DNA from: an uncultured virus (IMG/VR IMGVR_UViG_3300010148_000009)
Taxonomy: Duplodnaviria; Heunggongvirae; Uroviricota; Caudoviricetes
Reading direction: 5' to 3' (one strand)
DNA length: 64,000 bases
Virus record (IMG/VR): IMGVR_UViG_3300010148_000009
Part shown: one piece after another, positions 1 to 64,000 of the stretch
How positions within the stretch are numbered: position 1 is the first letter of the stretch
Layout: every line of letters starts with the position of its first letter
Translations under genes and position numbers: made by a program
The notes under the pieces: model-generated
Databases searched by the model: none
What the model was told of the DNA's origin: nothing
Seen by the model: the letters and a program-made list of their open reading frames with translations, nothing else

Positions 1-3000
1 AGTCAACTCTATTGCCATCTAGGAAAATTTTGTAACCTTTGTTGTTGCCAGTGGTGGCTCCTAATTTGTCTGTATATCCAGAGTCAACATAAACTATTGT
101 AACATTATGCCATTCAGCTGAAATGGAAGTAACATCTGTTCCAATGTAAGCACTACCACTATTGTATTCAAGGATTCGACCCCCTCCAGCTCCTATTCTT
201 ATTGCACCGTATTCTTTATTGGTGCCGCTACCAATGCCGCCAAGTATATATTCAGCTGAAGAGGAAGCGCCGTTAATTTCGGAAGTTGGTTTAAACCAAG
301 CGGAAACAGTAAGAGCATTAAAAGCCGTATGGGAATCAGCTTCAAGATATTGATCGGTTCCATTAAACTGAATTGAACATTCATTACTATATGTTTCTGT
401 TGGGGTTTCAGGTGTTTCGGTATCTGTAGTAGTGGTAGTAGTGGTTTCTGTGTGGGTATAAGTTGGAGCGGTATAGAGTGGGGTTGCGTTGATATAGGGA
501 TTGCTTTCAAGCTTTTGAATGCAGATATCTCCAGCGAGGGTGCAGACATCTTCACAGTCTTCATCTAGTTTTACTGGGGTACCTTTTATTGATACCCAAT
601 AGGGTGTGCCATGAAGACCGTATGGAACATATTTAATGTATTCAGCTATATTTGTTGAAGAATCATAATTGAATAAAGCATATATTCCAGAAGGATCAAG
701 AGCAGAAACAGAGGGTGCACTTGCAAAGTCAATTGTAGAGCAACTGTTTAGAATGGAAGAGTTAAAGTCTATATATTTACATAAGTTTTTATCAAAATGA
801 ATGTTGCAGAAAGCTGGACTCTTTAAAATTTCTGGAGGGCAGATTTTATTCGAGCTTGCAGATGTTGGGATAGATGGGTCAACTGTTGAGTGACTAATTT
901 CAATTTCCCCAACCATAGAACAAACAGATTCAAATCGTTTATAATAATCAAAGGTAACTACCTTGCCAGAAATGACAAGATATAAGTCTTTGGCTGGATA
1001 GTATTCATTGATTCGTCTATAATATTTTGAGATGCCAGTTGAAGTGTCGTGGTCTAAGAATGAATATTCGCCGTCAATAACTACCCTAAAGATATCACTT
1101 TGGGTGCTTCCATTTTGTGGTTCGCAATAACCTTGATAGTGAGGTCCATTATTTATTGTTATTGTTGGACAATTTGACTGACTGAAGGTTTTTGCATCAC
1201 AAACAAAATCGCAATTTTCATCTTCAAAGGGATCGTATATCTTTTTGAAAGTTGCTACAACAGTTAAGTTTTGACAAACTCTTATTTTGGTTTTTTTCAA
1301 TTGTATATCTGAAATTTCTGAATCATTTCCTGTGTGCGACTCGATAGAAAATAATTCAGTTGGAATTTCTTTAGTGGATTCTATGGTCATCGAATCACTT
1401 TCTGTAGATTTTAAATTAGATCCATCTATTTCATATAGATTGTCAATAATATGCCATTTATCAAATTCATAGCCAGCACTTGGGAACGCTTCAATTTCGG
1501 CAAAAGAGCAGTTGCTGTAATAACCAGTTCCACTAGCGTTACCACCCTCTTCAAATAAGACTGACAAGAAGTATTGAGACTTCTTAAATACAGCTTCAAC
1601 GTATTTGTGTTCAGTCATCTTTATTTGGGTTGAAGATTTATTTACGTCTACTATATCAGATCCAACCCAATGGCTGAAAACATATCCTTCGTCTGGTGTG
1701 GCTGTAATATCAGCAAGAGTATTTTCAGCAAAAGAACCTGAGCAACATGCGGAACCGTTTTCAGAATTAATAATATTTAAATCGTAAGATGGAATTGGTG
1801 TTGGGGTTGCGCAAGAAACATCTGTAGAATCATCTAGGCAAGGAATTGTAGTATGTGTTGGTGCTGTTAGGGATGTGTAAGATGAATCGTCTTCACCGCA
1901 TACATAACAAATAGAATATGTAAATTCAGATACAAAAACCTTATGTAAATCATTTTCTACAAGTTGGTGTTCTGTTGTACTTCTTGATCTTAATAGTATT
2001 GAAGATGAAATTCCTACATTAGTTTTTGATGGGCATAGATGGAGCACATCATTTGTGGATACTTTTACTGGGTCAATGCCTAGCGATCCAGAAGTGCTTC
2101 TGTATGAATGTTTAATTTGAGCACATGTTTCTGTGCCAGTAGGTACTGGATAGGATTTTGTAGATGGCAGGATAATTAATCTTGAAGAACAATTATTATT
2201 AAACTGGCATTCTGTTGAGGTAACGGTATCGTAGCCATCTTTGGTTATTGTGATTGAATAAGTTGCATAGAAATCAAATGGAACTTCAATATTAAAATTG
2301 TAAGGCGATTGATCATTTGTAATGCCCGTTGCTACAACTTCACCTAGATCATTTGTTACTGTAATCAATCCTCCAGAAACAACATTAAAGTCTTCATGAT
2401 AAAGTCCATAAATATAATTATAGCCTACAAAGTTTGAGTTTAATTCAGAGCATGAATCGCAATTATATGAAACAGAAACTTCATTTGAAGAAGAAATTGA
2501 ACCAGAAATAGATTTTGAGAAGAATTTAAATTTAAATAAATTGGCTTGATGGGCTGGAATTGATAATGTAGTTGTTGAATTTGGCGCAAATGGACCAAAG
2601 AGTTTTGATGTATCGTTAGTATTCTTTTCGTAAACTTCGTTCAATGAATAATCAGCGTAGAGTGTAAATTCATGATTATTTACCACTGTTAACTTGTAGT
2701 AATAAGAGTTTGAGTTTTCTTCGTAGTTACAATTCACAAAATTGATAGAGATTTTACTTAAATCTATTACAGAGTCAAGTGAGCATTCTGTGTAAACGTA
2801 ACCGTAGTCATATATAATTGATGGAGTTTCAGTTTCGGTTGTAGTTTGAGTTTCTGGGACTGGAGTTTCTGGGTAATAAGGTTTGAGTCCAACAATGGTT
2901 TGAGTTTCCGTTTCAGTTTCGGTTGTAGTTTGAGATGTAGTTGTGGTATCACTAAGGGTTTCAGTTGAAGTTTCAGTATTTGTGAGGGTATCTGTAAGGG

Positions 3001-3856
3001 TATTACTAAGTGTTTCGGTGAGGGTTTCTGCAGTAATCTCCGTTTCGGTTTCTGTTTCTGCAGTAGTTTCAGTATCTGTTTCTGCAGTAGTTTCAGTATC
3101 TGTTGCCGCATGAGTTTCAGTATCTGTTGCCGCATGAGTTTCAGTATCTGTTGCCGCATGAGTTTCCGTATCTGTTGCCGCATGAGTTTCCGTATCTGTA
3201 GGAGTATTGCTAAAGGTATCGGTAACTGTAACTGTATTTGTAAGAGTATCGGTAACTGTAAGCGTATCTGTAAGAGTATTAGTATCAGTGAGGGTATCAG
3301 TTAGGGTTTCGCTTAGGGTTTCTGTTGTAGTGGGGGTTTCAGTTGCGGTATCAGTTTGAGTTGAGGTAACAGTTTGTGTTGTAGTAGAAGTTTGACTTTC
3401 TGTAGTGGTAGCGGTTTGGCTTTCTGTAGTGGTAGCGGTTTCTGTTGGTGTTGGTCCTGGAAGTGGTGCGCCTGGGCTTCCGCTAGAAGCACTTGATAGC
3501 CTATAGGATGAAGTATGGGATTCATGTACTAGAAATAAACCTTCACGAGCTTCAATTCTTACCCGAGAAAATTTAAAGTTAAAAATATCTTTATAATAAA
3601 ATTGTTCTGTGGTGTTAGCGGCGACATTAGCTTGAAAAATAGTAGTCCAATCTGATCCATCAGTATTTGTTACATCAACATATACAATTGCCTGATTGCT
3701 TAAGTTTTCATTTTTTACAAAGAATTGGTATGCATGTGTAGCATGAACATTAATATTGACCTCATTAGTGGTGTGTGTAACAAGAGAGGTAGACCCACTA
3801 AAAGAATAGGATCTTTCTGTTAGACCATGAGATTCAGTTAATATTTGACCAGCCAT
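1..3856 (-). CDS. Giant virion-associated/adhesin-like protein (>1285 aa; C-terminus truncated by window edge): Thr/Glu/Pro-rich mucin-like tract, InlB B-repeat-like domains, LamG/ConA-like domain
   Basis: ATG at 3856 (MAGQILTESHG). The frame was open wherever I checked and runs off the edge, which explains its absence from the ORF track. Motifs: TATPDEGYVFSHW and FPSAGYEFDKW (B-repeat-like); FNGTDQY..LTVSAWFK..WHNVTIVY..GYKIFLDG (LamG-like). Confidence 0.85.
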   Translation of the reverse strand, partial: MAGQILTESHGLTERSYSFSGSTSLVTHTTNEVNINVHATHAYQFFVKNENLSNQAIVYVDVTNTDGSDWTTIFQANVAANTTEQFYYKDIFNFKFSRVRIEAREGLFLVHESHTSSYRLSSASSGSPGAPLPGPTPTETATTTESQTATTTESQTSTTTQTVTSTQTDTATETPTTTETLSETLTDTLTDTNTLTDTLTVTDTLTNTVTVTDTFSNTPTDTETHAATDTETHAATDTETHAATDTETHAATDTETTAETDTETTAETETETEITAETLTETLSNTLTDTLTNTETSTETLSDTTTTSQTTTETETETQTIVGLKPYYPETPVPETQTTTETETPSIIYDYGYVYTECSLDSVIDLSKISINFVNCNYEENSNSYYYKLTVVNNHEFTLYADYSLNEVYEKNTNDTSKLFGPFAPNSTTTLSIPAHQANLFKFKFFSKSISGSISSSNEVSVSYNCDSCSELNSNFVGYNYIYGLYHEDFNVVSGGLITVTNDLGEVVATGITNDQSPYNFNIEVPFDFYATYSITITKDGYDTVTSTECQFNNNCSSRLIILPSTKSYPVPTGTETCAQIKHSYRSTSGSLGIDPVKVSTNDVLHLCPSKTNVGISSSILLRSRSTTEHQLVENDLHKVFVSEFTYSICYVCGEDDSSYTSLTAPTHTTIPCLDDSTDVSCATPTPIPSYDLNIINSENGSACCSGSFAENTLADITATPDEGYVFSHWVGSDIVDVNKSSTQIKMTEHKYVEAVFKKSQYFLSVLFEEGGNASGTGYYSNCSFAEIEAFPSAGYEFDKWHIIDNLYEIDGSNLKSTESDSMTIESTKEIPTELFSIESHTGNDSEISDIQLKKTKIRVCQNLTVVATFKKIYDPFEDENCDFVCDAKTFSQSNCPTITINNGPHYQGYCEPQNGSTQSDIFRVVIDGEYSFLDHDTSTGISKYYRRINEYYPAKDLYLVISGKVVTFDYYKRFESVCSMVGEIEISHSTVDPSIPTSASSNKICPPEILKSPAFCNIHFDKNLCKYIDFNSSILNSCSTIDFASAPSVSALDPSGIYALFNYDSSTNIAEYIKYVPYGLHGTPYWVSIKGTPVKLDEDCEDVCTLAGDICIQKLESNPYINATPLYTAPTYTHTETTTTTTTDTETPETPTETYSNECSIQFNGTDQYLEADSHTAFNALTVSAWFKPTSEINGASSSAEYILGGIGSGTNKEYGAIRIGAGGGRILEYNSGSAYIGTDVTSISAEWHNVTIVYVDSGYTDKLGATTGNNKGYKIFLDGNRVD
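3053..3196. repeat. Six tandem 24-bp coding repeats (TDTETHAA x4, TDTETTAE x2)
   Basis: Units tgttgccgcatgagttt(a/c)gtatc-like and tgtttctgcagtagtttcagtatc, read directly. Confidence 0.95.
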
Positions 3857-3968
3857 AATTCAAACTACAACTACCTTTTACACAAAAAAAATGAGCAAAA
3901 GTATGAAAAAATTTTTTTAGTGTACGCCATCAAGTGGTAATTACACTATTCTTTCATATATTGAGGAA

Positions 3969-4901
3969 TTATTTTCTGGCGTCCGCCTCTTTTTTATTTT
4001 TTAAGTACCAATCTATGGTAAGTTTTAATCCAACTTCAAAGGATAGAGGTCTAAATTGTGGGAGCTTCTGTTTCATTCGAGTTATGTCTAAAACTTTTCT
4101 TGGTACCCCGTTTGGTTTTGACGTATCCCATTCCAGCCTTCCGTGAAAATTCATATATTTAGCTGTAAGTTCAGCTAACTCTTTAATTGAGGTGCCAATT
4201 CCAGTGCCTATATTTACAGGTTCTAAATCGTGGGGTTGATCTATAAATTCAGAAATTGCTTGCGCCGCATCTTTTACATAAATAAATTCTCTAATAGCGC
4301 TTCCGTTACCCCAGTTTGTGATTTGAGGTTTATTCCTTTCATCAGAAAATCTTTTAATTAAAGCTGGAACAACATGAGATCTGTACTCAGTAAAAACATC
4401 ATGTGGTCCGTATAGGTTGGTTAGTGCTAAATGGTTTCCCTCTAGTCCGTATTGCTTGTGATAGGATTGTTGGGCTATTAATTGAATTTTTTTAGAAGAG
4501 CCATATCCAATAACTGAGTCATGCATAGGACCGCTCCAAAAGTCTTCCTCTTTCATATCTCCAATAATACAACCTGGGTAAGCGCAGGCAGAGCCAACTG
4601 AAACAACTTTTTTTACACCTGATTGAGCAGCCGCCTCAAAAAGATTGGTTGTCATTAATGTGTTGTGATGAAATAAATTTGCAGGTTCTTCAACATTTAT
4701 ATTTATTCCGCCATAATAAGCAGCTCCATGAATAATTACTTCTGGTTTGTGTTTTTTTAAATAAGATAAAGTTTTATCGTAATTGTAAAGATCAAAAGTT
4801 TTACTTCTTGGAGCTAATACTTTGTAGTTTTTTTTACAAATAGGAACCAATTGTTTACCTAGGAAACCTGAACCACCTGTTATTAATACTTTATTATACA
4901 T
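3969..4901 (-). CDS. fcl: GDP-L-fucose synthase family (Fcl/WcaG-like) epimerase/reductase
   Basis: TGGSGFLG; GSACAYP; YGSSK; NLYGPHD; SHVVPALI; WGNGSAIREFIYV. Confidence 0.85.
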   Translation of the reverse strand: MYNKVLITGGSGFLGKQLVPICKKNYKVLAPRSKTFDLYNYDKTLSYLKKHKPEVIIHGAAYYGGININVEEPANLFHHNTLMTTNLFEAAAQSGVKKVVSVGSACAYPGCIIGDMKEEDFWSGPMHDSVIGYGSSKKIQLIAQQSYHKQYGLEGNHLALTNLYGPHDVFTEYRSHVVPALIKRFSDERNKPQITNWGNGSAIREFIYVKDAAQAISEFIDQPHDLEPVNIGTGIGTSIKELAELTAKYMNFHGRLEWDTSKPNGVPRKVLDITRMKQKLPQFRPLSFEVGLKLTIDWYLKNKKEADARK

Positions 4902-5826
4902 TTTTATATTGACTTCTGCTATCTAAAGCGGGGCAAGCTTGGATTAATTCTCGAATACCTTCTTCAACAGTTTTTTCGATATAAAATCCAGCATCATTAA
5001 TTTTTTTATAAGAAACTTCATAATTTCTTTTATCTTCATCTTCTCCAATCTCTGCAAAATGAAGGTAATAATCAACTTTATCTTTAATCATTAAAGCAAT
5101 TTCTTCTTTGTTGAAATTATTAAAATCACCACCAACATTAAATGTATTGTTTTTCATTGTATCATAATTTTCAATGGCGTAAACAATTCCTTTAGCCATG
5201 TCATCAACATGTACAAAGGTTCTTTTAAATGTCTTTTCAAACATAACAAGAGTTTTATTGTTGATAGCTTGATAAACAAAATCATTGATTAAAAGATCCA
5301 AGCGCATTCTTGGAGAAAGGCCGAAAGCTGTGGCAAATCGATAAGCAACCGCACCATTTTCATTTAAGAAAATTTCTTCAGCTTGGGTTTTGGTTTTTCC
5401 ATAAAGGCTGATTGGGTTCAACGGAGTTTCTTCTGTGCAAATTTCATTTTCTATAATTCCATAGTTGGAACCAGTAGAAGCGTAAACCGTTCCTTGATCT
5501 TTCGATAGTAAAGATGATATTAGTTTTGATGAATCTACATTTACTGTTTTTGCTAAATCTGGATTTTTCCTGCAAGCTGGAAAGCCAACAATTGCGGCGA
5601 GGTGAATTACGAATTCAAAATTAGGGACCAAGTCGTTCATAAGAGATTCATCTCTAGCATCACCCTTAATGAACTTAAACTTTGGATTTTTAAAAAATGG
5701 AATAATGGTATGACCATTATCATACATTAAGTTGTCTACAACACAGACCTTATAATTTTTTTCTAATAATTGTGGGATTAGAACTGAACCTACATATCCA
5801 GCTCCTCCAGTAAGTAATATTTTCAT
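4894..5826 (-). CDS. NAD-dependent nucleotide-sugar epimerase/dehydratase (extended SDR)
   Basis: TGGAGYVG; HLAAIVG; YGKTK. Confidence 0.9.
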   Translation of the reverse strand: MKILLTGGAGYVGSVLIPQLLEKNYKVCVVDNLMYDNGHTIIPFFKNPKFKFIKGDARDESLMNDLVPNFEFVIHLAAIVGFPACRKNPDLAKTVNVDSSKLISSLLSKDQGTVYASTGSNYGIIENEICTEETPLNPISLYGKTKTQAEEIFLNENGAVAYRFATAFGLSPRMRLDLLINDFVYQAINNKTLVMFEKTFKRTFVHVDDMAKGIVYAIENYDTMKNNTFNVGGDFNNFNKEEIALMIKDKVDYYLHFAEIGEDEDKRNYEVSYKKINDAGFYIEKTVEEGIRELIQACPALDSRSQYKNV

Positions 5827-5845
5827 AACTAATAGTTATTATATA

Positions 5846-6736
5846 TTAATATTTAAAAATTTCAAGATTTTCTTCTTTTAGTCCCCAGTTTTTTGGATTG
5901 TTATTTTCGAAAATATTATTTCTATACGCTTGTGAATTAGATTTTCTATCAGGTGCATAAGAACCTTTTACTTTGGGGTGGTGTTGATGATAAAAGTCAG
6001 CTTCAGTTTTTTGAGATAAATTATATATGGAGTTTCCTTGTTCGCAGAGCCTATTTAAAAATTCTACATCCATTTGGTTCATATATATTAACTCTTCGTT
6101 AAAACCTTTTTCTTGTTCATATAAATTTTTTTCAACCATCATTATTCCAACAGCGCAACCATAAAATGAATGTATTCTGGGTATTGGATATATTCGATTT
6201 TGATAACATAGTGGATGTAAAATATCTATTTCTTTTGATAGTTTTTCATCTTTAATTATTGATTTGTAACCAAAGGATTGTTTTAAATTTAAATTTCTCC
6301 TACCAGAAAAACAGACTTTAGGCCACTCAAAGCCATAGTTTTTAACCTCGTATTCGTTAAAGAACCAATCTATAAATCTATAACCAACTAAAGTATCCTG
6401 GTCTATCCTCATAAAATGTTTTCCTGAAATATGTCTAAATCCACAATTCATGGCATGTACTTCAGAAAAAGGAGAATTTTTTTGATATTTTAAAGCTATT
6501 TTTTTGTCTACTGTTATAATTTTTAATATCTTTTTTATTTCATCATTTAATACAAGTACTTCTTTTAGGGGCTTATCTGGAGATGCCCAATCAACTAAGA
6601 CGCACTCAGATTGATCTAAATTTTTAGTTTCACTTAAAGCTTCTCCTAGAAAATTTAGAGTGTTAGTTAGTCTTGATACTGAATTGCCACAATAATAATC
6701 GTTTCTGGCAACTAGAACAAACGATCCTTTTATCAT
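5846..6736 (-). CDS. Putative GT-A fold glycosyltransferase
   Basis: VLVDWAS; AMNCGFR; RIDQD (DxD); GFNEELI..MDVEF. Confidence 0.65.
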   Translation of the reverse strand: MIKGSFVLVARNDYYCGNSVSRLTNTLNFLGEALSETKNLDQSECVLVDWASPDKPLKEVLVLNDEIKKILKIITVDKKIALKYQKNSPFSEVHAMNCGFRHISGKHFMRIDQDTLVGYRFIDWFFNEYEVKNYGFEWPKVCFSGRRNLNLKQSFGYKSIIKDEKLSKEIDILHPLCYQNRIYPIPRIHSFYGCAVGIMMVEKNLYEQEKGFNEELIYMNQMDVEFLNRLCEQGNSIYNLSQKTEADFYHQHHPKVKGSYAPDRKSNSQAYRNNIFENNNPKNWGLKEENLEIFKY

Positions 6737-7104
6737 ACAACAAGATTTGTTAAATTTTTAAAATCTAAAACGAATGATTCTTCATTAGCTAAGTAAACGT
6801 TTTTACCTTGATTTATAAGAATAGATTCATATTTCGGTAACGTTATAAATTCTTTTATTTCGTGAAATAAATCATTTTCAAGGTCAATATCTATTAATGG
6901 TAATATCCAAGATTCTGTATCTTTATTAAATTTATTCAAGTTCGTAAATTTTTCATGTAGAATTTTATCTCGATAGAAAAACAGATAAAAATAATGATTT
7001 AGCCTTTTCATATTTTGCTTATTTATTTCACATTGGAGATATTTAAATTCTTGGTCGTTTAAGGTTTCGAAAAAAACTCCAATGTAATTTTTAACTTCAT
7101 TCAT
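6733..7104 (-). CDS. Hypothetical protein
   Basis: Open frame between glycan genes; start placed at the internal Met (MNEVKN) that overlaps the upstream stop. Confidence 0.55.
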   Translation of the reverse strand: MNEVKNYIGVFFETLNDQEFKYLQCEINKQNMKRLNHYFYLFFYRDKILHEKFTNLNKFNKDTESWILPLIDIDLENDLFHEIKEFITLPKYESILINQGKNVYLANEESFVLDFKNLTNLVV

Positions 7105-8014
7105 TATTAAAAGCTTTTTGATATAAATCAAAAAATATTCTTGATTTTTCAGGTAAATAGTTTTGCCAATTATCTAAATCTTTTATTAGTTTTAAAGTCG
7201 TCCTGTAACCAATAATTTCATTCTCTAAATTATTAACCAAGTCTTGAGCATTTCTATCTTGGTAGACTGTGGCTTTATTGTATACAATACTGTTTGGAAA
7301 ATATTTTTGAGTTATATAGCCTCCCCATATATCATCCATTCTACCAATATTGGGTAAAACAGAATAATAAGGTAAAACTTCCCTGGAAAGAAAAGTGTTT
7401 TGTGAATTAAATGGGGATATAAAATTTGAGCAATAAGGCTCTGTTACGTCTGAAAACTTAACACAAGGTTTCATTGATAATCTAGCCATAGCGTCAATAT
7501 CGGGATCTCCATCCCATAGATCTGCTTGTATTAAAACTTTGCGTTTTGTTTTGCCTTTATATTTTACATTGTGCCTATGTGGTACATACTCAATTGGGTA
7601 ACCCCTATGCCATACATTATTACTTTTTGTTATTGACAGGGGATCAAAGACATCTAATTCTGGTTCGTATAAATCTAATTCAATGGTTTTACCAATGTAT
7701 AGATCTTCGCCCCAATTATCGTATGGAATATTATCATCGTCAACGGTGGCTACTATATCCGCACCTCTATTGTAAGCTTCAATAAAACCAATATTTCTTC
7801 TTTGTATTGAGTTCCAACCTATAGATTTGCTTAATTCTTTGTAGGTAAATTCTTGATATTCTGGATCAAGATAAGTGCAATTTAATTTCTTGTATGATTC
7901 ATGTGGAGTTTTTAGGTCACCTACAACTATAAGTTTCCAACCACTGATATTTGCAAATTTTATAGTAGCCTTTGTAGGCTCATTGATGGTTGTAATTACG
8001 ATATATTTTTTCAC
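7097..8014 (-). CDS. STELLO/DUF288-like putative glycosyltransferase
   Basis: IVITTINEPT; WKLIVVGDLKTP; RRNIGFIEA; VDDDN; DPDIDA; PFNSQNT; GRMDDIW. Confidence 0.8.
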   Translation of the reverse strand: MKKYIVITTINEPTKATIKFANISGWKLIVVGDLKTPHESYKKLNCTYLDPEYQEFTYKELSKSIGWNSIQRRNIGFIEAYNRGADIVATVDDDNIPYDNWGEDLYIGKTIELDLYEPELDVFDPLSITKSNNVWHRGYPIEYVPHRHNVKYKGKTKRKVLIQADLWDGDPDIDAMARLSMKPCVKFSDVTEPYCSNFISPFNSQNTFLSREVLPYYSVLPNIGRMDDIWGGYITQKYFPNSIVYNKATVYQDRNAQDLVNNLENEIIGYRTTLKLIKDLDNWQNYLPEKSRIFFDLYQKAFNNE

Positions 8015-8091
8015 GATACCTATTCATATTTATGATAAAATGATAAGGGGATATATCAATCGTTATTACAAACTTTATTCTCCAAATTGCA

Positions 8092-8688
8092 TTAAAATGA
8101 ATAGTTATACTTTTGGTTGTCTTTATGATATATCATCTCCACTTCTTTCCTGGACTCTTCTGTGAAATATTTTTGATAGTTTTGAGATCCCCCTTCTTTG
8201 AACCAAAATTTTTTATTTAATTTAATTTTATTAAAAATAAATTCTATATCACTTTTTAAATTTTCATATGTTGCAACAAAATCTAATTTTTCGTTTAAGA
8301 TATTTTGGTAGCCACATCCTTCTATCCCTACTGGTATGTCTGTAGCCTTGTGAAATCTGTGGTCATATTCAACTGTATTTGGGAAGTTATACTTTTTTAT
8401 ATAGTCAGCCAGATTAATTTTACCATCTGTAGATTGGTTAATGCCAAAATGGTTAGGAAATTTTAAGCATGATACTATTCTTGCCCAGGGGTTTCTAACG
8501 ATTGAAAATTTAAAATATTCGTCCCAATAATCTTTATAAAGCTCTCGGGCTTGACTCGCAATTAAATGCTTTTCTTTCTTTAATGCTTTATCGTGCCACC
8601 AGTCTTTGTCGTCAATTTTTCGCTCTATGTGGGTGCCCGCAGTTCTTTGAATATGTATGAAAATACATTTATATTTATGACTTATCAT
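8092..8688 (-). CDS. Sulfotransferase family 2 protein
   Basis: IFIHIQRTAGT (5'-PSB); FSIVRNPWARIVS (3'-PB). Confidence 0.85.
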   Translation of the reverse strand: MISHKYKCIFIHIQRTAGTHIERKIDDKDWWHDKALKKEKHLIASQARELYKDYWDEYFKFSIVRNPWARIVSCLKFPNHFGINQSTDGKINLADYIKKYNFPNTVEYDHRFHKATDIPVGIEGCGYQNILNEKLDFVATYENLKSDIEFIFNKIKLNKKFWFKEGGSQNYQKYFTEESRKEVEMIYHKDNQKYNYSF

Positions 8689-8694
8689 AACATT

Positions 8695-9489
8695 TTAAGT
8701 TAATAAATGGATGTTTTTGTTAGGGATTTTAAATCGTGCAGGCTTATTAAACATGCTTTCATTACATATTAAATGAGAACATTTTGATAATAAATGCATG
8801 TCGACATAAGATTCATATAATAATGTTATTGGATCAACTTTAATATTTTCATCTTTATATAAAGATAGTCGGTGGCCTGGTCCGAACCCTTTTGGCAAAA
8901 ATACTCTATCTTTAACTTTTATTCTATCTCTAAATTCTGCTTTGCATAAATTGATAAACGGCTTGGAGTCGCTGCATACGAAAAAAAACTTGTTGTCATA
9001 TTCTTTCATTTTTTCAATAAATAAGTTTTCTGGAACAACTCGTTTTGTTAAGGCTGGGTTTCCCTCGCCATTTCCAAATCTACCATGAACCCCGACACAC
9101 TGTTCGATATCAAAATCTACAATAGGCTCTTCTTTTAATCTCATTAACAAATTTTCTGATTGATATGATGCATGTAATTTTTCTCCATTTAATTCGATGC
9201 CTAGTGTCAGTTCATATTCAATATATTTGTTTTTTGTGCTTTTTATATCTGTGATATATTTTTTGTCAATTTCATTAATTTTTATGGGCATCACAATAGC
9301 CCTTTCATGAAAATCAAATAAATTAAAAATTCTAGAAAAATCAATTTGTTTTGTCTTAGCGAAATAACACCAATTTCTTAAATCTACAATGAAGTCGTAT
9401 TCATCTGTGCTTCGGGCAAAGGTATTAAACACACAGAGTTGCATTCCGAGTCCATCGGGTATATTTATATTTACATATTTTTTTTTCAT
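8695..9489 (-). CDS. NodZ-like (GT23-type) fucosyltransferase
   Basis: GLGMQL; VDLRNWCY; VGVHGRFGNG; FVCSDS; DMHLLSKCSHLI. Confidence 0.75.
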   Translation of the reverse strand: MKKKYVNINIPDGLGMQLCVFNTFARSTDEYDFIVDLRNWCYFAKTKQIDFSRIFNLFDFHERAIVMPIKINEIDKKYITDIKSTKNKYIEYELTLGIELNGEKLHASYQSENLLMRLKEEPIVDFDIEQCVGVHGRFGNGEGNPALTKRVVPENLFIEKMKEYDNKFFFVCSDSKPFINLCKAEFRDRIKVKDRVFLPKGFGPGHRLSLYKDENIKVDPITLLYESYVDMHLLSKCSHLICNESMFNKPARFKIPNKNIHLLT

Positions 9490-9501
9490 GTATATTAAAA
9501 T

Positions 9502-9588
9502 TTAATCTCCGAATTTGTAACCAAAATACTCAATATCTTTTGTATATTTTTCAGCAATAATTTGACGAGTGTCTTCATCGTAGTATTC
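9502..9588 (-). pseudogene. 3' remnant of a sulfotransferase gene ([28 protein letters not shown])
   Basis: 70/87 nt identical by hand alignment to 10412..10498; no start codon. Confidence 0.85.
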
Positions 9589-10408
9589 ACTTGATGTTTC
9601 CATATATGTAAAAATTCTTTAATTTACTATTCTTGCACAAAACATAATTTGTAACATTGCTATTTCCATGTACCAAGTAATCAGTCAATGACAAAAGATA
9701 GGCTTCAATTAATACGTCTTCTCCGAGTTTATACTTTATATCATTATATTTACGGTCTCTATGCATTTCTCCATTGTTTGACCGAGTTGCTGAGTATGTA
9801 ACAATTCTATCACCATATATGCGTTTACAATAATCAATAACAATCTGTGAATCCGAGCATAAAAAAATCTTAGCATAAGACGTAGTTTCCAATAACTGAT
9901 TTACTTTTGTAAAATACGCATCATATGGAACTCCATCCACTAACTGAAACTTTTCTCGCAATCCGCTTGCATTTCCATGAGTTCGTCCTTTTCCACGAAT
10001 ATGCAACCCTATCGTATAATCATTGAAGTTTTGTTCGGCAAATTGATCAATCTTCTGACGAATATGTGGTTTTAATTTAATATATCTGTCAATAATTCTA
10101 TTCATTTCTACGCGATGTGTGGGTTGGGCAAGTCCATTTTTTCTTGGAGTTATGCAATTTCCAAAACGAAATGCAAATGACTCTTTTTTACCAACAGGTA
10201 TATCTGTATCTTTTATGTCAAAAAAGTTTTCAAAATAATACTCAAATGCGTTATCATCGTTGTTGACTTGTTTGTAAGGTGAACTTACCCACAACAAATT
10301 TAATTTATGTTTATTTTGTTCGGCAACATATAGATGATCAACAACGTCATTTACAATGGAAAACATTCCTCTGACTCTATTATTGAATTTTACATTGTAA
10401 ACTTCCAT
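9587..10408 (-). CDS. NodZ/O-fucosyltransferase-like GT-B glycosyltransferase
   Basis: [37 protein letters not shown]. Confidence 0.75.
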
Positions 10409-10411
10409 AGT

Positions 10412-11077
10412 TTACTCTCCAAATTTGTATCTGAAATACTCAATGTCCTTTGCGTATTTTTCCGCAACGATTTGTTTTGTTTCTTCATCGTAGTATTCGG
10501 TGTAGTGTTTGTGCCTTGATTTGTTTTTGTGCGGAAGTTCTTGTCGTGGGATTCCTATTTTGTCGCAGATTGTATCAAAGTCTTCTTGGAGGTTTTCGAA
10601 TTTTCCAATATAATCTGTGTTTATTTCAAAGTTATCGTTTTGTAGAAATCCAATTTGACCTCCTTGGATTTTATTTTTAGGCCCCCAATTTCGGGAGGGG
10701 AACCATCCAGAGTTTAAACACCAAGATTTAAAATCTAAGGTTAAAGCTGAACTGTCTGTTCGAAGATTTCTATCTGTGTTATATGCTATTTCTACATCTC
10801 TTAAATAAAAATAACGGGAAAGTCTGAGATCCCAAGGGTTTCTTGTAAAAGAAAATTGAAAATAATTATCGATGTTAATATTATTTTTTTTTAGAATTGA
10901 CGTTATAGTTTGTTCTTTATTACTGCCAGTATAATCTAAGCTCAATGGTTCGTGATCACCTAAATCTAAATCTCTAAATTCTTGATTTAAATGTGGCTCC
11001 AAATGATTAACAATAGAGGTTCCTGCGGTTTTAGGTATTTTTATAAAAATAAATTTATGTGAATGAGAGATAATCAT
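10412..11077 (-). CDS. Sulfotransferase family 2 protein
   Basis: IFIKIPKTAGTSI; FTRNPWDLRLS; IGKFENLQEDF; HYTEYY. Confidence 0.88.
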   Translation of the reverse strand: MIISHSHKFIFIKIPKTAGTSIVNHLEPHLNQEFRDLDLGDHEPLSLDYTGSNKEQTITSILKKNNINIDNYFQFSFTRNPWDLRLSRYFYLRDVEIAYNTDRNLRTDSSALTLDFKSWCLNSGWFPSRNWGPKNKIQGGQIGFLQNDNFEINTDYIGKFENLQEDFDTICDKIGIPRQELPHKNKSRHKHYTEYYDEETKQIVAEKYAKDIEYFRYKFGE

Positions 11078-13149
11078 AATAATTTTTTAAAATCTAATAC
11101 GAGGAAGTCGGTATACTCTTGATATACACTATTTTTATCAACATAATTTTCTGGAACTCTTTTTCTCCAGCTCCCGTTAATATAATTTTCTATACTTAAT
11201 TTTGTTTTAAATATTGCGTTGAAGAAGGAGTGGTCATCTATAGCCGAACTTCTTCTTAAGTTAGTGCTATGGATATGTATACATGAACAATACTTAATTA
11301 AGTTGAAAAGCTCTATTCCGCTAATATGATTATCGATTGTGAACCCAGCTTCACAATTAAATGTTCCAAGCGGAATGTCACATTCGAAAGTAGGAGAGTA
11401 ATCTAGTGAGAAAGCCCATGCATCTTGACTGGTTAAATCTATAAATTTTTTTTCAATAACTTTTTCGGAAGCATTTATTTCAAATTCTGTGGAAAATTTA
11501 TAATCAGGCCTAGAAACACCAGTTTCTACAGCTGGAATAATTATATTATCTTTAGTTAAATCTTTTCTAGTGAAACATAACATTCTTTTTCCATTAGCCA
11601 TATCCACTTTTTTTATTAAGGAGATGTCTTTTGTAAAAAAGCAATCGTTATTCGAGAGTAGATATATACTTTCTGGATTATTATGTATTTTGGCGTAAGT
11701 TATAGCCTGACTATAAGTAAGACGTTTTTCATCAATTACGAAGTTTACTTTATCGCAATTGTAAAACAATGTTTTATATTTTTGCAATTTTTGATCATTA
11801 GAAGTTTCAACTAGTAATATAATTTCACTAATTTCAGGGTTATTTATATTATATTGTATGGATCTTACTATTTCATTTAATCTATTTTTGTTTTCTTCTG
11901 GGTAGAGTTGGGTTATTAGTGTTATGTATTTAAACTTGTCATCGTAGTCTTTAGAGTTAAATGGTTTGCAATTTAAATCGGTGTGAAAATTTTTTTTAAC
12001 GCTTTGATTTGGGCGAGTTTTAGACTTGCCACTTAGGAAGTTAAGCATTAAATCTTCTTTGTATTCATAAGGTTTAACATAGAGGTATTCAGAAAAGTTT
12101 CTTACAAAAAAGTCTGAATAAGAGTGTTCTCTCTCTGGGTTGTCGATCCAATTTTTTTGAGAAATTAATCTATAATTTCCATTTATTGTGTTTTCTTTAG
12201 TTCGAATAATACCTCTTGATGGGTCTGGCACTATGCCAGGAATATATTCTTCTATCTTTTTTGATATATTCTTTTTTTCTCTATAAAGAGATTTGTGTTG
12301 ATGTATGCATTTTATGTATCCAGCTAATCCTATATTTTTACAATCTATTCCTAGTTCTAGTAAGTCATTAACTAATAAAACTTCACACATTGCTGTGCCT
12401 AGTTCATTATTAAATTTATTAAATTTATTAAAACTATTAGGTAGTAAATTTTTAAAAGACTTTAATAATTTATTTTCGGTATTTTCAGGAAAACTATTTT
12501 TTATCCAATCTATAGTATTGAGTTTGAAGGCCCAAGCGTCTGAGCTCCAAGGTTCTAGGTATGGAAGCTTTTTATAATCTTTAATAGAAAGGGTTTTACC
12601 TCCATTGTATTCTGAATCTTTCCATCTTTCTACAAATGGATTCCTTCCAATATCTAGAGATCCAGAAAAGTCTTCGTACCTAGTCATTGTTAAAAAGAGG
12701 GGTTTTACCCTATCTTCAAAGTTTATATATTTTAATGTGGGGAGGTTTTCATTAAAATAGCAATCAGAATTAGATAATAAAAATATGTTAGAGTTATCTT
12801 TATTGTAGGCTGGGTTTGAAGAAATGTAATTGAAGACATGAGAAAACGTTATTCTCTTTGAGGATTTTATTAATTTAACTTTTTCAGTTAAATTTATTTT
12901 ACTTTTAATTTTATGTTTTGATATTTTTTCAGTAAAAAGGATAACTTCGTCAATTGATGGGTCATTTATATTCCTATTTATAGAATCTATAATTTCTAAA
13001 TCTCTGGATTTATTTCTAGATTTATGATACTGAGTAATAAATATAATTTTTTTATTATTTGGATGTATGTTATAATTGTTTAAATCAAAAGGTAATGCGG
13101 ATTCAACTGATGTTGAAACTAACCTAGAGATAGAATCAAAAACACTCAT
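11074..13149 (-). CDS. Protein with two tandem homologous glycosyltransferase-like domains
   Basis: Both halves show ITQ..R..EI..SI..NIN.P.I.E; LSNxDCxF; TR; SxDAWAF; LGTxxCE; CIHxHxS/T. Confidence 0.6.
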   Translation of the reverse strand: MSVFDSISRLVSTSVESALPFDLNNYNIHPNNKKIIFITQYHKSRNKSRDLEIIDSINRNINDPSIDEVILFTEKISKHKIKSKINLTEKVKLIKSSKRITFSHVFNYISSNPAYNKDNSNIFLLSNSDCYFNENLPTLKYINFEDRVKPLFLTMTRYEDFSGSLDIGRNPFVERWKDSEYNGGKTLSIKDYKKLPYLEPWSSDAWAFKLNTIDWIKNSFPENTENKLLKSFKNLLPNSFNKFNKFNNELGTAMCEVLLVNDLLELGIDCKNIGLAGYIKCIHQHKSLYREKKNISKKIEEYIPGIVPDPSRGIIRTKENTINGNYRLISQKNWIDNPEREHSYSDFFVRNFSEYLYVKPYEYKEDLMLNFLSGKSKTRPNQSVKKNFHTDLNCKPFNSKDYDDKFKYITLITQLYPEENKNRLNEIVRSIQYNINNPEISEIILLVETSNDQKLQKYKTLFYNCDKVNFVIDEKRLTYSQAITYAKIHNNPESIYLLSNNDCFFTKDISLIKKVDMANGKRMLCFTRKDLTKDNIIIPAVETGVSRPDYKFSTEFEINASEKVIEKKFIDLTSQDAWAFSLDYSPTFECDIPLGTFNCEAGFTIDNHISGIELFNLIKYCSCIHIHSTNLRRSSAIDDHSFFNAIFKTKLSIENYINGSWRKRVPENYVDKNSVYQEYTDFLVLDFKKLL

Positions 13150-13154
13150 TTATT

Positions 13155-15602
13155 TTATTGACAACTTTCGCAGGATTCTCCATTTTTCATCGCTTCAATA
13201 CTGCAAGCACTTGGCTCTTTGTTTTCAGATGATGTAGACTTCTCTACTTTACTGGCAGCCCTATTCCTTAGGTAATACGTAGTTTTGAGACCAGCTTCCC
13301 AACAAGCCATATAGATATCATTTAGGTATTTTAGGGATGTGCTTTTATTGTATAAATTAAAGCTAATTGCTTGATCTACCCATTTTTGGCGAGCAGCAGT
13401 AGATTCAATTAATTTAAACATATCTCTATCAAAAGCAGTCTTGTACTTTTCTTTTAGATCGTCTGGAATATTTCCATTAGCTAAAGATAAGTCTCCATCA
13501 ATGCTTTTTACAAAAGATGCAATTTCAGCGTTCCAGAGCCCTCTATCTTTCATGTCTTTAACGAAATGAGGGTTAGTTATGTAGAAGTTTCCACTTTTGT
13601 TTTCATAGACGAAAAGTACTGAGAAGTTAGGTTCTATGCTTTGTTCTACACCATTAATATATCCGATTGTGGCGGTTGGAGCTATAGCCATAACATTGGA
13701 GTTTCTCATTCCGTGCTCACCAACATGTGTTCTTACCTTAACCCAATCCTTAAGGGTTTGACCTTTACCAGTTAATGGTTTACCTGTAACTGATTCTTCG
13801 GGAACTTCTTGTTTGCCTTTGTAGACCATTAAGTTGTTATAAGAATCAATTGGGAAAACTCCTTGACTCCAAAGTGAACCTTTGTAAGTTTCATAAGAAC
13901 CTCTCTCCGCAGCTAATTTAGAGCTTGCGTGGATTGCGTTCATTGAATAAAACTCAAAAAGTTTATCATTGAACTTCACAGCTTCATCACTATCAATATT
14001 TATATTTTTAATATGAAGGATGTCGTGAATACCCATCATGCCTAAACCAATGGGTCTATTTTTTAAGTTAGAGTTTTCAGCCTCTTTGGTTGGGTAAAAG
14101 TTGATGTCAATAACATTGTCAAGCATTCTTATTGCTGTGTGTATGCTTGACTCTAGTAGGTTGTAGTCTAGATCTCCATCATCTATATGATTAACTAAAT
14201 TAATCGAACCAAGGTTGCAAACAGCAGTTTCTCCAATTTCTGTTTTTTCTCCACTTTGGTATTTAGAGGCTTTTGTGTGAAGGGTAATTTCGGTACAAAG
14301 ATTGGAGCTATGGACAACACCTTCGTGCTGATTTGTATAACGAATATTGCAAGGATCTTTGAAAGTATTCCAAGGGTGAGAAGTCTCGAATAAAACTTTC
14401 AACATCTTTTTCCAAAGTTCTTTGGCTGGCATTTTACGCCAGTTATCTATATGACCATTTTCAGCAAGATCAATTAGCGAATTATAAGCGTAGTCAAATT
14501 CTTTACCAAAAAGATCATGCAACTCTGCATCTTTGGGGTCAAAGAAATACCAGTCTTGCTCGTTTTGTACTCGACGCATAAATTCGTCGGGTATCCAAGA
14601 TGCAGTGTTCATGTCATGGCAGCGAAGCCTGTCGTCACCAGTATTTTTTCTAAGGTTTAGAAATTCTTCGTAATCTAAGTGCCAAGGTTCTAGATATGCG
14701 CAGCCAGCACCTGGGCGTTTGCCACCTTGATTAACAGCTATAAGAAGATCATTGTAAATTTTTAACCAAGGAATTAAACCGCTTGAAATTCCATTTGTTC
14801 CTACAATGTGAGAACCTGTTGATCTAAATGGCGTAACGTCTAGCCCTAAACCTCCAGCAAATTTAGATTTTCTAGCTTCTTGCCAAGCACCATCAAATAT
14901 ACCATCAATACTATCGTCGAAGGTGTTAAGATAGCAAGAGCTAAGTTGTGAGTGGGTCGTACCACTGTTAAACATAGTTGGTGTGGATGGCGTATAAAGC
15001 ATATTGCTAATCAAATTATAAAATTCAATAGCTTTTTTATCTTTATCTTTTTCGTTAATTGCTAGGCCCATAGCAACTCTCATCCAGAAGCACTGGGGAG
15101 CTTCCATACATTTATCGTCAATTCTAAGAAAGTATCTGTCAGTAAGAATTTGCATACCTAAATATTTAAATTTTAAATCCCTACGGATCTTAATGGCTTC
15201 TGATAGTTTAACCAAATCGAAATCTAAAAGCCTTTTGTCTAGCCTGTCAGCTTTAACTAGCTTTTTTATGTTTTGTATAAATGATTTCCTGTATTGAAGT
15301 TTAAAAGTATCTGAATCAACGCCCTCTTTGAAAACTTCTTTATAAAGACAGTTTAATAAGATTCTTGCGGCTACTAGTGAGTAGTTTGGCTCTTTTTCAA
15401 TCTTCTCTCTAGAAGATAGGATCAATGCTTTATCTATATCTGACGTTAAGATTTTATCGTAAAGTTGAAGTTGAGCGTCAAGAACGACTTCGCTTGCTGA
15501 AACATTTTCTATGTCATCACATGCTCTTTGGACGCTGGCGTTAATCTTATCTACTACAAAATCTTGCAATCTTCCGTTTCTTTTCTTTACTTTTATGTCC
15601 AT
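13155..15602 (-). CDS. nrdA: Class Ia ribonucleotide reductase alpha subunit with N-terminal ATP cone
   Basis: VKKRNG ATP cone; PSTPTMFN; LSSC; SSNLCTEI; AIAPTA; LKTTYY; C-terminal CESC. Confidence 0.95.
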   Translation of the reverse strand: MDIKVKKRNGRLQDFVVDKINASVQRACDDIENVSASEVVLDAQLQLYDKILTSDIDKALILSSREKIEKEPNYSLVAARILLNCLYKEVFKEGVDSDTFKLQYRKSFIQNIKKLVKADRLDKRLLDFDLVKLSEAIKIRRDLKFKYLGMQILTDRYFLRIDDKCMEAPQCFWMRVAMGLAINEKDKDKKAIEFYNLISNMLYTPSTPTMFNSGTTHSQLSSCYLNTFDDSIDGIFDGAWQEARKSKFAGGLGLDVTPFRSTGSHIVGTNGISSGLIPWLKIYNDLLIAVNQGGKRPGAGCAYLEPWHLDYEEFLNLRKNTGDDRLRCHDMNTASWIPDEFMRRVQNEQDWYFFDPKDAELHDLFGKEFDYAYNSLIDLAENGHIDNWRKMPAKELWKKMLKVLFETSHPWNTFKDPCNIRYTNQHEGVVHSSNLCTEITLHTKASKYQSGEKTEIGETAVCNLGSINLVNHIDDGDLDYNLLESSIHTAIRMLDNVIDINFYPTKEAENSNLKNRPIGLGMMGIHDILHIKNINIDSDEAVKFNDKLFEFYSMNAIHASSKLAAERGSYETYKGSLWSQGVFPIDSYNNLMVYKGKQEVPEESVTGKPLTGKGQTLKDWVKVRTHVGEHGMRNSNVMAIAPTATIGYINGVEQSIEPNFSVLFVYENKSGNFYITNPHFVKDMKDRGLWNAEIASFVKSIDGDLSLANGNIPDDLKEKYKTAFDRDMFKLIESTAARQKWVDQAISFNLYNKSTSLKYLNDIYMACWEAGLKTTYYLRNRAASKVEKSTSSENKEPSACSIEAMKNGESCESCQ

Positions 15603-15647
15603 TGTTTTGTAAACCTTATTTTACACTTTTGTTTTAAAATTTCCAAT

Positions 15648-15676
15648 AGTATATCAAAAAAATATTCACATTGCAA
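15648..15676 (-). promoter_or_regulatory. sigma70-type promoter upstream of nrdA
   Basis: TTGCAA-17-TATACT on the minus strand. Confidence 0.6.
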
Positions 15677-15833
15677 GGAAAAAATCTCGCGCGCGCGCGT
15701 ATTATAGAGAATATATATAATATAATATATATCAATAGTGATATATAAGATATTAAAAAGTTCTCAATAATGATATTTAAAATCAAAATATATATAAACC
15801 AAAATTGAAATTTTGAATAAGTAAATTTTTTGT

Positions 15834-15862
15834 TTGACAAATCTAAATCTATATGTTATGAT
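15834..15862 (+). promoter_or_regulatory. sigma70-type promoter, leaderless (ATG 15869 at about +1)
   Basis: TTGACA-17-TATGAT-6-ATG, with extended -10 TG. Confidence 0.8.
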
Positions 15863-15868
15863 ATGTGA

Positions 15869-16168
15869 ATGCTTAGATTAAAAAAAGATGATTTAACAAA
15901 TTCATATTTCATATCTTCTGCTAATTGGGAGGTCACTGTGGTGTCAACGTCATTCGATAAGGCTGTATCCCTAGCTATGGAGAAAATGTTCAAAGAATAC
16001 GGAAAAACGCTTTCTCTATCACCAGCAATCATTGTTGTTGATATGACTAATTTTTGTATAAATTTCTCGGACGAACACACTAAAGTTTATTCAACATCTA
16101 TGGTTCTATCTGATATAGGTATGCACGACTTAGCTAAAAAATTTAGAAAAATAGTCCCAAATTCATAA
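15869..16168 (+). CDS. Hypothetical protein
   Basis: 99-aa ORF at the promoter +1, coupled to the next gene. Confidence 0.75.
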   Translation: MLRLKKDDLTNSYFISSANWEVTVVSTSFDKAVSLAMEKMFKEYGKTLSLSPAIIVVDMTNFCINFSDEHTKVYSTSMVLSDIGMHDLAKKFRKIVPNS

Positions 16169-16722
16169 TGGTAATAGGAGTATCAGGAGTAGCTAGATCA
16201 GGTAAAGACACGTTTTATCTTTTATTAAAGCAAAGGCTTCAACCCTTAGGTTTTGTTTGTGCAAGAACCGCTTTTGCGGACAAGTTAAAATCAGATCTTA
16301 AACCATTGATACTTAAGGAGTTTTCTATCGATATAGATAATTGTACGGATAGTGAAAAAGAAATCATCAGACCGTTTATGGTTTCCTATGGAACTTTAGC
16401 TAGGTCACTAAATCAAGACCATTGGGTAAATAAGGTTAAGAATAAAATATTTAAAGAGCAACTAAAACCCAAAACGATTTCAGTTATAACGGATGTGAGG
16501 TATCCGAATGAACAATCCTTTATAAAAACCAACTTTAAGAAATTCTGTAACGTTCACATCGAAAGGTTTGGTAGGGGTCCAGCAAACGAAGAAGAAAAAA
16601 AATACGATCCCGACTTGAAAAAACAATCCAATTACTTAATATATTGGAAAGACTTCGATGATTCCATCGAAGAAGGTGAACCAATTATAGATGGATTTAT
16701 AAATGAAAAAATTAGAATGTAA
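16168..16722 (+). CDS. Deoxynucleoside monophosphate kinase-like P-loop protein
   Basis: IGVSGVARSGKDT; FADKLK; VITDVRYPNE. Confidence 0.8.
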   Translation: MVIGVSGVARSGKDTFYLLLKQRLQPLGFVCARTAFADKLKSDLKPLILKEFSIDIDNCTDSEKEIIRPFMVSYGTLARSLNQDHWVNKVKNKIFKEQLKPKTISVITDVRYPNEQSFIKTNFKKFCNVHIERFGRGPANEEEKKYDPDLKKQSNYLIYWKDFDDSIEEGEPIIDGFINEKIRM

Positions 16723-17311
16723 AAATGAATTAAAAATAGATTATTGTGACCCAAGATCTGATAATGAAATTATAAAAGAAATACAATCTGGAATCAACAA
16801 AGATGATAACTACAAAACTATATCTGACAGACACACAGGGCTTTTTTACAAAATGGCTGACAGGTGGATTTCTAAAAAATTTAAAGAAAAAAGGCTTGAC
16901 TTTTTCAAAGATAAAGATTATTATATATTCTTGATTATTTTGGATTACAAATTTAATAAGAATACTAAATTTAGTACATATCTAGGAAATAGAATAAAAT
17001 GGGAATGCATGAATAGTTACAACAAAGATTTAAATTGCTGTGAAATTAACTGTCCCGATGAATTAATGTACAACTGCCCAGATAAGAAACATTATGTAGA
17101 TGTAAATGCAGTTTGTGAAGCTATGGAAATGATTAAAAAAGATAAAGATAAAAGAATTTATAAAATTTTCAAATTAAGATATCTCGTAGGTAAGGGAAAT
17201 AAACTAATGCCCTGGAATGACGTGTGTATCGATAAAGATATAAATTTAAGCGTCCAAGGATGCATAAACGTACACGACAATTATATAAACAAAATTAAGA
17301 AAGGAAAATAA
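16703..17311 (+). CDS. Phage sigma70-family-like factor
   Basis: Region-2-like KFSTYLGNRIKWE; C-terminal region-4-like RIYKIFKLRY..PW...LSVQGCINVH. Confidence 0.65.
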   Translation: MKKLECKNELKIDYCDPRSDNEIIKEIQSGINKDDNYKTISDRHTGLFYKMADRWISKKFKEKRLDFFKDKDYYIFLIILDYKFNKNTKFSTYLGNRIKWECMNSYNKDLNCCEINCPDELMYNCPDKKHYVDVNAVCEAMEMIKKDKDKRIYKIFKLRYLVGKGNKLMPWNDVCIDKDINLSVQGCINVHDNYINKIKKGK

Positions 17312-17312
17312 T

Positions 17313-17810
17313 ATGGCTTTTTATTTAAATCAATATCAAGTAATGGGAAACCTAGTTGCTGATCCAGAAATTAAAGATGCTGGAAAAAGTAAGGTTTGCA
17401 AATTTAGAATCGCAGTTAACAACCCACATAATGAAACAGCTCTATTCTTCTATGTGGATGTTTGGGGTAAAGAGGGTGAAAAATGTATGCTCTTAAAGAA
17501 AGGTTCCCAAGTGTTTATAACAAACGCTAGTGTTATACCAAAACAATACAAAAAAACCATGAGTAATGGTGAAGAAATTTCTTGTAACAGCGTAACTATT
17601 AACGTTGATGGATATTGCGGTAAGGTTCAATTTGGACCAAAAGTAGATCAGCAAGTCGAGGACTCACCAAAACCCAAAAGGGGTAGACCTAAAAAACAAA
17701 AAAAGAGTGAAGAGCTTGTTGATGAACCCGCCAGTAGTTCCAGTGATGAAGTTAAAGAAGTTGGTGAATCAGATTCTTTTTCGGAGTTTGATCCAGATTT
17801 TGAGTTTTAA
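17313..17810 (+). CDS. ssb: Single-stranded DNA-binding protein
   Basis: GNLVADPE; FRIAVN; VDVWGK; LKKGSQV; acidic tail ending DFEF. Confidence 0.85.
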   Translation: MAFYLNQYQVMGNLVADPEIKDAGKSKVCKFRIAVNNPHNETALFFYVDVWGKEGEKCMLLKKGSQVFITNASVIPKQYKKTMSNGEEISCNSVTINVDGYCGKVQFGPKVDQQVEDSPKPKRGRPKKQKKSEELVDEPASSSSDEVKEVGESDSFSEFDPDFEF

Positions 17811-19138
17811 TGCCTTCTTGTGTTATCACTAGTGTTGCCCCAAATTTTATTTTCTCTTTTTTTGTTATTCGTGGGATTCTCTTCTTCCTTAGTTTCTTTA
17901 ACTTGAAATACCTCTAGGGTATTTTCTTGTTCTTCTGATTCTTCTACGATCTCCTCATAATCATCAACATCATCTCGATCTAAATCAGGGTCAATAAAGT
18001 TAATATTTTCTTTTTGATTAACTTTTTTACTAGACTCAACTTTTTCTTTTAATTTTTTATAAGTTTTATTTATTTTTTGCTTACTAGAATAATAAGTAGT
18101 TTGAGCAGCAACTATAAGTAGTATTGCCAAAGGATCAAACACCACCATTATAATTAATATTATAAGCCTTACAGCTTGATCCGAATTTATTTCCCTACCC
18201 CCAAAGTCTTGTATTAACCCAACCACATATTTTAGAGGTCCAATCTCTGCTTCTAAATTTCTAATTTTTTCTCCATACTTGGATTTTTCTATTTCCATCT
18301 CCTGTATAGACTCCATAGATTCTTTAATTTTAGAATTGTATTCTTCTATTTTTTCTTGAGATTTTTCAAACTTATCAGAATCACTCCTTCTAAAACCCTC
18401 TATAAATTCATTTATTTTTGAGTATTCTTCATTATAACTTTTTCTAAAATTTTCTATATTAGAATTATATTCAGATGTTTTATTTTTTATATATTCCCTC
18501 TCTTCTGACTGCTTAGAAGTAAGTTCCTCTATTTTTTTCTTTTTGCTGGAAAATAAACCCCCAGAACTTTTTTCTAAAACTGAAAGTTCCTCATCTAGTA
18601 CGACTTTTCTTTTTGATAAATCCTCTATCCTTGCAGTTTCTATCGCTATGTCATCTTTTAATTTAGAAGCTATAGCGTCCAGCCTTTTTTGTTCTCTATC
18701 TATCTCTTTGCTTGATTTTTCATCCGTATCATCAGAATTATCCTCTAGTGAATCTATGTAGGATTCATATTGTGTTATAAAGTTTTTTTCTTTATTTATT
18801 CTTGACTCTAAATTTTCAATTTGTGTAATTTCAACTACTGCAGCGTTTTGATGTTCAACGTGAGCTTTACTTAAAAAACCAAATATTCCAAGGCTTGTTA
18901 TACCCATCAAAACCAAAACGGCAAAGCAAAAATAAAACTTCAAGCTCCATTTAGCTATACTCCAATTTCTATGCAACCACAATACTGTTACTATTTTTGC
19001 AACCTCAAGAGCGCAACCCATAACAACCACAGAAACCTGAGATCCTGGGAATATGGTGGACAAACCAATTATACTAAAATAAGCGCCAATTACTGATATA
19101 ATTAAAGCTGAAGATAAAGTTAATATAAACGAAAACAT
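17807..19138 (-). CDS. Membrane-anchored coiled-coil protein
   Basis: Three N-terminal hydrophobic helices, long coiled coil, C-terminal TM segment with VFDPLAI. Confidence 0.7.
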   Translation of the reverse strand: MFSFILTLSSALIISVIGAYFSIIGLSTIFPGSQVSVVVMGCALEVAKIVTVLWLHRNWSIAKWSLKFYFCFAVLVLMGITSLGIFGFLSKAHVEHQNAAVVEITQIENLESRINKEKNFITQYESYIDSLEDNSDDTDEKSSKEIDREQKRLDAIASKLKDDIAIETARIEDLSKRKVVLDEELSVLEKSSGGLFSSKKKKIEELTSKQSEEREYIKNKTSEYNSNIENFRKSYNEEYSKINEFIEGFRRSDSDKFEKSQEKIEEYNSKIKESMESIQEMEIEKSKYGEKIRNLEAEIGPLKYVVGLIQDFGGREINSDQAVRLIILIIMVVFDPLAILLIVAAQTTYYSSKQKINKTYKKLKEKVESSKKVNQKENINFIDPDLDRDDVDDYEEIVEESEEQENTLEVFQVKETKEEENPTNNKKRENKIWGNTSDNTRRH

Positions 19139-19199
19139 AATAATGTATACACTTTTTTGTTGATTTTTATGAAAAATCCTTTATCATAATAGTAAATAC

Positions 19200-19589
19200 A
19201 TGCCAACTTATATCTATAAACACCCAGAAAAAGAAGAGTATATCGAAGTAATTCAATCTATGAATGAAGACCATGTATATTTTGATGAAAATGGATTAGA
19301 ATGGAAAAGAGAATGGACTAATCCACAATTAAACTGTGAATCAAACATAGATCCATTTAGTAATACTGATTTTATAGAAAAAACAGGAAAAATGAAAGGA
19401 ACTGTTGGTGATGTTCAAAACTACTCAAAAGAATTGTCTGAAAAAAGAGCTGCTATGAATGGCGGCGTTGATCCAGTAAAGCAACAGTATTATAAAAATT
19501 ATTCAAAAGAAAGAAAAGGTGCAAAGCATCCAAACGAATTAAAAGAAAGAACATTCGAAAACAAAAACTTTAAAATAACATACGATTAA
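19200..19589 (+). CDS. Hypothetical protein (FmdB-like N-terminus MPTYIY)
   Basis: 129-aa ORF. Confidence 0.7.
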   Translation: MPTYIYKHPEKEEYIEVIQSMNEDHVYFDENGLEWKREWTNPQLNCESNIDPFSNTDFIEKTGKMKGTVGDVQNYSKELSEKRAAMNGGVDPVKQQYYKNYSKERKGAKHPNELKERTFENKNFKITYD

Positions 19590-19590
19590 C

Positions 19591-20121
19591 ATGATCTCAA
19601 TATATAAACCTAATTCCAAAAATGCTGGATGTGCTTTCAGCTTTAAATATGGCGTCCAAAAAAATGGAGAACCCTGCCTATTCGTTAACTCAATTAAGCA
19701 ATATAGTTGGGACGACAAAAGTAAAACTGGAAGTTTTTCTGGCAACTCCGATGATCCATCTAAAAATCTTGCAATTAAATTTAATGAGTTTGAATGCGGG
19801 TCAATAATCAGTGCTTTAAAAAATAGGTATGAATACAATACATTTCATACATATGAAGATAATAAAACCACAATTAAGTTTTCACCCTGGGATAAGCAAG
19901 TTAAAACATCTTCATTAAACCCGCAAACTAAAAAGTTTGAAGAAAAAAAACAAGCAGTTCCAGCTTTTGGGATATCAATCACAAGAAACGGATCTGATAC
20001 CTTTAAAATACCATTAGAGCCAGGAGAGGTTGAGGTTGTATATGAATTTATTAAATCTATAATTAATAAAACAATTAACTTCAGAATTAAAAAGCAGATA
20101 GAAAACGTAAAAAACTCTTGA
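19591..20121 (+). CDS. Hypothetical protein (beta-rich; possibly nucleic-acid binding)
   Basis: 176-aa ORF, 1 nt after the previous stop. Confidence 0.7.
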   Translation: MISIYKPNSKNAGCAFSFKYGVQKNGEPCLFVNSIKQYSWDDKSKTGSFSGNSDDPSKNLAIKFNEFECGSIISALKNRYEYNTFHTYEDNKTTIKFSPWDKQVKTSSLNPQTKKFEEKKQAVPAFGISITRNGSDTFKIPLEPGEVEVVYEFIKSIINKTINFRIKKQIENVKNS

Positions 20122-20146
20122 CATTGTTTTTAAAATATAGTATTAT
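20118..20146 (+). promoter_or_regulatory. sigma70-type promoter, leaderless (ATG 20153)
   Basis: TTGACA-17-TATTAT-6-ATG. Confidence 0.8.
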
Positions 20147-20152
20147 ATAACA

Positions 20153-21022
20153 ATGCCTAGAGGTAGACCTAAAAAAAATTCTAACTCAGAAACAACTTCT
20201 GAGAACTCAACCACTGTATCAACAATAAATTCAGAAGGAAAAATAATGAAAAACGAAAATATTATAGATAATAACTTTGGCCCATCTTTATTTCAAAGAG
20301 ATGAACACGGTTTGTTAAAAAATGTTCAATACGTTTTCGATGAAGGCGGTTCAATTAATTGGAGGGCTATGGTTAAAGAAGAGCACTTATTTCCCAATAA
20401 ATCTCATTTTGAAAGATTTAATAAACCTCTACCCAGATCCATTGAAGGTCTAAAAGACCATCAATTATTAATAAAGCTCTCTGGCATTAAAGAGTTAGCT
20501 AGGCTTAGGGGCTTCGACTCCGTTCATTATGATATGGTAAAATGCGAAGAAAATCATGTCGCCGTAAAATGCGGAATATCATTTATATCCAACTACGAAA
20601 CAGGCGAAAGGGTTCTTTATGAAGATATGGCTAATGCTACAATTAATAATTGCAGTAGTTTTGCCGTAAAATTTTTAGAAACCATTGCTTGTAATAGAGC
20701 CTTCGTTAGAGCTGTAAGAAATTTCTTAAATATTCATATTGTTGGCTTAGATGAGATGGATACTTCAGATCCTTCTTCTCCCCATAAATCTACAAATTCC
20801 ACGAATTCTTCCACTTCATTTTCTATACATTCTACTTTAGAAAAGAACGCAAAAGAATATGCTAATTGTTCTAATTTTGAATGCTTTAAAGATTATCTAC
20901 TAGAGTTAAAAAACTCTAATGCTTATATAAATTCTGAAGCTGAATCTTGGAATGATTATCTAGATATACCTTCTAAAGAAGCTAGAATTCTTTTAAAATT
21001 ATTAAAAGATCAATTCGCTTAA
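20153..21022 (+). CDS. Putative Rad52/RecT-fold single-strand annealing protein with N-terminal AT-hook
   Basis: IKLSGIKELA; ETIACNRAFVRAVRNFLNI..DEM resembles the annealing-protein core helix; MPRGRPKK. Confidence 0.5.
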   Translation: MPRGRPKKNSNSETTSENSTTVSTINSEGKIMKNENIIDNNFGPSLFQRDEHGLLKNVQYVFDEGGSINWRAMVKEEHLFPNKSHFERFNKPLPRSIEGLKDHQLLIKLSGIKELARLRGFDSVHYDMVKCEENHVAVKCGISFISNYETGERVLYEDMANATINNCSSFAVKFLETIACNRAFVRAVRNFLNIHIVGLDEMDTSDPSSPHKSTNSTNSSTSFSIHSTLEKNAKEYANCSNFECFKDYLLELKNSNAYINSEAESWNDYLDIPSKEARILLKLLKDQFA

Positions 21023-21372
21023 ATATATTTCTTTATAAGAAAATATATCAAAACTGGATAAGTAAAAAAAGAAACTACTGGCAAATAAACTGGCCCATTA
21101 AAGTAGTAACATAATATTCCAGAAAATATTCCCCCGACCCAATGGGCGTAACAAATTGGGCATGTTAAAAGTTCACCTAATATTCCCCAGTTTTTATATA
21201 CGTAATCATCAAAATCTGCTGGGGTATATAGCATTACATTTTTTCTTCTTGCAAATGTCCATATTTTTAACCATTTAACTTTTAAAGTTGTGGTTTGCCA
21301 AATGAAAATCCAATTTAAAGAAGCTAAAAATCCGAAGATATATAGTTCTAATATTTCTTTTGTTATATCCAC
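21019..21372 (-). CDS. DUF1360-like membrane protein
   Basis: LGELLTCPICYAHWVG plus TM helices. Confidence 0.65.
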   Translation of the reverse strand: MDITKEILELYIFGFLASLNWIFIWQTTTLKVKWLKIWTFARRKNVMLYTPADFDDYVYKNWGILGELLTCPICYAHWVGGIFSGILCYYFNGPVYLPVVSFFTYPVLIYFLIKKYI

Positions 21373-21373
21373 T

Positions 21374-21619
21374 TTAATTTATTAGCTTTTCGTTTTTTCT
21401 ATGATCTTCCATCATTTGCTCTATTATATGGTCGTACTTTCTTTTAGCTGCATTCATCTTGCATGGAGTGCATCCAGGACCACCTACCTCAGATTTAAAA
21501 TTATCCCTAATGGATATTAATTTTTCTCTTATAGGGCTATCTATTAAATCTTGGTTTAAATCAAAAAAATTTTGTTTAATTTTGTGAGTTTCCATATATA
21601 ATATATTATTTAAATTCAT
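21374..21619 (-). CDS. Small CxxC protein
   Basis: GCTPCKMN. Confidence 0.6.
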   Translation of the reverse strand: MNLNNILYMETHKIKQNFFDLNQDLIDSPIREKLISIRDNFKSEVGGPGCTPCKMNAAKRKYDHIIEQMMEDHRKNEKLIN

Positions 21620-21626
21620 TAATAAA

Positions 21627-23252
21627 TCAAGTAATTGTTATTATTCCTGAAAAGGATTCAAATCCTCTAACTAAACCTATAAAATTCATTGGGTTTTCGC
21701 TTTGTATTACTGGGTTATACACCCCTGGTCCAGCTCCATTAGCTACGTACTGTATTGAATCAATTGCATAAATTTTATTTCCTTTTCCAGTCATTTTTCC
21801 AATTGATAAAGAATATTCAGCATTAATATCTGATTCTCTAAAATAATCACAAGATATTTTTTTATATAAACCATAATTATATGATCTTAATACCCCACTT
21901 CCTTTATCAAAAGATGCGAATCCACCTTGGTACATACCCACTACAATACATTCCTCTGTAATTTGTATTGAGCTGGGAAATATTCCAATAGTTTCTTTGG
22001 TTTTATAAAAACTACCAATAATTGGGCATACCTTCGTTATAAACCTTTGAGTTGGATTAAGCACACTATCTATAGCAACAGTTCTTATTGCTGGATAAAA
22101 TGAGAATGTATTAAAATCAAAACATTGAGCTGGAACGTTATCGCAAGCCTCAACCTTATCCTGTATAGATACTGTAGGGTCACCACTATTTTGCATGATC
22201 TGTATCCACGGACTTCCATCTCGTATTATTCCATACGAAGTATCTACCCAGTAAGGCACCCCATTGTCCACATCAATATCAGTAATCGACCCATTGTTGG
22301 TTTTATATATCATACTGCTACTCAATGTTGATGCGTTAATTTTGTGTACACTTCCATATGCAGAAAGACCTACACCCGAATCTTCTCTCCTTCCAGTAGC
22401 GACATAAACACTATCACCACCAGCACTTATTGAATTAACATTCTCAGATCCTAAAGGAATTATTCCTTCTAAAGAGCTATTAACTTCATTTAGTTCTGAT
22501 GAAAATAATTTACTATAATTATATACGATAACTCCATTTGAATAGTAATTTTTATTTGAATCAAATACGTCAAAACCACCATTGTATTCTGGTTGGAATT
22601 TAGTTTGTAGAAAATTATTACTGTATAAAAACTTAGGCTTATCCCACCCAGTTGTTCCCACATATAACTTTCCAGAATAAACTTTTACATTGTTAACTAT
22701 GATATTTTCATTTCCAGAAATTAATGTATCATATTCTCCCGTTGTTAAATCTGCATACATTACCCCCCCAGTTCCCATAGCTCCAATTAAAATATTTCCA
22801 ACTAAGCAAACTCCATAGCACCCTAAAAATTGTTTAAACTCAAATCCATATCTAGCCCCCAAAGCATCTCCCCTATAAAATTCCCCATAAGATAAGCTGG
22901 CTCCATAAAATTTATTCGACGATTGTTGACTGGTTTGCCCCTCAATGGCTCCGCTAAAATATACCTCATTAGTATTTCCTATAACAAACTCTCCATTATT
23001 GTCAGCCCTAAATATAGTCGCACCCCTATCACCCATTGCCACAGCTAGATATTTACTATTTGAGTCTATGTCGTATATGTAATTACCAACAGCCCCTCGG
23101 CTTGCTGTTAAAACAGCTGATGATGTAGCTTTTCTTTGTGATAGTCCTGGTAAATCAAAATAATTATTATCTAAAGAGCTTTCCCCAAAATAACTTTTTA
23201 TTAAAGATGGGCAGCCAATAATGGAACTATTACAACAATTACCTAACCCCAT
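21627..23252 (-). CDS. Putative tail-tip/baseplate protein, possibly beta-propeller
   Basis: Repeated Y-V/L-A/G-T/M-G blade-like motifs; position in the tail module. Confidence 0.55.
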   Translation of the reverse strand: MGLGNCCNSSIIGCPSLIKSYFGESSLDNNYFDLPGLSQRKATSSAVLTASRGAVGNYIYDIDSNSKYLAVAMGDRGATIFRADNNGEFVIGNTNEVYFSGAIEGQTSQQSSNKFYGASLSYGEFYRGDALGARYGFEFKQFLGCYGVCLVGNILIGAMGTGGVMYADLTTGEYDTLISGNENIIVNNVKVYSGKLYVGTTGWDKPKFLYSNNFLQTKFQPEYNGGFDVFDSNKNYYSNGVIVYNYSKLFSSELNEVNSSLEGIIPLGSENVNSISAGGDSVYVATGRREDSGVGLSAYGSVHKINASTLSSSMIYKTNNGSITDIDVDNGVPYWVDTSYGIIRDGSPWIQIMQNSGDPTVSIQDKVEACDNVPAQCFDFNTFSFYPAIRTVAIDSVLNPTQRFITKVCPIIGSFYKTKETIGIFPSSIQITEECIVVGMYQGGFASFDKGSGVLRSYNYGLYKKISCDYFRESDINAEYSLSIGKMTGKGNKIYAIDSIQYVANGAGPGVYNPVIQSENPMNFIGLVRGFESFSGIITIT

Positions 23253-23256
23253 TTAA

Positions 23257-23532
23257 TTAAAATGGTTGAGAAGCTAAAACTAATATTTTTTGCTCATTCC
23301 CATCTTTGTCGCAATAATCTAATAGCCTTAGCTTTATTATTAACTCCCCAGGATCGCCATCATTCTCACCCGCAACTGCTGAAGATTCAATTTCAAATTT
23401 AACTTTATAAGATGTAGGCTGTCCGCTACTATCTACAATATTAATATTCTTAAATGTATCTTTTATACTAGCAGAACACTCTTCGAAAGCATTAAAATCA
23501 ATTCCGTATACATCGTTTCCTATTATTCCCAT
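23257..23532 (-). CDS. Small tail-module protein
   Basis: 91-aa ORF in operon. Confidence 0.65.
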   Translation of the reverse strand: MGIIGNDVYGIDFNAFEECSASIKDTFKNINIVDSSGQPTSYKVKFEIESSAVAGENDGDPGELIIKLRLLDYCDKDGNEQKILVLASQPF

Positions 23533-23536
23533 AATT

Positions 23537-26050
23537 TTATCCTATTAAATTTTGTAATTTTACATCAGCTGCAGCTAATCCCTTAAAATCTGGAATTATG
23601 ACTTTTTTAGAAAAAGTGTAAGAAGCCCTCAACTTACCTGCATTTATTGTAATGCTTAAATTTTCTAAATCTTCTAAGCTTCCAGCGTATAATGAGTTTA
23701 TTAAAGTAAAAGATACCTTATCTAAGCTTTCAATTTCTCCTCCGCAATTAGCTTCTGATATAGTTTCGAAAGCGGAGCTTTCAATTCTTCCATCATCTGT
23801 TAAGTATTGCACTGAAGAGTTTGTTGGTATACTGTTGCCCTGATTATCAATTCTATCTATGTCATGAACAGCTATATCAACATTAAAACTATAAAAATTT
23901 CTATTAAATAAGCTTCCAGCTTCATCACATGCTGTTTCAGCTGGTATTCTTTGTCTTTGTTGTGCTATTCTTATTGGATTTATATTTTCAGTTTGAGTTG
24001 CTTCTGTTGCGTTTGCTCCATAAGAAGTTGGTAATCCATTACTATCGGCAATAGATGAAGACAATCCAAAGTCAGGATTATCCTCAAATCCAAAAAATGC
24101 TACTCTCGAAGTTGCTCTTTCTCTTTCTTCTCCTGGATCTACCACTTTTTCATTTAAATAATCCTGTATCTCGCCAAATCTATACTCAACTAAATCTTCA
24201 AAGTCTCTGTTATATGCGGCTATGTTAAGTTGGCCTGTAGGCATTCCAATTCTACCCGTGCTCGAAGTTTGAAGGTATAATGATGAATTTCTAATATTCA
24301 TAGAAATTCCAGAGGGTACAAAACTTTCTCCTCTGTCTATAACAACTAATCCATAGGGAACCTCATACCCACCGCTTTGAGCCCTTTGACCGATTATACC
24401 ACCTGCGCTGAATGGAAACTCCCTGAAAAAATCAAAAACTGTACCGAATGCGTGTTCGTTATCCAATCCATATAACGCATCTTTAAATACAGTTTCTGCT
24501 ACTATCTCATTAAACCCCACAAAAGTAACTTCCCCGCCAGTTGGAGAAAACCAATTTTTAGTCCCTGTTGGTAAAGTTTGGGTTCCAAAATTTTCAAAAC
24601 CTTCGGAGTCCTGGTACAACTGAGGGATAACATAACCATCTCCATTTCTAGTAAAATCTTTTCCTCCATTCGCACCATCCAAGACTGAAAATCTTCCAAG
24701 ATTTCTAAAATACGCTGAATGTAGCCCCTCAGCTCCAACTTTCATCAAATTTTCAAAATCATAAGCATTTCTTCCTGTCAACGATTGATAGGCTTCATAC
24801 AAAGGATCATAATCACTAAAAAGCTGATCATTCCCATATTCATAAAAAGTATATTTGCTTTTTGGTGCTATTGTTTCATCAATTGTAAGTCGATCAACTA
24901 TATTTTGTTTTATTATGTCAAATCCAGTCAGGTACTTCAGTAGTATCTTCCCCTTCCCATAAGTTTCTAACGCGTCCCTATCACCCATCGCCGCTGTTAC
25001 AAAAGCGTAATCAGTAAGAGTTGGATAGTTGTTCGAATTTAAACCAAAAAAAGCTTTTGTATCTAAATTATCTGCTATGTAATTAGCGGATCTATAAGTT
25101 CCCTCTATCGCCATGTAATTATTATTAGTTGTTATCGAAGTTATTACGTTACCAGCTTTATCATCTCTAAAATACCTACCAGGAACTTCAACAAATTTTT
25201 TAGCGCTAGCTGAATATCCAGAAGTGTAGTCAGTTTGAACAGAAGAGGATACAGCTTCATCAGGGATAGTTACATTCAATTCGCTGGCACTACCATAATT
25301 ATTTGTTAAACGTACAAGATCATGCTTAACCCCATTTGCGCTATAAACATACCCATACATTGAAGCAATACTGTTAACAACTGAATACTGAGTTCCAGTA
25401 TTATTTAGAAGTAATGCTGGGTTAACTGGACCCGTACTCAGCTGGATTTCATTAAATAATTTTCCCGCAGTATAATATATACTTCCAAATTCAACATTTG
25501 GATCAGGTAAACCTTTAACAAATTGATCTAATAAAGTTTCTTTCGATATATTAAATGGCCTTTCAGCTATATCCCACTTCGGCACACCCCCAACTATATT
25601 ACTACTTATGTAAGTGTTTCCAGAGTTTAAATTTGCATAGTATTTTTTTAAAGTTTTGTATTCCATTAAAAAGTTTGCATCAGGGCCAGTTTCAGATCCC
25701 ACTTTTACCCCTGTAACACTAAAATACTCGTCGCCCAATTCAATATCTCCATGTACTTTATGTTTTAATCCAATATGAGTATTATTAGCTTTTCTCCAAA
25801 TACTATCCATCATTTTAATTTTGGTTATTATTCCAGATGAAGACTTTGATCGCGTTTCAGATACAACTACCCAATCAGTTGAAAGGGGAATTCCGTAGTC
25901 ATTTAATCTAGAAATTATACCTTCAGCGTTAAATGATCCAGAGTCAAGCATTTCTACTTCTAAAGTAGGCCCAGTAAATCCTCCCATATTTATATTAAGA
26001 GATATAAATTCATTACAAAATTTATCTATATTTTTATTTATGCAACTCAT
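23537..26050 (-). CDS. Putative tail-tip/hub protein
   Basis: 837 aa; downstream of the tape measure gene; assigned by synteny only. Confidence 0.55.
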   Translation of the reverse strand: MSCINKNIDKFCNEFISLNINMGGFTGPTLEVEMLDSGSFNAEGIISRLNDYGIPLSTDWVVVSETRSKSSSGIITKIKMMDSIWRKANNTHIGLKHKVHGDIELGDEYFSVTGVKVGSETGPDANFLMEYKTLKKYYANLNSGNTYISSNIVGGVPKWDIAERPFNISKETLLDQFVKGLPDPNVEFGSIYYTAGKLFNEIQLSTGPVNPALLLNNTGTQYSVVNSIASMYGYVYSANGVKHDLVRLTNNYGSASELNVTIPDEAVSSSVQTDYTSGYSASAKKFVEVPGRYFRDDKAGNVITSITTNNNYMAIEGTYRSANYIADNLDTKAFFGLNSNNYPTLTDYAFVTAAMGDRDALETYGKGKILLKYLTGFDIIKQNIVDRLTIDETIAPKSKYTFYEYGNDQLFSDYDPLYEAYQSLTGRNAYDFENLMKVGAEGLHSAYFRNLGRFSVLDGANGGKDFTRNGDGYVIPQLYQDSEGFENFGTQTLPTGTKNWFSPTGGEVTFVGFNEIVAETVFKDALYGLDNEHAFGTVFDFFREFPFSAGGIIGQRAQSGGYEVPYGLVVIDRGESFVPSGISMNIRNSSLYLQTSSTGRIGMPTGQLNIAAYNRDFEDLVEYRFGEIQDYLNEKVVDPGEERERATSRVAFFGFEDNPDFGLSSSIADSNGLPTSYGANATEATQTENINPIRIAQQRQRIPAETACDEAGSLFNRNFYSFNVDIAVHDIDRIDNQGNSIPTNSSVQYLTDDGRIESSAFETISEANCGGEIESLDKVSFTLINSLYAGSLEDLENLSITINAGKLRASYTFSKKVIIPDFKGLAAADVKLQNLIG

Positions 26051-27702
26051 AATTCATAATAATTTCTAACTTCTGCGTAAACTGCCCTATTCGAATTTTT
26101 AGAATAGTTTGTATTCTTACTTGAAGTTACACTAGAATATCCTAAAAATATGTCTCCAGACAACTCATTAAATTTTTCTTCAGCTTTATTTTTTAGTAAA
26201 TTAATTGCTGTCTCCCTATCACTACTTTCATTTCCAGTAAAATTTTCATAAACTCCAGAAACTGAAACAGATATTAGTCCGCTATTAAATCCTGACCTAG
26301 TAACTACAAATTTGTTCATTGCTCCGCCAAAATTTTGATCGACAGAATATCTTGGGCTCGGCAATTTTACTTGAGAATTTAAACTAAAATCTCTAAAATT
26401 TTCAATTTTTTCTCTATTTGTATACTGATATTCAAATCTTATTATTCCAGCTCTTTTGTTTTCAGTTATATTTTCTAATTCTGGGTATGTATATAAAGTT
26501 GTTCCTGGAAAAGTTTTGCTTATTTCGTTTTGAGCTTCTTCATTTATCCAGCTAGAATATAATGAACTATTGTATGAAGTATTGTAAAAGGCATCGCTCA
26601 CTAATTCCCATCTTTTTCCCGCTAATCCTCTGGCTTCAATCGTGCCACTAGTAGATATTTCAACCATACCTCCTGATTCAATTATAGAATGATTTATTTT
26701 TTTTGAAATACCACACGAGTCAAAATTATCATCATCGTCAAAACTTAAATTAAAATCTATACTTTTGCTTTCCTCATTTTCTGTTATGCTTGCTGATAAT
26801 GGATATTTAATTAAATTTGTTATATTTAATTTCTGTTGAATTTCTTGATGAAAATCAATTTCTTTAAATCTATTTCTAACTTCAGAAAAAGAACTGTTTT
26901 TACCAAATCTTAAGTTTCCATTTATTGTCGCCACAACAACTGAATTAAAACTTTTTTCCTTACTTATTGTATACCTTAAAACTCCTTGATTTAACCCAGT
27001 ATTATCTTTATCAGCTATATAAACCTCTTCTAGAGTGAAAGAGTTTTTAATTCTGTCTATAGATTCTGAAGTGCTTATTAAATTAATTTTTATATCAGGA
27101 TCTTCTGTAGGTAAGACTACATTTGTTTCGCCAGAAAATGATTTTACAAAATCTATTGCGTTATCTAATCCTGATGATATTGAACTGGTGTTTTTTGAAA
27201 TTAAGTTTCCATCTTGTAAATTTTCTCCTGTCGCTGATATATTTCTTTTTATCGTATATATTCCGTTCTCAGATAAACTTATTGATGTTTCATTTGTTGG
27301 GCTTGAAATTCCAAAAAATTCATTATGTATTGACTCATCATAACATTCAATTGATATGCTGTAGGGAATAATTTTGACATAATCAGAATCTCCAAAATCA
27401 ACATTTAAAATTTTACAAAAATCTCTTTGAAATATTGAAGTTGAATTCTCTTTGATTTCTATACTTTTAAAATCTACTGAAAAAAAGTTTAATAAACTAT
27501 CTCTTAAAGTATTTAACTCTGAAAAGTAATCACAATCAGTTGGGGAATTTTCTAAATGAATCTGCCCAGTTAATTGTAAATTTTCTTTTACTCCGACTTT
27601 ATCTCCAAAAACTATACTTGTGGTAGATCTAGAAACCTCAGGGGTTGCTAAATTATTCTGAGAAAAGAAATCTGTATTATTGTAAAATATGTTAACGCTC
27701 AT
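26047..27702 (-). CDS. Putative distal tail protein
   Basis: 551 aa, beta-rich; repeat pattern similar to the neighbouring 1090-aa protein. Confidence 0.55.
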   Translation of the reverse strand: MSVNIFYNNTDFFSQNNLATPEVSRSTTSIVFGDKVGVKENLQLTGQIHLENSPTDCDYFSELNTLRDSLLNFFSVDFKSIEIKENSTSIFQRDFCKILNVDFGDSDYVKIIPYSISIECYDESIHNEFFGISSPTNETSISLSENGIYTIKRNISATGENLQDGNLISKNTSSISSGLDNAIDFVKSFSGETNVVLPTEDPDIKINLISTSESIDRIKNSFTLEEVYIADKDNTGLNQGVLRYTISKEKSFNSVVVATINGNLRFGKNSSFSEVRNRFKEIDFHQEIQQKLNITNLIKYPLSASITENEESKSIDFNLSFDDDDNFDSCGISKKINHSIIESGGMVEISTSGTIEARGLAGKRWELVSDAFYNTSYNSSLYSSWINEEAQNEISKTFPGTTLYTYPELENITENKRAGIIRFEYQYTNREKIENFRDFSLNSQVKLPSPRYSVDQNFGGAMNKFVVTRSGFNSGLISVSVSGVYENFTGNESSDRETAINLLKNKAEEKFNELSGDIFLGYSSVTSSKNTNYSKNSNRAVYAEVRNYYEL

Positions 27703-30700
27703 AATTCTTGTTTAATGTAAAAAGAAATTAATCTTCTATTAAAACTTAATTCGGTACATTCATCTATTACTTCATCACTTCTATAATTTAAAATTGTTCC
27801 TGTTGATGTAAATGTTGATGTTGGGGTTGCAACTATTTGGTCATTAAAAGATTTTAATCCATTACACTCCTTTATACCTACAACCGAAAAATCTTTAGTT
27901 GTTGTGGGTGTATAAAATTCTCCAATTGAATCCGAAGAGCTTCTTGGTATCTCTATTTCATTAATAGTATATCCTGGAGTAGCTACAGGAATAGTCGAAC
28001 TCTTAAACACTAATGGACCCGAAAATACCTCAGATCCATTATAGTATGGATGCAACGAATTATACTCATTTCTTTTACTGATTTTATCATTTAAATTTAT
28101 TGGTGATTGAGCGTCAGGGTTTCCATATTCAAATACTGAAATATTTCTGTATCCACCGATAAAATATGTGTTTGGATTATTATCTGGTATTAATTCATTA
28201 ATTGACCCAGTCCAAAAATCTGGTATATCTATTTCATAATGCGGATAAGGATTCAATCTGGCGTCTGCAGGTGGTGGTACTCCCTCTGGTATATCAAAAA
28301 TGAAGCTATAAAATCTTTGATCTCCCCCAAATGATGAGTTTGAGTATTCACAGTCTTTTGGAACAGTTGAACTTGCATAAGATGTGGATAGCTGCACTTC
28401 AAAAAATGAATCTACTGTTGAAGCTGTAAATGGTCCGCCGTATTGTGTAGTGCTATCTCCGCCATCAAAGCAAGTTCTCCCAGATTTTATTATGCCTTGC
28501 GGAACTAAATTTGCAATAGTTCCAGTATAGTTTTTAGGAATAAAAACCTCATGCGAGTAATATCCAGGAGAGAGGGTTGTAGTTGTAGTTTGTGTTTCTG
28601 GTACTAAAGTAAAAGTTTCAGTTTGCGATTGAGTTGTAGTTGTAGTGTTTGTTTCTGTATCAGTTGGTGGTGGTATGTATTCATATGGAGTATAAACTAC
28701 AGTTATTGGTTCTTGACCTGAATGATAGATTATAGATTCAGTTGGAGTTTCTACTGTATATTCTACCGTAAAAGGAGTTGGTGTTATTTCCCAACCTTCC
28801 CAAAGATCATAAATAGTTTCCGTAGGGGTTTCTTCTGGACATTCGCTTAAGTCTAATATAGACCTCGAATAAGAAAAAGAGTTTTTATCTTCTGAATGTT
28901 GAAAACTTTCTTCTGATATAAATTGATCAATGTTGGTTGGTGGAATAATATCGTCTGAACCTTCACCATAAAAAAGCCCTTTATCTCTCAATATATTTTT
29001 AGATAATGATAATAAATTATGTGCAGAAACCCCTTTATATCCTTCCACGTCAATATTGACACTTATTCCCCTTGCTGTTTTTAAATTTCTTAAAAATTGA
29101 GGACGTATTTTGCAATTTATATCAAATTCATTATATATCCTTATCGGATCATCTATACTTACATCAATTTCATATTTTTTTATTAATGGTGTTCCAGTTG
29201 AAGGATAAATTTGATAAGATCTTTGGGTAGAATATTTTAAAGTATAATTTATATTTCCCAAAGGTGGATCTTTATTAATACTTTTTTCGATAATATTAAA
29301 ATCTTCAGATAAAGAGTATCTTTGTTTTATATCTAGTAATCTAGAATCTGTATTTAATAATGTTTCGGATAGACCATTTTCTGCATTTAAATTTCTTTCA
29401 TTCTTATTGTTTCCGTCTCCAGATATTTGTCCCACTAAAGATACATCAAAATATCCATCAATGTAATTTATATTTTCAGTTTTTTGATGCCTATATATAT
29501 TATTTGAGGTATCTTTTATATAAGAAGGGTCATCAGTGAAACTTAATTCTAATGTAGCTGTACCTTCAAAGAAATTAAAATTTTTATTATTTGAAATTGG
29601 ATTTAAGAATAAATTTGCTGTTGCAGTTGTGGTCGGCGTTGCGCAGTTTTCAGGAAAATAAGAATTATAGTTACTTATATAATTTAAAGATCTTTCGTAA
29701 CCCCCATTTTCAACCTCATCTACCTTGTTTCTCAATCCAGATTCGCTCTTATCTAATAATGCTTTTATCGAAGATTCTTCACTGATTTCAATAAACCCTT
29801 CTCTCGATAAAACTAAACTAGAAACTTGAAATAATGAGTATTCATTTGAAGAATCTAATGGATTATGACTTATGCTTTTTGATACTGAGTATTCTAAATT
29901 GACTTCATTAAACGTCTCGTTTGTTGAAAAATTTTCAAATAAATTTAAATTTCTAAATTTTCCAGCGTGTTGACTTTCAATAATAGGATAGTTAGGCGAA
30001 TTAGATAATAAAAAATTTGATAGAGCCCTTGATTTTTCTATTGGCAGTTCGTCAGTTTTAAAAAGTTTAAAATTATCAAAAAATGTGTCCTGCGAGGAGT
30101 CAGCAGTCAAAATTATCGCAACTGATGTTGTAGATGAAACATCTAATTTTATTTTCTTTCTTCCAGATATAGTTCCAAGAGTTATTGAATTTCCCCCAAA
30201 ATCTACATCTGCAGTACCCCAGGTATTTGCATTTTGCCCAAGGTAATCGAAAAATAAAGTATAATTTTGAGTGCTTCCGTTAGCTTTTGGATTTAATACT
30301 ATCGAGTGTGTTGCTGTTGTTCCAGCAGAAACTTTAATTGATTTTTTACCTTTGTTTTTTAGGTTTACTAATTTTGATTGCTGTGTAGATGCGCCTGTCC
30401 AAATATCTTTCTTACTACTTATTAAAGACTTTCTATATTCAAAGGAACATGATATATCATGATTAATAGATATGAAATTATTTTCATCCACATCTAAATT
30501 GAAATTTTCACTAAAATTAGAAAGGTATTTTAAATCTTCATCTTCAAGACTAGATTGATCTAAATTTACTTGCGCTGAAGAAGCTGTACTTGTTGGAGTT
30601 AATTCATTCTGTGTTAAAATTATTTCTGATAAATTTCCAGCTTCGGTTATAACTATATTAGCCTGATATTGAGCTGTCTGTATTTGATCACCAGAAACAT

Positions 30701-30971
30701 CAAAATCCTCTACATATCCTTCTCCATAAGAAATATTATTTATTAAGATATCATCGAGTGGTTCATTAATAGATCCAAGACTATCAATGTTTACTTCTAT
30801 GAAGTTGTTAGTTTCTTTAAATATATTCTCAACACCACTATCATTAGTAAGATCTAATAAATTACCAGTAATTCTTACGTTTTTTTGTATTGCAAATTTA
30901 AAATCACTATCAAGTTTAATCGGTTCTTGTGAAATCGATAAAAGCGAAATGTTATTAAAATTTATAGCCAT
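27699..30971 (-). CDS. Putative tail protein with a Thr/Pro-rich linker
   Basis: 1090 aa, immediately after the tape measure gene; PPPTDTETNTTTTTQSQTET. Confidence 0.6.
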   Translation of the reverse strand: MAINFNNISLLSISQEPIKLDSDFKFAIQKNVRITGNLLDLTNDSGVENIFKETNNFIEVNIDSLGSINEPLDDILINNISYGEGYVEDFDVSGDQIQTAQYQANIVITEAGNLSEIILTQNELTPTSTASSAQVNLDQSSLEDEDLKYLSNFSENFNLDVDENNFISINHDISCSFEYRKSLISSKKDIWTGASTQQSKLVNLKNKGKKSIKVSAGTTATHSIVLNPKANGSTQNYTLFFDYLGQNANTWGTADVDFGGNSITLGTISGRKKIKLDVSSTTSVAIILTADSSQDTFFDNFKLFKTDELPIEKSRALSNFLLSNSPNYPIIESQHAGKFRNLNLFENFSTNETFNEVNLEYSVSKSISHNPLDSSNEYSLFQVSSLVLSREGFIEISEESSIKALLDKSESGLRNKVDEVENGGYERSLNYISNYNSYFPENCATPTTTATANLFLNPISNNKNFNFFEGTATLELSFTDDPSYIKDTSNNIYRHQKTENINYIDGYFDVSLVGQISGDGNNKNERNLNAENGLSETLLNTDSRLLDIKQRYSLSEDFNIIEKSINKDPPLGNINYTLKYSTQRSYQIYPSTGTPLIKKYEIDVSIDDPIRIYNEFDINCKIRPQFLRNLKTARGISVNIDVEGYKGVSAHNLLSLSKNILRDKGLFYGEGSDDIIPPTNIDQFISEESFQHSEDKNSFSYSRSILDLSECPEETPTETIYDLWEGWEITPTPFTVEYTVETPTESIIYHSGQEPITVVYTPYEYIPPPTDTETNTTTTTQSQTETFTLVPETQTTTTTLSPGYYSHEVFIPKNYTGTIANLVPQGIIKSGRTCFDGGDSTTQYGGPFTASTVDSFFEVQLSTSYASSTVPKDCEYSNSSFGGDQRFYSFIFDIPEGVPPPADARLNPYPHYEIDIPDFWTGSINELIPDNNPNTYFIGGYRNISVFEYGNPDAQSPINLNDKISKRNEYNSLHPYYNGSEVFSGPLVFKSSTIPVATPGYTINEIEIPRSSSDSIGEFYTPTTTKDFSVVGIKECNGLKSFNDQIVATPTSTFTSTGTILNYRSDEVIDECTELSFNRRLISFYIKQEL

Positions 30972-31012
30972 ACCATAATTATTATAAAATTTTTATTATA
31001 AAAGTAAAGTTA

Positions 31013-34000
31013 TCATCGTTCCCCTTTTGGATCTAATATATTAAGTGGGTCGATAAACCCTTTTAAAGCTTTAGATAACGCTTCTAATATCACCGCGTCG
31101 CTAAGTATTTCCGTAATTTGTTTCATTAATACTGGCCCTAACATTCCCTCTATAACATCATTGTTAAAGTTAAAGTTTACTTCTCCTCTTATTGCATGAT
31201 TAAATACAACCTGTTCCATAGTCAATTTCAATTTATCTGGAAGTTCCTGGATTGAACTTGTTAAATTTTGTATTACTTCTACTTCTACTATACTAACCTT
31301 TATTGGATTTTGGACTCCTGGTGGATCTTGAGGGTCTGGTGGTAAAGGACCAGGCGTGGCAGGTAATCCTGGTGTAGCTCCAGTTCCTATAACTGCATTT
31401 GCTAAATTATTAATAGACTGAGTTATGGGCCCGTCCTTCCCTAACTGACTTTTTACTGTGTCTAAATGGTTAGCCATTAAATCGGATTTATCCGCTACAT
31501 TTGCTAATATTGCATTTGTAGTAATTAAAGAGTCGGGTTCAAGTTTTAATTCCAAATCCTCAGGAAGGAATTTTTCAAAAAGACGTTCAATATAAGCTTC
31601 TGTATTATCCACCTTTTTTTTGTCGTCCCTAAGTCGATCTATAGCTGCCTCAAAAGATTTAGCTAAATCAGAGTTTCCTTTACCAGCAGCCCTAAGCTCA
31701 GTTATGATTTGGTCTAATTTAGCCTCAGCTACGATATAATTAGCGTCATTATTGGATACTCCAGTAAACATTTGTCCCTCAATTCCAGTCCTTTGCTCTA
31801 AATCTCTTGCAATCATAATTGATTTAGCTGCTTCTTGAAACACCGTGTCCAGGCCATTGAGAAGCATACTTCCTGGTTGTGCGGTAGTTGCCCTCTCTAT
31901 ATCACTCCGACTAAATCTATCTGCCGCATCATTAATTTGAAGTAAATCTTCTCCAGTTGGCAATGGCCCAGCTCCTATTCTATTAATTCTATCCTGTGAT
32001 ATTTGAGCTTGTTGTAGCATAAATTCTCTTTGCCTTCTAGCTTCAGATAATTCATTCTGTCTTATTTGTCTTTGTATTAATTCATTAGCTTGCCGCGATA
32101 ACATAGCGCCCGCTCTGCCAGTGTTAGCTTGATCCTTTGCAAATCTTTCTATTTCTTTTAAAGTTATATTTCCATCGGAGTTTAATCTAATAAATTCGCC
32201 AAAATTTTCAGCTAAAATTTTTCTTTCTTCCTCGCTTGCATCTTGCTGCAATTGATTTGCTTTTTCGATTGTATTAGGTGCAGAACTCTTATTGCCTTCT
32301 CCATCCACACTAAACAGTTTTTTCATGTCATCTCCTAATAAAATATCTTCGACTTTTATAGAGCTCGTAACTAACCCAACTAAATCTGATTTCAATTTTA
32401 TATTGCTTTCGGCGCCTTCAGTTCTTTCTCTTATTACAAATTCTCTTCTTAAAGCTTCATCTTTAGATATTCTACCTGTTGATTCTAAAAATTGATTTCC
32501 AGAACTTAAAAATGATGACATATCTTCCAGAGCTTGACTTGCAAGTTCAACGTTATTATTAAACCTTGTCATCGATAAAGCTAATGTATCTTGAGTGCTT
32601 GCTAATCTTTCTAGTACTTTATTATAATCATTAAGGTTGTCTTGAATACCTTTGTCTCTATCTCCTGCTTTAGACAATTGGTCTTCTGAAGATTGTATTA
32701 ATCTGTCTCGTTTTTGCGTCTCTGTTTCCAATACTTTTAATAATGCATCACGCAAAACACTCCCATCCACTTCAGTTGCGCTTGCTAGTTGATCTGCCAT
32801 ACCCGAAAAATTGTTATCTCTTAGAAATTGATCTAATGTCCCGTCTTTAGTTCCTCTCCGTTCTATTTCATTTTTTATAGTACTTAATTGATCAGCTTCA
32901 GCCATTCTTTCTATAACTTTTAATGTTGACGACAGTAAATTACTATCTTTTGCTCTTTCGGTAATTACATCAGAGCTAAGCGCTTGACCTTGTTCATCTT
33001 TTACCAAATTTTCTACATTTTTTATTAATGATAAAAATTCTTTTCCATATTGTCCGCTTGAAAACACATCTCCAAAATTTTTATTTCCACTTAATAAATC
33101 AGCTACGTCAAGTGTAGATTTATCTAAAGCACCTTCAATACTTGGTAAAATTTGTCTATTTGCCAGATCCAAAGCCTCATTTTCTCTTCCATAAAAAGGA
33201 TCATTTATTTCATTCATTTGATCTTGAGTTACTATTCCGCTTTCAACAGAGTCTTTTCCAAACATCGAACCTATAATCCCTTCAGAAAAATCCTGTATAA
33301 ATGAAACAACTGGTACTGCGTTCAAGACAGCTTCACCTGTATTCATAAATCCCTCTGCATCCCTAATCTCAGGAAATAATCTTCCATCTTTATAATAAGG
33401 GTCTACAAGCCTCTGTCTTGTGAGAGTTAGAAACTCATCCGTTCCACTTTGAATATTTTCATCTTTAGATAGTGCTTCTGATAGCTCAAGTGCAGCTTTT
33501 GTTGTTGCTGAATCTCTGCCTAATTTAGTTAGCGCATCTCCAACCATTCCTAATTTTTCTGCTGCTGATAAACTTGAATCTCTAACTCCTTCCATTTGCT
33601 CTCTAAGTTCGTCATTATTTATGGAAGCTATAGAATCACTTAATTCATCTCTAGCTTTTATTTCTGCGTCAAAATTCCCTGTTTCGATAGATTGCTGCAC
33701 TTGCGCTATTGACTGACCTAGTTTATCTACAGCTCTTGTATCATCCATTATTTTATCTAATTCAATTTTAGATGCTTTTATTTCTTCAAACATTTCTGCT
33801 TGAATTTCTCTTTGCCCAGAATTTCCTATGGCACTTAATGTGCCAACACCAGCAGCTATAGCTAATCCCTTTACCCCAAATAATGCACCGTAGCTCGCTG
33901 TATCAGCAATTTCGGCAAATCCACCCCTCGCTGCTCCCAATTCTCTTTCATCTCTATTTCCTCGTATAGAGCTTGATATCATTGGTAAAGCAAACATTGC

Positions 34001-37000
34001 GGCCATTGACATAGTTGCCATTCTTTGATTTCTCGCGTCTGCTACTGATTGTCTTTGATTGACGCCTTGCATTCTGTTCTCTGCCGCTGTTAATGTATTT
34101 TGAGCTTTTGTTATATTTCCTTTGCGGTGCCCTATGGATCCTCTATTATGAGGATCGCCGCTGTTTATTACATCCATATTGCTTTTTACCGCACGTTTAC
34201 TTCGCCGTAAGGAGTTCTCTGAGGTTTTTAATTTTTGCTCCATACTGTCCAATTTGGTTTGCATTTGAGTTACGGCGCCACCGTGAACTCCTTGCATTCT
34301 GCCTTTATAATCTTTAATCTGTCGCCTTCTTTCTTCAACTACCGCTGATCTTCTATCCATTAACTTAGTATTCTGTTTTAATCTTTCTTTATTTTCTTGA
34401 ACATTTTTAGTATGGTCTGCATTTTTTTGGTTTGCTTCGCTTAACTTTTGCTTTTGTTCTTCTAATTTTGTTGTTGCGTCATCAATTGCTTTTTGATATG
34501 GAGCAGTGTTTATTTGTGAGGCTCCAAAAATATTACCTTCTCTGAATGGACTTCCAACAGCAGAGGCTGCTTTTTTTAAAAAATCAGGGGTGAAGTTTGG
34601 TATATACCCATTTACCATTCCTTGCATTTTTCTGGAATTTTGGATAGCTTTTTTCATTCCCTCTGGATGATCTCTTCTTACATCTGCAAAATTCTTTTGT
34701 GTTCTTCTATCTCTAACATACGCCCCAATTTTTGAATTGTAATCTAATATAGGGTCTCCCCCAAACTGCTTTTCAGCCTCAAAGGCTCTACTTAAAGCTG
34801 GCACAAGACCCCCAGCTGCATTTGTTGGAGCTCCGAATTTCCTTCTAGCATTTAAAGCCATCATCCCCTGGGTTTTTCTGTCCTTACTAGACATTCCTTT
34901 TGAGGAGGTTGGTAGATTGATTACTTTTTTATTAAAGTCTCTTTTTGTGTCTGGTGATAAGCCTATTTTTGCATCTGCAAATGGAGTATAATATCCAAAT
35001 AAAGTTTGAAGCTTTTTATCTGGCAATCCAGATATGTCAAATCCAGCATTGTTTGTAGTAAATAATTTGTTTTTACCAATTGACTGTATCGCCGTTTCAA
35101 ATATAGTTCCAGCGGCTGACCCTACGCTACCTGCATTGGCTAGTCCCTTTATAGGTCTATTATTTGCAGAAAATTTACCAGCTCCAGACATATCGGAAGC
35201 TAATTTAGTAGACTCAGATATCATTAAGTCTTTCATTCTTCCTCTTAATCTTTTTTCCGTCCCTTTTAATTTTGAAGGTTTTAATCCTTCAGCTCTATAC
35301 CTTAATCTAAAATTTGTGCCATCTGGCTTTTTAAATGTTGTGTCAACTTTTTTTCTAAAATTTTCTGTAGCAACAAGCATTGTAGCTTGTCTAGATGCAT
35401 CGATTGTTGGCATCTCATTCCTAGTCTGTTTTCTTGTGGCCTGGGCGGCTGCTATATTTTCTTTTGAGTTTACAGCTTTAAAACCAAGTATTGCTGCTGA
35501 ATCTTCCTTAAAATCTTTTAACTCAAGTCCTTTTTTATCTCCTAAGTTTATAGACTTTCCATCTTTTAATCTATTAATTCTTTGAGTTGATAAAAAACCT
35601 AACTTTGTATTTAATCCTGCTGCAAAGTTTGGAATTAAACCTTTTGCGTAACTTTTGTATATATTGTCTCCCTTACCCTTGACCATTGCGGTTGTTAAAT
35701 CTTCTATGTCGATCCTCTCTTTCCGAACTCCAGGCATAAACTCACTTGGCTTTCCATCCACAAACCTCCTAAACTCATCTCTTTTGAAATCTTTATTTAC
35801 TTTGTCCCTTAGGTCCTTTAAGCTTTGAAATCTAAAAGATTCCCCATTTGGTAAAGAAATTCTTCCAGTTGTTGAATAACCATCTTTTAATCTATATTGT
35901 AGCTGTGGGAAAGCATGTATTAAATCTTCAAAATTTGTTCTAGATCCTTTTTTTGATAGTCTTTGTGGACTTACGCTTATGCTGAATGAAGACCCTTTTT
36001 GTTGCATAAATCTATCAAAAAGTAAATTAGCATCCCCCTTTCTTTGCGAGTTTAAAAACGTAATATCTTTACCTTCGTATTTTAGTGAAGAAGCTGTACC
36101 TTTAATATATTTAAGTCTTTCTTTATTTGGTCCGCCCGTCATGATATCAACCAATTTTCCGCTACCCCCCATTGGTCTTGCTAAATTAGGAATAAATCCA
36201 GAAGCTCTACTAAAAAATTTAGAAGCTTTACTAAATCTACCACGCCCTGTTCTCTCTACACTTATAGATTTTATTCCCTCTTTTATAGAGTCTTTTACTT
36301 TTTTTGATAATTTTCCTGATGTACCTGCCTCAGTTTGTTTTACAACACCTGCGGCTGATAATCTTCCACCTTTTGTTTTTGGAGTAAAAAATCTCAATAT
36401 TTTGTCAGCTATTGAGTTTTTATGTATGCTAGTTCTATTAGGTTTTGCGTCTCCATATGGAGTGGCCCAATTAAAAAGATTGTCTCTTTTGACATCTGGA
36501 TTGAGAAAATCAAAAGTAGCTGTATCACTTCGAAATACTTTAGATTTTAAAACAGAGGCAATTGCTTTTTCTTGTATCCTTCCTTTTGTCGTACCAGCTT
36601 CTGTATTTGTAATTGGTTTAATCGGAGATCCTTCAAATTTCCCTCCATCAGATAATTGTATTGCAGTTTGTTCAGCTCCCTGTTTTATTAGAGATTTAGC
36701 TAATTCGTTTGAAGAATTAGAAATTGACCGTTTACCCGAAATTTTATTTGGGCCTTTGGTAGCAAATTTCACTTCAAATTTAGTTCCCGCAACGGATGCC
36801 GATCCACTTGCTGGGGCTGATGCTCTTGTAGGCACAAGCATTGTTACCAGCTTTGTAAAATCAAGTTTTTCTTTTGCTTTTTTACTTCCTTTGGGCCTTC
36901 CTGGCTTATTAAAATTTGGAACAAATCCAGAAGATACATTTATCTTTTTTGCTTCCTTTGGTAACCCAAATTTTTTAATCATTTCTCTGTTAAATATTGC

Positions 37001-38851
37001 ATCTCCCCCACTTCCAGCAAAATCTTTTACCACAAACTCTCCAGTATTAGCTACAATTTGTTGGCTTTTTCCAGCAGCAGTATTTATTCTCATAGGAACT
37101 GGTTTATCTCCCCGCCTTGCTCCACCAATACCCTGATTAATGTCAGACATTTCTTTATTCATGGCTGGTAGAAATCCAGAAGCAAGACCTAAAGTTTTTT
37201 TCCCGATTTTCTTAGTTCCTCGTTTGCCCATTGGCACAAAACCAGATTCTCCAGCTCCAATTCCTCTAAGCGTAGTTGAGGCCGCCATCCTTTTTATCAT
37301 AGCTTCTTGCTTTACTCTTTCAGCTGTTTCCTGCTTAATTAAGTTTAATAAAATTTGTTCTTGTCTAACTGAATTTCCGCTAGCCGCTAAAATTTGATTA
37401 TATAAATTTGCATTATTGGATAATGTAGCGCCTATTGCAGCCTGTAAAGACTGTTGTCTTTTAGCTTCTTTATTTATTCCAAGTAAATCTGAAAATGCGT
37501 CTTTCGCAAATTTTCCAACTAATCCAAAAATTTTAATAAATGCAGCTCCAAGTATAACTAAACCTGGACCAGTTAGAAAGTTTCCAATTCCCCTAACCAA
37601 GCTTCTTCCTAATTCTGAACCTTTGTCTTCAGATAAAAATTCATTAAATGATTGAGCTAAATTATTTAAAAAACTTAATATTTCTTTAAAGTTCCCAGAT
37701 AAAGCTATTTCTCCAATCGAAGCGGCTAGTTCCTTGGCGCTTAAACTTGTTTGCGTAAAAGCTGCTGATAATGTTTTATTAAGTTCAGCATTCCTTTTTG
37801 TAGCTTCGTTGGTGGTATTATTAGCTATACCTAAAGCTCTATTAAATACTGAATAACCACTATTCAAATCTTGGATTAGAGCTTGTAAATTTTGTATTTG
37901 AAAAACACCAGCTATTTGTTCCGATGTAAAAGATTTCTGAGCGTCTGTTAACGTTTGATATACTTTTGCATAATCTTTTAGTATAGATATTGAAGATCTA
38001 AATGACCCATCGTTATTTTTTGTTGCGACTCCTATATCTTCTAATGTTTCTCTTACCCTGCTCCTTTTAATTCTTGTAAAAATACTTTTAAATCCATTAC
38101 CAATAACGGCACCACCCCTAGCTGTTCTTTGTTGAACTGCTGTAACTATAGCTGCCAACTCGTTGAATTGAACTCCAGATGACTGCGCAACAGCACCCGC
38201 TCTAGATATAGCTTCAGCTAAATCTGCAGATGATACAGCGAAAGAAGCGTCCACATTAGCCATTCTATTGACTATTTGTTCATGGGTAATACCTTCTTTA
38301 TTAAAAGAGTTGATTGCTGCCGTTAAAGCTTCTGTAGATTTTACGGTATCTAATCCTGACAACCTACTTAGAACAAGAGCTGAATTAACCCTAGCTAGAG
38401 TTTCTTCAGCTGATAAACCTTGACGAGCCAATTCAATCGCAGAATTTGCTACTAATTGAAAATTTGTAGCTGTGTTTCTAGCAACATCAAAAATACCTTG
38501 ACCAAATTGTTTTATAGTGGAGTTTGATACATCCATAACAACCTGCACGTCTTTTAAAGCTTTTTCAACTTCAGCTGCTGAGGCAACTAGAGCTTTAAAT
38601 GCATCAGATACTCCATTAATAATACCTACTGCGGCACCAAATGCAAATACACGAGCAGCCGATGCATCCATCGATTTTTGAAATTCACTTGCAGAATTTG
38701 TTATTCTCCCTAATGGTTGAGTAAAACCTCTATGGTTTAAGGTTGGGGACATTTGCATCCTATTGACTTGCCTTTGGGCCTGTTGAGCCTGTGAGACTAT
38801 ACTCTGCCTATAGCCCCCCGCGCTTGTAGGGATGTTTACTGTGCTTGCCAT
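31013..38851 (-). CDS. Tail tape measure protein (TP901-like core) with inserted modules
   Basis: 2612 aa; N-terminal ELARQG..SRLSGLD..LAEAISRAG..GNGFKSIFTRI; long helical/coiled-coil regions. Confidence 0.9.
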   Translation of the reverse strand: MASTVNIPTSAGGYRQSIVSQAQQAQRQVNRMQMSPTLNHRGFTQPLGRITNSASEFQKSMDASAARVFAFGAAVGIINGVSDAFKALVASAAEVEKALKDVQVVMDVSNSTIKQFGQGIFDVARNTATNFQLVANSAIELARQGLSAEETLARVNSALVLSRLSGLDTVKSTEALTAAINSFNKEGITHEQIVNRMANVDASFAVSSADLAEAISRAGAVAQSSGVQFNELAAIVTAVQQRTARGGAVIGNGFKSIFTRIKRSRVRETLEDIGVATKNNDGSFRSSISILKDYAKVYQTLTDAQKSFTSEQIAGVFQIQNLQALIQDLNSGYSVFNRALGIANNTTNEATKRNAELNKTLSAAFTQTSLSAKELAASIGEIALSGNFKEILSFLNNLAQSFNEFLSEDKGSELGRSLVRGIGNFLTGPGLVILGAAFIKIFGLVGKFAKDAFSDLLGINKEAKRQQSLQAAIGATLSNNANLYNQILAASGNSVRQEQILLNLIKQETAERVKQEAMIKRMAASTTLRGIGAGESGFVPMGKRGTKKIGKKTLGLASGFLPAMNKEMSDINQGIGGARRGDKPVPMRINTAAGKSQQIVANTGEFVVKDFAGSGGDAIFNREMIKKFGLPKEAKKINVSSGFVPNFNKPGRPKGSKKAKEKLDFTKLVTMLVPTRASAPASGSASVAGTKFEVKFATKGPNKISGKRSISNSSNELAKSLIKQGAEQTAIQLSDGGKFEGSPIKPITNTEAGTTKGRIQEKAIASVLKSKVFRSDTATFDFLNPDVKRDNLFNWATPYGDAKPNRTSIHKNSIADKILRFFTPKTKGGRLSAAGVVKQTEAGTSGKLSKKVKDSIKEGIKSISVERTGRGRFSKASKFFSRASGFIPNLARPMGGSGKLVDIMTGGPNKERLKYIKGTASSLKYEGKDITFLNSQRKGDANLLFDRFMQQKGSSFSISVSPQRLSKKGSRTNFEDLIHAFPQLQYRLKDGYSTTGRISLPNGESFRFQSLKDLRDKVNKDFKRDEFRRFVDGKPSEFMPGVRKERIDIEDLTTAMVKGKGDNIYKSYAKGLIPNFAAGLNTKLGFLSTQRINRLKDGKSINLGDKKGLELKDFKEDSAAILGFKAVNSKENIAAAQATRKQTRNEMPTIDASRQATMLVATENFRKKVDTTFKKPDGTNFRLRYRAEGLKPSKLKGTEKRLRGRMKDLMISESTKLASDMSGAGKFSANNRPIKGLANAGSVGSAAGTIFETAIQSIGKNKLFTTNNAGFDISGLPDKKLQTLFGYYTPFADAKIGLSPDTKRDFNKKVINLPTSSKGMSSKDRKTQGMMALNARRKFGAPTNAAGGLVPALSRAFEAEKQFGGDPILDYNSKIGAYVRDRRTQKNFADVRRDHPEGMKKAIQNSRKMQGMVNGYIPNFTPDFLKKAASAVGSPFREGNIFGASQINTAPYQKAIDDATTKLEEQKQKLSEANQKNADHTKNVQENKERLKQNTKLMDRRSAVVEERRRQIKDYKGRMQGVHGGAVTQMQTKLDSMEQKLKTSENSLRRSKRAVKSNMDVINSGDPHNRGSIGHRKGNITKAQNTLTAAENRMQGVNQRQSVADARNQRMATMSMAAMFALPMISSSIRGNRDERELGAARGGFAEIADTASYGALFGVKGLAIAAGVGTLSAIGNSGQREIQAEMFEEIKASKIELDKIMDDTRAVDKLGQSIAQVQQSIETGNFDAEIKARDELSDSIASINNDELREQMEGVRDSSLSAAEKLGMVGDALTKLGRDSATTKAALELSEALSKDENIQSGTDEFLTLTRQRLVDPYYKDGRLFPEIRDAEGFMNTGEAVLNAVPVVSFIQDFSEGIIGSMFGKDSVESGIVTQDQMNEINDPFYGRENEALDLANRQILPSIEGALDKSTLDVADLLSGNKNFGDVFSSGQYGKEFLSLIKNVENLVKDEQGQALSSDVITERAKDSNLLSSTLKVIERMAEADQLSTIKNEIERRGTKDGTLDQFLRDNNFSGMADQLASATEVDGSVLRDALLKVLETETQKRDRLIQSSEDQLSKAGDRDKGIQDNLNDYNKVLERLASTQDTLALSMTRFNNNVELASQALEDMSSFLSSGNQFLESTGRISKDEALRREFVIRERTEGAESNIKLKSDLVGLVTSSIKVEDILLGDDMKKLFSVDGEGNKSSAPNTIEKANQLQQDASEEERKILAENFGEFIRLNSDGNITLKEIERFAKDQANTGRAGAMLSRQANELIQRQIRQNELSEARRQREFMLQQAQISQDRINRIGAGPLPTGEDLLQINDAADRFSRSDIERATTAQPGSMLLNGLDTVFQEAAKSIMIARDLEQRTGIEGQMFTGVSNNDANYIVAEAKLDQIITELRAAGKGNSDLAKSFEAAIDRLRDDKKKVDNTEAYIERLFEKFLPEDLELKLEPDSLITTNAILANVADKSDLMANHLDTVKSQLGKDGPITQSINNLANAVIGTGATPGLPATPGPLPPDPQDPPGVQNPIKVSIVEVEVIQNLTSSIQELPDKLKLTMEQVVFNHAIRGEVNFNFNNDVIEGMLGPVLMKQITEILSDAVILEALSKALKGFIDPLNILDPKGER

Positions 38852-38883
38852 AAATACCTTATACCTGTGTAAAATTAATTACA

Positions 38884-39885
38884 CTATTTTTTATGCATTT
38901 TCATAAAATCTTCCATACTTAGGTCGCCACCCTTATCCTCAGCCATACTATGTATATCTTTAGTTCCCCTTTTGTCGATACCCATATTTTCAAGATCCTT
39001 GGCTTTTGCTTTTGCAAATGAAAAACCATCCGAGCTTTGAGCTTTTTGAGAAACTTCCTCTGCTCTTTTCTTTTTGTTTTTTACGTCTTCAATATGTTTT
39101 AATATAGCGTCAGCATCATTTCTTATGTTTTCTGGTATTTCATGATTCTCAAATATCTTATTAAACATCTTTGCGTAATTTAATAAATTTATTTGGTAAA
39201 AACTTAACTCCATTGGATGAATTTTAAAAAATCCAGTTAAATCATCAGAGAATAAATTAAATATACTAAAAAAGAAACTACTAATTGAAATTTGTTTTAA
39301 ATTCTTTTCAGAAAAATCTTTTAAAGTTTTATTGTATGTTGTATATAAATCAGATAAATCTTGCGAATCTATTTCGTCAAATTCTTCAGAAGTATAAAAT
39401 TCTTCTTTAAGTTCCTTGTCTTTAAATAAACAATGCCTGACAAACATCTCATTGCTTTTTCTGTCTGCGTATTTTTCAGCGGTGTTTTTGAGCAAAGAGT
39501 CTCTTTTGTCTATAACCCCCGATATTTCTTCATCTATTTCATCAATTCTTTTTTGTATCGGCTTTTTTTCCGCTTCCAATAGCAAATTAGAAATTGTTTT
39601 CTTAAGATTTTTTAATTCGTTTTCTTTTTTAAATAGTTCGTCTGCATCTTTTTTAGTCCAAACCTCTTCCTTATCTAATAGCTCTAATAATTCTTTTTCC
39701 TCCATTACTCCCATATTTTTGCTTTTTTCGAAAAAGCTTTGGTAGTAATAGTTTAATTTCTCAATATCAGGAGTATTAGCGTGTCTTACAGAGCAAGGTT
39801 TTCCGCCTACTTCTGTTTCGGAAAAACCTAATCTTATTTTTTGGAATAAATTTGCTAAAAACTTAGGATCTTTTTCATCAGGCAT
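38884..39885 (-). CDS. Putative tail assembly chaperone-like protein
   Basis: Charged helical protein immediately upstream of the tape measure gene. Confidence 0.5.
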   Translation of the reverse strand: MPDEKDPKFLANLFQKIRLGFSETEVGGKPCSVRHANTPDIEKLNYYYQSFFEKSKNMGVMEEKELLELLDKEEVWTKKDADELFKKENELKNLKKTISNLLLEAEKKPIQKRIDEIDEEISGVIDKRDSLLKNTAEKYADRKSNEMFVRHCLFKDKELKEEFYTSEEFDEIDSQDLSDLYTTYNKTLKDFSEKNLKQISISSFFFSIFNLFSDDLTGFFKIHPMELSFYQINLLNYAKMFNKIFENHEIPENIRNDADAILKHIEDVKNKKKRAEEVSQKAQSSDGFSFAKAKAKDLENMGIDKRGTKDIHSMAEDKGGDLSMEDFMKMHKK

Positions 39886-40735
39886 TTGATTCTACTAAAT
39901 CTTCAACATCTTCGGTATCCTTAGCTTCTTCTTCGCTTTTATCCTTTTTCATTTCGTTTAAGATTTTATCCAGAGCGGCTCTTTCTTGTTCTCCGCTAAT
40001 ATACCAAACTGTAACTATAGACGAAAGCTTGTCTATGCATCTTTCAAATAATTCATCCCTAGACTCTTCTTTACTTTCGTACTCTTTATACTTTTCCTCA
40101 AAATCATCACCTTCAAACATTTTCTCAAAAGGAGCGTCATCACTCTCTCCTTCAACAAAATAAGTTAAATTTAATATATACCACATGATGGTTCTGTTTC
40201 TAGCCTTAACGTCAGCGGTATGATCAAATAATGAATTTTGAACCATTTCATATTCTGTTAATTCACGCTTTGCGTCTGACATTTCTTTCATGGCTGTTTC
40301 AAGCTTTTCTTGTTGTCTTTTTGATAATTTTCCATTATCACTCAATATTGAAAATTGTTGAACTTCAATTTGCTTTTGATGCATTTTATAAAGTAACTCA
40401 GCATATAACTTTTGTTCTTTTTCAGACCAAACTCCACCCTGATTACCATATTGCTTTGCAAGCATAGCTTTAGTTAAAAGACCCATTTTAATAAACCTGT
40501 TTAGCTCCAAACTGTAAAACATATCCCCGTCTTCCAACTCGCTTCTGTTTGGCTTTTTAACATGTACATTAAAAGGAACTTCTTTGTTTACCTTTACCAT
40601 CTCTTTAGAGGTTATCACTTCCATCTTACCAGTTTCCTGATTTTTTCTTTTGGACTTTTTCTCAACCTCTTCCTCAATCTCCTTCTCAATACTAATTGGG
40701 AAAGAATACAATGTGTTTTTTTCGTTTATAATCAT
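39878..40735 (-). CDS. Putative tail assembly chaperone-like protein
   Basis: Between tail tube and tape measure genes; weakly similar to its neighbour (MG..VW..K..coiled coil..TA). Confidence 0.5.
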   Translation of the reverse strand: MIINEKNTLYSFPISIEKEIEEEVEKKSKRKNQETGKMEVITSKEMVKVNKEVPFNVHVKKPNRSELEDGDMFYSLELNRFIKMGLLTKAMLAKQYGNQGGVWSEKEQKLYAELLYKMHQKQIEVQQFSILSDNGKLSKRQQEKLETAMKEMSDAKRELTEYEMVQNSLFDHTADVKARNRTIMWYILNLTYFVEGESDDAPFEKMFEGDDFEEKYKEYESKEESRDELFERCIDKLSSIVTVWYISGEQERAALDKILNEMKKDKSEEEAKDTEDVEDLVESNA

Positions 40736-40774
40736 AATTACCTTATACCTTTATTTATATATTAAAAATAAAAT

Positions 40775-41059
40775 TTACTTTTTAAAGTTAATCTCAAAAT
40801 TTTCCATATATGAAAAAATTTCTCTTCGAACATCATTTCCAGAGTCCAGTATTTTTTTTCTTAAATGGTTTAACTGAGCCTCATCCAAATACTCGGCTTG
40901 GCTTAATAATTTCTCTTGCTCAGGAATAGACTCTTTTAGTTTTTTAAACTGATGCTTGTGGTCTTCACTCAAATCCTCTATCATAATCAAAAAAGATTTA
41001 TATAGATTAGTTATTGAGCGAAGTACCTGAAATTCAAATAATTCTCTTTCAGACTTCAT
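40775..41059 (-). CDS. Hypothetical protein
   Basis: 94-aa ORF preceded by GTGTA and AGGTATAAGGTA motifs. Confidence 0.7.
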   Translation of the reverse strand: MKSERELFEFQVLRSITNLYKSFLIMIEDLSEDHKHQFKKLKESIPEQEKLLSQAEYLDEAQLNHLRKKILDSGNDVRREIFSYMENFEINFKK

Positions 41060-41090
41060 ATTTTACCTTATACCTTATGTGTAAATACAC

Positions 41091-41123
41091 AAAAAAGCCC
41101 TGGGTGGGAAACCCAGAGCTTTT
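41091..41123 (-). terminator. Rho-independent terminator after the tail tube gene
   Basis: Minus strand GCTCTGGGT-TTCCC-ACCCAGGGC-TTTTTT. Confidence 0.8.
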
Positions 41124-41142
41124 AAGTAGAATAAAATTATTC

Positions 41143-42486
41143 TTAAGAAGTAGCAGGCGTAACGGCAATAGCCTGTGGAGTTTTCGTAGGTTCTCCAGGA
41201 CCAAATCCATAATCGCTCAATCTCTGATCAGGCTCAGCAAATAAGAAAATACCGTTTTCAGTATCATTAGCTCCACCAACTTGTGAAGAAAATGTAATGT
41301 CAACAGTCTTATTGTCCCCAATCGAAGCGGTAAACGCTTGCGTATCCATAATAGCATTACGCATAATATAGGTTATAGCTTGGTTCTTTCCGCAACGGTC
41401 AGCCATGATAATAGCAATATCACGCTTTTGCTCAGCGTTACAAATCAACTCATCAAGACTACCATCAGTAAAGTCAGTCATTAATGCTGAGGCATTAAGA
41501 GTCATAGTAACAGGGAAGTCAGTCTTCCGTTTGAATGGGAAGTGATTTCCAAGTCTAGTTAATGGTGTACGAGAAATAGGTATATCAAGAGATACACTTT
41601 GAACATGAACAGCAGTGTTGCCCGTTCCAAGAGCTCCTCCAGAACCTCCAAGCCTAGCGCCACCAGTAAGAAGGTCACCAGCGCTTTTTGATCCAGAAAA
41701 GTATCCAGCAGCGTCAAAGTCTACAACAATATCACCAGGACGAATAGCAAACAATTCTGTGCTTCCAACCGTGATGTCTCCGTCGCTAGAACTAATAGAT
41801 TCAAACCCATTAGGATGGGTGGTTGTTGTCGCCGAGGGTGTGGATGCAGTTGAGAAAACTACCTTGTTTTGTAGTTTAGCTCCAGTTGTCGAATCAACAT
41901 CAATAGCGGGATTATCAACATTTTGTCCAGACAAGTCGGATTTAAACAAAATATTAGAAGCTTCAACAGAAACACTAGCTGTAGCAAGTTCACCTACTGC
42001 AGCGGTAATTCCATAACTAGTAATAAATCCGTTACCAATTCCAATTACTCCATGATTTCCATCTTGCAAATTTCCACCATGAACATCAGTTCCTTCTGGA
42101 GAAGTAACAATGTAATAATTTAATTCATCTCTATTTGCCGTACCCTTAATGATTTCTGCAGCCATTGGAGTAGGACTAGTTACTGGAAAACTACTAGCAC
42201 TATTAAGGTCAAATCCTAATTTTTGTTCTTGGGTTCCATCCGTTAAATAATAAGAAAAGTCTAACGAAACTGTTGGAGGCTCAGTTACTTCTCTCGAAAG
42301 AGCAGCAAGTTGACCGAACTCATTGATATCAGTACGAGAAACTTCGAGGTTGTAACTCATGTCCTGAACACGATTGATCTCCTGAATATTGCCTTGGGTA
42401 CTACCACCTTTTAAATCGGTGTCATTGTCACCCAAACCGCTAACAAAAAGAGATTCACTCTGATAAATAATTCTATCGGTTGTCAT
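41143..42486 (-). CDS. Major tail (tube) protein
   Basis: RVQDMSYNLEVSRTDINEFG; two-fold internal repeat; Gly/Ser/Thr-rich; position after neck genes; own terminator. Confidence 0.7.
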   Translation of the reverse strand: MTTDRIIYQSESLFVSGLGDNDTDLKGGSTQGNIQEINRVQDMSYNLEVSRTDINEFGQLAALSREVTEPPTVSLDFSYYLTDGTQEQKLGFDLNSASSFPVTSPTPMAAEIIKGTANRDELNYYIVTSPEGTDVHGGNLQDGNHGVIGIGNGFITSYGITAAVGELATASVSVEASNILFKSDLSGQNVDNPAIDVDSTTGAKLQNKVVFSTASTPSATTTTHPNGFESISSSDGDITVGSTELFAIRPGDIVVDFDAAGYFSGSKSAGDLLTGGARLGGSGGALGTGNTAVHVQSVSLDIPISRTPLTRLGNHFPFKRKTDFPVTMTLNASALMTDFTDGSLDELICNAEQKRDIAIIMADRCGKNQAITYIMRNAIMDTQAFTASIGDNKTVDITFSSQVGGANDTENGIFLFAEPDQRLSDYGFGPGEPTKTPQAIAVTPATS

Positions 42487-42549
42487 AATATATTATAATA
42501 AAAATTGTTATGTATTTGTAATTACAGTAAAAGTATTAAAATGTGAAAT

Positions 42550-43425
42550 TTATCTGGAAAAAATTTGCCTTGGATTTCTAGGCTTAGAAACTTGAATATC
42601 TAAAAATCCTATCTTAAAGTCTTTTGAGCTTGTTATTCTTTCTCTACTTCTATCCGTTAGTTTAGAGGCTATAACCTCTTCAATAAAGCACCTAGAGCTT
42701 GAAGACTTAGATAATGCATCATACTTATATGGATGAGATTTTATGTGAGAAAACTCTCCATAAGGAAAATCTTCAAAATCTATTAAAGAAAATTTTGTTC
42801 TCGCAGAGTCTCTAATTATAGATAGTATACCATCAAGAGTATAATTTGAGTCTGCAACAACCACAGCTCTAACATTTGAAACTGTATTATCCAATCCCCC
42901 AAAAGCAAAAGGTTGATTTTCTGAATTTGCTAAAGTTAAGAAAACTGCAGGTACTGTATATATCTTACTACTGAATCCCCCACTTGTTTGAAGATATGTT
43001 TGATTTACAGGAGATATTATAAAATCATTATTTAATATTACATTCTCCTCTGTCTCATCTGTTATGTAGACATTTACTGTTTTATAAGCAAAATCTCCAG
43101 TAATACTTAATGTCTTACTCGCTCCATAAACAGAAGTATCAACAAGCACCCTGCCATTATTATAATCTATATATATACCATTTTTATCTGTTACTGTTGA
43201 TCCGCTAATGGTTACAAAGTCATTTACTGTAATCTTATCAGAAGCTGATACAAATTGCCTGTAAGGGCTGTAATAAGCATGATAATTGGATGGTACATCC
43301 AAAGTGTCTACATATTCAAATGTGTGAGATATAGCTGGTTTATAAGCTTCTGCGAAATAATTTAATCTATCATCAAACCATAGATATAAACTAGATAATA
43401 AATCATGATCAAACCCTACATTCAT
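42550..43425 (-). CDS. Putative tail completion/terminator protein
   Basis: Synteny upstream of the tail tube gene; VPAVFL..ENQPFAFGG. Confidence 0.5.
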   Translation of the reverse strand: MNVGFDHDLLSSLYLWFDDRLNYFAEAYKPAISHTFEYVDTLDVPSNYHAYYSPYRQFVSASDKITVNDFVTISGSTVTDKNGIYIDYNNGRVLVDTSVYGASKTLSITGDFAYKTVNVYITDETEENVILNNDFIISPVNQTYLQTSGGFSSKIYTVPAVFLTLANSENQPFAFGGLDNTVSNVRAVVVADSNYTLDGILSIIRDSARTKFSLIDFEDFPYGEFSHIKSHPYKYDALSKSSSSRCFIEEVIASKLTDRSRERITSSKDFKIGFLDIQVSKPRNPRQIFSR

Positions 43426-44027
43426 TTTATCATTTCCCTAATATTTTTTTGAAGATTGTTAAGTATTTCTGATAAATATTTAGTATTACTATAACCCCCC
43501 GCTCTAAATCTTTGATTACCTTGTACTGCTGGTCCAGACCTACTTTTAGGTAATGTTTCGTCTTGTTCGTAAATATACTGACCAAATCCAGACATTCCTT
43601 GTTCTATTCCTTGAGCCCAGCTTCTGCCAGCAGCCCAAGGATTTGGGGCAGCTGCAAAAATTTCTTCTTTTGATGGTAGTTCTACAATGAATTTTGTTAT
43701 CATTGACCTATGATTAGATGGTACGCTTCTTATAGTTAAAGCTTTATTTAATATAGCTCTTATAGGTCCAATTGGATCCATGCCATACTCAAAACCGATA
43801 AATGAAAATAAATTTCCATATCCATTAAGCGTACCACTTTTATTAGATGCGTCTGGACCACCCTCGATTTCCTTTGTTACTGGGTGGCTTTCAAATTCTT
43901 TAATCATTTGCATTCTAGCTTTTTCCGCCCCATCTCTAATCTTTTTTTCAGCTATTTTACCCACAATTGGGCCGACTTGAGAGTTCATAATTTTTCGCAA
44001 TTTATTTTCGTTAATTGTTACTTTCAT
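43422..44027 (-). CDS. Putative neck/tail-completion protein
   Basis: Synteny; WAQGIEQG motif. Confidence 0.45.
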   Translation of the reverse strand: MKVTINENKLRKIMNSQVGPIVGKIAEKKIRDGAEKARMQMIKEFESHPVTKEIEGGPDASNKSGTLNGYGNLFSFIGFEYGMDPIGPIRAILNKALTIRSVPSNHRSMITKFIVELPSKEEIFAAAPNPWAAGRSWAQGIEQGMSGFGQYIYEQDETLPKSRSGPAVQGNQRFRAGGYSNTKYLSEILNNLQKNIREMIK

Positions 44028-44467
44028 TATCCCCTCCTTTTTAGTAATACATTATAATATTTTATAGAAAACATACCAGCTTTAGAGGCGTCAGAAACAA
44101 CATCATATAAATCTCCATCAACTTCAATTTCAGACGCTTCTTTTATTAAATCGTATCCAGTTGAATTTATTTTTATTCTAACATGATCTACTGGAATATC
44201 AAAACCTAAAATTTCATTTTCTTGAGTCTCTTTCCCAGAGTTTCCAGAATAAGCTATTCTCGCTTTTAAGGTAAAAGCTTCGACTGTTTTTTCGGAGCCT
44301 TTTTCGTTTTTAATTCTTGAGTATAAAGCGTTATACGTACTATTCGTAGCTACAAATACTTTTTTTGATTTTTTGTATATTACTATCTCTCTAGCGAAAG
44401 TATCATGTAAATCATCAAATACTCCATCAAATGCAGATTTTTCCCCGCTGGACAATAAGTCTGTCAT
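44027..44467 (-). CDS. Putative head-closure protein
   Basis: Synteny; IEVDGDLYDV beta-barrel-like motif. Confidence 0.5.
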   Translation of the reverse strand: MTDLLSSGEKSAFDGVFDDLHDTFAREIVIYKKSKKVFVATNSTYNALYSRIKNEKGSEKTVEAFTLKARIAYSGNSGKETQENEILGFDIPVDHVRIKINSTGYDLIKEASEIEVDGDLYDVVSDASKAGMFSIKYYNVLLKRRG

Positions 44468-44469
44468 AA

Positions 44470-45108
44470 TTATTCATTTTGTGCAGAAAAAAATGGATCA
44501 AATGCTTCGTTATTATTAACGCTTGATCCACTTGAAGCCGCTGTAGCCGTAGGCGTTTCTTCAACATTTTTAATTTCACATTCAGAAGCGCCAGCTTCTA
44601 AGCTAACAACTTGCCTTGGTCTAGACCTATACATATTATATGAGTGAACTAATTCACTCAATTTAATATCAGCTTCTTCTGAAAATGTTTTATATGTCTG
44701 CGCAACTTGAACTTTTTGCTGTGGACTAGAAACTTGAGCTACTCTTCTTATTGAAGAATCTCCTTCTCTTAATTCCGTCCAATCTGACATCGTAGTTACC
44801 GATGTGCTTGGAGTTGTATAAGTTGAGCTACTTAGATTTTTTAGTATATTTTGACTTTCTCTCTTATAATGAGCTTTTAGATATAACTGCATAAAAATAG
44901 CTATCTCTTCATCCATTAAAGCTGGAGAAACATTATTACTTGAATCTACCCTAAAAGAAGTATTCAGTAATATATTTAACTGTCCTATATTCGTCTCTAG
45001 CCAAGCAGATATACGAGTTTTAAAAGCTGCTATTTCTTCTGGTGTTGCAACTTCTGCGTAAAACTCGTTATTATATATGTTTTCCGCAATGACATCAAGA
45101 TGACCCAT
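44470..45108 (-). CDS. Putative head-tail adaptor
   Basis: Synteny; helical N-terminus, ELREGDSSI. Confidence 0.5.
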   Translation of the reverse strand: MGHLDVIAENIYNNEFYAEVATPEEIAAFKTRISAWLETNIGQLNILLNTSFRVDSSNNVSPALMDEEIAIFMQLYLKAHYKRESQNILKNLSSSTYTTPSTSVTTMSDWTELREGDSSIRRVAQVSSPQQKVQVAQTYKTFSEEADIKLSELVHSYNMYRSRPRQVVSLEAGASECEIKNVEETPTATAASSGSSVNNNEAFDPFFSAQNE

Positions 45109-45112
45109 GAAA

Positions 45113-45544
45113 TTAAAGTATATTAAAAAGTTTCTTTTGCTCTTCTGTCATGTTACCATAATCAGCAACAGACTTGGTTGTTTGCATAATTTTACCTTTT
45201 CCAAGGAAGTGTCGATTTCTAAACTCTTTCTTAAGCTTGTTTTTTAAAGTGGTTCTATTCCCAGACGGAAACACTCCAACTTCCACAGCAAGAGATTGAA
45301 GCTCGGGAATTGTCATATCGCCCATATTAACCTCGAAATCTTCTTCACTATTAGCTTTAAATGGATTGTGTTTACTTGCTGGATTAAGAAGGTCTTCCAA
45401 ATCTCTCACCCTTTGTGTTTCGTCCGCTTGTGCGGCCTTACCATCGGTATATTGCATTTTCTTCTCTTTGCTGGCTGGCTTTTTAGCAACCGCTTTTTTT
45501 GCTTTTGTTTTAGCTTGTTTTGTAGTTGTTTTTCTAGATTTCAT
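45113..45544 (-). CDS. Hypothetical basic protein (possible HeH/Rho-N-like helix pair)
   Basis: Lys-rich N-terminus; MTIPELQSLAVEVGV..RTTLKNKL. Confidence 0.6.
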   Translation of the reverse strand: MKSRKTTTKQAKTKAKKAVAKKPASKEKKMQYTDGKAAQADETQRVRDLEDLLNPASKHNPFKANSEEDFEVNMGDMTIPELQSLAVEVGVFPSGNRTTLKNKLKKEFRNRHFLGKGKIMQTTKSVADYGNMTEEQKKLFNIL

Positions 45545-45591
45545 AATTATAAAACTATAGGTTCTTACACTTTTATAGTAAATCTGGGAAT

Positions 45592-45621
45592 AAAAAAATC
45601 CACCCGTAGGTGGATTTTTTT
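45592..45621 (-). terminator. Rho-independent (bidirectional-looking) terminator after the major capsid gene
   Basis: AAAAAAATCCACC-CGTA-GGTGGATTTTTTT perfect inverted repeat. Confidence 0.9.
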
Positions 45622-45648
45622 AAACTCTTAGTATGTATAAAGACTATC

Positions 45649-46842
45649 TTATACAACGATTCCTGTAACGGCGCGGCTATCGAGAACCATACGTCCTTCT
45701 TCCATCTGACCGTAGTATCCGATTTTGTTCTGGCGAACAGAATACTGGTCATCAGCAATAAGACGAAGCTCAGCTCCAGAATCAGCATCAACTGCAACGG
45801 CGCGCATAAGCGAGTCGCGTCCACGGTCAATACCGATAACGATTTCGTCACCACTTTGATCGAACTCACCAGCTTCATCAGTTGAGTGACCAATGTTACC
45901 AGAAGGAACTCCAGGATCAACCTTTGTAGGTGTTTGAGCAACGCCACTACTGCTAATACCACCGCTGTTAAGCAGGGCCTTGTAGACGTCGTTGAAACGT
46001 TGTCCAACTCCAAGCTCATTGATCTCAGTCAATGTAATGCCGTAAAGCTCGGAAGCTCCAGCATTGTTGTACATGTCGTTACGCATCGATTCAGTTGCGG
46101 GAAGAACATCTCCAGCTTGTTTAGCACCAGCTGTTCCACTACCCTTACTGTTAATCGGATTGTAAGCCATTGCACGAACTTCACCCATCACTTCAGGAGA
46201 AATAAGCAAGTCTGTTACTCCACGAGTACCAGAAACAGGTGTTCCACCATTCCATGCGGTGTTGATCCTCTTAGCGCGAGTAAGAAGAGCGTTAACGTCA
46301 GCCAAAAGGAATTGGTTAGCGTTAGCAGACTTAACAACATGGCTTTGGCTATTTGTCGAAGCGACAGCTAAGACACCAAGTACCAAGTTAGCAGAGGTAT
46401 TCTCTTGCTTAATCAGAAGTTCCTGAGCAACACGAGTAAATGTCTTGCTTACTACATCAAGCCTGGACTTAGCAGCATAACGACGATCAAAATCGACGGC
46501 TGTTTCCATGCGGTATGTAGCAAACTTCAATTCACTGTGAGTAGGAATAACAGAGTTGGAAGGAAGACCGCCAGCAACAGATTGACTGTATACTTCGAGG
46601 TAATCCGAACCAGTTACATCATGATAAAGATCCAAAGGAATGGAAGGGTTATCATCATCATTGAAAGAAAAGCTTGTGAACATATTGCTCAATGTGGGAG
46701 CGTTGTTCATGATCTCCGAAAGTACGGGACCAATGAACTCAGCAGCAGCAGCTTGAGCTTCATGTGCGACATTACGATTCTTAGAAGCCATAGCTTTTAC
46801 AAGCTCGACTTGTTCTTCAGTGCGTTTTAAAGTAATATTCAT
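45649..46842 (-). CDS. Major capsid protein
   Basis: 397 aa, after scaffold and decoration genes; strong SD (AAAGGA); high-expression codon bias; own terminator; HK97-like C-terminus GYYGQMEEGRMVLD. Confidence 0.8.
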   Translation of the reverse strand: MNITLKRTEEQVELVKAMASKNRNVAHEAQAAAAEFIGPVLSEIMNNAPTLSNMFTSFSFNDDDNPSIPLDLYHDVTGSDYLEVYSQSVAGGLPSNSVIPTHSELKFATYRMETAVDFDRRYAAKSRLDVVSKTFTRVAQELLIKQENTSANLVLGVLAVASTNSQSHVVKSANANQFLLADVNALLTRAKRINTAWNGGTPVSGTRGVTDLLISPEVMGEVRAMAYNPINSKGSGTAGAKQAGDVLPATESMRNDMYNNAGASELYGITLTEINELGVGQRFNDVYKALLNSGGISSSGVAQTPTKVDPGVPSGNIGHSTDEAGEFDQSGDEIVIGIDRGRDSLMRAVAVDADSGAELRLIADDQYSVRQNKIGYYGQMEEGRMVLDSRAVTGIVV

Positions 46843-46864
46843 TTTCTTTATATCCTTTCTTAGA

Positions 46865-47545
46865 TTAGATTGTGCCGATCATTACTAGGGCAACATTTTT
46901 TCCGCCATTCGTGCCTGTGGCAAGAACGCGACCTGCTTGGACTACACTACTACTACCTTCGAGGGTAGAAAGTGCAGCACCAGCAAATTGACCGTTAGCA
47001 TTTGCACCTGTCAAAACTTGACCAGGTGTAACTCCAGTAGCAATAGCATTTCCGTCACTAGCAGTACCAACTGTCATCGTGAACATTCCACGAGTAGCAA
47101 CAGGAACAGTTTCTCCAGGAAGAACAGCTTGAAGCTCTTCTAACTTACGGCGATAATAGAGAAGCTTTTCTCCGTTTTCGTCATAAGCAAGTGTGGGCTT
47201 AAGTGTAAGCCCAAGAAAATCTCTTGAGGCTGAACTTGCTAATCCAACAACCATAGGTGCTTCAGGATAAGGATTTCCTTCTTGCAAAGCAAATCCTTGA
47301 TCGCCAGAACCAATGGCTCCAAGATAAGATTTCGATGTTAACGTGGGATCATCACCGCCAAGCAGCGTACTGCCTGAATCAACAGCTACCCCAGTTCCAC
47401 TCCAATTAGCGCCATTATTAGCTGCTGTAGATCCAACCTTAAGGTTGATAAGATCTGCACCAGGTGTAATACTAGCGTAATCTAACGCGAAAAGGTTGAT
47501 AACATCCTTTTCGTCATATTGTCTAAATGGTAATAATTTATGCAT
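46865..47545 (-). CDS. Capsid decoration/cement protein
   Basis: Small Gly/Ala-rich beta protein directly upstream of the capsid gene; VPVATRG. Confidence 0.6.
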   Translation of the reverse strand: MHKLLPFRQYDEKDVINLFALDYASITPGADLINLKVGSTAANNGANWSGTGVAVDSGSTLLGGDDPTLTSKSYLGAIGSGDQGFALQEGNPYPEAPMVVGLASSASRDFLGLTLKPTLAYDENGEKLLYYRRKLEELQAVLPGETVPVATRGMFTMTVGTASDGNAIATGVTPGQVLTGANANGQFAGAALSTLEGSSSVVQAGRVLATGTNGGKNVALVMIGTI

Positions 47546-47558
47546 TTTTTAATATTTG

Positions 47559-49166
47559 TTAAAGTTTGATTGAAATATTTTCCTTAGCAAAAGCGCTTGC
47601 GAACTTTTCTCTAAGAGACTCTTCTTCAACTGCAGTAGATGTATTGTTGTTAGCAACAACTTCTTCTTCTGCAACTGCGCTTTCAAGAACTTCTTCAACT
47701 TCTTCGGAAGCTTCAACTTCTTCAGTTGCAACTTCTTCGGATGCTTCGGATGTTTCACCTTGTAAGCGTTTTTGAACTTCAGCTTCAAGCTTTTCTTCGA
47801 AAAGTTTTTCTTGTTCAGCTAAATATTCTTTGTTCTTATGTGCCCACATAACAGCAAGCTTGGACTTATACTCATCAAAAGAAGAATCTTCAATGTCAAG
47901 AGCTTCAACTTCGGAAGCTAAAACCTGACGATCTTCTTCGGATAACTCATAAGTCGCATCGACTTCTTCCATGCGAGCATTAAAAGCCTCTTCGCTTTTG
48001 CGAGATTCAATTTCCTCGCCCAAAGTAGAAACTTGGCTTTCTGCGGCTTCGAGCTTTGTTTTCAGATCTTCAAGATCTTTCTTCATAGCATCTTCAGCTT
48101 CAGCAAGCTTTATTTTTTCTTCTTCAAGAGCGAGAAGTTCTTTTTCATATTGTTCGCTTTTGGATTTGATAGCATCTCCAATAACGCGACCAACATTAGC
48201 CACTGTTTCTTGAGTGAACTCATGACCAGGCATTTTTTCATCAAGAAGGGCTTTAAAGTCTTCTAATAATTCTTGTTTTTCCATAATAGAAAGTTTTGTT
48301 ATAGATTCATTTACATGTAAAAATTCATTTTGTGAAATATTTTTTTTATTTTTTAAAATATTTTTTTTATTATCGACTTCTATTCGTTCGACTGCTTCGG
48401 TTTCATTTTCCTCTTCGGAGTCACCTTTTTTTTTATCTTTGTGGATATAAATACCTTTTACATCTGCAGCTGGATTAGCAGTAAAGCCTATACCTAATGG
48501 GTAAACTTCGCCAACTACCAATCTATATAAAGGCGTTCCGTCATTCATAGCTCCTTCTCCATCAAAAGCTTTCAAGTATTGAGATAATTCTTTTACATGT
48601 TTTTCTTCGCTAATAATCTCAGCTTCTTTTAAATTCTTACTTCCAGCAGCTAAAACATAATCATTAAATCCTAATTCCCAGCTTGCGGAAACAGTTTGAT
48701 ACATTTCATCTTCTGCATCCACAGATCTTAATGCTAAGTCTGCAAACTCTCTATTTGCAGCTGCATAAATAACAGCTCCAAGAGCTAAGTTGAAGGGCTC
48801 TTCATTTTCTTCGTTTATAGAGCTTAAGATTTCATCATTATACATTCTTGAAAATCCAGAAGATACTATATGCCCAACAATTTTCTTTTTGTTATGTTCT
48901 ATATTAGTTGGCTTGTGAACAAAATAATCTTTTATAGCTATTGCTGTTTTTGTATCAATTCCGTCGTCATTTTTATTGAATACATTAATTACGGCAGCAT
49001 TAAAAGCCAGTCCTATAAGATCAATATTTTTTTCAAAATCAATATCACTAGGAACTAAAGATTTTAATTGTTCTAATGATGCTTCAGAAATAAATCCATT
49101 ATTTTTAGGATCTTGCTTAGAAGCAATTATTTCATTAGAAAAAGATGTTTTATATTTGTAATTCAT
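47559..49166 (-). CDS. Prohead protease-scaffold fusion
   Basis: N-terminal NKNDD..NIEH..VGH..SASWE..GIGFTANPA; very acidic coiled-coil C-terminus. Confidence 0.75.
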   Translation of the reverse strand: MNYKYKTSFSNEIIASKQDPKNNGFISEASLEQLKSLVPSDIDFEKNIDLIGLAFNAAVINVFNKNDDGIDTKTAIAIKDYFVHKPTNIEHNKKKIVGHIVSSGFSRMYNDEILSSINEENEEPFNLALGAVIYAAANREFADLALRSVDAEDEMYQTVSASWELGFNDYVLAAGSKNLKEAEIISEEKHVKELSQYLKAFDGEGAMNDGTPLYRLVVGEVYPLGIGFTANPAADVKGIYIHKDKKKGDSEEENETEAVERIEVDNKKNILKNKKNISQNEFLHVNESITKLSIMEKQELLEDFKALLDEKMPGHEFTQETVANVGRVIGDAIKSKSEQYEKELLALEEEKIKLAEAEDAMKKDLEDLKTKLEAAESQVSTLGEEIESRKSEEAFNARMEEVDATYELSEEDRQVLASEVEALDIEDSSFDEYKSKLAVMWAHKNKEYLAEQEKLFEEKLEAEVQKRLQGETSEASEEVATEEVEASEEVEEVLESAVAEEEVVANNNTSTAVEEESLREKFASAFAKENISIKL

Positions 49167-49188
49167 GTGCAAATATATTATACACTAA

Positions 49189-50511
49189 TTATTTTTTCTT
49201 TTTCTTTAGTATTGCTTTTTGTAGCGCTGGAGGAAGCTTCTTTTGTTTTTCTGTTAAACCTTTTGAGGACTCCTTAGATTCTTTTTCTTCATTATTGTCT
49301 TTTTTTTCTTTGGAATCTTCAGCTGGCTTCTTGCCTGCTTTTTTCAAAATTGCCTTTTGAAGAGCTGGGGGTAATTTTTTTTGCTTTTCTGTTAGCTCAC
49401 CTTTGGCTCTTTCTAAAGCTTCTTTAGAAGGTCTATCTTTGTCACCAGGTTTTGCGGGGCGATAGTTTTTACCCATCCTTTTCTTTTTATTTCTAATATT
49501 CTCCCACAAACCTTTTCCTTCGGCTTCTTCGTCAAATATATTTTCAAAAAATTCGTCTTGCTCTTCTGTTAGCTCATATTCTTTCAAGTCGATATTTACT
49601 TCAATTTCTTCTTCCATTCCGATTCCAAAATCGCCATCGTCTTCTAAATATGTATATGAAGCTCTTGCTACATCGGAATCAGCCTTTCTGTAGGAGTCTT
49701 TAACTTTACCACCCCTTCTCATTTTGAGGTACATGTTTACTCTAGCCATAGCCCATCCGCCTCTTGTCATTCCTGGCCTATGTGACGTTGAAAAAGCTCC
49801 AGCCCCTCTTCTATATACTTTTTTAAGTTGACCTAGAGTAACTTTCTTACTTGGGTGTTTTTTATTATGCTTAGCTACTTTATTTTGCAAAGCTTTTGTA
49901 ACCTGTTCGCTAAATGTAATTTTTGCTTTTGATATCATATTTTTTTTATCTTTACGTTTTAAAATTTTTTCGGCATCTTTTTTTGCCATAGGTTTTGTAC
50001 CTGCACTACCTGGAGGATTTTTTGAAGACCCTTTTTTTCTTTCATGGGGTTTAGAGGGCGTTTGAGCTGAACTTTTTGCTCCTGGTCTTGAGCTTTCAGA
50101 TTCGTCAAGCATTTCTAAAATTTGATCCTCTTGTTCTTCTTCAGACCCTTGAACTTTTGTTCCAGCCCTCCATTGCCTGCAGGACCAATATCTAGCTTTT
50201 GTTTTTGGTCCAGGATTATCACAATTATGCCTTGCTCTAAAGTTTTTTCTTCTATTAGGGTCATCGCGCTTGATTTCCATGTTAGGATCTCCGAAGTTTA
50301 CCTTTACTACATTACCCTTTTCATTCTTTACATATACAGAAAACTTTTTGGGTCCACCAGGCGTCCTAAAAGGCTTGTTAAGCTTTTTTCCTTTGTTTTT
50401 TTCTGCAGCCCAAGACTCTTCAGAAATAAATTCTTCATCACTATCTTCACAATCACAAAACAGATCGTGAGATTTAATCTCTTTAGAAAAATCGACATTT
50501 ACTTTGTGCAT
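49189..50511 (-). CDS. Mosaic basic head-module protein
   Basis: Modules VNFGDP..FRARH.C..YWSC..W; LKKVYRRGAGAF..WAMARVN; GLWENI..; duplicated LTEKQKKLPPALQKAILKK. Confidence 0.7.
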   Translation of the reverse strand: MHKVNVDFSKEIKSHDLFCDCEDSDEEFISEESWAAEKNKGKKLNKPFRTPGGPKKFSVYVKNEKGNVVKVNFGDPNMEIKRDDPNRRKNFRARHNCDNPGPKTKARYWSCRQWRAGTKVQGSEEEQEDQILEMLDESESSRPGAKSSAQTPSKPHERKKGSSKNPPGSAGTKPMAKKDAEKILKRKDKKNMISKAKITFSEQVTKALQNKVAKHNKKHPSKKVTLGQLKKVYRRGAGAFSTSHRPGMTRGGWAMARVNMYLKMRRGGKVKDSYRKADSDVARASYTYLEDDGDFGIGMEEEIEVNIDLKEYELTEEQDEFFENIFDEEAEGKGLWENIRNKKKRMGKNYRPAKPGDKDRPSKEALERAKGELTEKQKKLPPALQKAILKKAGKKPAEDSKEKKDNNEEKESKESSKGLTEKQKKLPPALQKAILKKKKK

Positions 50512-50535
50512 ACATTAAGATACACAAAAAAAAAT

Positions 50536-52560
50536 TTATTTTTCAGATTTTTTACTATGAAATAAAATTGCTGATGGATAGTCAGGTAATTGATGTTCTG
50601 CACTAATCTTTAAAACATTTTCAAGAGGTTTTAACTTTTCAATGTTTTCAATATTTTTTACGCAGGATTTTAATTGCTTGTTCCAATCACTTTTTTCTGT
50701 TGATGTTACAATAGCCTCTATTAAGCTATCTACAATTTTTGTTTGACTAGCGTTTAATCTTTTTACGGAAAATTTACTTTTTACCTCCTTTATAGTAGAG
50801 GTTCTTAAATTTTCTATATCTTTAATGATTGTTTGTAAATTCTTTCTGGAATAAAGCTCATTAGCTTTTGCCCCTGTAGGTCTTCCTGGTTGATTAGGAA
50901 CTTTCCTTTTTGGAGCAGGTTTTTTAACTGGAGCAGGTTCATCCTCTAATATTCCCTCACTTGGAGTTCCTCCAACCAATGGGTTATACATTCCAATACC
51001 CCTTTCCTCAACATATTTTCTTTGAGCATTAGTAAGGGTATTTGGATGTGGGAATAAGCCTGTTCTTATAGCTTCCATTCCTTGCTCTGGAGAAATCACT
51101 CCAATTTCTAAAAGCCTTGTTATGACTCTTTGGAATTGTATTTCATCCTTAACATCAACTTCTTGAAATTTTACTGTTGGATATTTTCTAAATCCCATAG
51201 CTTTACATACCAATTTAACTTGTGGCATTATAAAGTCATTTATGAAACAGTTCCTAGCCTCTTTTAATCTTTCTAAAAATATCTGAGCTTTAATTTGGGT
51301 ACTTGAGTAGTTTTCTTTTCCTACAATAATATTCTGCAAACCTTCCCTAATATCTTGGTTTACAATTTCATATTTTTCTGGACCAAGAATTTTATTTACA
51401 TCAGGAATCACAAAATCAGCTTTAGTTGTATAATCGCTAACCAAAACCCTGCCAACGCTTTCATTTTGGAAAAGACATTGCATTGCGCTAAGGCTATGTG
51501 GATTAATGCCCCCTTTGTCAGGCTCGGTCCCCATAGTAATTAAAAGAACAACATTTTCGATGGTCCTGCTTATCGCTTGGTCAATTTTCTTTAATTCTAT
51601 CTTCCAGTTTAAATCATCTAATACTGGATATCCAAATGGAATAGCAAAAGGTTCGTAATCTTGTTTTTTGTAAAAAGAGTATACCATTTTTTCTGGATCT
51701 AAATCGATTTTTAAACCACTTAGATAAAAAGACCCTTTTTTAATTTGTTCTTTAACTTCTGGAGACAAAGCGTCAAACAATTGCTTATCTTCCTCCGTTT
51801 TTGGAGTCTTTAATCTTTCTAGTTCGTATTCGGATAAAATCTTTTTATATACTCCATTATCAAAAGATGTACTTCTAGTAGAAATAATATCGTATGGATT
51901 TAACAAAATATATCTAACTGGAATTTTCCCTGGATCAAGGTATTCTTTAGATCCATAAATTTTATTAAGCTTTAAAACATCTTCTTTATTAAATTTACCA
52001 TCAACTCTATAAATAAAAATATTACCTGATCTATAATACTCTCTAAAGTATTGATCTTTTAATTTCCACAGGTTAATTCTTTCAAACCACTTATATATAA
52101 AATTTCTTGCTGATTCACTTCCGCCTTCTAAATAAATTTCAGAATTAGAAAACTCAGACATAACATCTATAGCGTTTCTAAAAATAGGTATATTTGCGTA
52201 AGCTTTTTGACACAATTCAATCGTTTCTCTTACATCTATTCCTCCAGCGGTAATACTATATGGCAAAAGCCCTTCTGCGATATTCGTATATTTCTTAGCT
52301 TTTTTGCTTGAGCCAAACCTACCTCTTGTAGTTGAATCCCCACCATCACTAGACCTTAAAGCGTCTGACACAGGATTTGATGCTTTAACAGTCACCATCC
52401 CCTTTGTTGGGTTTGCACTAGAGTTACTAACATAATAGTTATCTCCACACATCATTGGCTCTACCGAGCTATCTTCTGAACCAAGGCTAACCTCTTTTCT
52501 TTTTGAAAGGTTATCCCAATAGGTTGATTTTTTAGTATATTTTCTTTTAGGTTTGCTCAT
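50536..52560 (-). CDS. Portal protein
   Basis: 674 aa, directly after terminase; IFRNAIDVM..FREYYRSGNIFIY. Confidence 0.8.
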   Translation of the reverse strand: MSKPKRKYTKKSTYWDNLSKRKEVSLGSEDSSVEPMMCGDNYYVSNSSANPTKGMVTVKASNPVSDALRSSDGGDSTTRGRFGSSKKAKKYTNIAEGLLPYSITAGGIDVRETIELCQKAYANIPIFRNAIDVMSEFSNSEIYLEGGSESARNFIYKWFERINLWKLKDQYFREYYRSGNIFIYRVDGKFNKEDVLKLNKIYGSKEYLDPGKIPVRYILLNPYDIISTRSTSFDNGVYKKILSEYELERLKTPKTEEDKQLFDALSPEVKEQIKKGSFYLSGLKIDLDPEKMVYSFYKKQDYEPFAIPFGYPVLDDLNWKIELKKIDQAISRTIENVVLLITMGTEPDKGGINPHSLSAMQCLFQNESVGRVLVSDYTTKADFVIPDVNKILGPEKYEIVNQDIREGLQNIIVGKENYSSTQIKAQIFLERLKEARNCFINDFIMPQVKLVCKAMGFRKYPTVKFQEVDVKDEIQFQRVITRLLEIGVISPEQGMEAIRTGLFPHPNTLTNAQRKYVEERGIGMYNPLVGGTPSEGILEDEPAPVKKPAPKRKVPNQPGRPTGAKANELYSRKNLQTIIKDIENLRTSTIKEVKSKFSVKRLNASQTKIVDSLIEAIVTSTEKSDWNKQLKSCVKNIENIEKLKPLENVLKISAEHQLPDYPSAILFHSKKSEK

Positions 52561-52603
52561 CTCTTATATAGTACACGAAAAAGTTAAAAAGTCACTTTGA
52601 AAG

Positions 52604-54469
52604 TTACTTTATAAACATTGGAACGAATGTATTTACTGACTCTTGTTTGTGGTTTTTAATATCATTATAAATTTTTATCATCCAACTTCCTAGTACTAAT
52701 GCTGAATAGCAGTCTTTCCTAGCTTTACTTGGCCCTGTGGTTTTTTTGAGGTTGGCTGGCAAGTCAAAAGTTTGAGTTCCTTGTGGGGATGATTTAACTT
52801 CAATTAGCGCGCATTGACCTTTCGTATATTCAATCATATCGTATAAATGCTCTACCAAGTCTATCATCTTTGCGCCATCACTTTGGCCTTGCTCTTCTTC
52901 TGCAAAATTAGAAAATTTTAAATTTTTAATGGGTATCTTCTTTCTTCTTTGCTCTTGATATGAATCATTCATAGCTCTTGATCCAAACCATATTCTTTTA
53001 TGATCAAAATTAGCTTGTAAAAGCTCGTTGGCTCTTCGTATCCAATTAGATGTAGGCTTTCTTAAACAACAAGGTATTCCATCCTCTTCAAATTCTCTTT
53101 TGGCTAATCTTAAAGATTTTTTATAGTTTTCTAAATCATCAAACTCAGTCTCTATTACATTAACTTTTATATCTGAAGATTTAAATAAAGAACTTTCCTT
53201 TACAGCATTAATAAATTGTACTCCACCATTATAGTCACCAACAATAGCAACAATATTAAAATTAGTTAATAAATAATGAAAATAATTAATATGATTTTTT
53301 AAACTTTCTCCAGCCATAGCATAAACATGAACTAAAGTGCCGTTTCCGTTTTCTTTATCTAGTTTAAATACTTGCATTGCAAAATCGTCAGAGCTTTCGC
53401 TTTCCGCCCAGCTAGGGTCAAATGACAATAAATAATCTTCGCCAGCTTCACCTTTAGTTTCTATAGATGGGTTACTTCCGTCCTCAATTGAACATTGTTG
53501 CATTTTAGATATCTTAAAATATCCTGAGCTATCGTCTGTGAAAACTGCACCAAACTCCCTGTCATACTGGCTTTGACTCATTGTTGACTTAGCTTGCTCT
53601 ATCAAATTTTCATCAAAAAGTTGCTTGGGAGCGCAATCATAAGAAAACTGCATGATCGACCTTGTTGCACTATTATTGCCTTGATCTTGTTGTAAAATTA
53701 AGTTTTCAAAATTTTCATAAAGCTTATATAGATATTCAAACTTATAGCTTGCAGAGGATAACATTATCAATTTATTGTTGGGCCAAACGTATCTTTCTTC
53801 TTCTTTCATTTCGCCTTTTTCAATAAGTTGAGTTTCTAAATTATATAAATCTTCTCTTTCTTTTGGATTAGGTACTACAGACAAGAATGGCACAATAACC
53901 TCATTGTATATTCTTTCAGGCATCAATAACATCTCGTCAATAATAATTCTATGAAATCTAAAACCACGGAGCTTAGATCCATCACCAAGAGGTAAAGCTC
54001 TTATTGAGCTATTACCTATTTCCATAACCCATTCGTCATTAGCTTTAGAAGTTCTTGTTATACATTGAGATAAATATTGAGCTTCAGGTTTAGATGCTAT
54101 ATCTTCAATCTTTTTGAAAATCATTTTAGCCTGACGAAAAGATTTTGATAAAATACCAATATCAACACCTTGATTCATTATGGCATCCATAAATGCAAAA
54201 ATACCAGTAGTCCATGACTTTGACATACCACGAGACCATACCCCTAAAAAATAATCACTTTCGAACATAGCTTTTACAGCCATGTGTTGGAAAGGAAATA
54301 AATCGACTCCAGCTAATAAGTTAGTGCTGAATGTAATGTTTTCCCTGAGAAACTCATACAATAAAAGTTTTGCGTCTCTCTCTTCTATAAAACCATCCAT
54401 TTGAGATATAATTTCATTTATATCTCTTTCCTTAGGTCTTCTGTTTTGTGTTCCCTTTTCCCAACTCAT
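52604..54469 (-). CDS. terL: Terminase large subunit
   Basis: LFPFQ; SRGMSKS (Walker A); LRGFRFHRIIIDE (Walker B); LSSA; FDPS..SDD RNase H-like domain; KDCYSAL. Confidence 0.92.
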   Translation of the reverse strand: MSWEKGTQNRRPKERDINEIISQMDGFIEERDAKLLLYEFLRENITFSTNLLAGVDLFPFQHMAVKAMFESDYFLGVWSRGMSKSWTTGIFAFMDAIMNQGVDIGILSKSFRQAKMIFKKIEDIASKPEAQYLSQCITRTSKANDEWVMEIGNSSIRALPLGDGSKLRGFRFHRIIIDEMLLMPERIYNEVIVPFLSVVPNPKEREDLYNLETQLIEKGEMKEEERYVWPNNKLIMLSSASYKFEYLYKLYENFENLILQQDQGNNSATRSIMQFSYDCAPKQLFDENLIEQAKSTMSQSQYDREFGAVFTDDSSGYFKISKMQQCSIEDGSNPSIETKGEAGEDYLLSFDPSWAESESSDDFAMQVFKLDKENGNGTLVHVYAMAGESLKNHINYFHYLLTNFNIVAIVGDYNGGVQFINAVKESSLFKSSDIKVNVIETEFDDLENYKKSLRLAKREFEEDGIPCCLRKPTSNWIRRANELLQANFDHKRIWFGSRAMNDSYQEQRRKKIPIKNLKFSNFAEEEQGQSDGAKMIDLVEHLYDMIEYTKGQCALIEVKSSPQGTQTFDLPANLKKTTGPSKARKDCYSALVLGSWMIKIYNDIKNHKQESVNTFVPMFIK

Positions 54470-55395
54470 ATCTTTAATATCCTTTTGTCAATATAGTATT
54501 GAACGTCTGAGTGCCACATTTCTTCCCCAGCTTCTAAAAGTTTAGGGATTAAATTTTGAGATCTGTTTCTACCGCCAGAAAAAATAAACTGACAATTTCT
54601 AGCAAACTCATGAGATAAAATTCTCATTTGATGCCAGACGAACTTTAGGTTTGACTTGTGAGCTCCAAAACTATTATTATTAATAATCTTATCTATCGAA
54701 CTTTCTGTTACAATATACATAAATGAGTCGAAATTTTTCGCTCTTTCTAATTCTTTTCTGAATCTCTCGAATCCAACCGTCATGGTAGACTTAAAGTCGG
54801 TTTCACTTTTTCTGTCTACATAAGTTTTATTGTAGTAATCTCCTGATGCGGTGTAATCTCCAAAATCTAATTTATGAGATTTGCTATTAGAAAACTTTAA
54901 TGGAGTTTGCTCTCTAGTATCTATCAGTATTTCCATATCATTTAAATTTTTACTGTCTTTTAAAAATTTACCTTTTATACTTTTATTTAATAGTGGCTCA
55001 ACCTGAAGCCTTCGGCAGGCTTCATTGTATGACCCGAAATATGTTTTATATATTTCTATATTTGGTAAGTCAAGCAGCTTTAATTCTAAATGATTCGGGG
55101 CGTATTGTAAATTCTTACTAATTATTCTTTTGCCTAATATATCAAGTAGTATTTGTTGTACATGCTCTTGGTCAGCTGTCGCTGCCCATTTTTCCATTTC
55201 AACATTATTAGAAAAATAAGTAGAAAAATATTGATCCTTGTTCTTAAAAGGAATTAATTCATTAGTATATAAATTATATCTAGGATAATATGTTATATAA
55301 TATTCTGACAATAAAACACCATGAGCCTTAATATGAGCATGTAAGGATCTCTCGGACTTAAACTCCGCATCACATATTTTACACTTTACACTCAA
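54466..55395 (-). CDS. C2H2 zinc finger plus ERCC4/XPF-family nuclease
   Basis: CKIC..HIKAH; IDTREQ; FGDY; VDRKS. Confidence 0.75.
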   Translation of the reverse strand: MSVKCKICDAEFKSERSLHAHIKAHGVLLSEYYITYYPRYNLYTNELIPFKNKDQYFSTYFSNNVEMEKWAATADQEHVQQILLDILGKRIISKNLQYAPNHLELKLLDLPNIEIYKTYFGSYNEACRRLQVEPLLNKSIKGKFLKDSKNLNDMEILIDTREQTPLKFSNSKSHKLDFGDYTASGDYYNKTYVDRKSETDFKSTMTVGFERFRKELERAKNFDSFMYIVTESSIDKIINNNSFGAHKSNLKFVWHQMRILSHEFARNCQFIFSGGRNRSQNLIPKLLEAGEEMWHSDVQYYIDKRILKI

Positions 55396-56060
55396 CGCCT
55401 AATCCATATTGATTGTTTTGAATCTAATAAACAAATAAATCCATCACTCTCCAATTGCCTCTTGGCAAGAAGAGTTTGTGAGCCGCCAGGATAATCGTTT
55501 CCTTCTAGAAGTACGATTGCAGAGCGACTGAGGCGACTCTTAAAGGTTTCGTACTCTGTTAGTACTTTTACCCTACATGGATCAATAATGTCCTTGTAGA
55601 GCTTATTTAATTCAGATTCACTCATTCCGTTTAATATATTCCTAGCTTCTAAGAAATTTAAACTATCACTCATATGTTCTGTTAATTCATGTATAGGATA
55701 GCATATATCATTTAATATTAATAAGTCTATATACTTTGTACCATATTCATCATAATTAATTATGTTTTTTAATCTTATTTTGTTGGGGTTATAATCTGAA
55801 TATATTATTCTTTCTATTTGAGCTACCCTTTTTAAATTTGTATCATCATGATAAATATCGTAAGTACTATTAGGTATATCCATACATAATTTAGCAAAAA
55901 TATCTACCAAATCAAAACTAGCGTATTGGTTTTCTCTAGATTGACACCCGACTTGAAAAATAGATTCACCCCGAAGACTCTGAAATAAATTAAAGGTCAA
56001 CTGTAAGGTATAATACCTTTGACCCAAACTACTTTCGTATTTAGATAAATTACACGACAT
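55392..56060 (-). CDS. Hypothetical protein (possible degenerate SAM-methyltransferase fold)
   Basis: IFQVGC; IDLLILND; LSRSAIVLLE; start placed at the second Met to minimise overlap. Confidence 0.5.
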   Translation of the reverse strand: MSCNLSKYESSLGQRYYTLQLTFNLFQSLRGESIFQVGCQSRENQYASFDLVDIFAKLCMDIPNSTYDIYHDDTNLKRVAQIERIIYSDYNPNKIRLKNIINYDEYGTKYIDLLILNDICYPIHELTEHMSDSLNFLEARNILNGMSESELNKLYKDIIDPCRVKVLTEYETFKSRLSRSAIVLLEGNDYPGGSQTLLAKRQLESDGFICLLDSKQSIWIRR

Positions 56061-57099
56061 CGTCTTTAGAGATCCCCAAAACTCTTGCCTTCCAGACATC
56101 CATGTTTTCTAGCCTGTCAGCTTCTTCCGTTATTAATAATTTTTGTTTTTCTGCCATTTCAACCATACGCTTTCTATCAGTTTCGTTTTGAAAGAGTTTT
56201 ACTAAAGATAGTATAGATGCATTATTTCTATGTTGATTTTTAATACGTTCTTTTCTATCTCCATTTAAACGCGAAATTAAAGCTTCCTGACGTTTTTCAC
56301 ATTGATTGTATTCTTCACTTTTTGTTTTAAGTAGTTCTGCAAGCCTAACAGTCATATCTTGTTGATCTTCACACTCTTCGAACATTCTATTTAATTTGTC
56401 AATAGCTTTACTAATATTCTTTAAATGAATATAATCCATACAAACATTAATGTATAAATTTAATTCATCACTTGTTAAGTCTGGTTTATTCCATGTAGAT
56501 CTTATATATTCAGCTTCAAACAATTCTCTATCATCTAAACTATTATAAGTATTAATAGCTTGTACGAATCTAGGTGCAGATAAAAATTTTATTGTGCTTT
56601 CTATGTTATCTATGTCTTGTCTTGATAATTCTTTTTCATTTAATTCTTCTTGACAGTAATTATTAATTTTTTTAATTGCTCTAGATGCTGACCTTGGAGG
56701 GAAGTATTTAGCATTCATTGCATTCTCATCTGGATGCAATAATCTTTCATCGATGTTTTCTATAAATTTAGCAACTTCTATTACTTCTTTACTTAAATTT
56801 GTTACATTTATGTCAGGAAAGAGAATTTTTGATATTTCATAAGCAGACATGTCTTCTTTAGCATATTGAATAATAAACTGTTGTTGCTCTTCAGTAAATT
56901 CAATTTCTTCTCTTTTTTCTTTTTTTGTTGTGCTATATTGTAAATCATTAGAAACTAAGTACTGCCTTACAGCTCTACCCTCTTTAGTTCTGCCGTCAAG
57001 AGAATCGTCATCAAATGTTCTCCTTGTTAGCTCAATCAAATCAGAAATAATATTATAGTTATTTCTAATAAATTCTTTTTGTTCTTCAGTTAAGTTCAT
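56050..57099 (-). CDS. Hypothetical helical protein (terminase small subunit candidate)
   Basis: Two LTEEQ-type HTH-like starts plus a coiled coil; upstream of terL. Confidence 0.5.
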   Translation of the reverse strand: MNLTEEQKEFIRNNYNIISDLIELTRRTFDDDSLDGRTKEGRAVRQYLVSNDLQYSTTKKEKREEIEFTEEQQQFIIQYAKEDMSAYEISKILFPDINVTNLSKEVIEVAKFIENIDERLLHPDENAMNAKYFPPRSASRAIKKINNYCQEELNEKELSRQDIDNIESTIKFLSAPRFVQAINTYNSLDDRELFEAEYIRSTWNKPDLTSDELNLYINVCMDYIHLKNISKAIDKLNRMFEECEDQQDMTVRLAELLKTKSEEYNQCEKRQEALISRLNGDRKERIKNQHRNNASILSLVKLFQNETDRKRMVEMAEKQKLLITEEADRLENMDVWKARVLGISKDDVV

Positions 57100-57815
57100 A
57101 TTACATCATTATCTCTAATTAATTTTTTAGCCAACTCTTTAAACATCTTCTCAAAATTTTTAATTTGTTTGTAACCCGCTTTCCTTCCCTTTTCATTACT
57201 TTTATAACCAAGCTTTTCTGCAGCTTTATTAATGTCTAAATTTTTTATATAAATCATTTCGTATATGATATAATGTTTTTCACTTAAATTTTCTCTCATT
57301 AAAATATTAAGTTTTTGATTAGCTTTATCAATGTCAAATTGTTTTTCTTGTTTAATAAAATTAGAACTGTCATCTATATTGACGGCCATATTTATATTAA
57401 ATGAAGATTTCTTAGTTTTCTCCCATTTAGCATAAAGCGGACAAGTACAGTCTTGCTTGCCACTTTTAGTCCAAGAACAATAGTTTTCATCGTTAATGTT
57501 ATCAATCGCGCCAGAAACATTAAAAGGACACTGATTGCACGGCCTAATAAAATTACTATAGTAATTTCTTAGAATGTTTTTGATTTGATTGGATATTATT
57601 CTGTTGAGCCAAGGTTCAAGCGGTCTTTTTTGATCCCATAAATGCCACTTGTTATATATATGAGTTTTTATTATTTGTGAGACATCATCCCAGGAAATCC
57701 ATGATATCGCTTTTAAAAACCACTTACCTCTTCTTTTCTCTACTTGCTCATCTATAACATCATATCTATCTTCAAATCTTATTTTTCTAGGCCTACCTCT
57801 TTTCCGCTTCTCCAT
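57096..57815 (-). CDS. ECF-sigma-like factor with Cys-rich insertion and N-terminal AT-hook
   Basis: DDVSQ..WDQKRPLEPWLNRIISNQIKN (region 2-like); CNQC..C..C.CP; LSEKHYIIYEM..AAEKLG (region 4-like); likely start MEKRKRGRP at 57815. Confidence 0.65.
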   Translation of the reverse strand: MEKRKRGRPRKIRFEDRYDVIDEQVEKRRGKWFLKAISWISWDDVSQIIKTHIYNKWHLWDQKRPLEPWLNRIISNQIKNILRNYYSNFIRPCNQCPFNVSGAIDNINDENYCSWTKSGKQDCTCPLYAKWEKTKKSSFNINMAVNIDDSSNFIKQEKQFDIDKANQKLNILMRENLSEKHYIIYEMIYIKNLDINKAAEKLGYKSNEKGRKAGYKQIKNFEKMFKELAKKLIRDNDVI

Positions 57816-58089
57816 CGTCTTCAAGATCGAATAGCTCTTCCACCTTGAACGACTTCTTTTCAAATGGAGAAACTTCATATTGCAAACTTGCAATGTTGGG
57901 TACATAGTCAATATCGCTCTCATCCTCAGCAAGAACCTCTTGCCTTTTTGTTTGAGCTATTGAATTTTTAACTACTCGCTTTGCAACCACGGCTGAACCC
58001 ATAGGCTTTCCGCAGTTACTACAAAATTTAGGAACAGAACCGATGTACTCGTTTTTACTCCCGCAACTTTTACAATATTTTTGTGGCAT
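57793..58089 (-). CDS. Zinc-ribbon protein
   Basis: YCKSCG..KFCSNCG. Confidence 0.75.
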   Translation of the reverse strand: MPQKYCKSCGSKNEYIGSVPKFCSNCGKPMGSAVVAKRVVKNSIAQTKRQEVLAEDESDIDYVPNIASLQYEVSPFEKKSFKVEELFDLEDDGEAEKR

Positions 58090-58316
58090 TATTTTATAAT
58101 AATTAAATTTGTTTTTTCTGAACCATGAGACTCAAACATAATCTCATCTTTTCTCTTTTTTGTATCTACGACATATATGTTTTTAGTATTAATATTTAAT
58201 TCCTTAACTAATGTCTTAACAGCCATATCTCTAGTTTTGTCTTCTTTCTTCTTGTTTATGAAGGCGACAATTATAGCGGATAACGCTCCGATTAGTGCAG
58301 ATACTATGATTTCCAT
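58089..58316 (-). CDS. Small protein with an N-terminal TM helix
   Basis: IIVSALIGALSAIIVAFI followed by KKKE. Confidence 0.65.
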   Translation of the reverse strand: MEIIVSALIGALSAIIVAFINKKKEDKTRDMAVKTLVKELNINTKNIYVVDTKKRKDEIMFESHGSEKTNLIIIK

Positions 58317-58381
58317 AATTAAACTATACTTGTATTATACAAAATACACGTATTAATTCAATTAATAAATTTTTTATTTTT

Positions 58382-58576
58382 TTAATTAATTATTTTTAAT
58401 TTGCTTTTCTCTATTTTTATCTCGTGTTTATTAAATAAACCCCTAGAGTGTTCGGGCATAATTATTACAAATTCTTTGCCGTGATTTTCAAATCCTATTT
58501 GAGTAAAGATTTTAATTATTCTTCCGCATTTATCTTGATGATCATGCCGAAAACAAATCCTTTCTCCTTCTTGCAT
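58382..58576 (-). CDS. Hypothetical protein
   Basis: 64-aa ORF coupled to phoH. Confidence 0.55.
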   Translation of the reverse strand: MQEGERICFRHDHQDKCGRIIKIFTQIGFENHGKEFVIIMPEHSRGLFNKHEIKIEKSKLKIIN

Positions 58577-58577
58577 T

Positions 58578-59303
58578 TTATATGTTTTCTAGTTTTTTAA
58601 CAATATATTTTAATATCTCACTTCTTTTTATATCTTTGTGATCAAACTCAAAATTATGTATTCCTTGTTTTTGACTAGATTCGTCATTAAATAAATCTTT
58701 AATTTTATTAAATCCACTTTTACCATTGATATCACTCTGCATAGCGTCACCACAAATAAAAATCTTAGTGTTTTCTCCTATTCTTGTAATAAGAGTAATT
58801 AGTTCTTTTACGCTAAAGTTTTGAGATTCGTCAGCGATTACGATCTGATCGTTAAGGCTAGCTCCTCTAAGATAGTTAATAGGCATCGCTGATATAACCC
58901 CTTGATCGTCTAACTCTTTCGCGTCGCTAGCAGCCATTAATTCAAACAGTTTGTCGTTTAATGGCATCATAAATGGACAGAACTTCTCATCTATGTTTCC
59001 AGGAAGCGCACCCATTCCACGGTCAGCGCTTTCTATAATTGTTCTTACATAACTAATGTTATAGTTATTATTCATATTAAATAATTGAATTGCGGCATAG
59101 ATAGCCATAAAAGTCTTACTAGTCCCAGCAGGACCGCTTATAAATACTATCTTAGTGCCCCTATCAAACATTATCTTTAACAACTCTTGCTGTTTCTCAG
59201 AAAAATCTAACTTTTTAAGTTTTATTTTAGTTTTATTAAGAGAAGTCATTGCCTTCTCTATTTCCTGAGCATCATTGATGTCGGCTTTTTTGCGTCTAGG
59301 CAT
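58578..59303 (-). CDS. phoH: PhoH family protein
   Basis: GPAGTSKT; LPGNIDEK; YLRGAS; DESQN; TRIGE; GDAMQSD. Confidence 0.92.
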   Translation of the reverse strand: MPRRKKADINDAQEIEKAMTSLNKTKIKLKKLDFSEKQQELLKIMFDRGTKIVFISGPAGTSKTFMAIYAAIQLFNMNNNYNISYVRTIIESADRGMGALPGNIDEKFCPFMMPLNDKLFELMAASDAKELDDQGVISAMPINYLRGASLNDQIVIADESQNFSVKELITLITRIGENTKIFICGDAMQSDINGKSGFNKIKDLFNDESSQKQGIHNFEFDHKDIKRSEILKYIVKKLENI

Positions 59304-59554
59304 ATGTATATATTATTACAGTTATTTTTACACATGTTCGGATTTTTTTTTAAAAAACGTATAATTCCCAGTAATCACACGGCCAGATTTTGAGAAAAAC
59401 CACCCCCGCGCGATCTCGGCAGTAATCTGCCGTGAAAAAATTCAAAAAAAGGGGGTCATTAGTCTAGCTACTGCAGGCATTAGCTACGCTACAAGCGTCC
59501 TAATTCGAAGTTTTTTTTCTTGTGGTTTGGCTGTTTATATGCTAAGTTATACTT

Positions 59555-59746
59555 ATGAATCACAAAGGAATAGAGATACTCGCCAAGGTCAGATCTGATC
59601 TTGAATGGTGCGAACGCAGGCTTCGGCTTTCAACCGATAGGGTTGAGAAGGAAATTCTCGAAAACCTAATCGAGCAAAACAAGTCTTGGCTTGCTGAATG
59701 GGATTTGCAAGACAAGATCGCAATGAAAAATAATTGCAAGAGGTAA
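59555..59746 (+). CDS. Small helical early protein (leaderless)
   Basis: TTGTGG-17-TAAGTT-6-ATG. Confidence 0.75.
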   Translation: MNHKGIEILAKVRSDLEWCERRLRLSTDRVEKEILENLIEQNKSWLAEWDLQDKIAMKNNCKR

Positions 59747-59793
59747 TCTTTTTCCTTGCAATTCCATAAAAAAAAGTTTATAGTTATATCATA

Positions 59794-60009
59794 ATGAAAA
59801 TTGAAAAAGGATTAAAAGTCGGAGGAATTTATCACTCCTCGCAAAACAATAAAGCCGTGAGACTCGTCTCACTTGATCGCATCAAGGGCGGTCTTCGGGT
59901 TGCTACTATCAAGCACCACGGGCAAGATCACTTGTTCCAATCGGAAGTTTACCTTTCCGATCTTAGCAAGGCAACTGCCGAGCAAGTCGCTTCTTACTTC
60001 AGCCGTTAA
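59794..60009 (+). CDS. Small early protein
   Basis: TTGCAA-17-TATAGT promoter at 59756..59784. Confidence 0.75.
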   Translation: MKIEKGLKVGGIYHSSQNNKAVRLVSLDRIKGGLRVATIKHHGQDHLFQSEVYLSDLSKATAEQVASYFSR

Positions 60010-60030
60010 CCTAAAACAAAAGGAAATAAT

Positions 60031-60186
60031 ATGTTCATCCTAAAATCCATTCTCAACCAAGCGGGAGCCGTTTGGCAAGTCGAATCCATTGCAATGCGTA
60101 AGCGTGACGCCGAAAGGCTCTTGCGTTCCCGCCTTGCTAATAACGACGGCTCTCGTCGTTACGGGCTTTTTTCCGCTAACCGCTAA
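60031..60186 (+). CDS. Small early protein, 51 aa (not in ORF track)
   Basis: AAGGA SD; MFILKSILNQAGAVWQVES...YGLFSANR*. Confidence 0.7.
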   Translation: MFILKSILNQAGAVWQVESIAMRKRDAERLLRSRLANNDGSRRYGLFSANR

Positions 60187-60198
60187 CACTTTAAAAAT

Positions 60199-60504
60199 AT
60201 GAGAAAAGTTACAGAACAAATCAAGCAAGCTTTCGAGCAAGGCACATCTAAGAAAGTCGGCAACACCGAGACAGACGGGCAAACCGTTTGGCTTCACGGG
60301 AACGCCATTGTCAAGCGTGATCTTGATGGGCTAGTCCGTTGGAGTTTGGCGGGTTGGAATACTCCAACGACACGCGAACGCGTCAACGGCATTGCCAACG
60401 CGGGCGTTCACCAAGTCAACTTCGAGCCTGTCCTAAACGGTCAAGTGATTGACTCATTCGATTGGTTCGCCTCCGATAGAGTTGCACAATTCAACTCTAT
60501 ATGA
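60199..60504 (+). CDS. Hypothetical phage protein
   Basis: 101 aa; VWLHGNAI..GWNTPTTRERVNG. Confidence 0.8.
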   Translation: MRKVTEQIKQAFEQGTSKKVGNTETDGQTVWLHGNAIVKRDLDGLVRWSLAGWNTPTTRERVNGIANAGVHQVNFEPVLNGQVIDSFDWFASDRVAQFNSI

Positions 60505-60551
60505 TTGTCTTAATCGTCTTAAGTGTTGCACTATACTATCATACACTATGA
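60501..60551 (+). CDS. Possible 16-aa hydrophobic peptide (MIVLIVLSVALYYHTL)
   Basis: ATGA overlap with the previous stop; ends 2 nt before repeat copy 1. Confidence 0.35.
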   Translation: MIVLIVLSVALYYHTL

Positions 60552-60553
60552 CG

Positions 60554-60624
60554 TAAGTCACTGATAGTCAGGCACTTAGGCGGCGGGCGGCCCGCGACGT
60601 AAGTCTTTGGTAACCAACGACTTA
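60554..60624. repeat. Twin-palindrome element, copy 1
   Basis: TAAGTCACTGATAGTCAGGCACTTA, 21-bp GC linker, TAAGTCTTTGGTAACCAACGACTTA. Confidence 0.95.
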
Positions 60625-60730
60625 CGAAACGCATGTACATATACCATGCCAATCTATGCAGTAGGATTGTGCAAAAAGATAGTTGAAAGTTTTCCTTGAC
60701 TTTTCGGGTTTTCTCTGCTATGTTATAGGT

Positions 60731-60904
60731 ATGATTAAGAATAAAGATGTAGTAGTAGACCGACAAGGTCGAATTTTTCAAGTTGTCGATGCAGACTTTC
60801 GGACTGACCGACTAGGTAAGCAAATCCTTTGCCGTTTGTATCGCTCGCAAAAGCGAGTTGCATTCATGCCTTGGCAAGTCAAGAAACATCCTTTTTTCTC
60901 TTGA
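60731..60904 (+). CDS. Small early protein (leaderless; start revised from 60683)
   Basis: TTGACT-17-TATGTT-6-ATG. Confidence 0.75.
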   Translation: MIKNKDVVVDRQGRIFQVVDADFRTDRLGKQILCRLYRSQKRVAFMPWQVKKHPFFS

Positions 60905-60935
60905 CTTTTCCTAAAAAATCCTTTACTTTATACTT

Positions 60936-61199
60936 ATGTTAAATCAATCAAATAAAAATGTTCCTACTCGTAGGGTTCGCTTTTACTCTTTCAAGGCTCA
61001 AGTCACTCGCGTACTGAAGGACGATTCCTCGCAAGTAGATGTCTACAATATGCAAGGCACTTCTGATGTACACCCTTTAGAGCTAGAGGTATCCGAAAGG
61101 ATTGCCTTGTTAGGCTACGAGGATTATTCTCCTTGGAAGGTCACCGACTTCAAACTTACCCATGTATGGGAAGACTCAACCGAGCAATTCGTTTACTAA
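60936..61199 (+). CDS. Small early protein (leaderless)
   Basis: TTGACT-17-TACTTT-6-ATG. Confidence 0.75.
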   Translation: MLNQSNKNVPTRRVRFYSFKAQVTRVLKDDSSQVDVYNMQGTSDVHPLELEVSERIALLGYEDYSPWKVTDFKLTHVWEDSTEQFVY

Positions 61200-61304
61200 T
61201 GTTAACCGAACGAGAAAAAATCCTTTGCAAGTTTGTCATCGCTAAGATGAAAAAAACTAAAAAAACTTCTTGACTTTTACCGAAAACTTTGCTACATTAT
61301 ACTT

Positions 61305-61490
61305 ATGAATAAATCAGAAATGCTTAGAGAAATCTCCATCCTCCACGAAACGCTTAAGGACTGCGTCCTTACCATCGCCGACAAGGTTGCGATTCGCAAC
61401 GAGATCGGCGACCTGCAGGACAGGGTCGCTCTCCTGGACTTCCAAGAGTCTGAGGACATCGACTTCGGTCACCACTCCGAGTGGGAGTGA
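61305..61490 (+). CDS. Small acidic helical early protein (leaderless)
   Basis: TTGACT-17-TACATT-6-ATG. Confidence 0.75.
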   Translation: MNKSEMLREISILHETLKDCVLTIADKVAIRNEIGDLQDRVALLDFQESEDIDFGHHSEWE

Positions 61491-61492
61491 CC

Positions 61493-61563
61493 TAAGTTCT
61501 TGATAGTCAGGCACTTAGGGCGGCGGCGGCCCGCGACGCAAGTGCTTGATAATCAACGACTTA
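61493..61563. repeat. Twin-palindrome element, copy 2
   Basis: TAAGTTCTTGATAGTCAGGCACTTA, 21 bp, CAAGTGCTTGATAATCAACGACTTA. Confidence 0.95.
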
Positions 61564-61575
61564 CGAAAGGCTCGC

Positions 61576-61604
61576 ATTATAACATATAAGCCAAGAAATG
61601 TCAA
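61576..61604 (-). promoter_or_regulatory. Consensus antisense sigma70 promoter facing repeat copy 2
   Basis: TTGACA-17-TATAAT with extended -10 TG. Confidence 0.85.
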
Positions 61605-61707
61605 GAAAAAAAACGCAGATTCGCAAACTTTTTTTCAGTCGTTTTGTGCAATAAAATAGTTGAAAGTTTTTCTTGCAATTTTGCATTTCATGTGTTACTT
61701 TATAGGT

Positions 61708-61935
61708 ATGAATCAGTTAAAAGAAATTAAAAAAGAATTGAACCGAGATCTCGATCTTGGTCTTGCTCTATCCAAAGCCGAGGGAAACCTCAACTTTCTC
61801 GCAGGAGAATCTTCCAAGCAAGATTGGCAATCTTCGATTACTCAAGGTATGGCAATCCTTGACGCTCTCGAAGCCGTCCAAGTTGCTCGCAAGGCTTGGC
61901 AAGAAATCATCCGAGAAAAAAGAGCCGAAAGGTAA
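61708..61935 (+). CDS. Small helical early protein (leaderless; start revised from 61660)
   Basis: TTGCAA-17-TACTTT-6-ATG. Confidence 0.75.
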   Translation: MNQLKEIKKELNRDLDLGLALSKAEGNLNFLAGESSKQDWQSSITQGMAILDALEAVQVARKAWQEIIREKRAER

Positions 61936-61979
61936 TCTTTTCCCTTGCAATTTAACAAAAATTAGTTTAGATTTATAAT

Positions 61980-62126
61980 ATGAAAACAAAAGAACAACTA
62001 CAAAATGATCTTGCTTGGTGGCAAGACAAACTTAACCGATCACGCAAGGAATCGACTCGCTCGATTCGTGCCGTTCATGTGCAATACTTGCAGAGTGAAA
62101 TTAAAAAGCTAGAGGATAAATCCTAA
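61980..62126 (+). CDS. Small helical early protein, 48 aa (leaderless; not in ORF track)
   Basis: TTGCAA-17-TAGATT-6-ATG; MKTKEQLQNDLAWWQDKLNRS... Confidence 0.75.
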   Translation: MKTKEQLQNDLAWWQDKLNRSRKESTRSIRAVHVQYLQSEIKKLEDKS

Positions 62127-62189
62127 TGTTTTTTCTTATAATGTTCGCTCTCTCCTGCATCCTTTACTACCAACAAAGCTAAAAAAATT

Positions 62190-62393
62190 ATGTCATCATT
62201 CCAAATAAAATCACGAATCAAAGAAGTAAACGCAAGGCTTGCAAAGGCTACCGACTCGCAAGAGATCGCCCAACTAGAGAAGGATCTCCAAGATTGGAAG
62301 AACATTTTGCACGATGTCCAAATGCAAGAGTTTGAAGATCAAGTCGGCTTTAAGTCTATGGAACAAAACGCAGGCGTTTGGGACGAACGCTAA
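62190..62393 (+). CDS. Small helical early protein
   Basis: 67-aa coiled-coil ORF. Confidence 0.7.
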   Translation: MSSFQIKSRIKEVNARLAKATDSQEIAQLEKDLQDWKNILHDVQMQEFEDQVGFKSMEQNAGVWDER

Positions 62394-62421
62394 AAAAAAT
62401 AAAAAAAAGCTTGACAGTAAA

Positions 62422-62502
62422 ATGTTTGACCTAGTACAAATTCTAATACCCTTTTCAGCTATACTAATACCTTGCCTAATAGTTTGGATTTGGCCCGCAT
62501 AA
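62422..62502 (+). CDS. Possible 26-aa hydrophobic peptide (MFDLVQILIPFSAILIPCLIVWIWPA)
   Basis: Single TM-length peptide whose TAA is the first 3 nt of repeat copy 3. Confidence 0.45.
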   Translation: MFDLVQILIPFSAILIPCLIVWIWPA

Positions 62503-62570
62503 GTCACTGATAATCAGGCACTTAGGGCGGCGGCGGCCCGCGACGCAAGTGCTTGATAAGCAACGGCTTA
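62500..62570. repeat. Twin-palindrome element, copy 3
   Basis: TAAGTCACTGATAATCAGGCACTTA, 21 bp, CAAGTGCTTGATAAGCAACGGCTTA. Confidence 0.95.
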
Positions 62571-62582
62571 TGAAACGCTCGC

Positions 62583-62611
62583 ATTATAACATAAAAGGCA
62601 AAAGTTGTCAA
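62583..62611 (-). promoter_or_regulatory. Consensus antisense sigma70 promoter facing repeat copy 3
   Basis: TTGACA-17-TATAAT with extended -10 TG. Confidence 0.85.
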
Positions 62612-62701
62612 GGAAAAAATGCGACTCCATTAAAGTTTTTTTGTGAATAACTTTAGAAGATTTTTCTTGCAATTACTAGGTTTTACCTTTAGATTTATAA
62701 T

Positions 62702-62890
62702 ATGCAATCAAAAGAACTAGCAATCAAAACTCTCGAATCTCGCATCGAGGGAATCCGTAACGCCATTGCAAAGATGCGTAAAGACGCAACTTCTGCAACC
62801 CGTGCCAATATCGAAATGGCAATCGAGATGCTTGCTCTCCCTGAGCTTGCCAAAGTGCAAGCCGAGCTTGCTGAAATCGAAAACTCCTAA
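62702..62890 (+). CDS. Small helical early protein (leaderless)
   Basis: TTGCAA-17-TAGATT-6-ATG. Confidence 0.75.
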   Translation: MQSKELAIKTLESRIEGIRNAIAKMRKDATSATRANIEMAIEMLALPELAKVQAELAEIENS

Positions 62891-62894
62891 CACC

Positions 62895-63236
62895 ATGTTT
62901 CAAGCTCAACCATACACCCAAGACATACACGACCAATGCAAGGCATTGGATGATGTCAAGGCAGGTGTTACCTGCAAGAGTAATATCCCATCAGATCCTG
63001 CTTGGAAGGGTAACGCCAAGCGGTGGCAAGCCCATTGCTCAGGCAATCTCTACGCTCTGACCATACAGAATAGGTCAATGGATCACACCTTTACTGTACA
63101 TCAGTACGGCAAGAATGTTTTTCAAGCAGGTCTACGCTACTATCGAGGCTTTAATGTTAAGCATTCAGGCGGGGCATCTTGGACTTGGCAATGCACTAAG
63201 ATAGTCAACGCTCAACTGCTCAAGAATAACGCTTGA
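62895..63236 (+). CDS. Hypothetical early protein (start revised from 62766)
   Basis: ATG 4 nt after the previous stop; MFQAQPYTQD. Confidence 0.7.
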   Translation: MFQAQPYTQDIHDQCKALDDVKAGVTCKSNIPSDPAWKGNAKRWQAHCSGNLYALTIQNRSMDHTFTVHQYGKNVFQAGLRYYRGFNVKHSGGASWTWQCTKIVNAQLLKNNA

Positions 63237-63242
63237 CAAGCA

Positions 63243-63313
63243 TAAGTTCCTGATAGTCAGGCACTTAGGTGGCGGGCGGCCCGCGACGCAAGTGCTTGGT
63301 AACCAACAACTTA
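63243..63313. repeat. Twin-palindrome element, copy 4
   Basis: TAAGTTCCTGATAGTCAGGCACTTA, 21 bp, CAAGTGCTTGGTAACCAACAACTTA. Confidence 0.95.
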
Positions 63314-63326
63314 TAAAACGCTTTAC

Positions 63327-63354
63327 ATTATATCATAATTTTTAATTTTGTCAA
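63327..63354 (-). promoter_or_regulatory. Antisense sigma70 promoter facing repeat copy 4
   Basis: TTGACA-16-TATAAT with extended -10 TG. Confidence 0.8.
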
Positions 63355-63485
63355 GTATAATATAAGGTGTTTAGTATTTGTTCTATTTGTTAGTATCTCT
63401 TATCGCTAGTATTAGATAAATTTAAAAGTTGTATTTAGTGAATTTTTTTCTCGCTATTGTTCGGAAAGTGCTTTAGTCTTTATAT

Positions 63486-63602
63486 ATGAAAACAAAAAAG
63501 ATCAAAGTAAGAATCCCAATTCTTTTCACCAAGGCTCGCCCAATGAAGGACAAGTCTAGATATTCACGCAGGGTCAAGCATAAGCAAGCCCTTTCATACT
63601 AA
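63486..63602 (+). CDS. 38-aa basic peptide (leaderless; not in ORF track)
   Basis: TCGCTA-17-TAGTCT-6-ATG; MKTKKIKVRIPILFTKARPMKDKSRYSRRVKHKQALSY. Confidence 0.65.
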   Translation: MKTKKIKVRIPILFTKARPMKDKSRYSRRVKHKQALSY

Positions 63603-63620
63603 ACCAAGGAGGACAAAGCA

Positions 63621-63845
63621 ATGGCTAAAGGAGGACATTCCAAAAAGGAAAACCGAAAGATAATGAAGCAAATGAAAAAGTGCAAAGAGATTCGAGAAAT
63701 CGCTGAGACTGCAGATGGATACAGCGTTTTCTTGTTCGACAAGAGTATAGACCCTTTTTCAAATCATTGGTCAAGCAATGGATTTCATTCTCTTCGCAGG
63801 TGGTTGAAAAAGCACACAAGTCTCAAAAATTTAACATGGAGCTAA
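63621..63845 (+). CDS. Small basic early protein
   Basis: Strong SD AAGGAGG. Confidence 0.75.
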   Translation: MAKGGHSKKENRKIMKQMKKCKEIREIAETADGYSVFLFDKSIDPFSNHWSSNGFHSLRRWLKKHTSLKNLTWS

Positions 63846-63846
63846 A

Positions 63847-64000
63847 ATGATCTCAATAAGAAAAAACCCAAACTTTACTCAGTTCTTTCAAGTGTTTGCA
63901 TATGGCAAATTTATCGATGAGCTTTTCACTCAAGCAGAAGCTTTAAGGGTTGCAGAAGATGAGGCTAAACTTCGCCAAGTAAAACAAATAAATTTTCTTG
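63847..64000 (+). CDS. Hypothetical protein (truncated by window edge)
   Basis: ATG 1 nt after the previous stop, GGAG SD, open to the edge: MISIRKNPNFTQFFQVFAYG. Confidence 0.65.
   Translation, partial: MISIRKNPNFTQFFQVFAYGKFIDELFTQAEALRVAEDEAKLRQVKQINFL

Follow-up and report, generated by a model that had tools for sequence, protein, structure and literature searches.

Four repeated units near one end of a 64,000-nucleotide stretch from an uncultured virus of the Caudoviricetes (IMG/VR IMGVR_UViG_3300010148_000009; the whole 64-kb stretch analysed is called the window here) are, judging from sequence comparison, probably paired IHF-type sites on double-stranded DNA around a GC-rich spacer, acting as DNA architecture, and they are best read as protein-bound boundary or upstream modules. 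The element family is large, and related uncultured phages of marine origin carry it in their early-gene region. A literature search with motif strings and words found no description of a twin-palindrome family, which is apparently undescribed so far.

The repeated units in the window

The four copies start at 60554, 61493, 62500 and 63243, where a preliminary description of this DNA had placed them. As it had claimed, two palindromes of 25 bp (P1 and P2) start exactly 46 bp apart in all four copies, and the GC-rich linker is 21 nt in each of them despite differing G-runs:

60554..60624, element copy 1: P1 60554-60578 (TAAGTCACTGATAGTCAGGCACTTA), GC linker 60579-60599, P2 60600-60624 (TAAGTCTTTGGTAACCAACGACTTA)
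61493..61563, element copy 2: P1 61493-61517, linker 61518-61538, P2 61539-61563
62500..62570, element copy 3: P1 62500-62524, linker 62525-62545, P2 62546-62570
63243..63313, element copy 4: P1 63243-63267, linker 63268-63288, P2 63289-63313

The pattern AAGTNNNTGRTARNCANNNRCTTA, used to search the window for the palindrome, matched these eight + strand sites without mismatch and nothing elsewhere; the remaining 7 of the 15 matches were these sites read on the - strand. In 100 shuffles the mean was 0.12 matches and the largest number was 1. The repeat search gave the four copies as one 120-nt family with 61-100% identity.

At the centre of P2, copies 1 and 4 have TGGTAACCA, copy 2 has TGATAATCA and copy 3 has TGATAAGCA. 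These are the bases from which compensatory change had been proposed, but the change to TGATAAGCA in copy 3 is one-sided. The outer ends GTAAGTC/GACTTAC, ATAAGTC/GGCTTAT and ATAAGTT/AACTTAT were also present as described. Copy 2 has a C.C mismatch at its outermost position, which the preliminary description does not mention, and family-wide pairing of the outer ends gave a z of 1.2. The inner arms GCACTT/AAGTGC were found in copies 2-4. Folding predictions for the single + strand gave one long hairpin for each of copies 2-4 (-32.4 to -35.1 kcal/mol, z -4.4 to -5.2) and three for copy 1 (z -3.8); over both strands the predicted folds ranged from -30.6 to -35.1 kcal/mol with z of -2.9 to -5.2. 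The bases of the four copies were as claimed, but the co-variation could not be generalised to the family.

The family in related phages

The family was analysed through 160 non-identical twin elements from IMG/VR and through 303 distinct palindromes. The element looks functional, as proposed earlier, and is conserved far outside the window genome. The P1-P2 spacing is constant within a genome and ranges from 36 to 58 bp over the family. Homologues of the element exist, but the 46-bp geometry, found in 10 of the 160 twins, is specific to the lineage of the window and not family-wide. Where more than two sites form an array, their centres can be as close as 36 bp.

In five mapped relatives (G001-G005) all units of a record fall within a single early-gene region, 5 to 12 kb long; they sit in gaps between small genes, and the unit is repeated 4 to about 14 times per phage early region. 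A related terminase was encoded in all five element-bearing genomes tested (44-80% identity), while the best terminase matches among 50,697 phage records were 23-27% identical. Genomes of the group estimated to be complete measure 66-206 kb. Among the cultured phages (50,697 records) no DNA match to the 3.6-kb region was detected at an E of 1e-5, and the 101-nt element of a relative was unmatched at an E of 1.

What is conserved in the family is sequence blocks (TAAGT, TGA, TCA and ACTTA), not base pairs. Over the 160 twins, the N3 and centre positions within a palindrome paired no better than shuffled partners (z -1.5), and the variable positions of P1 against P2 paired equally to or below shuffled ones (z +1.0 to -5.8), so that the deeper alignment contains no covariation at the variable palindrome positions, either within or between palindromes. 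Nor do the six commonest pair types at positions 11/15, the sixth of which numbers 6 in the 303 distinct palindromes, include the P2-centre double change from A-T to G-C. Dyad symmetry is limited to the core of the linker, where covariation reached a z of 3.4 to 7.6 in the 160 twins. The positional dyad test revealed this symmetry, unlike the folding energy of the linker hairpin, which had a mean z of -0.35 against mononucleotide shuffles and low power at the 83% G+C of this spacer.

Of the four mechanisms that had been offered, a single-stranded DNA recombination substrate, a two-state RNA and an RNase III stem of the T7 early type are unsupported, because all of them need base pairing of the palindromes: in the 160 twins the palindromes carry no pairing signal, their arms do not covary, and pairing between P1 and P2 does not exceed that of shuffled partners. 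The paired operator for a dimeric protein was the only one which fits the wider data.

A structured RNA, acting as terminator, stabiliser or RNase III-type stem at the end of early mRNAs or as the 5′ part of a minus-strand short RNA, is quite improbable. It would agree with the strong predicted folds on both strands, with the dyad covariation of the linker core, with the position of the window units (3 to 50 nt past stop codons, no other terminator between) and with three consensus promoters which would transcribe the unit from the minus strand. However, covariation outside the linker is missing in the 160 twins, the long P1-P2 stem is anti-complementary in places (z down to -5.8), the GC stem has no T-run after it, a canonical terminator precedes and a promoter follows the unit in relatives, and the same sequence acts as a DNA site in oriT. 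No Rfam family matched the elements, in agreement with the preliminary description: the sole match in 58000-64000 lies off the elements (mir-72, E 4.5, 17.3 bits against a gathering score of 60).

Several other candidates were rejected. ARAGORN predicted 0 tRNA genes in the window, which removed a tRNA-like reading. A promoter hidden inside the palindromes (TTGATA or TTGACT as -35 boxes; a T7-like ACGACT similarity) was dropped, as inspection by eye gave no usable -10 at a suitable distance. For a hairpin promoter of the N4 type, only a 4-bp stem is conserved. A T7-like RNA polymerase domain was absent from the 16 large window ORFs scanned. One run guessed to be RNA contained 0.06 of the words and covered only 59803-60026.

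That the units are a selfish or neutral repeat without function, spread by homologous recombination together with promoter cassettes, is extremely improbable. Copies are indeed alike within a genome, and the linker symmetry could come from inversion between the palindromes followed by gene conversion; but the blocks persist between genomes with no more than 44-80% terminase identity, and plasmids and bacteria have them as well, the linker keeps its length within a genome while its sequence diverges, and the element block is better conserved than the flanking genes (89% against 74-86% in the comparison with G002 below).

Likeness to IHF sites in phages, plasmids and bacteria

The exact IHF consensus WATCAANNNNTTR is present on both strands of P2 of copy 2, and absent from copies 1 and 4; each palindrome of the window has some reading with at most one mismatch to it. 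Among the half-site readings of the window, 4 of 16 were exact, 9 had one mismatch and 3 had two, with respect to the E. coli consensus. In the family, 177 of the 303 palindromes contain the exact consensus on at least one strand, at a background of 0.146 per kb. Positions left free in the search pattern agree with the consensus too (T15 in 78-81%, A18 in 78-82%). The half TCAACGACTTA(CG) is conserved far better than its mirror half, which likens the palindrome to asymmetric IHF sites. Conserved positions beyond the classical consensus are A21, C22, the CG flanks and T9 G10, and the dyad covariation of the linker core is left unexplained by protein docking alone. Some classical IHF sites favour an A/T-rich flank, in contrast to the spacer of 83% G+C here. 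In the IHF-H' crystal structure one IHF is said to cover 35 bp, which is close to the 36-bp packing of the arrays.

The palindrome was also found in plasmid oriTs, immediately beside the relaxase hairpin IR2. The oriT of R388 matched 14 of 16 template positions (CGTAAGTCATTGATTTACAATGACTT, reverse strand AAATCAATGACTTA), with the exact WATCAANNNNTTR on one strand, and that of the Bordetella plasmid BPP5P1 matched 16 of 16 together with the CG flanks (CGTAAGTCGTTGATTTTCAACGACTTACG). According to the legend of Fig 5 in PMC4814116, TrwC binds IR2, TrwA binds IR4 and IHF binds IR3 in the R388 oriT. From the order of the inverted repeats and the IHF consensus, we infer that IR3 of R388 is the twin-element palindrome.

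In bacterial genomes we found 33 palindrome stretches where about 0.5 were expected by our own arithmetic. Five copies lie about 100 nt upstream of an IS4-type DDE transposase, others are 2 to 27 nt away from genes for tRNA-Ser and tRNA-Gly, and one conserved intergenic palindrome is shared by three syntenic Fibrobacter genomes; a fourth Fibrobacter genome has the palindrome, with neighbouring ORFs not shared in the clustering. The palindrome occurs singly in bacterial chromosomes, and these settings, upstream of an IS transposase, adjacent to tRNA genes or in conserved intergenic DNA, are typical of IHF.

A host protein is suggested by the occurrence of the palindrome in unrelated replicons and chromosomes, and also by the search for a phage DNABII gene: 0 of 26 phage records were above the PF00216 cut-off, with one sub-threshold match at 19 bits. 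One phage genome of the group sits in a Cellvibrionales MAG with IHF-alpha over the cut-off, binning being weak evidence for such a link. In the five palindrome-bearing bacterial genomes, IHF-alpha was over the cut-off in one and DNABII homologues were below it in four.

We think it unlikely that the units are instead paired operators for a dimeric protein encoded by the phage, such as an early shut-off repressor or an activator which regulates all early cassettes together. The conservation of palindromic blocks without pairing signal would suit such an operator, as would the confinement of the sites to one early region per mapped record; and since element-bearing genomes have a related terminase in common (5 of 5 tested, 44-80%), a conserved phage regulator could co-evolve with its site. 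The palindrome nevertheless occurs in oriTs, IS copies and chromosomal intergenic DNA of several phyla where such a phage is absent. In addition, 24 representatives from the 40 largest clusters of element-flanking ORFs were scanned with Pfam and contained no DNA-binding family, a scan of the flanks which leaves room for a binder encoded elsewhere; the families present were DUF932, L5 gp82, GP88, Kyano_Gp96, DUF7249 and a RuvB-like AAA protein.

Dispersed operators show the same two sides. The L5 stoperators, phiC31 CIRs, P1 C1 operators and RK2 KorB sites consist of one protein site in many intergenic copies, and these sites bind a regulator encoded by the same element. The units resemble them in having many copies of one site across the gaps of a gene block, and differ in that the site is also present in unrelated replicons and chromosomes.

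Position among early genes and possible role

The window units start 3 to 50 nt past stop codons, and promoters of both strands lie around them:

60199-60504, ORF (Kyano_Gp96-like), whose stop is followed by copy 1
61305-61490, ORF, whose stop lies 3 nt before the beginning of copy 2
62766-63236, ORF, whose stop is followed by copy 4
61576..61604, - strand, consensus sigma-70-type promoter (TTGACA, 17 nt, TATAAT, TG before the -10; 12/12 matches), pointing into P2 of copy 2
62583..62611, - strand, consensus sigma-70-type promoter (12/12 matches), pointing into P2 of copy 3
63327..63354, - strand, consensus sigma-70-type promoter (16-nt spacer; 12/12 matches), pointing into P2 of copy 4
60696..60733, + strand, early promoter of the gene that follows copy 1 (TTGACT, 17 nt, TATGTT, 6 nt, ATG)
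61673..61710, + strand, early promoter of the gene that follows copy 2 (TTGCAA, 17 nt, TACTTT, 6 nt, ATG)
62667..62704, + strand, early promoter-like site of the gene that follows copy 3 (TTGCAA ... TAGATT TATAAT ATG)

From its sequence, the layout at 60696..60733 looks like a leaderless arrangement. A TTGACA hexamer lies 4 nt upstream of P1 in copy 4. The close relative G002 retains a -10 TATAAT at the place matching the promoter 62583..62611, and copy 3 with the promoters behind it (62500-62704) is the block best conserved between the two genomes (89%, above the 74-86% of flanking genes). The order of cassettes is not the same in the window and in G002.

Over the family, 55 of 140 twins have an early promoter of the form TTGNNN-N16-18-TANNNT-N5-8-ATG no more than 220 nt away, compared with 25 of 456 control stretches. 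Distances from unit to next promoter range between 9 and 131 nt and show a weak periodicity of 10.2 bp (p about 0.01; 0.08 when only unique values are counted). Several relatives have a terminator 23-31 nt upstream of the unit. The unit of relatives often lies between an intrinsic terminator (or a gene) and the next early promoter, a gap in which no further promoter was recognised.

It is very improbable that the unit mobilises early cassettes in an attC- or oriT-like way, as a single-stranded or cruciform substrate for recombination or nicking, although the GC hairpin directly abuts the same palindrome just as IR2 adjoins IR3 in the oriTs of R388 and BPP5P1, the linker is dyad-symmetric while its sequence varies, and cassette order differs between the window and G002. 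In 23 related records, of which five are complete, neither a tyrosine recombinase (PF00589) nor a TrwC relaxase (PF08751) was found. Moreover, no GTTRRRY core of integron attC sites is visible in the units, the conserved nick motif is absent, and palindromes occupy both sides of the GC dyad, unlike a MOBF-type oriT. IR3 of the oriT is a single site within a relaxosome with nic site, relaxase and TrwA; here paired sites flank the hairpin and are repeated in a phage early region. Contigs of run X5 are joined at element edges, but many other joints are at promoter repeats, and they may be assembly chimeras at repeats.

The units have two further parallels. The enterobacterial BIME-1 or RIB-RIP composites (REP, IHF site, REP) are likewise repeated between genes at the 3′ ends of transcription units and combine GC palindromes with IHF sites, and REPs are described in PMC3333891 as IHF-binding topological insulators. 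The layout here is the inverse one, with two IHF-type sites around one GC dyad, in a phage instead of a chromosome, and apparently without REP sequences or a RAYT transposase. Like the units, the PeSLs (promoter-early stem-loops) of T4-type phages are short regulatory cassettes that recur next to strong sigma-70-type promoters in early regions of high plasticity; PMC2839356 ties them to a modular shuffling of small genes. A PeSL consists of promoter and terminator stem-loop, whereas the conserved part here is a pair of protein-site palindromes, separate from the promoter (at a variable distance where one is near) and, in relatives, from the terminator, with a GC dyad that lacks a T-run; and the phage group differs from the T4-type carriers (terminase matches of 23-27% as above).

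If the units are paired IHF-type sites, each would consist of two DNABII sites of 25-29 bp at a genome-fixed distance (46 bp here) around a weakly dyad-symmetric GC spacer. A host IHF-type protein would occupy both sites and make two sharp bends around the stiff spacer, and the resulting compact nucleoprotein knot would keep neighbouring early transcription units apart, possibly by blocking read-through or the spread of supercoils, and might set the path of DNA upstream of the next promoter. In the lineage of the window, the protein bound there would block or modulate the three - strand consensus promoters that fire into P2. Being conserved repeats, the units may double as seams for recombinational reshuffling of early-gene cassettes.

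A bolder proposal, which we consider rather unlikely, is that two IHF U-turns clamp the GC dyad into a self-contained host-protein chromatin boundary, which would insulate strongly transcribed, leaderless early cassettes against supercoils, read-through and silencing of the AT-rich DNA and serve as a portable seam for the exchange of host-takeover genes across a marine and freshwater phage clade of 130-205 kb. If so, the units would be an enzyme-free phage counterpart of integron cassettes.

If the paired-site reading is true, a large, widespread group of uncultured phages marks every early (host-takeover) unit with a standard two-site module for a host architectural protein. The module would provide a sequence signature for early regions and cassette borders in metagenomic phage genomes and, because the host must supply the IHF-type protein, a handle on host range; it would also be a natural model for the insulation of strong, densely spaced promoters by bends and a GC ruler. 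The link of the phage element with conjugative oriTs, through their IHF site, suggests that very different mobile elements reuse a single IHF site which is almost symmetric and near-optimal.

Anatomy and genomic setting of the element

The window is a portion of a tailed phage: a domain scan of its ORFs revealed a large terminase, a class I ribonucleotide reductase and a tape-measure protein of 2,612 aa. No DNA match was found in a cultured-phage collection of 50,697 records, and the window terminase reached a best identity of just 23–27% there; these records include no close relative. The G+C content is 28–37% in the bulk of the window and 40–43% in the final 4 kb. From about 59.5 kb onward the window is filled with small plus-strand ORFs, several of which are members of families common to other uncultured phages, which marks the plus strand as the coding one. 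A sugar-modifying gene block lies on the minus strand at 3969–11077, with two nucleotide-sugar epimerase-like and two galactose-3-O-sulfotransferase-like ORFs, and is adjoined by a 1,285-aa open-ended ORF with InlB B-repeat domains.

Through sequence inspection, pattern search and repeat search, we confirmed four copies of the element, exactly where the preliminary description had placed them:

60554–60624, copy 1
61493–61563, copy 2
62500–62570, copy 3
63243–63313, copy 4

The 46-bp register between the starts of the two palindromes (P1 and P2) and the 21-nt linker are constant in all four, as had been claimed. The eight palindromes are the sole matches to AAGTNNNTGRTARNCANNNRCTTA at 0 mismatches in the 64 kb, against 0.12 expected.

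Three consensus promoters with 12/12 matches, each with TG, occupy the extra space behind copies 2–4, antisense to the preceding gene:

61576–61604, minus strand, promoter aimed into P2 of copy 2
62583–62611, minus strand, promoter aimed into P2 of copy 3
63327–63354, minus strand, promoter aimed into P2 of copy 4

These are the only 12/12 sites within 57.5–64 kb, and copy 1 has no such 12/12 minus-strand promoter. A TTGACA hexamer also precedes P1 by 3–5 nt, both in copy 4 (63233–63238) and in stretches of distant relatives (L014, L024, L060, L065 and L125), with no usable -10 found after it.

Small early genes of the window start at the following early-promoter sites:

59514–59562, early-promoter site
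59741–59808, early-promoter site
60690–60738, early-promoter site
60899–60938, early-promoter site
61264–61312, early-promoter site
61667–61715, early-promoter site
61966–61995, early-promoter site
62688–62717, early-promoter site
63472–63501, early-promoter site

Their layout is fixed (TTGACW or TTGCAA, 17 nt, TANNNT, 5–7 nt, ATG), is found in many relatives too, and leaves no space for a ribosome-binding site, which suggests that the early mRNAs may be leaderless; AGGAGG is present in later window genes, for example the one at 63621. In copies 1–3 the gap between P2 and the -35 box is longer than in relatives, at 71, 109 and 96 nt.

The element family in uncultured phages

Scanning IMG/VR with the palindrome pattern returned at least 156 stretches, most of which are twins, that is, two palindromes as one unit. 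Among the matches listed, 160 non-identical twin elements were collected for spacing and pairing tests. The P1–P2 spacing is fixed within a contig and variable across the family.

Table. P1–P2 spacing in the 160 twins among the matches listed
50 bp, 43 twins
42 bp, 21 twins
41 bp, 16 twins
48 bp, 12 twins
49 bp, 11 twins
53 bp, 11 twins
46 bp, 10 twins
47 bp, 7 twins
52 bp, 7 twins
51 bp, 5 twins
40 bp, 5 twins
44 bp, 4 twins
36–39, 54 and 58 bp, 8 twins together

Rows of three to five palindromes instead of twins also occur, with spacing down to 36 bp; such rows were seen at 36–44 bp spacing in a 48-kb IMG/VR contig (L108) and in stretches L076–L077. In five fully mapped records the sites are confined to one region of 5–12 kb each and number 13–28 per record, versus 0–3 with a reversed-pattern control, and 18 of 21 further records contained at least 4 sites at no more than 2 mismatches. 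Element-bearing records estimated as complete measure 66–206 kb. Homologues of the window terminase (44–80% identity) were present in all five element-bearing genomes tested, the closest coming from a complete 205.9-kb genome, which indicates one phage clade. Parts of the element region are present in marine metagenomes of 13 studies, and we found no description of the family in the literature. A tRNA-Cys gene directly adjoins a twin element in a 170-kb relative (G007; L042, 1412–1485), and the window itself contains no tRNA gene.

The placement of the unit in many relatives, after a terminator and before a promoter, favours a function as DNA. The order toward the downstream gene is:

1, gene end
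2, often an intrinsic terminator, 23–31 nt upstream of the unit
3, P1, linker, P2, then CGACA
4, an A-rich stretch, with phased A-tracts in some
5, TTGACW, 17 nt, TANNNT, about 6 nt, ATG

Of 140 twins, 55 have an early-type promoter at most 220 nt away, compared with 25 of 456 control stretches, and eight of these 55 have a strict terminator on the opposite side as well. The distance from P2 to the -35 box ranges from 9 to 131 nt and shows a weak periodicity of 10.2 bp (R 0.335; p about 0.01 over all 58 values, 0.08 when the 41 unique values are taken).

Compared with the close relative G002, the window showed 72–89% identity, with homologous blocks partly reordered or missing. The best-conserved block is the intergenic 62500–62704 (89%, versus 74–86% in coding blocks), which includes copy 3 and both promoters. 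In contigs of a marine sequencing run (X5), window positions are fused at the edges of elements (62498, 60624, 60549/60554 and 63231) as well as at promoter repeats. Since these joints could be assembly chimeras at repeats, they are only suggestive of cassette shuffling. In one X5 contig, 18 letters including TTGACA substitute for 1.3 kb (joint 61197 to 62498).

Pairing and covariation across the family

The window copies give good predicted folds as single strands, and the preliminary description had read compensatory changes as a sign of two hairpins or one long stem. The family does not bear this out. Within the palindromes, the N3 positions pair in 45–46%, versus 48% with shuffled partners (z -1.5), and among 303 distinct palindromes none of the mirrored pairs 6/20 to 12/14 exceeded the shuffles. 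The supposedly compensatory P2 centre TGGTAACCA is the G-C form of pair 11/15 and falls outside the six commonest types, the sixth of which accounts for 6 of 303. For a long stem between P1 and P2, the variable positions pair at or below chance (z +1.0 to -5.8), and positions needing a complement often carry the same base (CC 47 and GG 41, versus CG 17 and GC 16). The outer-end covariation reached z 1.2 across the family.

The linker, 83% G+C across the family, has the sole exception in its core. Counted from each palindrome, positions 4–11 form pairs with their mirror partners in 52–63%, versus 33–45% when shuffled (z 3.4–7.6), with CG and GC both common, and the signal is lost when the register slides by 1–3 nt (0.56 versus 0.36–0.38; 154 distinct linkers). 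Two sequence motifs flanking a GC-rich partial dyad thus make up the unit; neither a long stem nor two hairpins are conserved. The repeat itself stands as first described and its structural interpretation is for the most part unsupported; among the functions then offered, a paired operator is the one fitting the data.

The palindrome as a putative IHF-type site

The conserved palindrome half is (A/T)NTCAACGACTTA, and the positions left free by the search pattern (T15 and A18) fit WATCAANNNNTTR, the consensus of IHF, a bacterial DNA-bending protein of the DNABII family. Measured against the E. coli consensus, 177 of 303 palindromes are exact, as are 4 of 16 half-site readings in the window, with 9 more at one mismatch.

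A pattern version with 20 specified bases was run against 185,579 species genomes and detected 33 stretches, where our own calculation, based on how degenerate the pattern is and how large the collection, predicts about 0.5. Some twelve of them are twins located on short MAG contigs resembling phages of the window's clade. One twin (L167) lies on a 210.8-kb contig of a Cellvibrionales MAG. The terminase of this contig shares 63% identity with that of the window, in a match that is split and contains in-frame stops (one TGA, two TAG); the contig is probably a phage genome of the clade binned with a bacterium.

The remaining stretches are single palindromes in chromosomes. In one Verrucomicrobiae chromosome (L163, L179, L180, L184 and L189), each of five copies of an insertion sequence (IS) with an IS4-type DDE transposase has CGTAAGTCGTTGGTAATCAACGACTTACG, a perfect palindrome, roughly 100 nt before the transposase start. 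Others neighbour tRNA-Ser and tRNA-Gly genes, at distances of 2 and 27 nt. Three Fibrobacter genomes have a palindrome flanked by the same genes; a fourth also has the palindrome, but its adjacent ORFs fell outside the clusters formed by these three. Akkermansia and Lewinellaceae have sites too. By BLAST, a chromosomal site matched plasmid R388, similar conjugative plasmids of 33–62 kb and the Bordetella plasmid BPP5P1; in R388 and BPP5P1 the palindrome is within oriT, directly abutting the relaxase hairpin IR2. IHF is classically encountered at oriTs, at the ends of ISs and at att sites next to tRNA genes.

PMC4814116 describes four inverted repeats in the oriT of R388, with TrwC binding IR2 and nic, TrwA IR4 and IHF IR3. 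We infer that the palindrome is IR3, because it is the only inverted repeat between IR2 and the TGTAGTG/CACTACA repeat beside trwA and has the exact IHF consensus. No HU/IHF (DNABII) gene of the phages' own exceeded the cut-off in 26 records, and neither tyrosine-recombinase nor TrwC genes were found in the related records (23 each).

Anatomy, clustering, position between transcription units and block conservation without pairing were observed directly, and the palindrome appears identical with the oriT inverted repeat assigned to IHF in PMC4814116. We consider the element a putative IHF-site-based repeated intergenic element. Among its nearest analogues are the PeSLs of T4-type phages (PMC2839356) and the BIME-1/RIB elements, in which REP palindromes, acting as topological insulators, flank an IHF site (PMC3333891).

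A host IHF-type protein would occupy both palindromes, bending the DNA sharply at two points with a stiff GC spacer at the centre; each lineage would keep that spacer at constant length. This mechanism only partly explains the linker dyad, which may in some contexts adopt a cruciform or fold as an RNA hairpin, or could be a by-product of inversion between both palindromes followed by gene conversion. The knot resulting from the double bend by the IHF-type protein would be a boundary between early units, and would also provide the upstream architecture for the next promoter.

Follow-up and report, generated by a model that had tools for sequence, protein, structure and literature searches.

Why should a phage carry consensus sigma70 promoters that point into repeated palindromes and have no credible gene behind them? 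The question is raised by the early region of an uncultured phage, of which the window analysed here comprises the first 64,000 of the 72,795 bases on record, the record (G000) being ~61% complete according to CheckV and the genomes of relatives reaching ~200 kb. The terminase, portal and PhoH genes lie up to 59303, on the minus strand, and from 59.5 to 72.7 kb there follow small genes in an early-type region of two convergent arms. This region contains 15 promoter-gene units, seven on the plus and eight on the minus strand, in which the ATG stands only 5-7 nt past the -10 box, so that their messages are likely leaderless, and ten double-palindrome elements are spread through it. Bordering the first arm, at 59395-59465, is a block made up of an AAAACC-C-tract, ~25 nt, AAAATTCAAAAA and a G-tract, which is conserved in close relatives, occurs once per genome in G001 and is a candidate packaging or terminus site; in L015 and L016 an insert of ~3 kb, which begins with GC-richer, possibly structured, non-coding sequence, lies between PhoH and this block. 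Beyond the window, another perfect sigma70 promoter, the fourth (72699 of G000, minus strand; 8430-8639 in L357), heads a non-coding stretch of ~500 nt with an Rfam manA RNA (79 bits), an RNA that occurs in 5/5 relatives searched and in most of them at the early region's far edge. A tRNA-like segment of 116 nt at ~66.8-66.9 kb of G000 (2898-3013 in L357, minus strand; Rfam 55.7 bits) contains an apparent insertion, and ARAGORN called no tRNA there. RNA reads of one run gave a single 250-nt contig, on 59803-60026, and none on the promoters discussed below, an outcome that speaks neither for nor against their use.

The first four elements, referred to here as copies 1 to 4, lie at 60554-60624, 61493-61563, 62500-62570 and 63243-63313. 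Copy 1 consists of a 25-bp palindrome, a 21-bp GC core and a second 25-bp palindrome, and each palindrome is built of two inverted half-sites that share their central base. The core is often centred on GGCNGCC, and its length, taken over all elements, clusters at 16-17, 21-23, 25 and 27 nt; in L102, at ~2877-2990, two double elements stand in direct tandem, giving four palindromes in a row. Copies 2 and 4 begin 2 nt and 6 nt past the stops of plus-strand ORFs of 61 aa (61305-61490) and 113 aa (62895-63236), each head-on to a candidate inward transcript. An exact-repeat scan of viral contigs gave 0 matches, blastn against cultured phages gave only promoter-like matches of 36-46 nt, and in genome contigs the double palindrome was found only twice, both times on one 4.7-kb MAG contig that is possibly misbinned phage. 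The elements show no polarity genome-wide (7 flipped and 5 the same, 12 compared).

Beside copies 2, 3 and 4 the minus strand carries TTGACA-17-TG-T-TATAAT at 61576-61604 and at 62583-62611, both with the discriminator GCGAGC, and TTGACA-16-TG-A-TATAAT at 63327-63354, with GTAAAG. As a preliminary description of this locus had noticed, all three match the consensus at 12/12 positions and have an extended -10 TG, and their spacers fall within the 16-18 nt of the sigma70 class. They are the only exact consensus matches in the window (shuffles held 0.11 on average, and three were reached in 0/100) and surpass its gene promoters, the best plus-strand match in the window being 11/12. Measured from the ends of the second palindromes (61563, 62570 and 63313), the -10 boxes lie 12, 12 and 13 nt away, in keeping with the 12-13 nt given earlier. 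It had also been said that no credible ORF lies behind these promoters, and we agree: there is no ATG at +7, and minus-strand ORFs start inside the palindromes. The argument that perfect boxes around diverged spacers betray selection stands in so far as relatives keep the boxes, with the small correction that copies 2 and 3 have 12/17 spacer bases alike and are related, so that the three promoters are not fully independent. Upstream of copies 4 and 3 the plus strand holds a lone TTGACA with no -10 (63233-63238 and 62412-62417), and a peak of TTGAC is seen again in relatives, 10 nt ahead of the palindrome (13 clusters).

Relatives were checked for loss of the boxes beside homologous repeats, and the slot proved to be conserved, though not at every element. 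Searches with PhoH and the palindrome yielded 199 loci, which together with 14 fetched regions make up a set obtained with no promoter in the query and with the phage's own genome left out. Counted within 120 nt of 478 flank clusters of this set, 11/14 inward matches to TTGAC-N17-19-TA[TG]A keep a distance of 38-42 nt to the palindrome (p=4e-12) and 24/69 matches to TGGCAY begin exactly 27 nt from it (p=6e-32), where, as with all p-values given here, the figures are optimistic, the clusters sharing ancestry and not being independent lineages. Scans with promoter and palindrome together gave 15 viral and at least 126 metagenome loci, with at least 92 distinct matches in at least 62 clusters. 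Among the matches listed, 38 of 62 clusters adjoin a full double element, two of them being the window phage's own copies in a metagenome contig, and the 24 others, likely unrelated, were set aside. The -35 (TTGAC) stands 39-42 nt from the palindrome in 38/38 of these double-element clusters, with 35-43 allowed, and among the same listed matches the extended TG is found in 31/38 of them as against 6/24 of those set aside. Judged by sequence, the inward slot occurs in dozens of uncultured phage lineages.

At copy 1 the slot is differently occupied. Where the other copies hold a sigma70 promoter, copy 1 has no perfect one and carries on the minus strand, at 60635-60652, TTGGCATG-N4-ATGTAC, a sigma54-type -24/-12 box whose TGGCA starts 27 nt from the palindrome and whose -12 is T. 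Just upstream of it (60657-60673, minus strand) is a TGCA-N9-TGCA palindrome, recognised by eye in a number of relatives, which we take to resemble an NtrC-type site but which lies very close to the -24 box. Sigma54-type boxes at 27 nt occur in 31/602 flank clusters, and 0 share a flank with a sigma70 box; TGGCAY at -24 is accompanied in register by G at -13 in 29/31, and C at -12 is present in 0/31 (T in 20, A in 10, G in 1). Both box types are found behind the same gene family, as in the family of 60199-60504, with seven sigma54 and two sigma70 boxes. Low-level transcription without an activator correlates in E. coli with the loss of -12C, a base that repressive sites retain (PMC4551910), so that all box types here may fire weakly.

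The sigma70 boxes of relatives are themselves unusual. Among the matches listed, -7T is present in 12/38 inward clusters (8 TATAAT, 4 TATATT) and missing in 26/38, where the box is mostly TATAG(A/C/G), while it is retained in 167/171 gene promoters at these loci and in 64/72 matched phage controls without the palindrome (difference from the controls p=1e-9). The inward boxes that do keep -7T have a discriminator GC content of 0.69 (n=12), as against 0.30 in the controls (n=64, p=2e-6) and 0.20 in the loci's own gene promoters, and a GC-rich discriminator makes open complexes unstable, as happens at rRNA promoters. In Rhodobacter, loss of -7T makes opening dependent on CarD and supercoiling (PMC12976309, PMC7703639); those promoters likewise combine a good -35 with a -10 that lacks its last T, but there the loss is genome-wide, whereas here only the inward boxes show it and the gene promoters of the same phages keep -7T. 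Most inward boxes look built for good binding and poor opening. This reading is opposed by one tested promoter in which an extended -10 made up for the missing -7T (PMC7703639), since 31/38 inward boxes have such an extension, and the window's three copies, being full consensus, may simply be strong. The earlier characterisation of these as strong promoters is nevertheless doubtful, as the slot across the family holds boxes predicted to open poorly, and the three box designs likely converge on good binding with modest or conditional firing, from a predicted start 0-6 nt before the palindrome.

A phage sigma factor was considered as the reader of the inward boxes and rejected, the late genes showing a different motif, GTGTA, and the candidate ORF having no family match. 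This ORF (57096-57932), presumably sigma-like to judge by eye, matches nothing in Pfam or PHROG. The GTGTA motif is likely a late promoter; it is common to the regions upstream of the minus-strand ORFs starting at 15602, 19138, 38851, 41059, 49172, 50511, 52560 and 59303.

Back to back with the inward boxes stand plus-strand promoters of leaderless genes: at 60696-60733 behind the sigma54-type box of copy 1, at 61673-61710 for copy 2 (TTGCAA-17-TACTTT-6-ATG; gap from -35 to -35 of 68 nt) and at 62667-62704 for copy 3 (TTGCAA-17-TAGATT-6-ATG; 55 nt). For copy 4 a probable weak leaderless promoter, found by eye and missed by the promoter pattern, lies at 63451-63488 (TCGCTA-17-TAGTCT-6-ATG), before a 38-codon ORF and with a gap of 96 nt. 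Over 22 clusters the gaps between inward and gene -35 fall near 24, 35, 43, 55, 68, 78 and 97, a periodicity of ~11 bp (R 0.64-0.68, p 0.002-0.004); the sigma54-type boxes show no phase to the gene promoter (12 clusters, p ~0.5). Where there is no inward box, the palindrome stands 16-18, 25-31, 36-40 or 47-50 nt from the gene -35, with a period of 10.6 bp (79 clusters, p ~0.002), a pattern that fits a protein working from a single side of the helix. Against a partner role in cis, recombination between phased A-tracts could be the source of the phase. Compared with internal ones, gene promoters that back onto an inward box are no weaker (TTGAC in 11/22 vs 46/85), and the idea that inward boxes go with weak partner promoters was rejected on these counts.

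The placement of the inward boxes is also biased between the arms. In PhoH-oriented records 23/23 inward boxes face PhoH, and they are found at 15/25 first-arm and 0/33 second-arm elements, while 61 further elements were not assignable to an arm and one fitted both; the 10/25 first-arm elements with no recognised box speak against the cis partner. In a wider, partly overlapping set, in which 43 of 55 loci have elements, the corresponding figures are 22/72 and 4/143, and 10/24 sigma54-type and 1/9 sigma70 boxes face the other way, so that the polarity is strong and not absolute.

The palindromes themselves suggest what might meet the polymerase there. Within one mismatch, 802/1004 half-sites agree with the IHF consensus WATCARNNNNTTR (as given in PMC3897727), of which TTR and CA are largely fixed by the search pattern; at the WATCAR positions left free in the search, R is A or G in 100% of the 1004 half-sites and W is A or T in 88%. 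The palindromes fit the IHF consensus, and binding by IHF is assumed. A search for PF00216 (IHF/HU) genes yielded none in G000 (61% complete) or in four relatives that are 90-100% complete, and an IHF-type binder would thus be the host's. The terminase has only distant matches, of ~25%, to Bacillus and Lactococcus phages, and in the host search the names of RNR homologues yielded no taxon. Against this part of the best reading, the palindromes could instead bind a phage protein.

As the conserved features are all positional, they argue for action in cis. The explanation that we favour, tentatively and with slightly less than even confidence, is that the backward box is a cis-acting conditional partner promoter, which contends with an IHF-type protein and influences the gene promoter phased to it; the fixed palindrome distance, the exchange with sigma54-type boxes, the arm restriction, the helical phase and the covering of the predicted start region by an IHF-consensus palindrome all speak for it. 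Polymerase would bind the inward box well, through its perfect -35 and extended -10, and would open it only under favourable conditions, opening being made poor by the GC-rich discriminator in the window copies and by the missing -7T or sigma54 dependence in relatives. Bound or firing, the box would vie with a host protein of the IHF type that sits on the neighbouring palindrome, and would influence the gene promoter behind, to which it is phased, so as to throttle the gene cassettes of the first arm by host state; any antisense RNA would arise incidentally and have no fixed end. For the net effect on the genes we lean towards damping. IHF, sigma54 and CarD of the host enter this explanation as assumptions.

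A convergent promoter resembling lambda pO/OOP, which would damp the 3' end of the upstream cassette by collision or mRNA pairing, is a possible though rather unlikely account, and such interference can coexist with a conditional partner promoter. It is in line with the opposite-strand ORFs that end within 150 nt beyond the element in 27/38 clusters among the matches listed, copies 2 and 4 being cases in point, with the lowering of pR transcription by lambda pO through interference (PMC3985674), and with the weak firing that the effect of -12C loss allows for all box types (PMC4551910). The expected product, however, has neither a defined end nor a specific target: a terminator-like signal follows within 300 nt of the inward box in only 6/82, so that a terminator of its own, as in OOP, is not seen, the window offers only 5-pair hairpins, and the 83 upstream genes belong to 49 families rather than to one target. 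That the inward box replaces a terminator was rejected, there being no trade-off (ordinary terminators are equally common before elements with and without an inward box, 10/65 vs 9/56), and the phase to the promoter behind and the one-arm bias are left unexplained.

We consider it less probable again that the backward promoters are interchangeable sensors of host physiology, by which the first DNA to enter would set early output with RNA polymerase as the regulator. The sensors would be of three types, an rRNA-like GC-discriminator, a -7T-less promoter dependent on supercoiling or CarD, or a sigma54 box, each seated on a palindrome bent by IHF and in phase with the gene promoter, and they would read host growth, topology or nitrogen state.

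Only a little more doubtful is a function at the genome end, in which a backward polymerase near the terminus would pull DNA in or balance torsion on the injected linear DNA. The preliminary description had raised such an aid to DNA entry, and the uniform facing of PhoH and the arm bias in both sets fit it, as does the conserved C-tract/G-tract block that borders the first arm; divergent transcription, moreover, can stimulate a partner via supercoiling (PMC5175336). Topological coupling in that system is independent of phase, whereas the boxes here are phased (PMC5175336). The reversed sigma54-type boxes of the wider set do not fit, poorly opening promoters would be poor motors, and the terminus was not located from the contig ends.

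Transcription-primed (R-loop) replication origins, several per genome and firing toward the structural genes, appear improbable. Their direction agrees with the long minus-strand module, and promoter-primed origins occur in T4, T7 and c2. Neither a G-rich transcript nor an AT-rich unwinding element was found, however: the core is not rich in G on its inward strand (G exceeds C in 34 and C exceeds G in 46 of 85), the downstream DNA is GC-rich, and the earlier proposal of primed origins finds no support in the sequence. Copy number and type also vary between close relatives, and the idea of OOP as a primer was abandoned in lambda (PMC3985674).

Marginally less probable than such origins is that the boxes are relics of cassette shuffling, functionless inverted copies of gene promoters beside recombination joints. 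They do resemble gene promoters (74% over 35 nt with 59510-59544), and close relatives differ slot by slot (L479 vs G000). A fixed distance of 39-42 nt, an intact -35 and extended -10 around diverged spacers, the systematic change of -7T or discriminator and the sigma54-type alternative, on the other hand, do not amount to decay.

As for the RNA, that of the elements has no Rfam match, pairing covariation is absent (0.475 vs 0.503 and 0.412 vs 0.471 for shuffled partners at free positions), and neither strand has a G-U bias (G-U 253 vs A-C 278 in 151 clusters). A multicopy structured small RNA of ~80 nt, with the palindromes as hairpins and a function in trans, is hence hardly credible: the predicted transcripts do surpass shuffled sequences in folding (z -1.6 to -4.4), but any palindrome folds and the opposite strand does so too (z -3.6 to -5.6), while pairing stays below that of shuffled partners, G-U pairs are about as frequent as A-C, and there is neither an Rfam match nor a terminator. 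Lacking covariation, a conserved terminator, a fixed target and a G-rich transcript, the small-RNA family or primer first proposed for these promoters is not supported.

Divergent and convergent promoters are already known, and what is apparently new is the interchangeable sigma70/sigma54 slot. A repeated slot that takes a sigma70 or a sigma54 box in fixed geometry and is tuned against opening was not found in the open-access literature, supplements aside, and PMC10383478 and PMC4611503 added nothing on the backward-promoter design. The slot provides a natural set of variants with which to study the control that a promoter without a gene exerts on its neighbours, in a system that lends itself to tests in E. 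coli with no need for the phage.

Three known systems come close. Lambda pO/OOP is likewise a gene-less sigma70 promoter in the early region, directed against early transcription, and there too promoter activity rather than the RNA matters for the cis effect, the RNA having once been proposed as a primer; it differs in being a single copy with its own terminator and a specific target, cII (PMC3985674). The promoters described here, in contrast, are repeated and target-independent and lack a transcript end; they keep a set place beside an IHF-type palindrome, and a sigma54-type box can stand in for them. The PeSL cassettes of T4-type phages are, like our elements, repeated intergenic units with sigma70 promoters between small variable genes, but their promoter points in the sense direction and is accompanied by a terminator stem-loop and a Shine-Dalgarno site (PMC2839356). 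Here, too, a repeated unit places a sense sigma70 promoter ahead of small variable genes, whereas there is no selection for a hairpin and the starts are leaderless; the genes would be leaderless, the repeat seems to act like a double-stranded binding site, and a backward promoter is added. The words 'antisense' and 'IHF' are absent from the main text of PMC2839356, whose supplement alignments could bear on reverse promoters. The terminator and single target of OOP and the stem-loop and Shine-Dalgarno site of PeSLs being missing, the locus is a member of neither class. The sigma54 Po and sigma70 Pr promoters of Pseudomonas dmp share with it the divergent arrangement, mixed sigma factors, IHF and control in cis, but both drive genes, IHF lies between them and their coupling is phase-independent (PMC5175336), whereas here one promoter is gene-less, the IHF-type sites lie downstream of the inward promoter and the sigma70 pairs are phased. 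By analogy, then, the backward promoter would work most like lambda pO and the dmp pair, set in a PeSL-like array.
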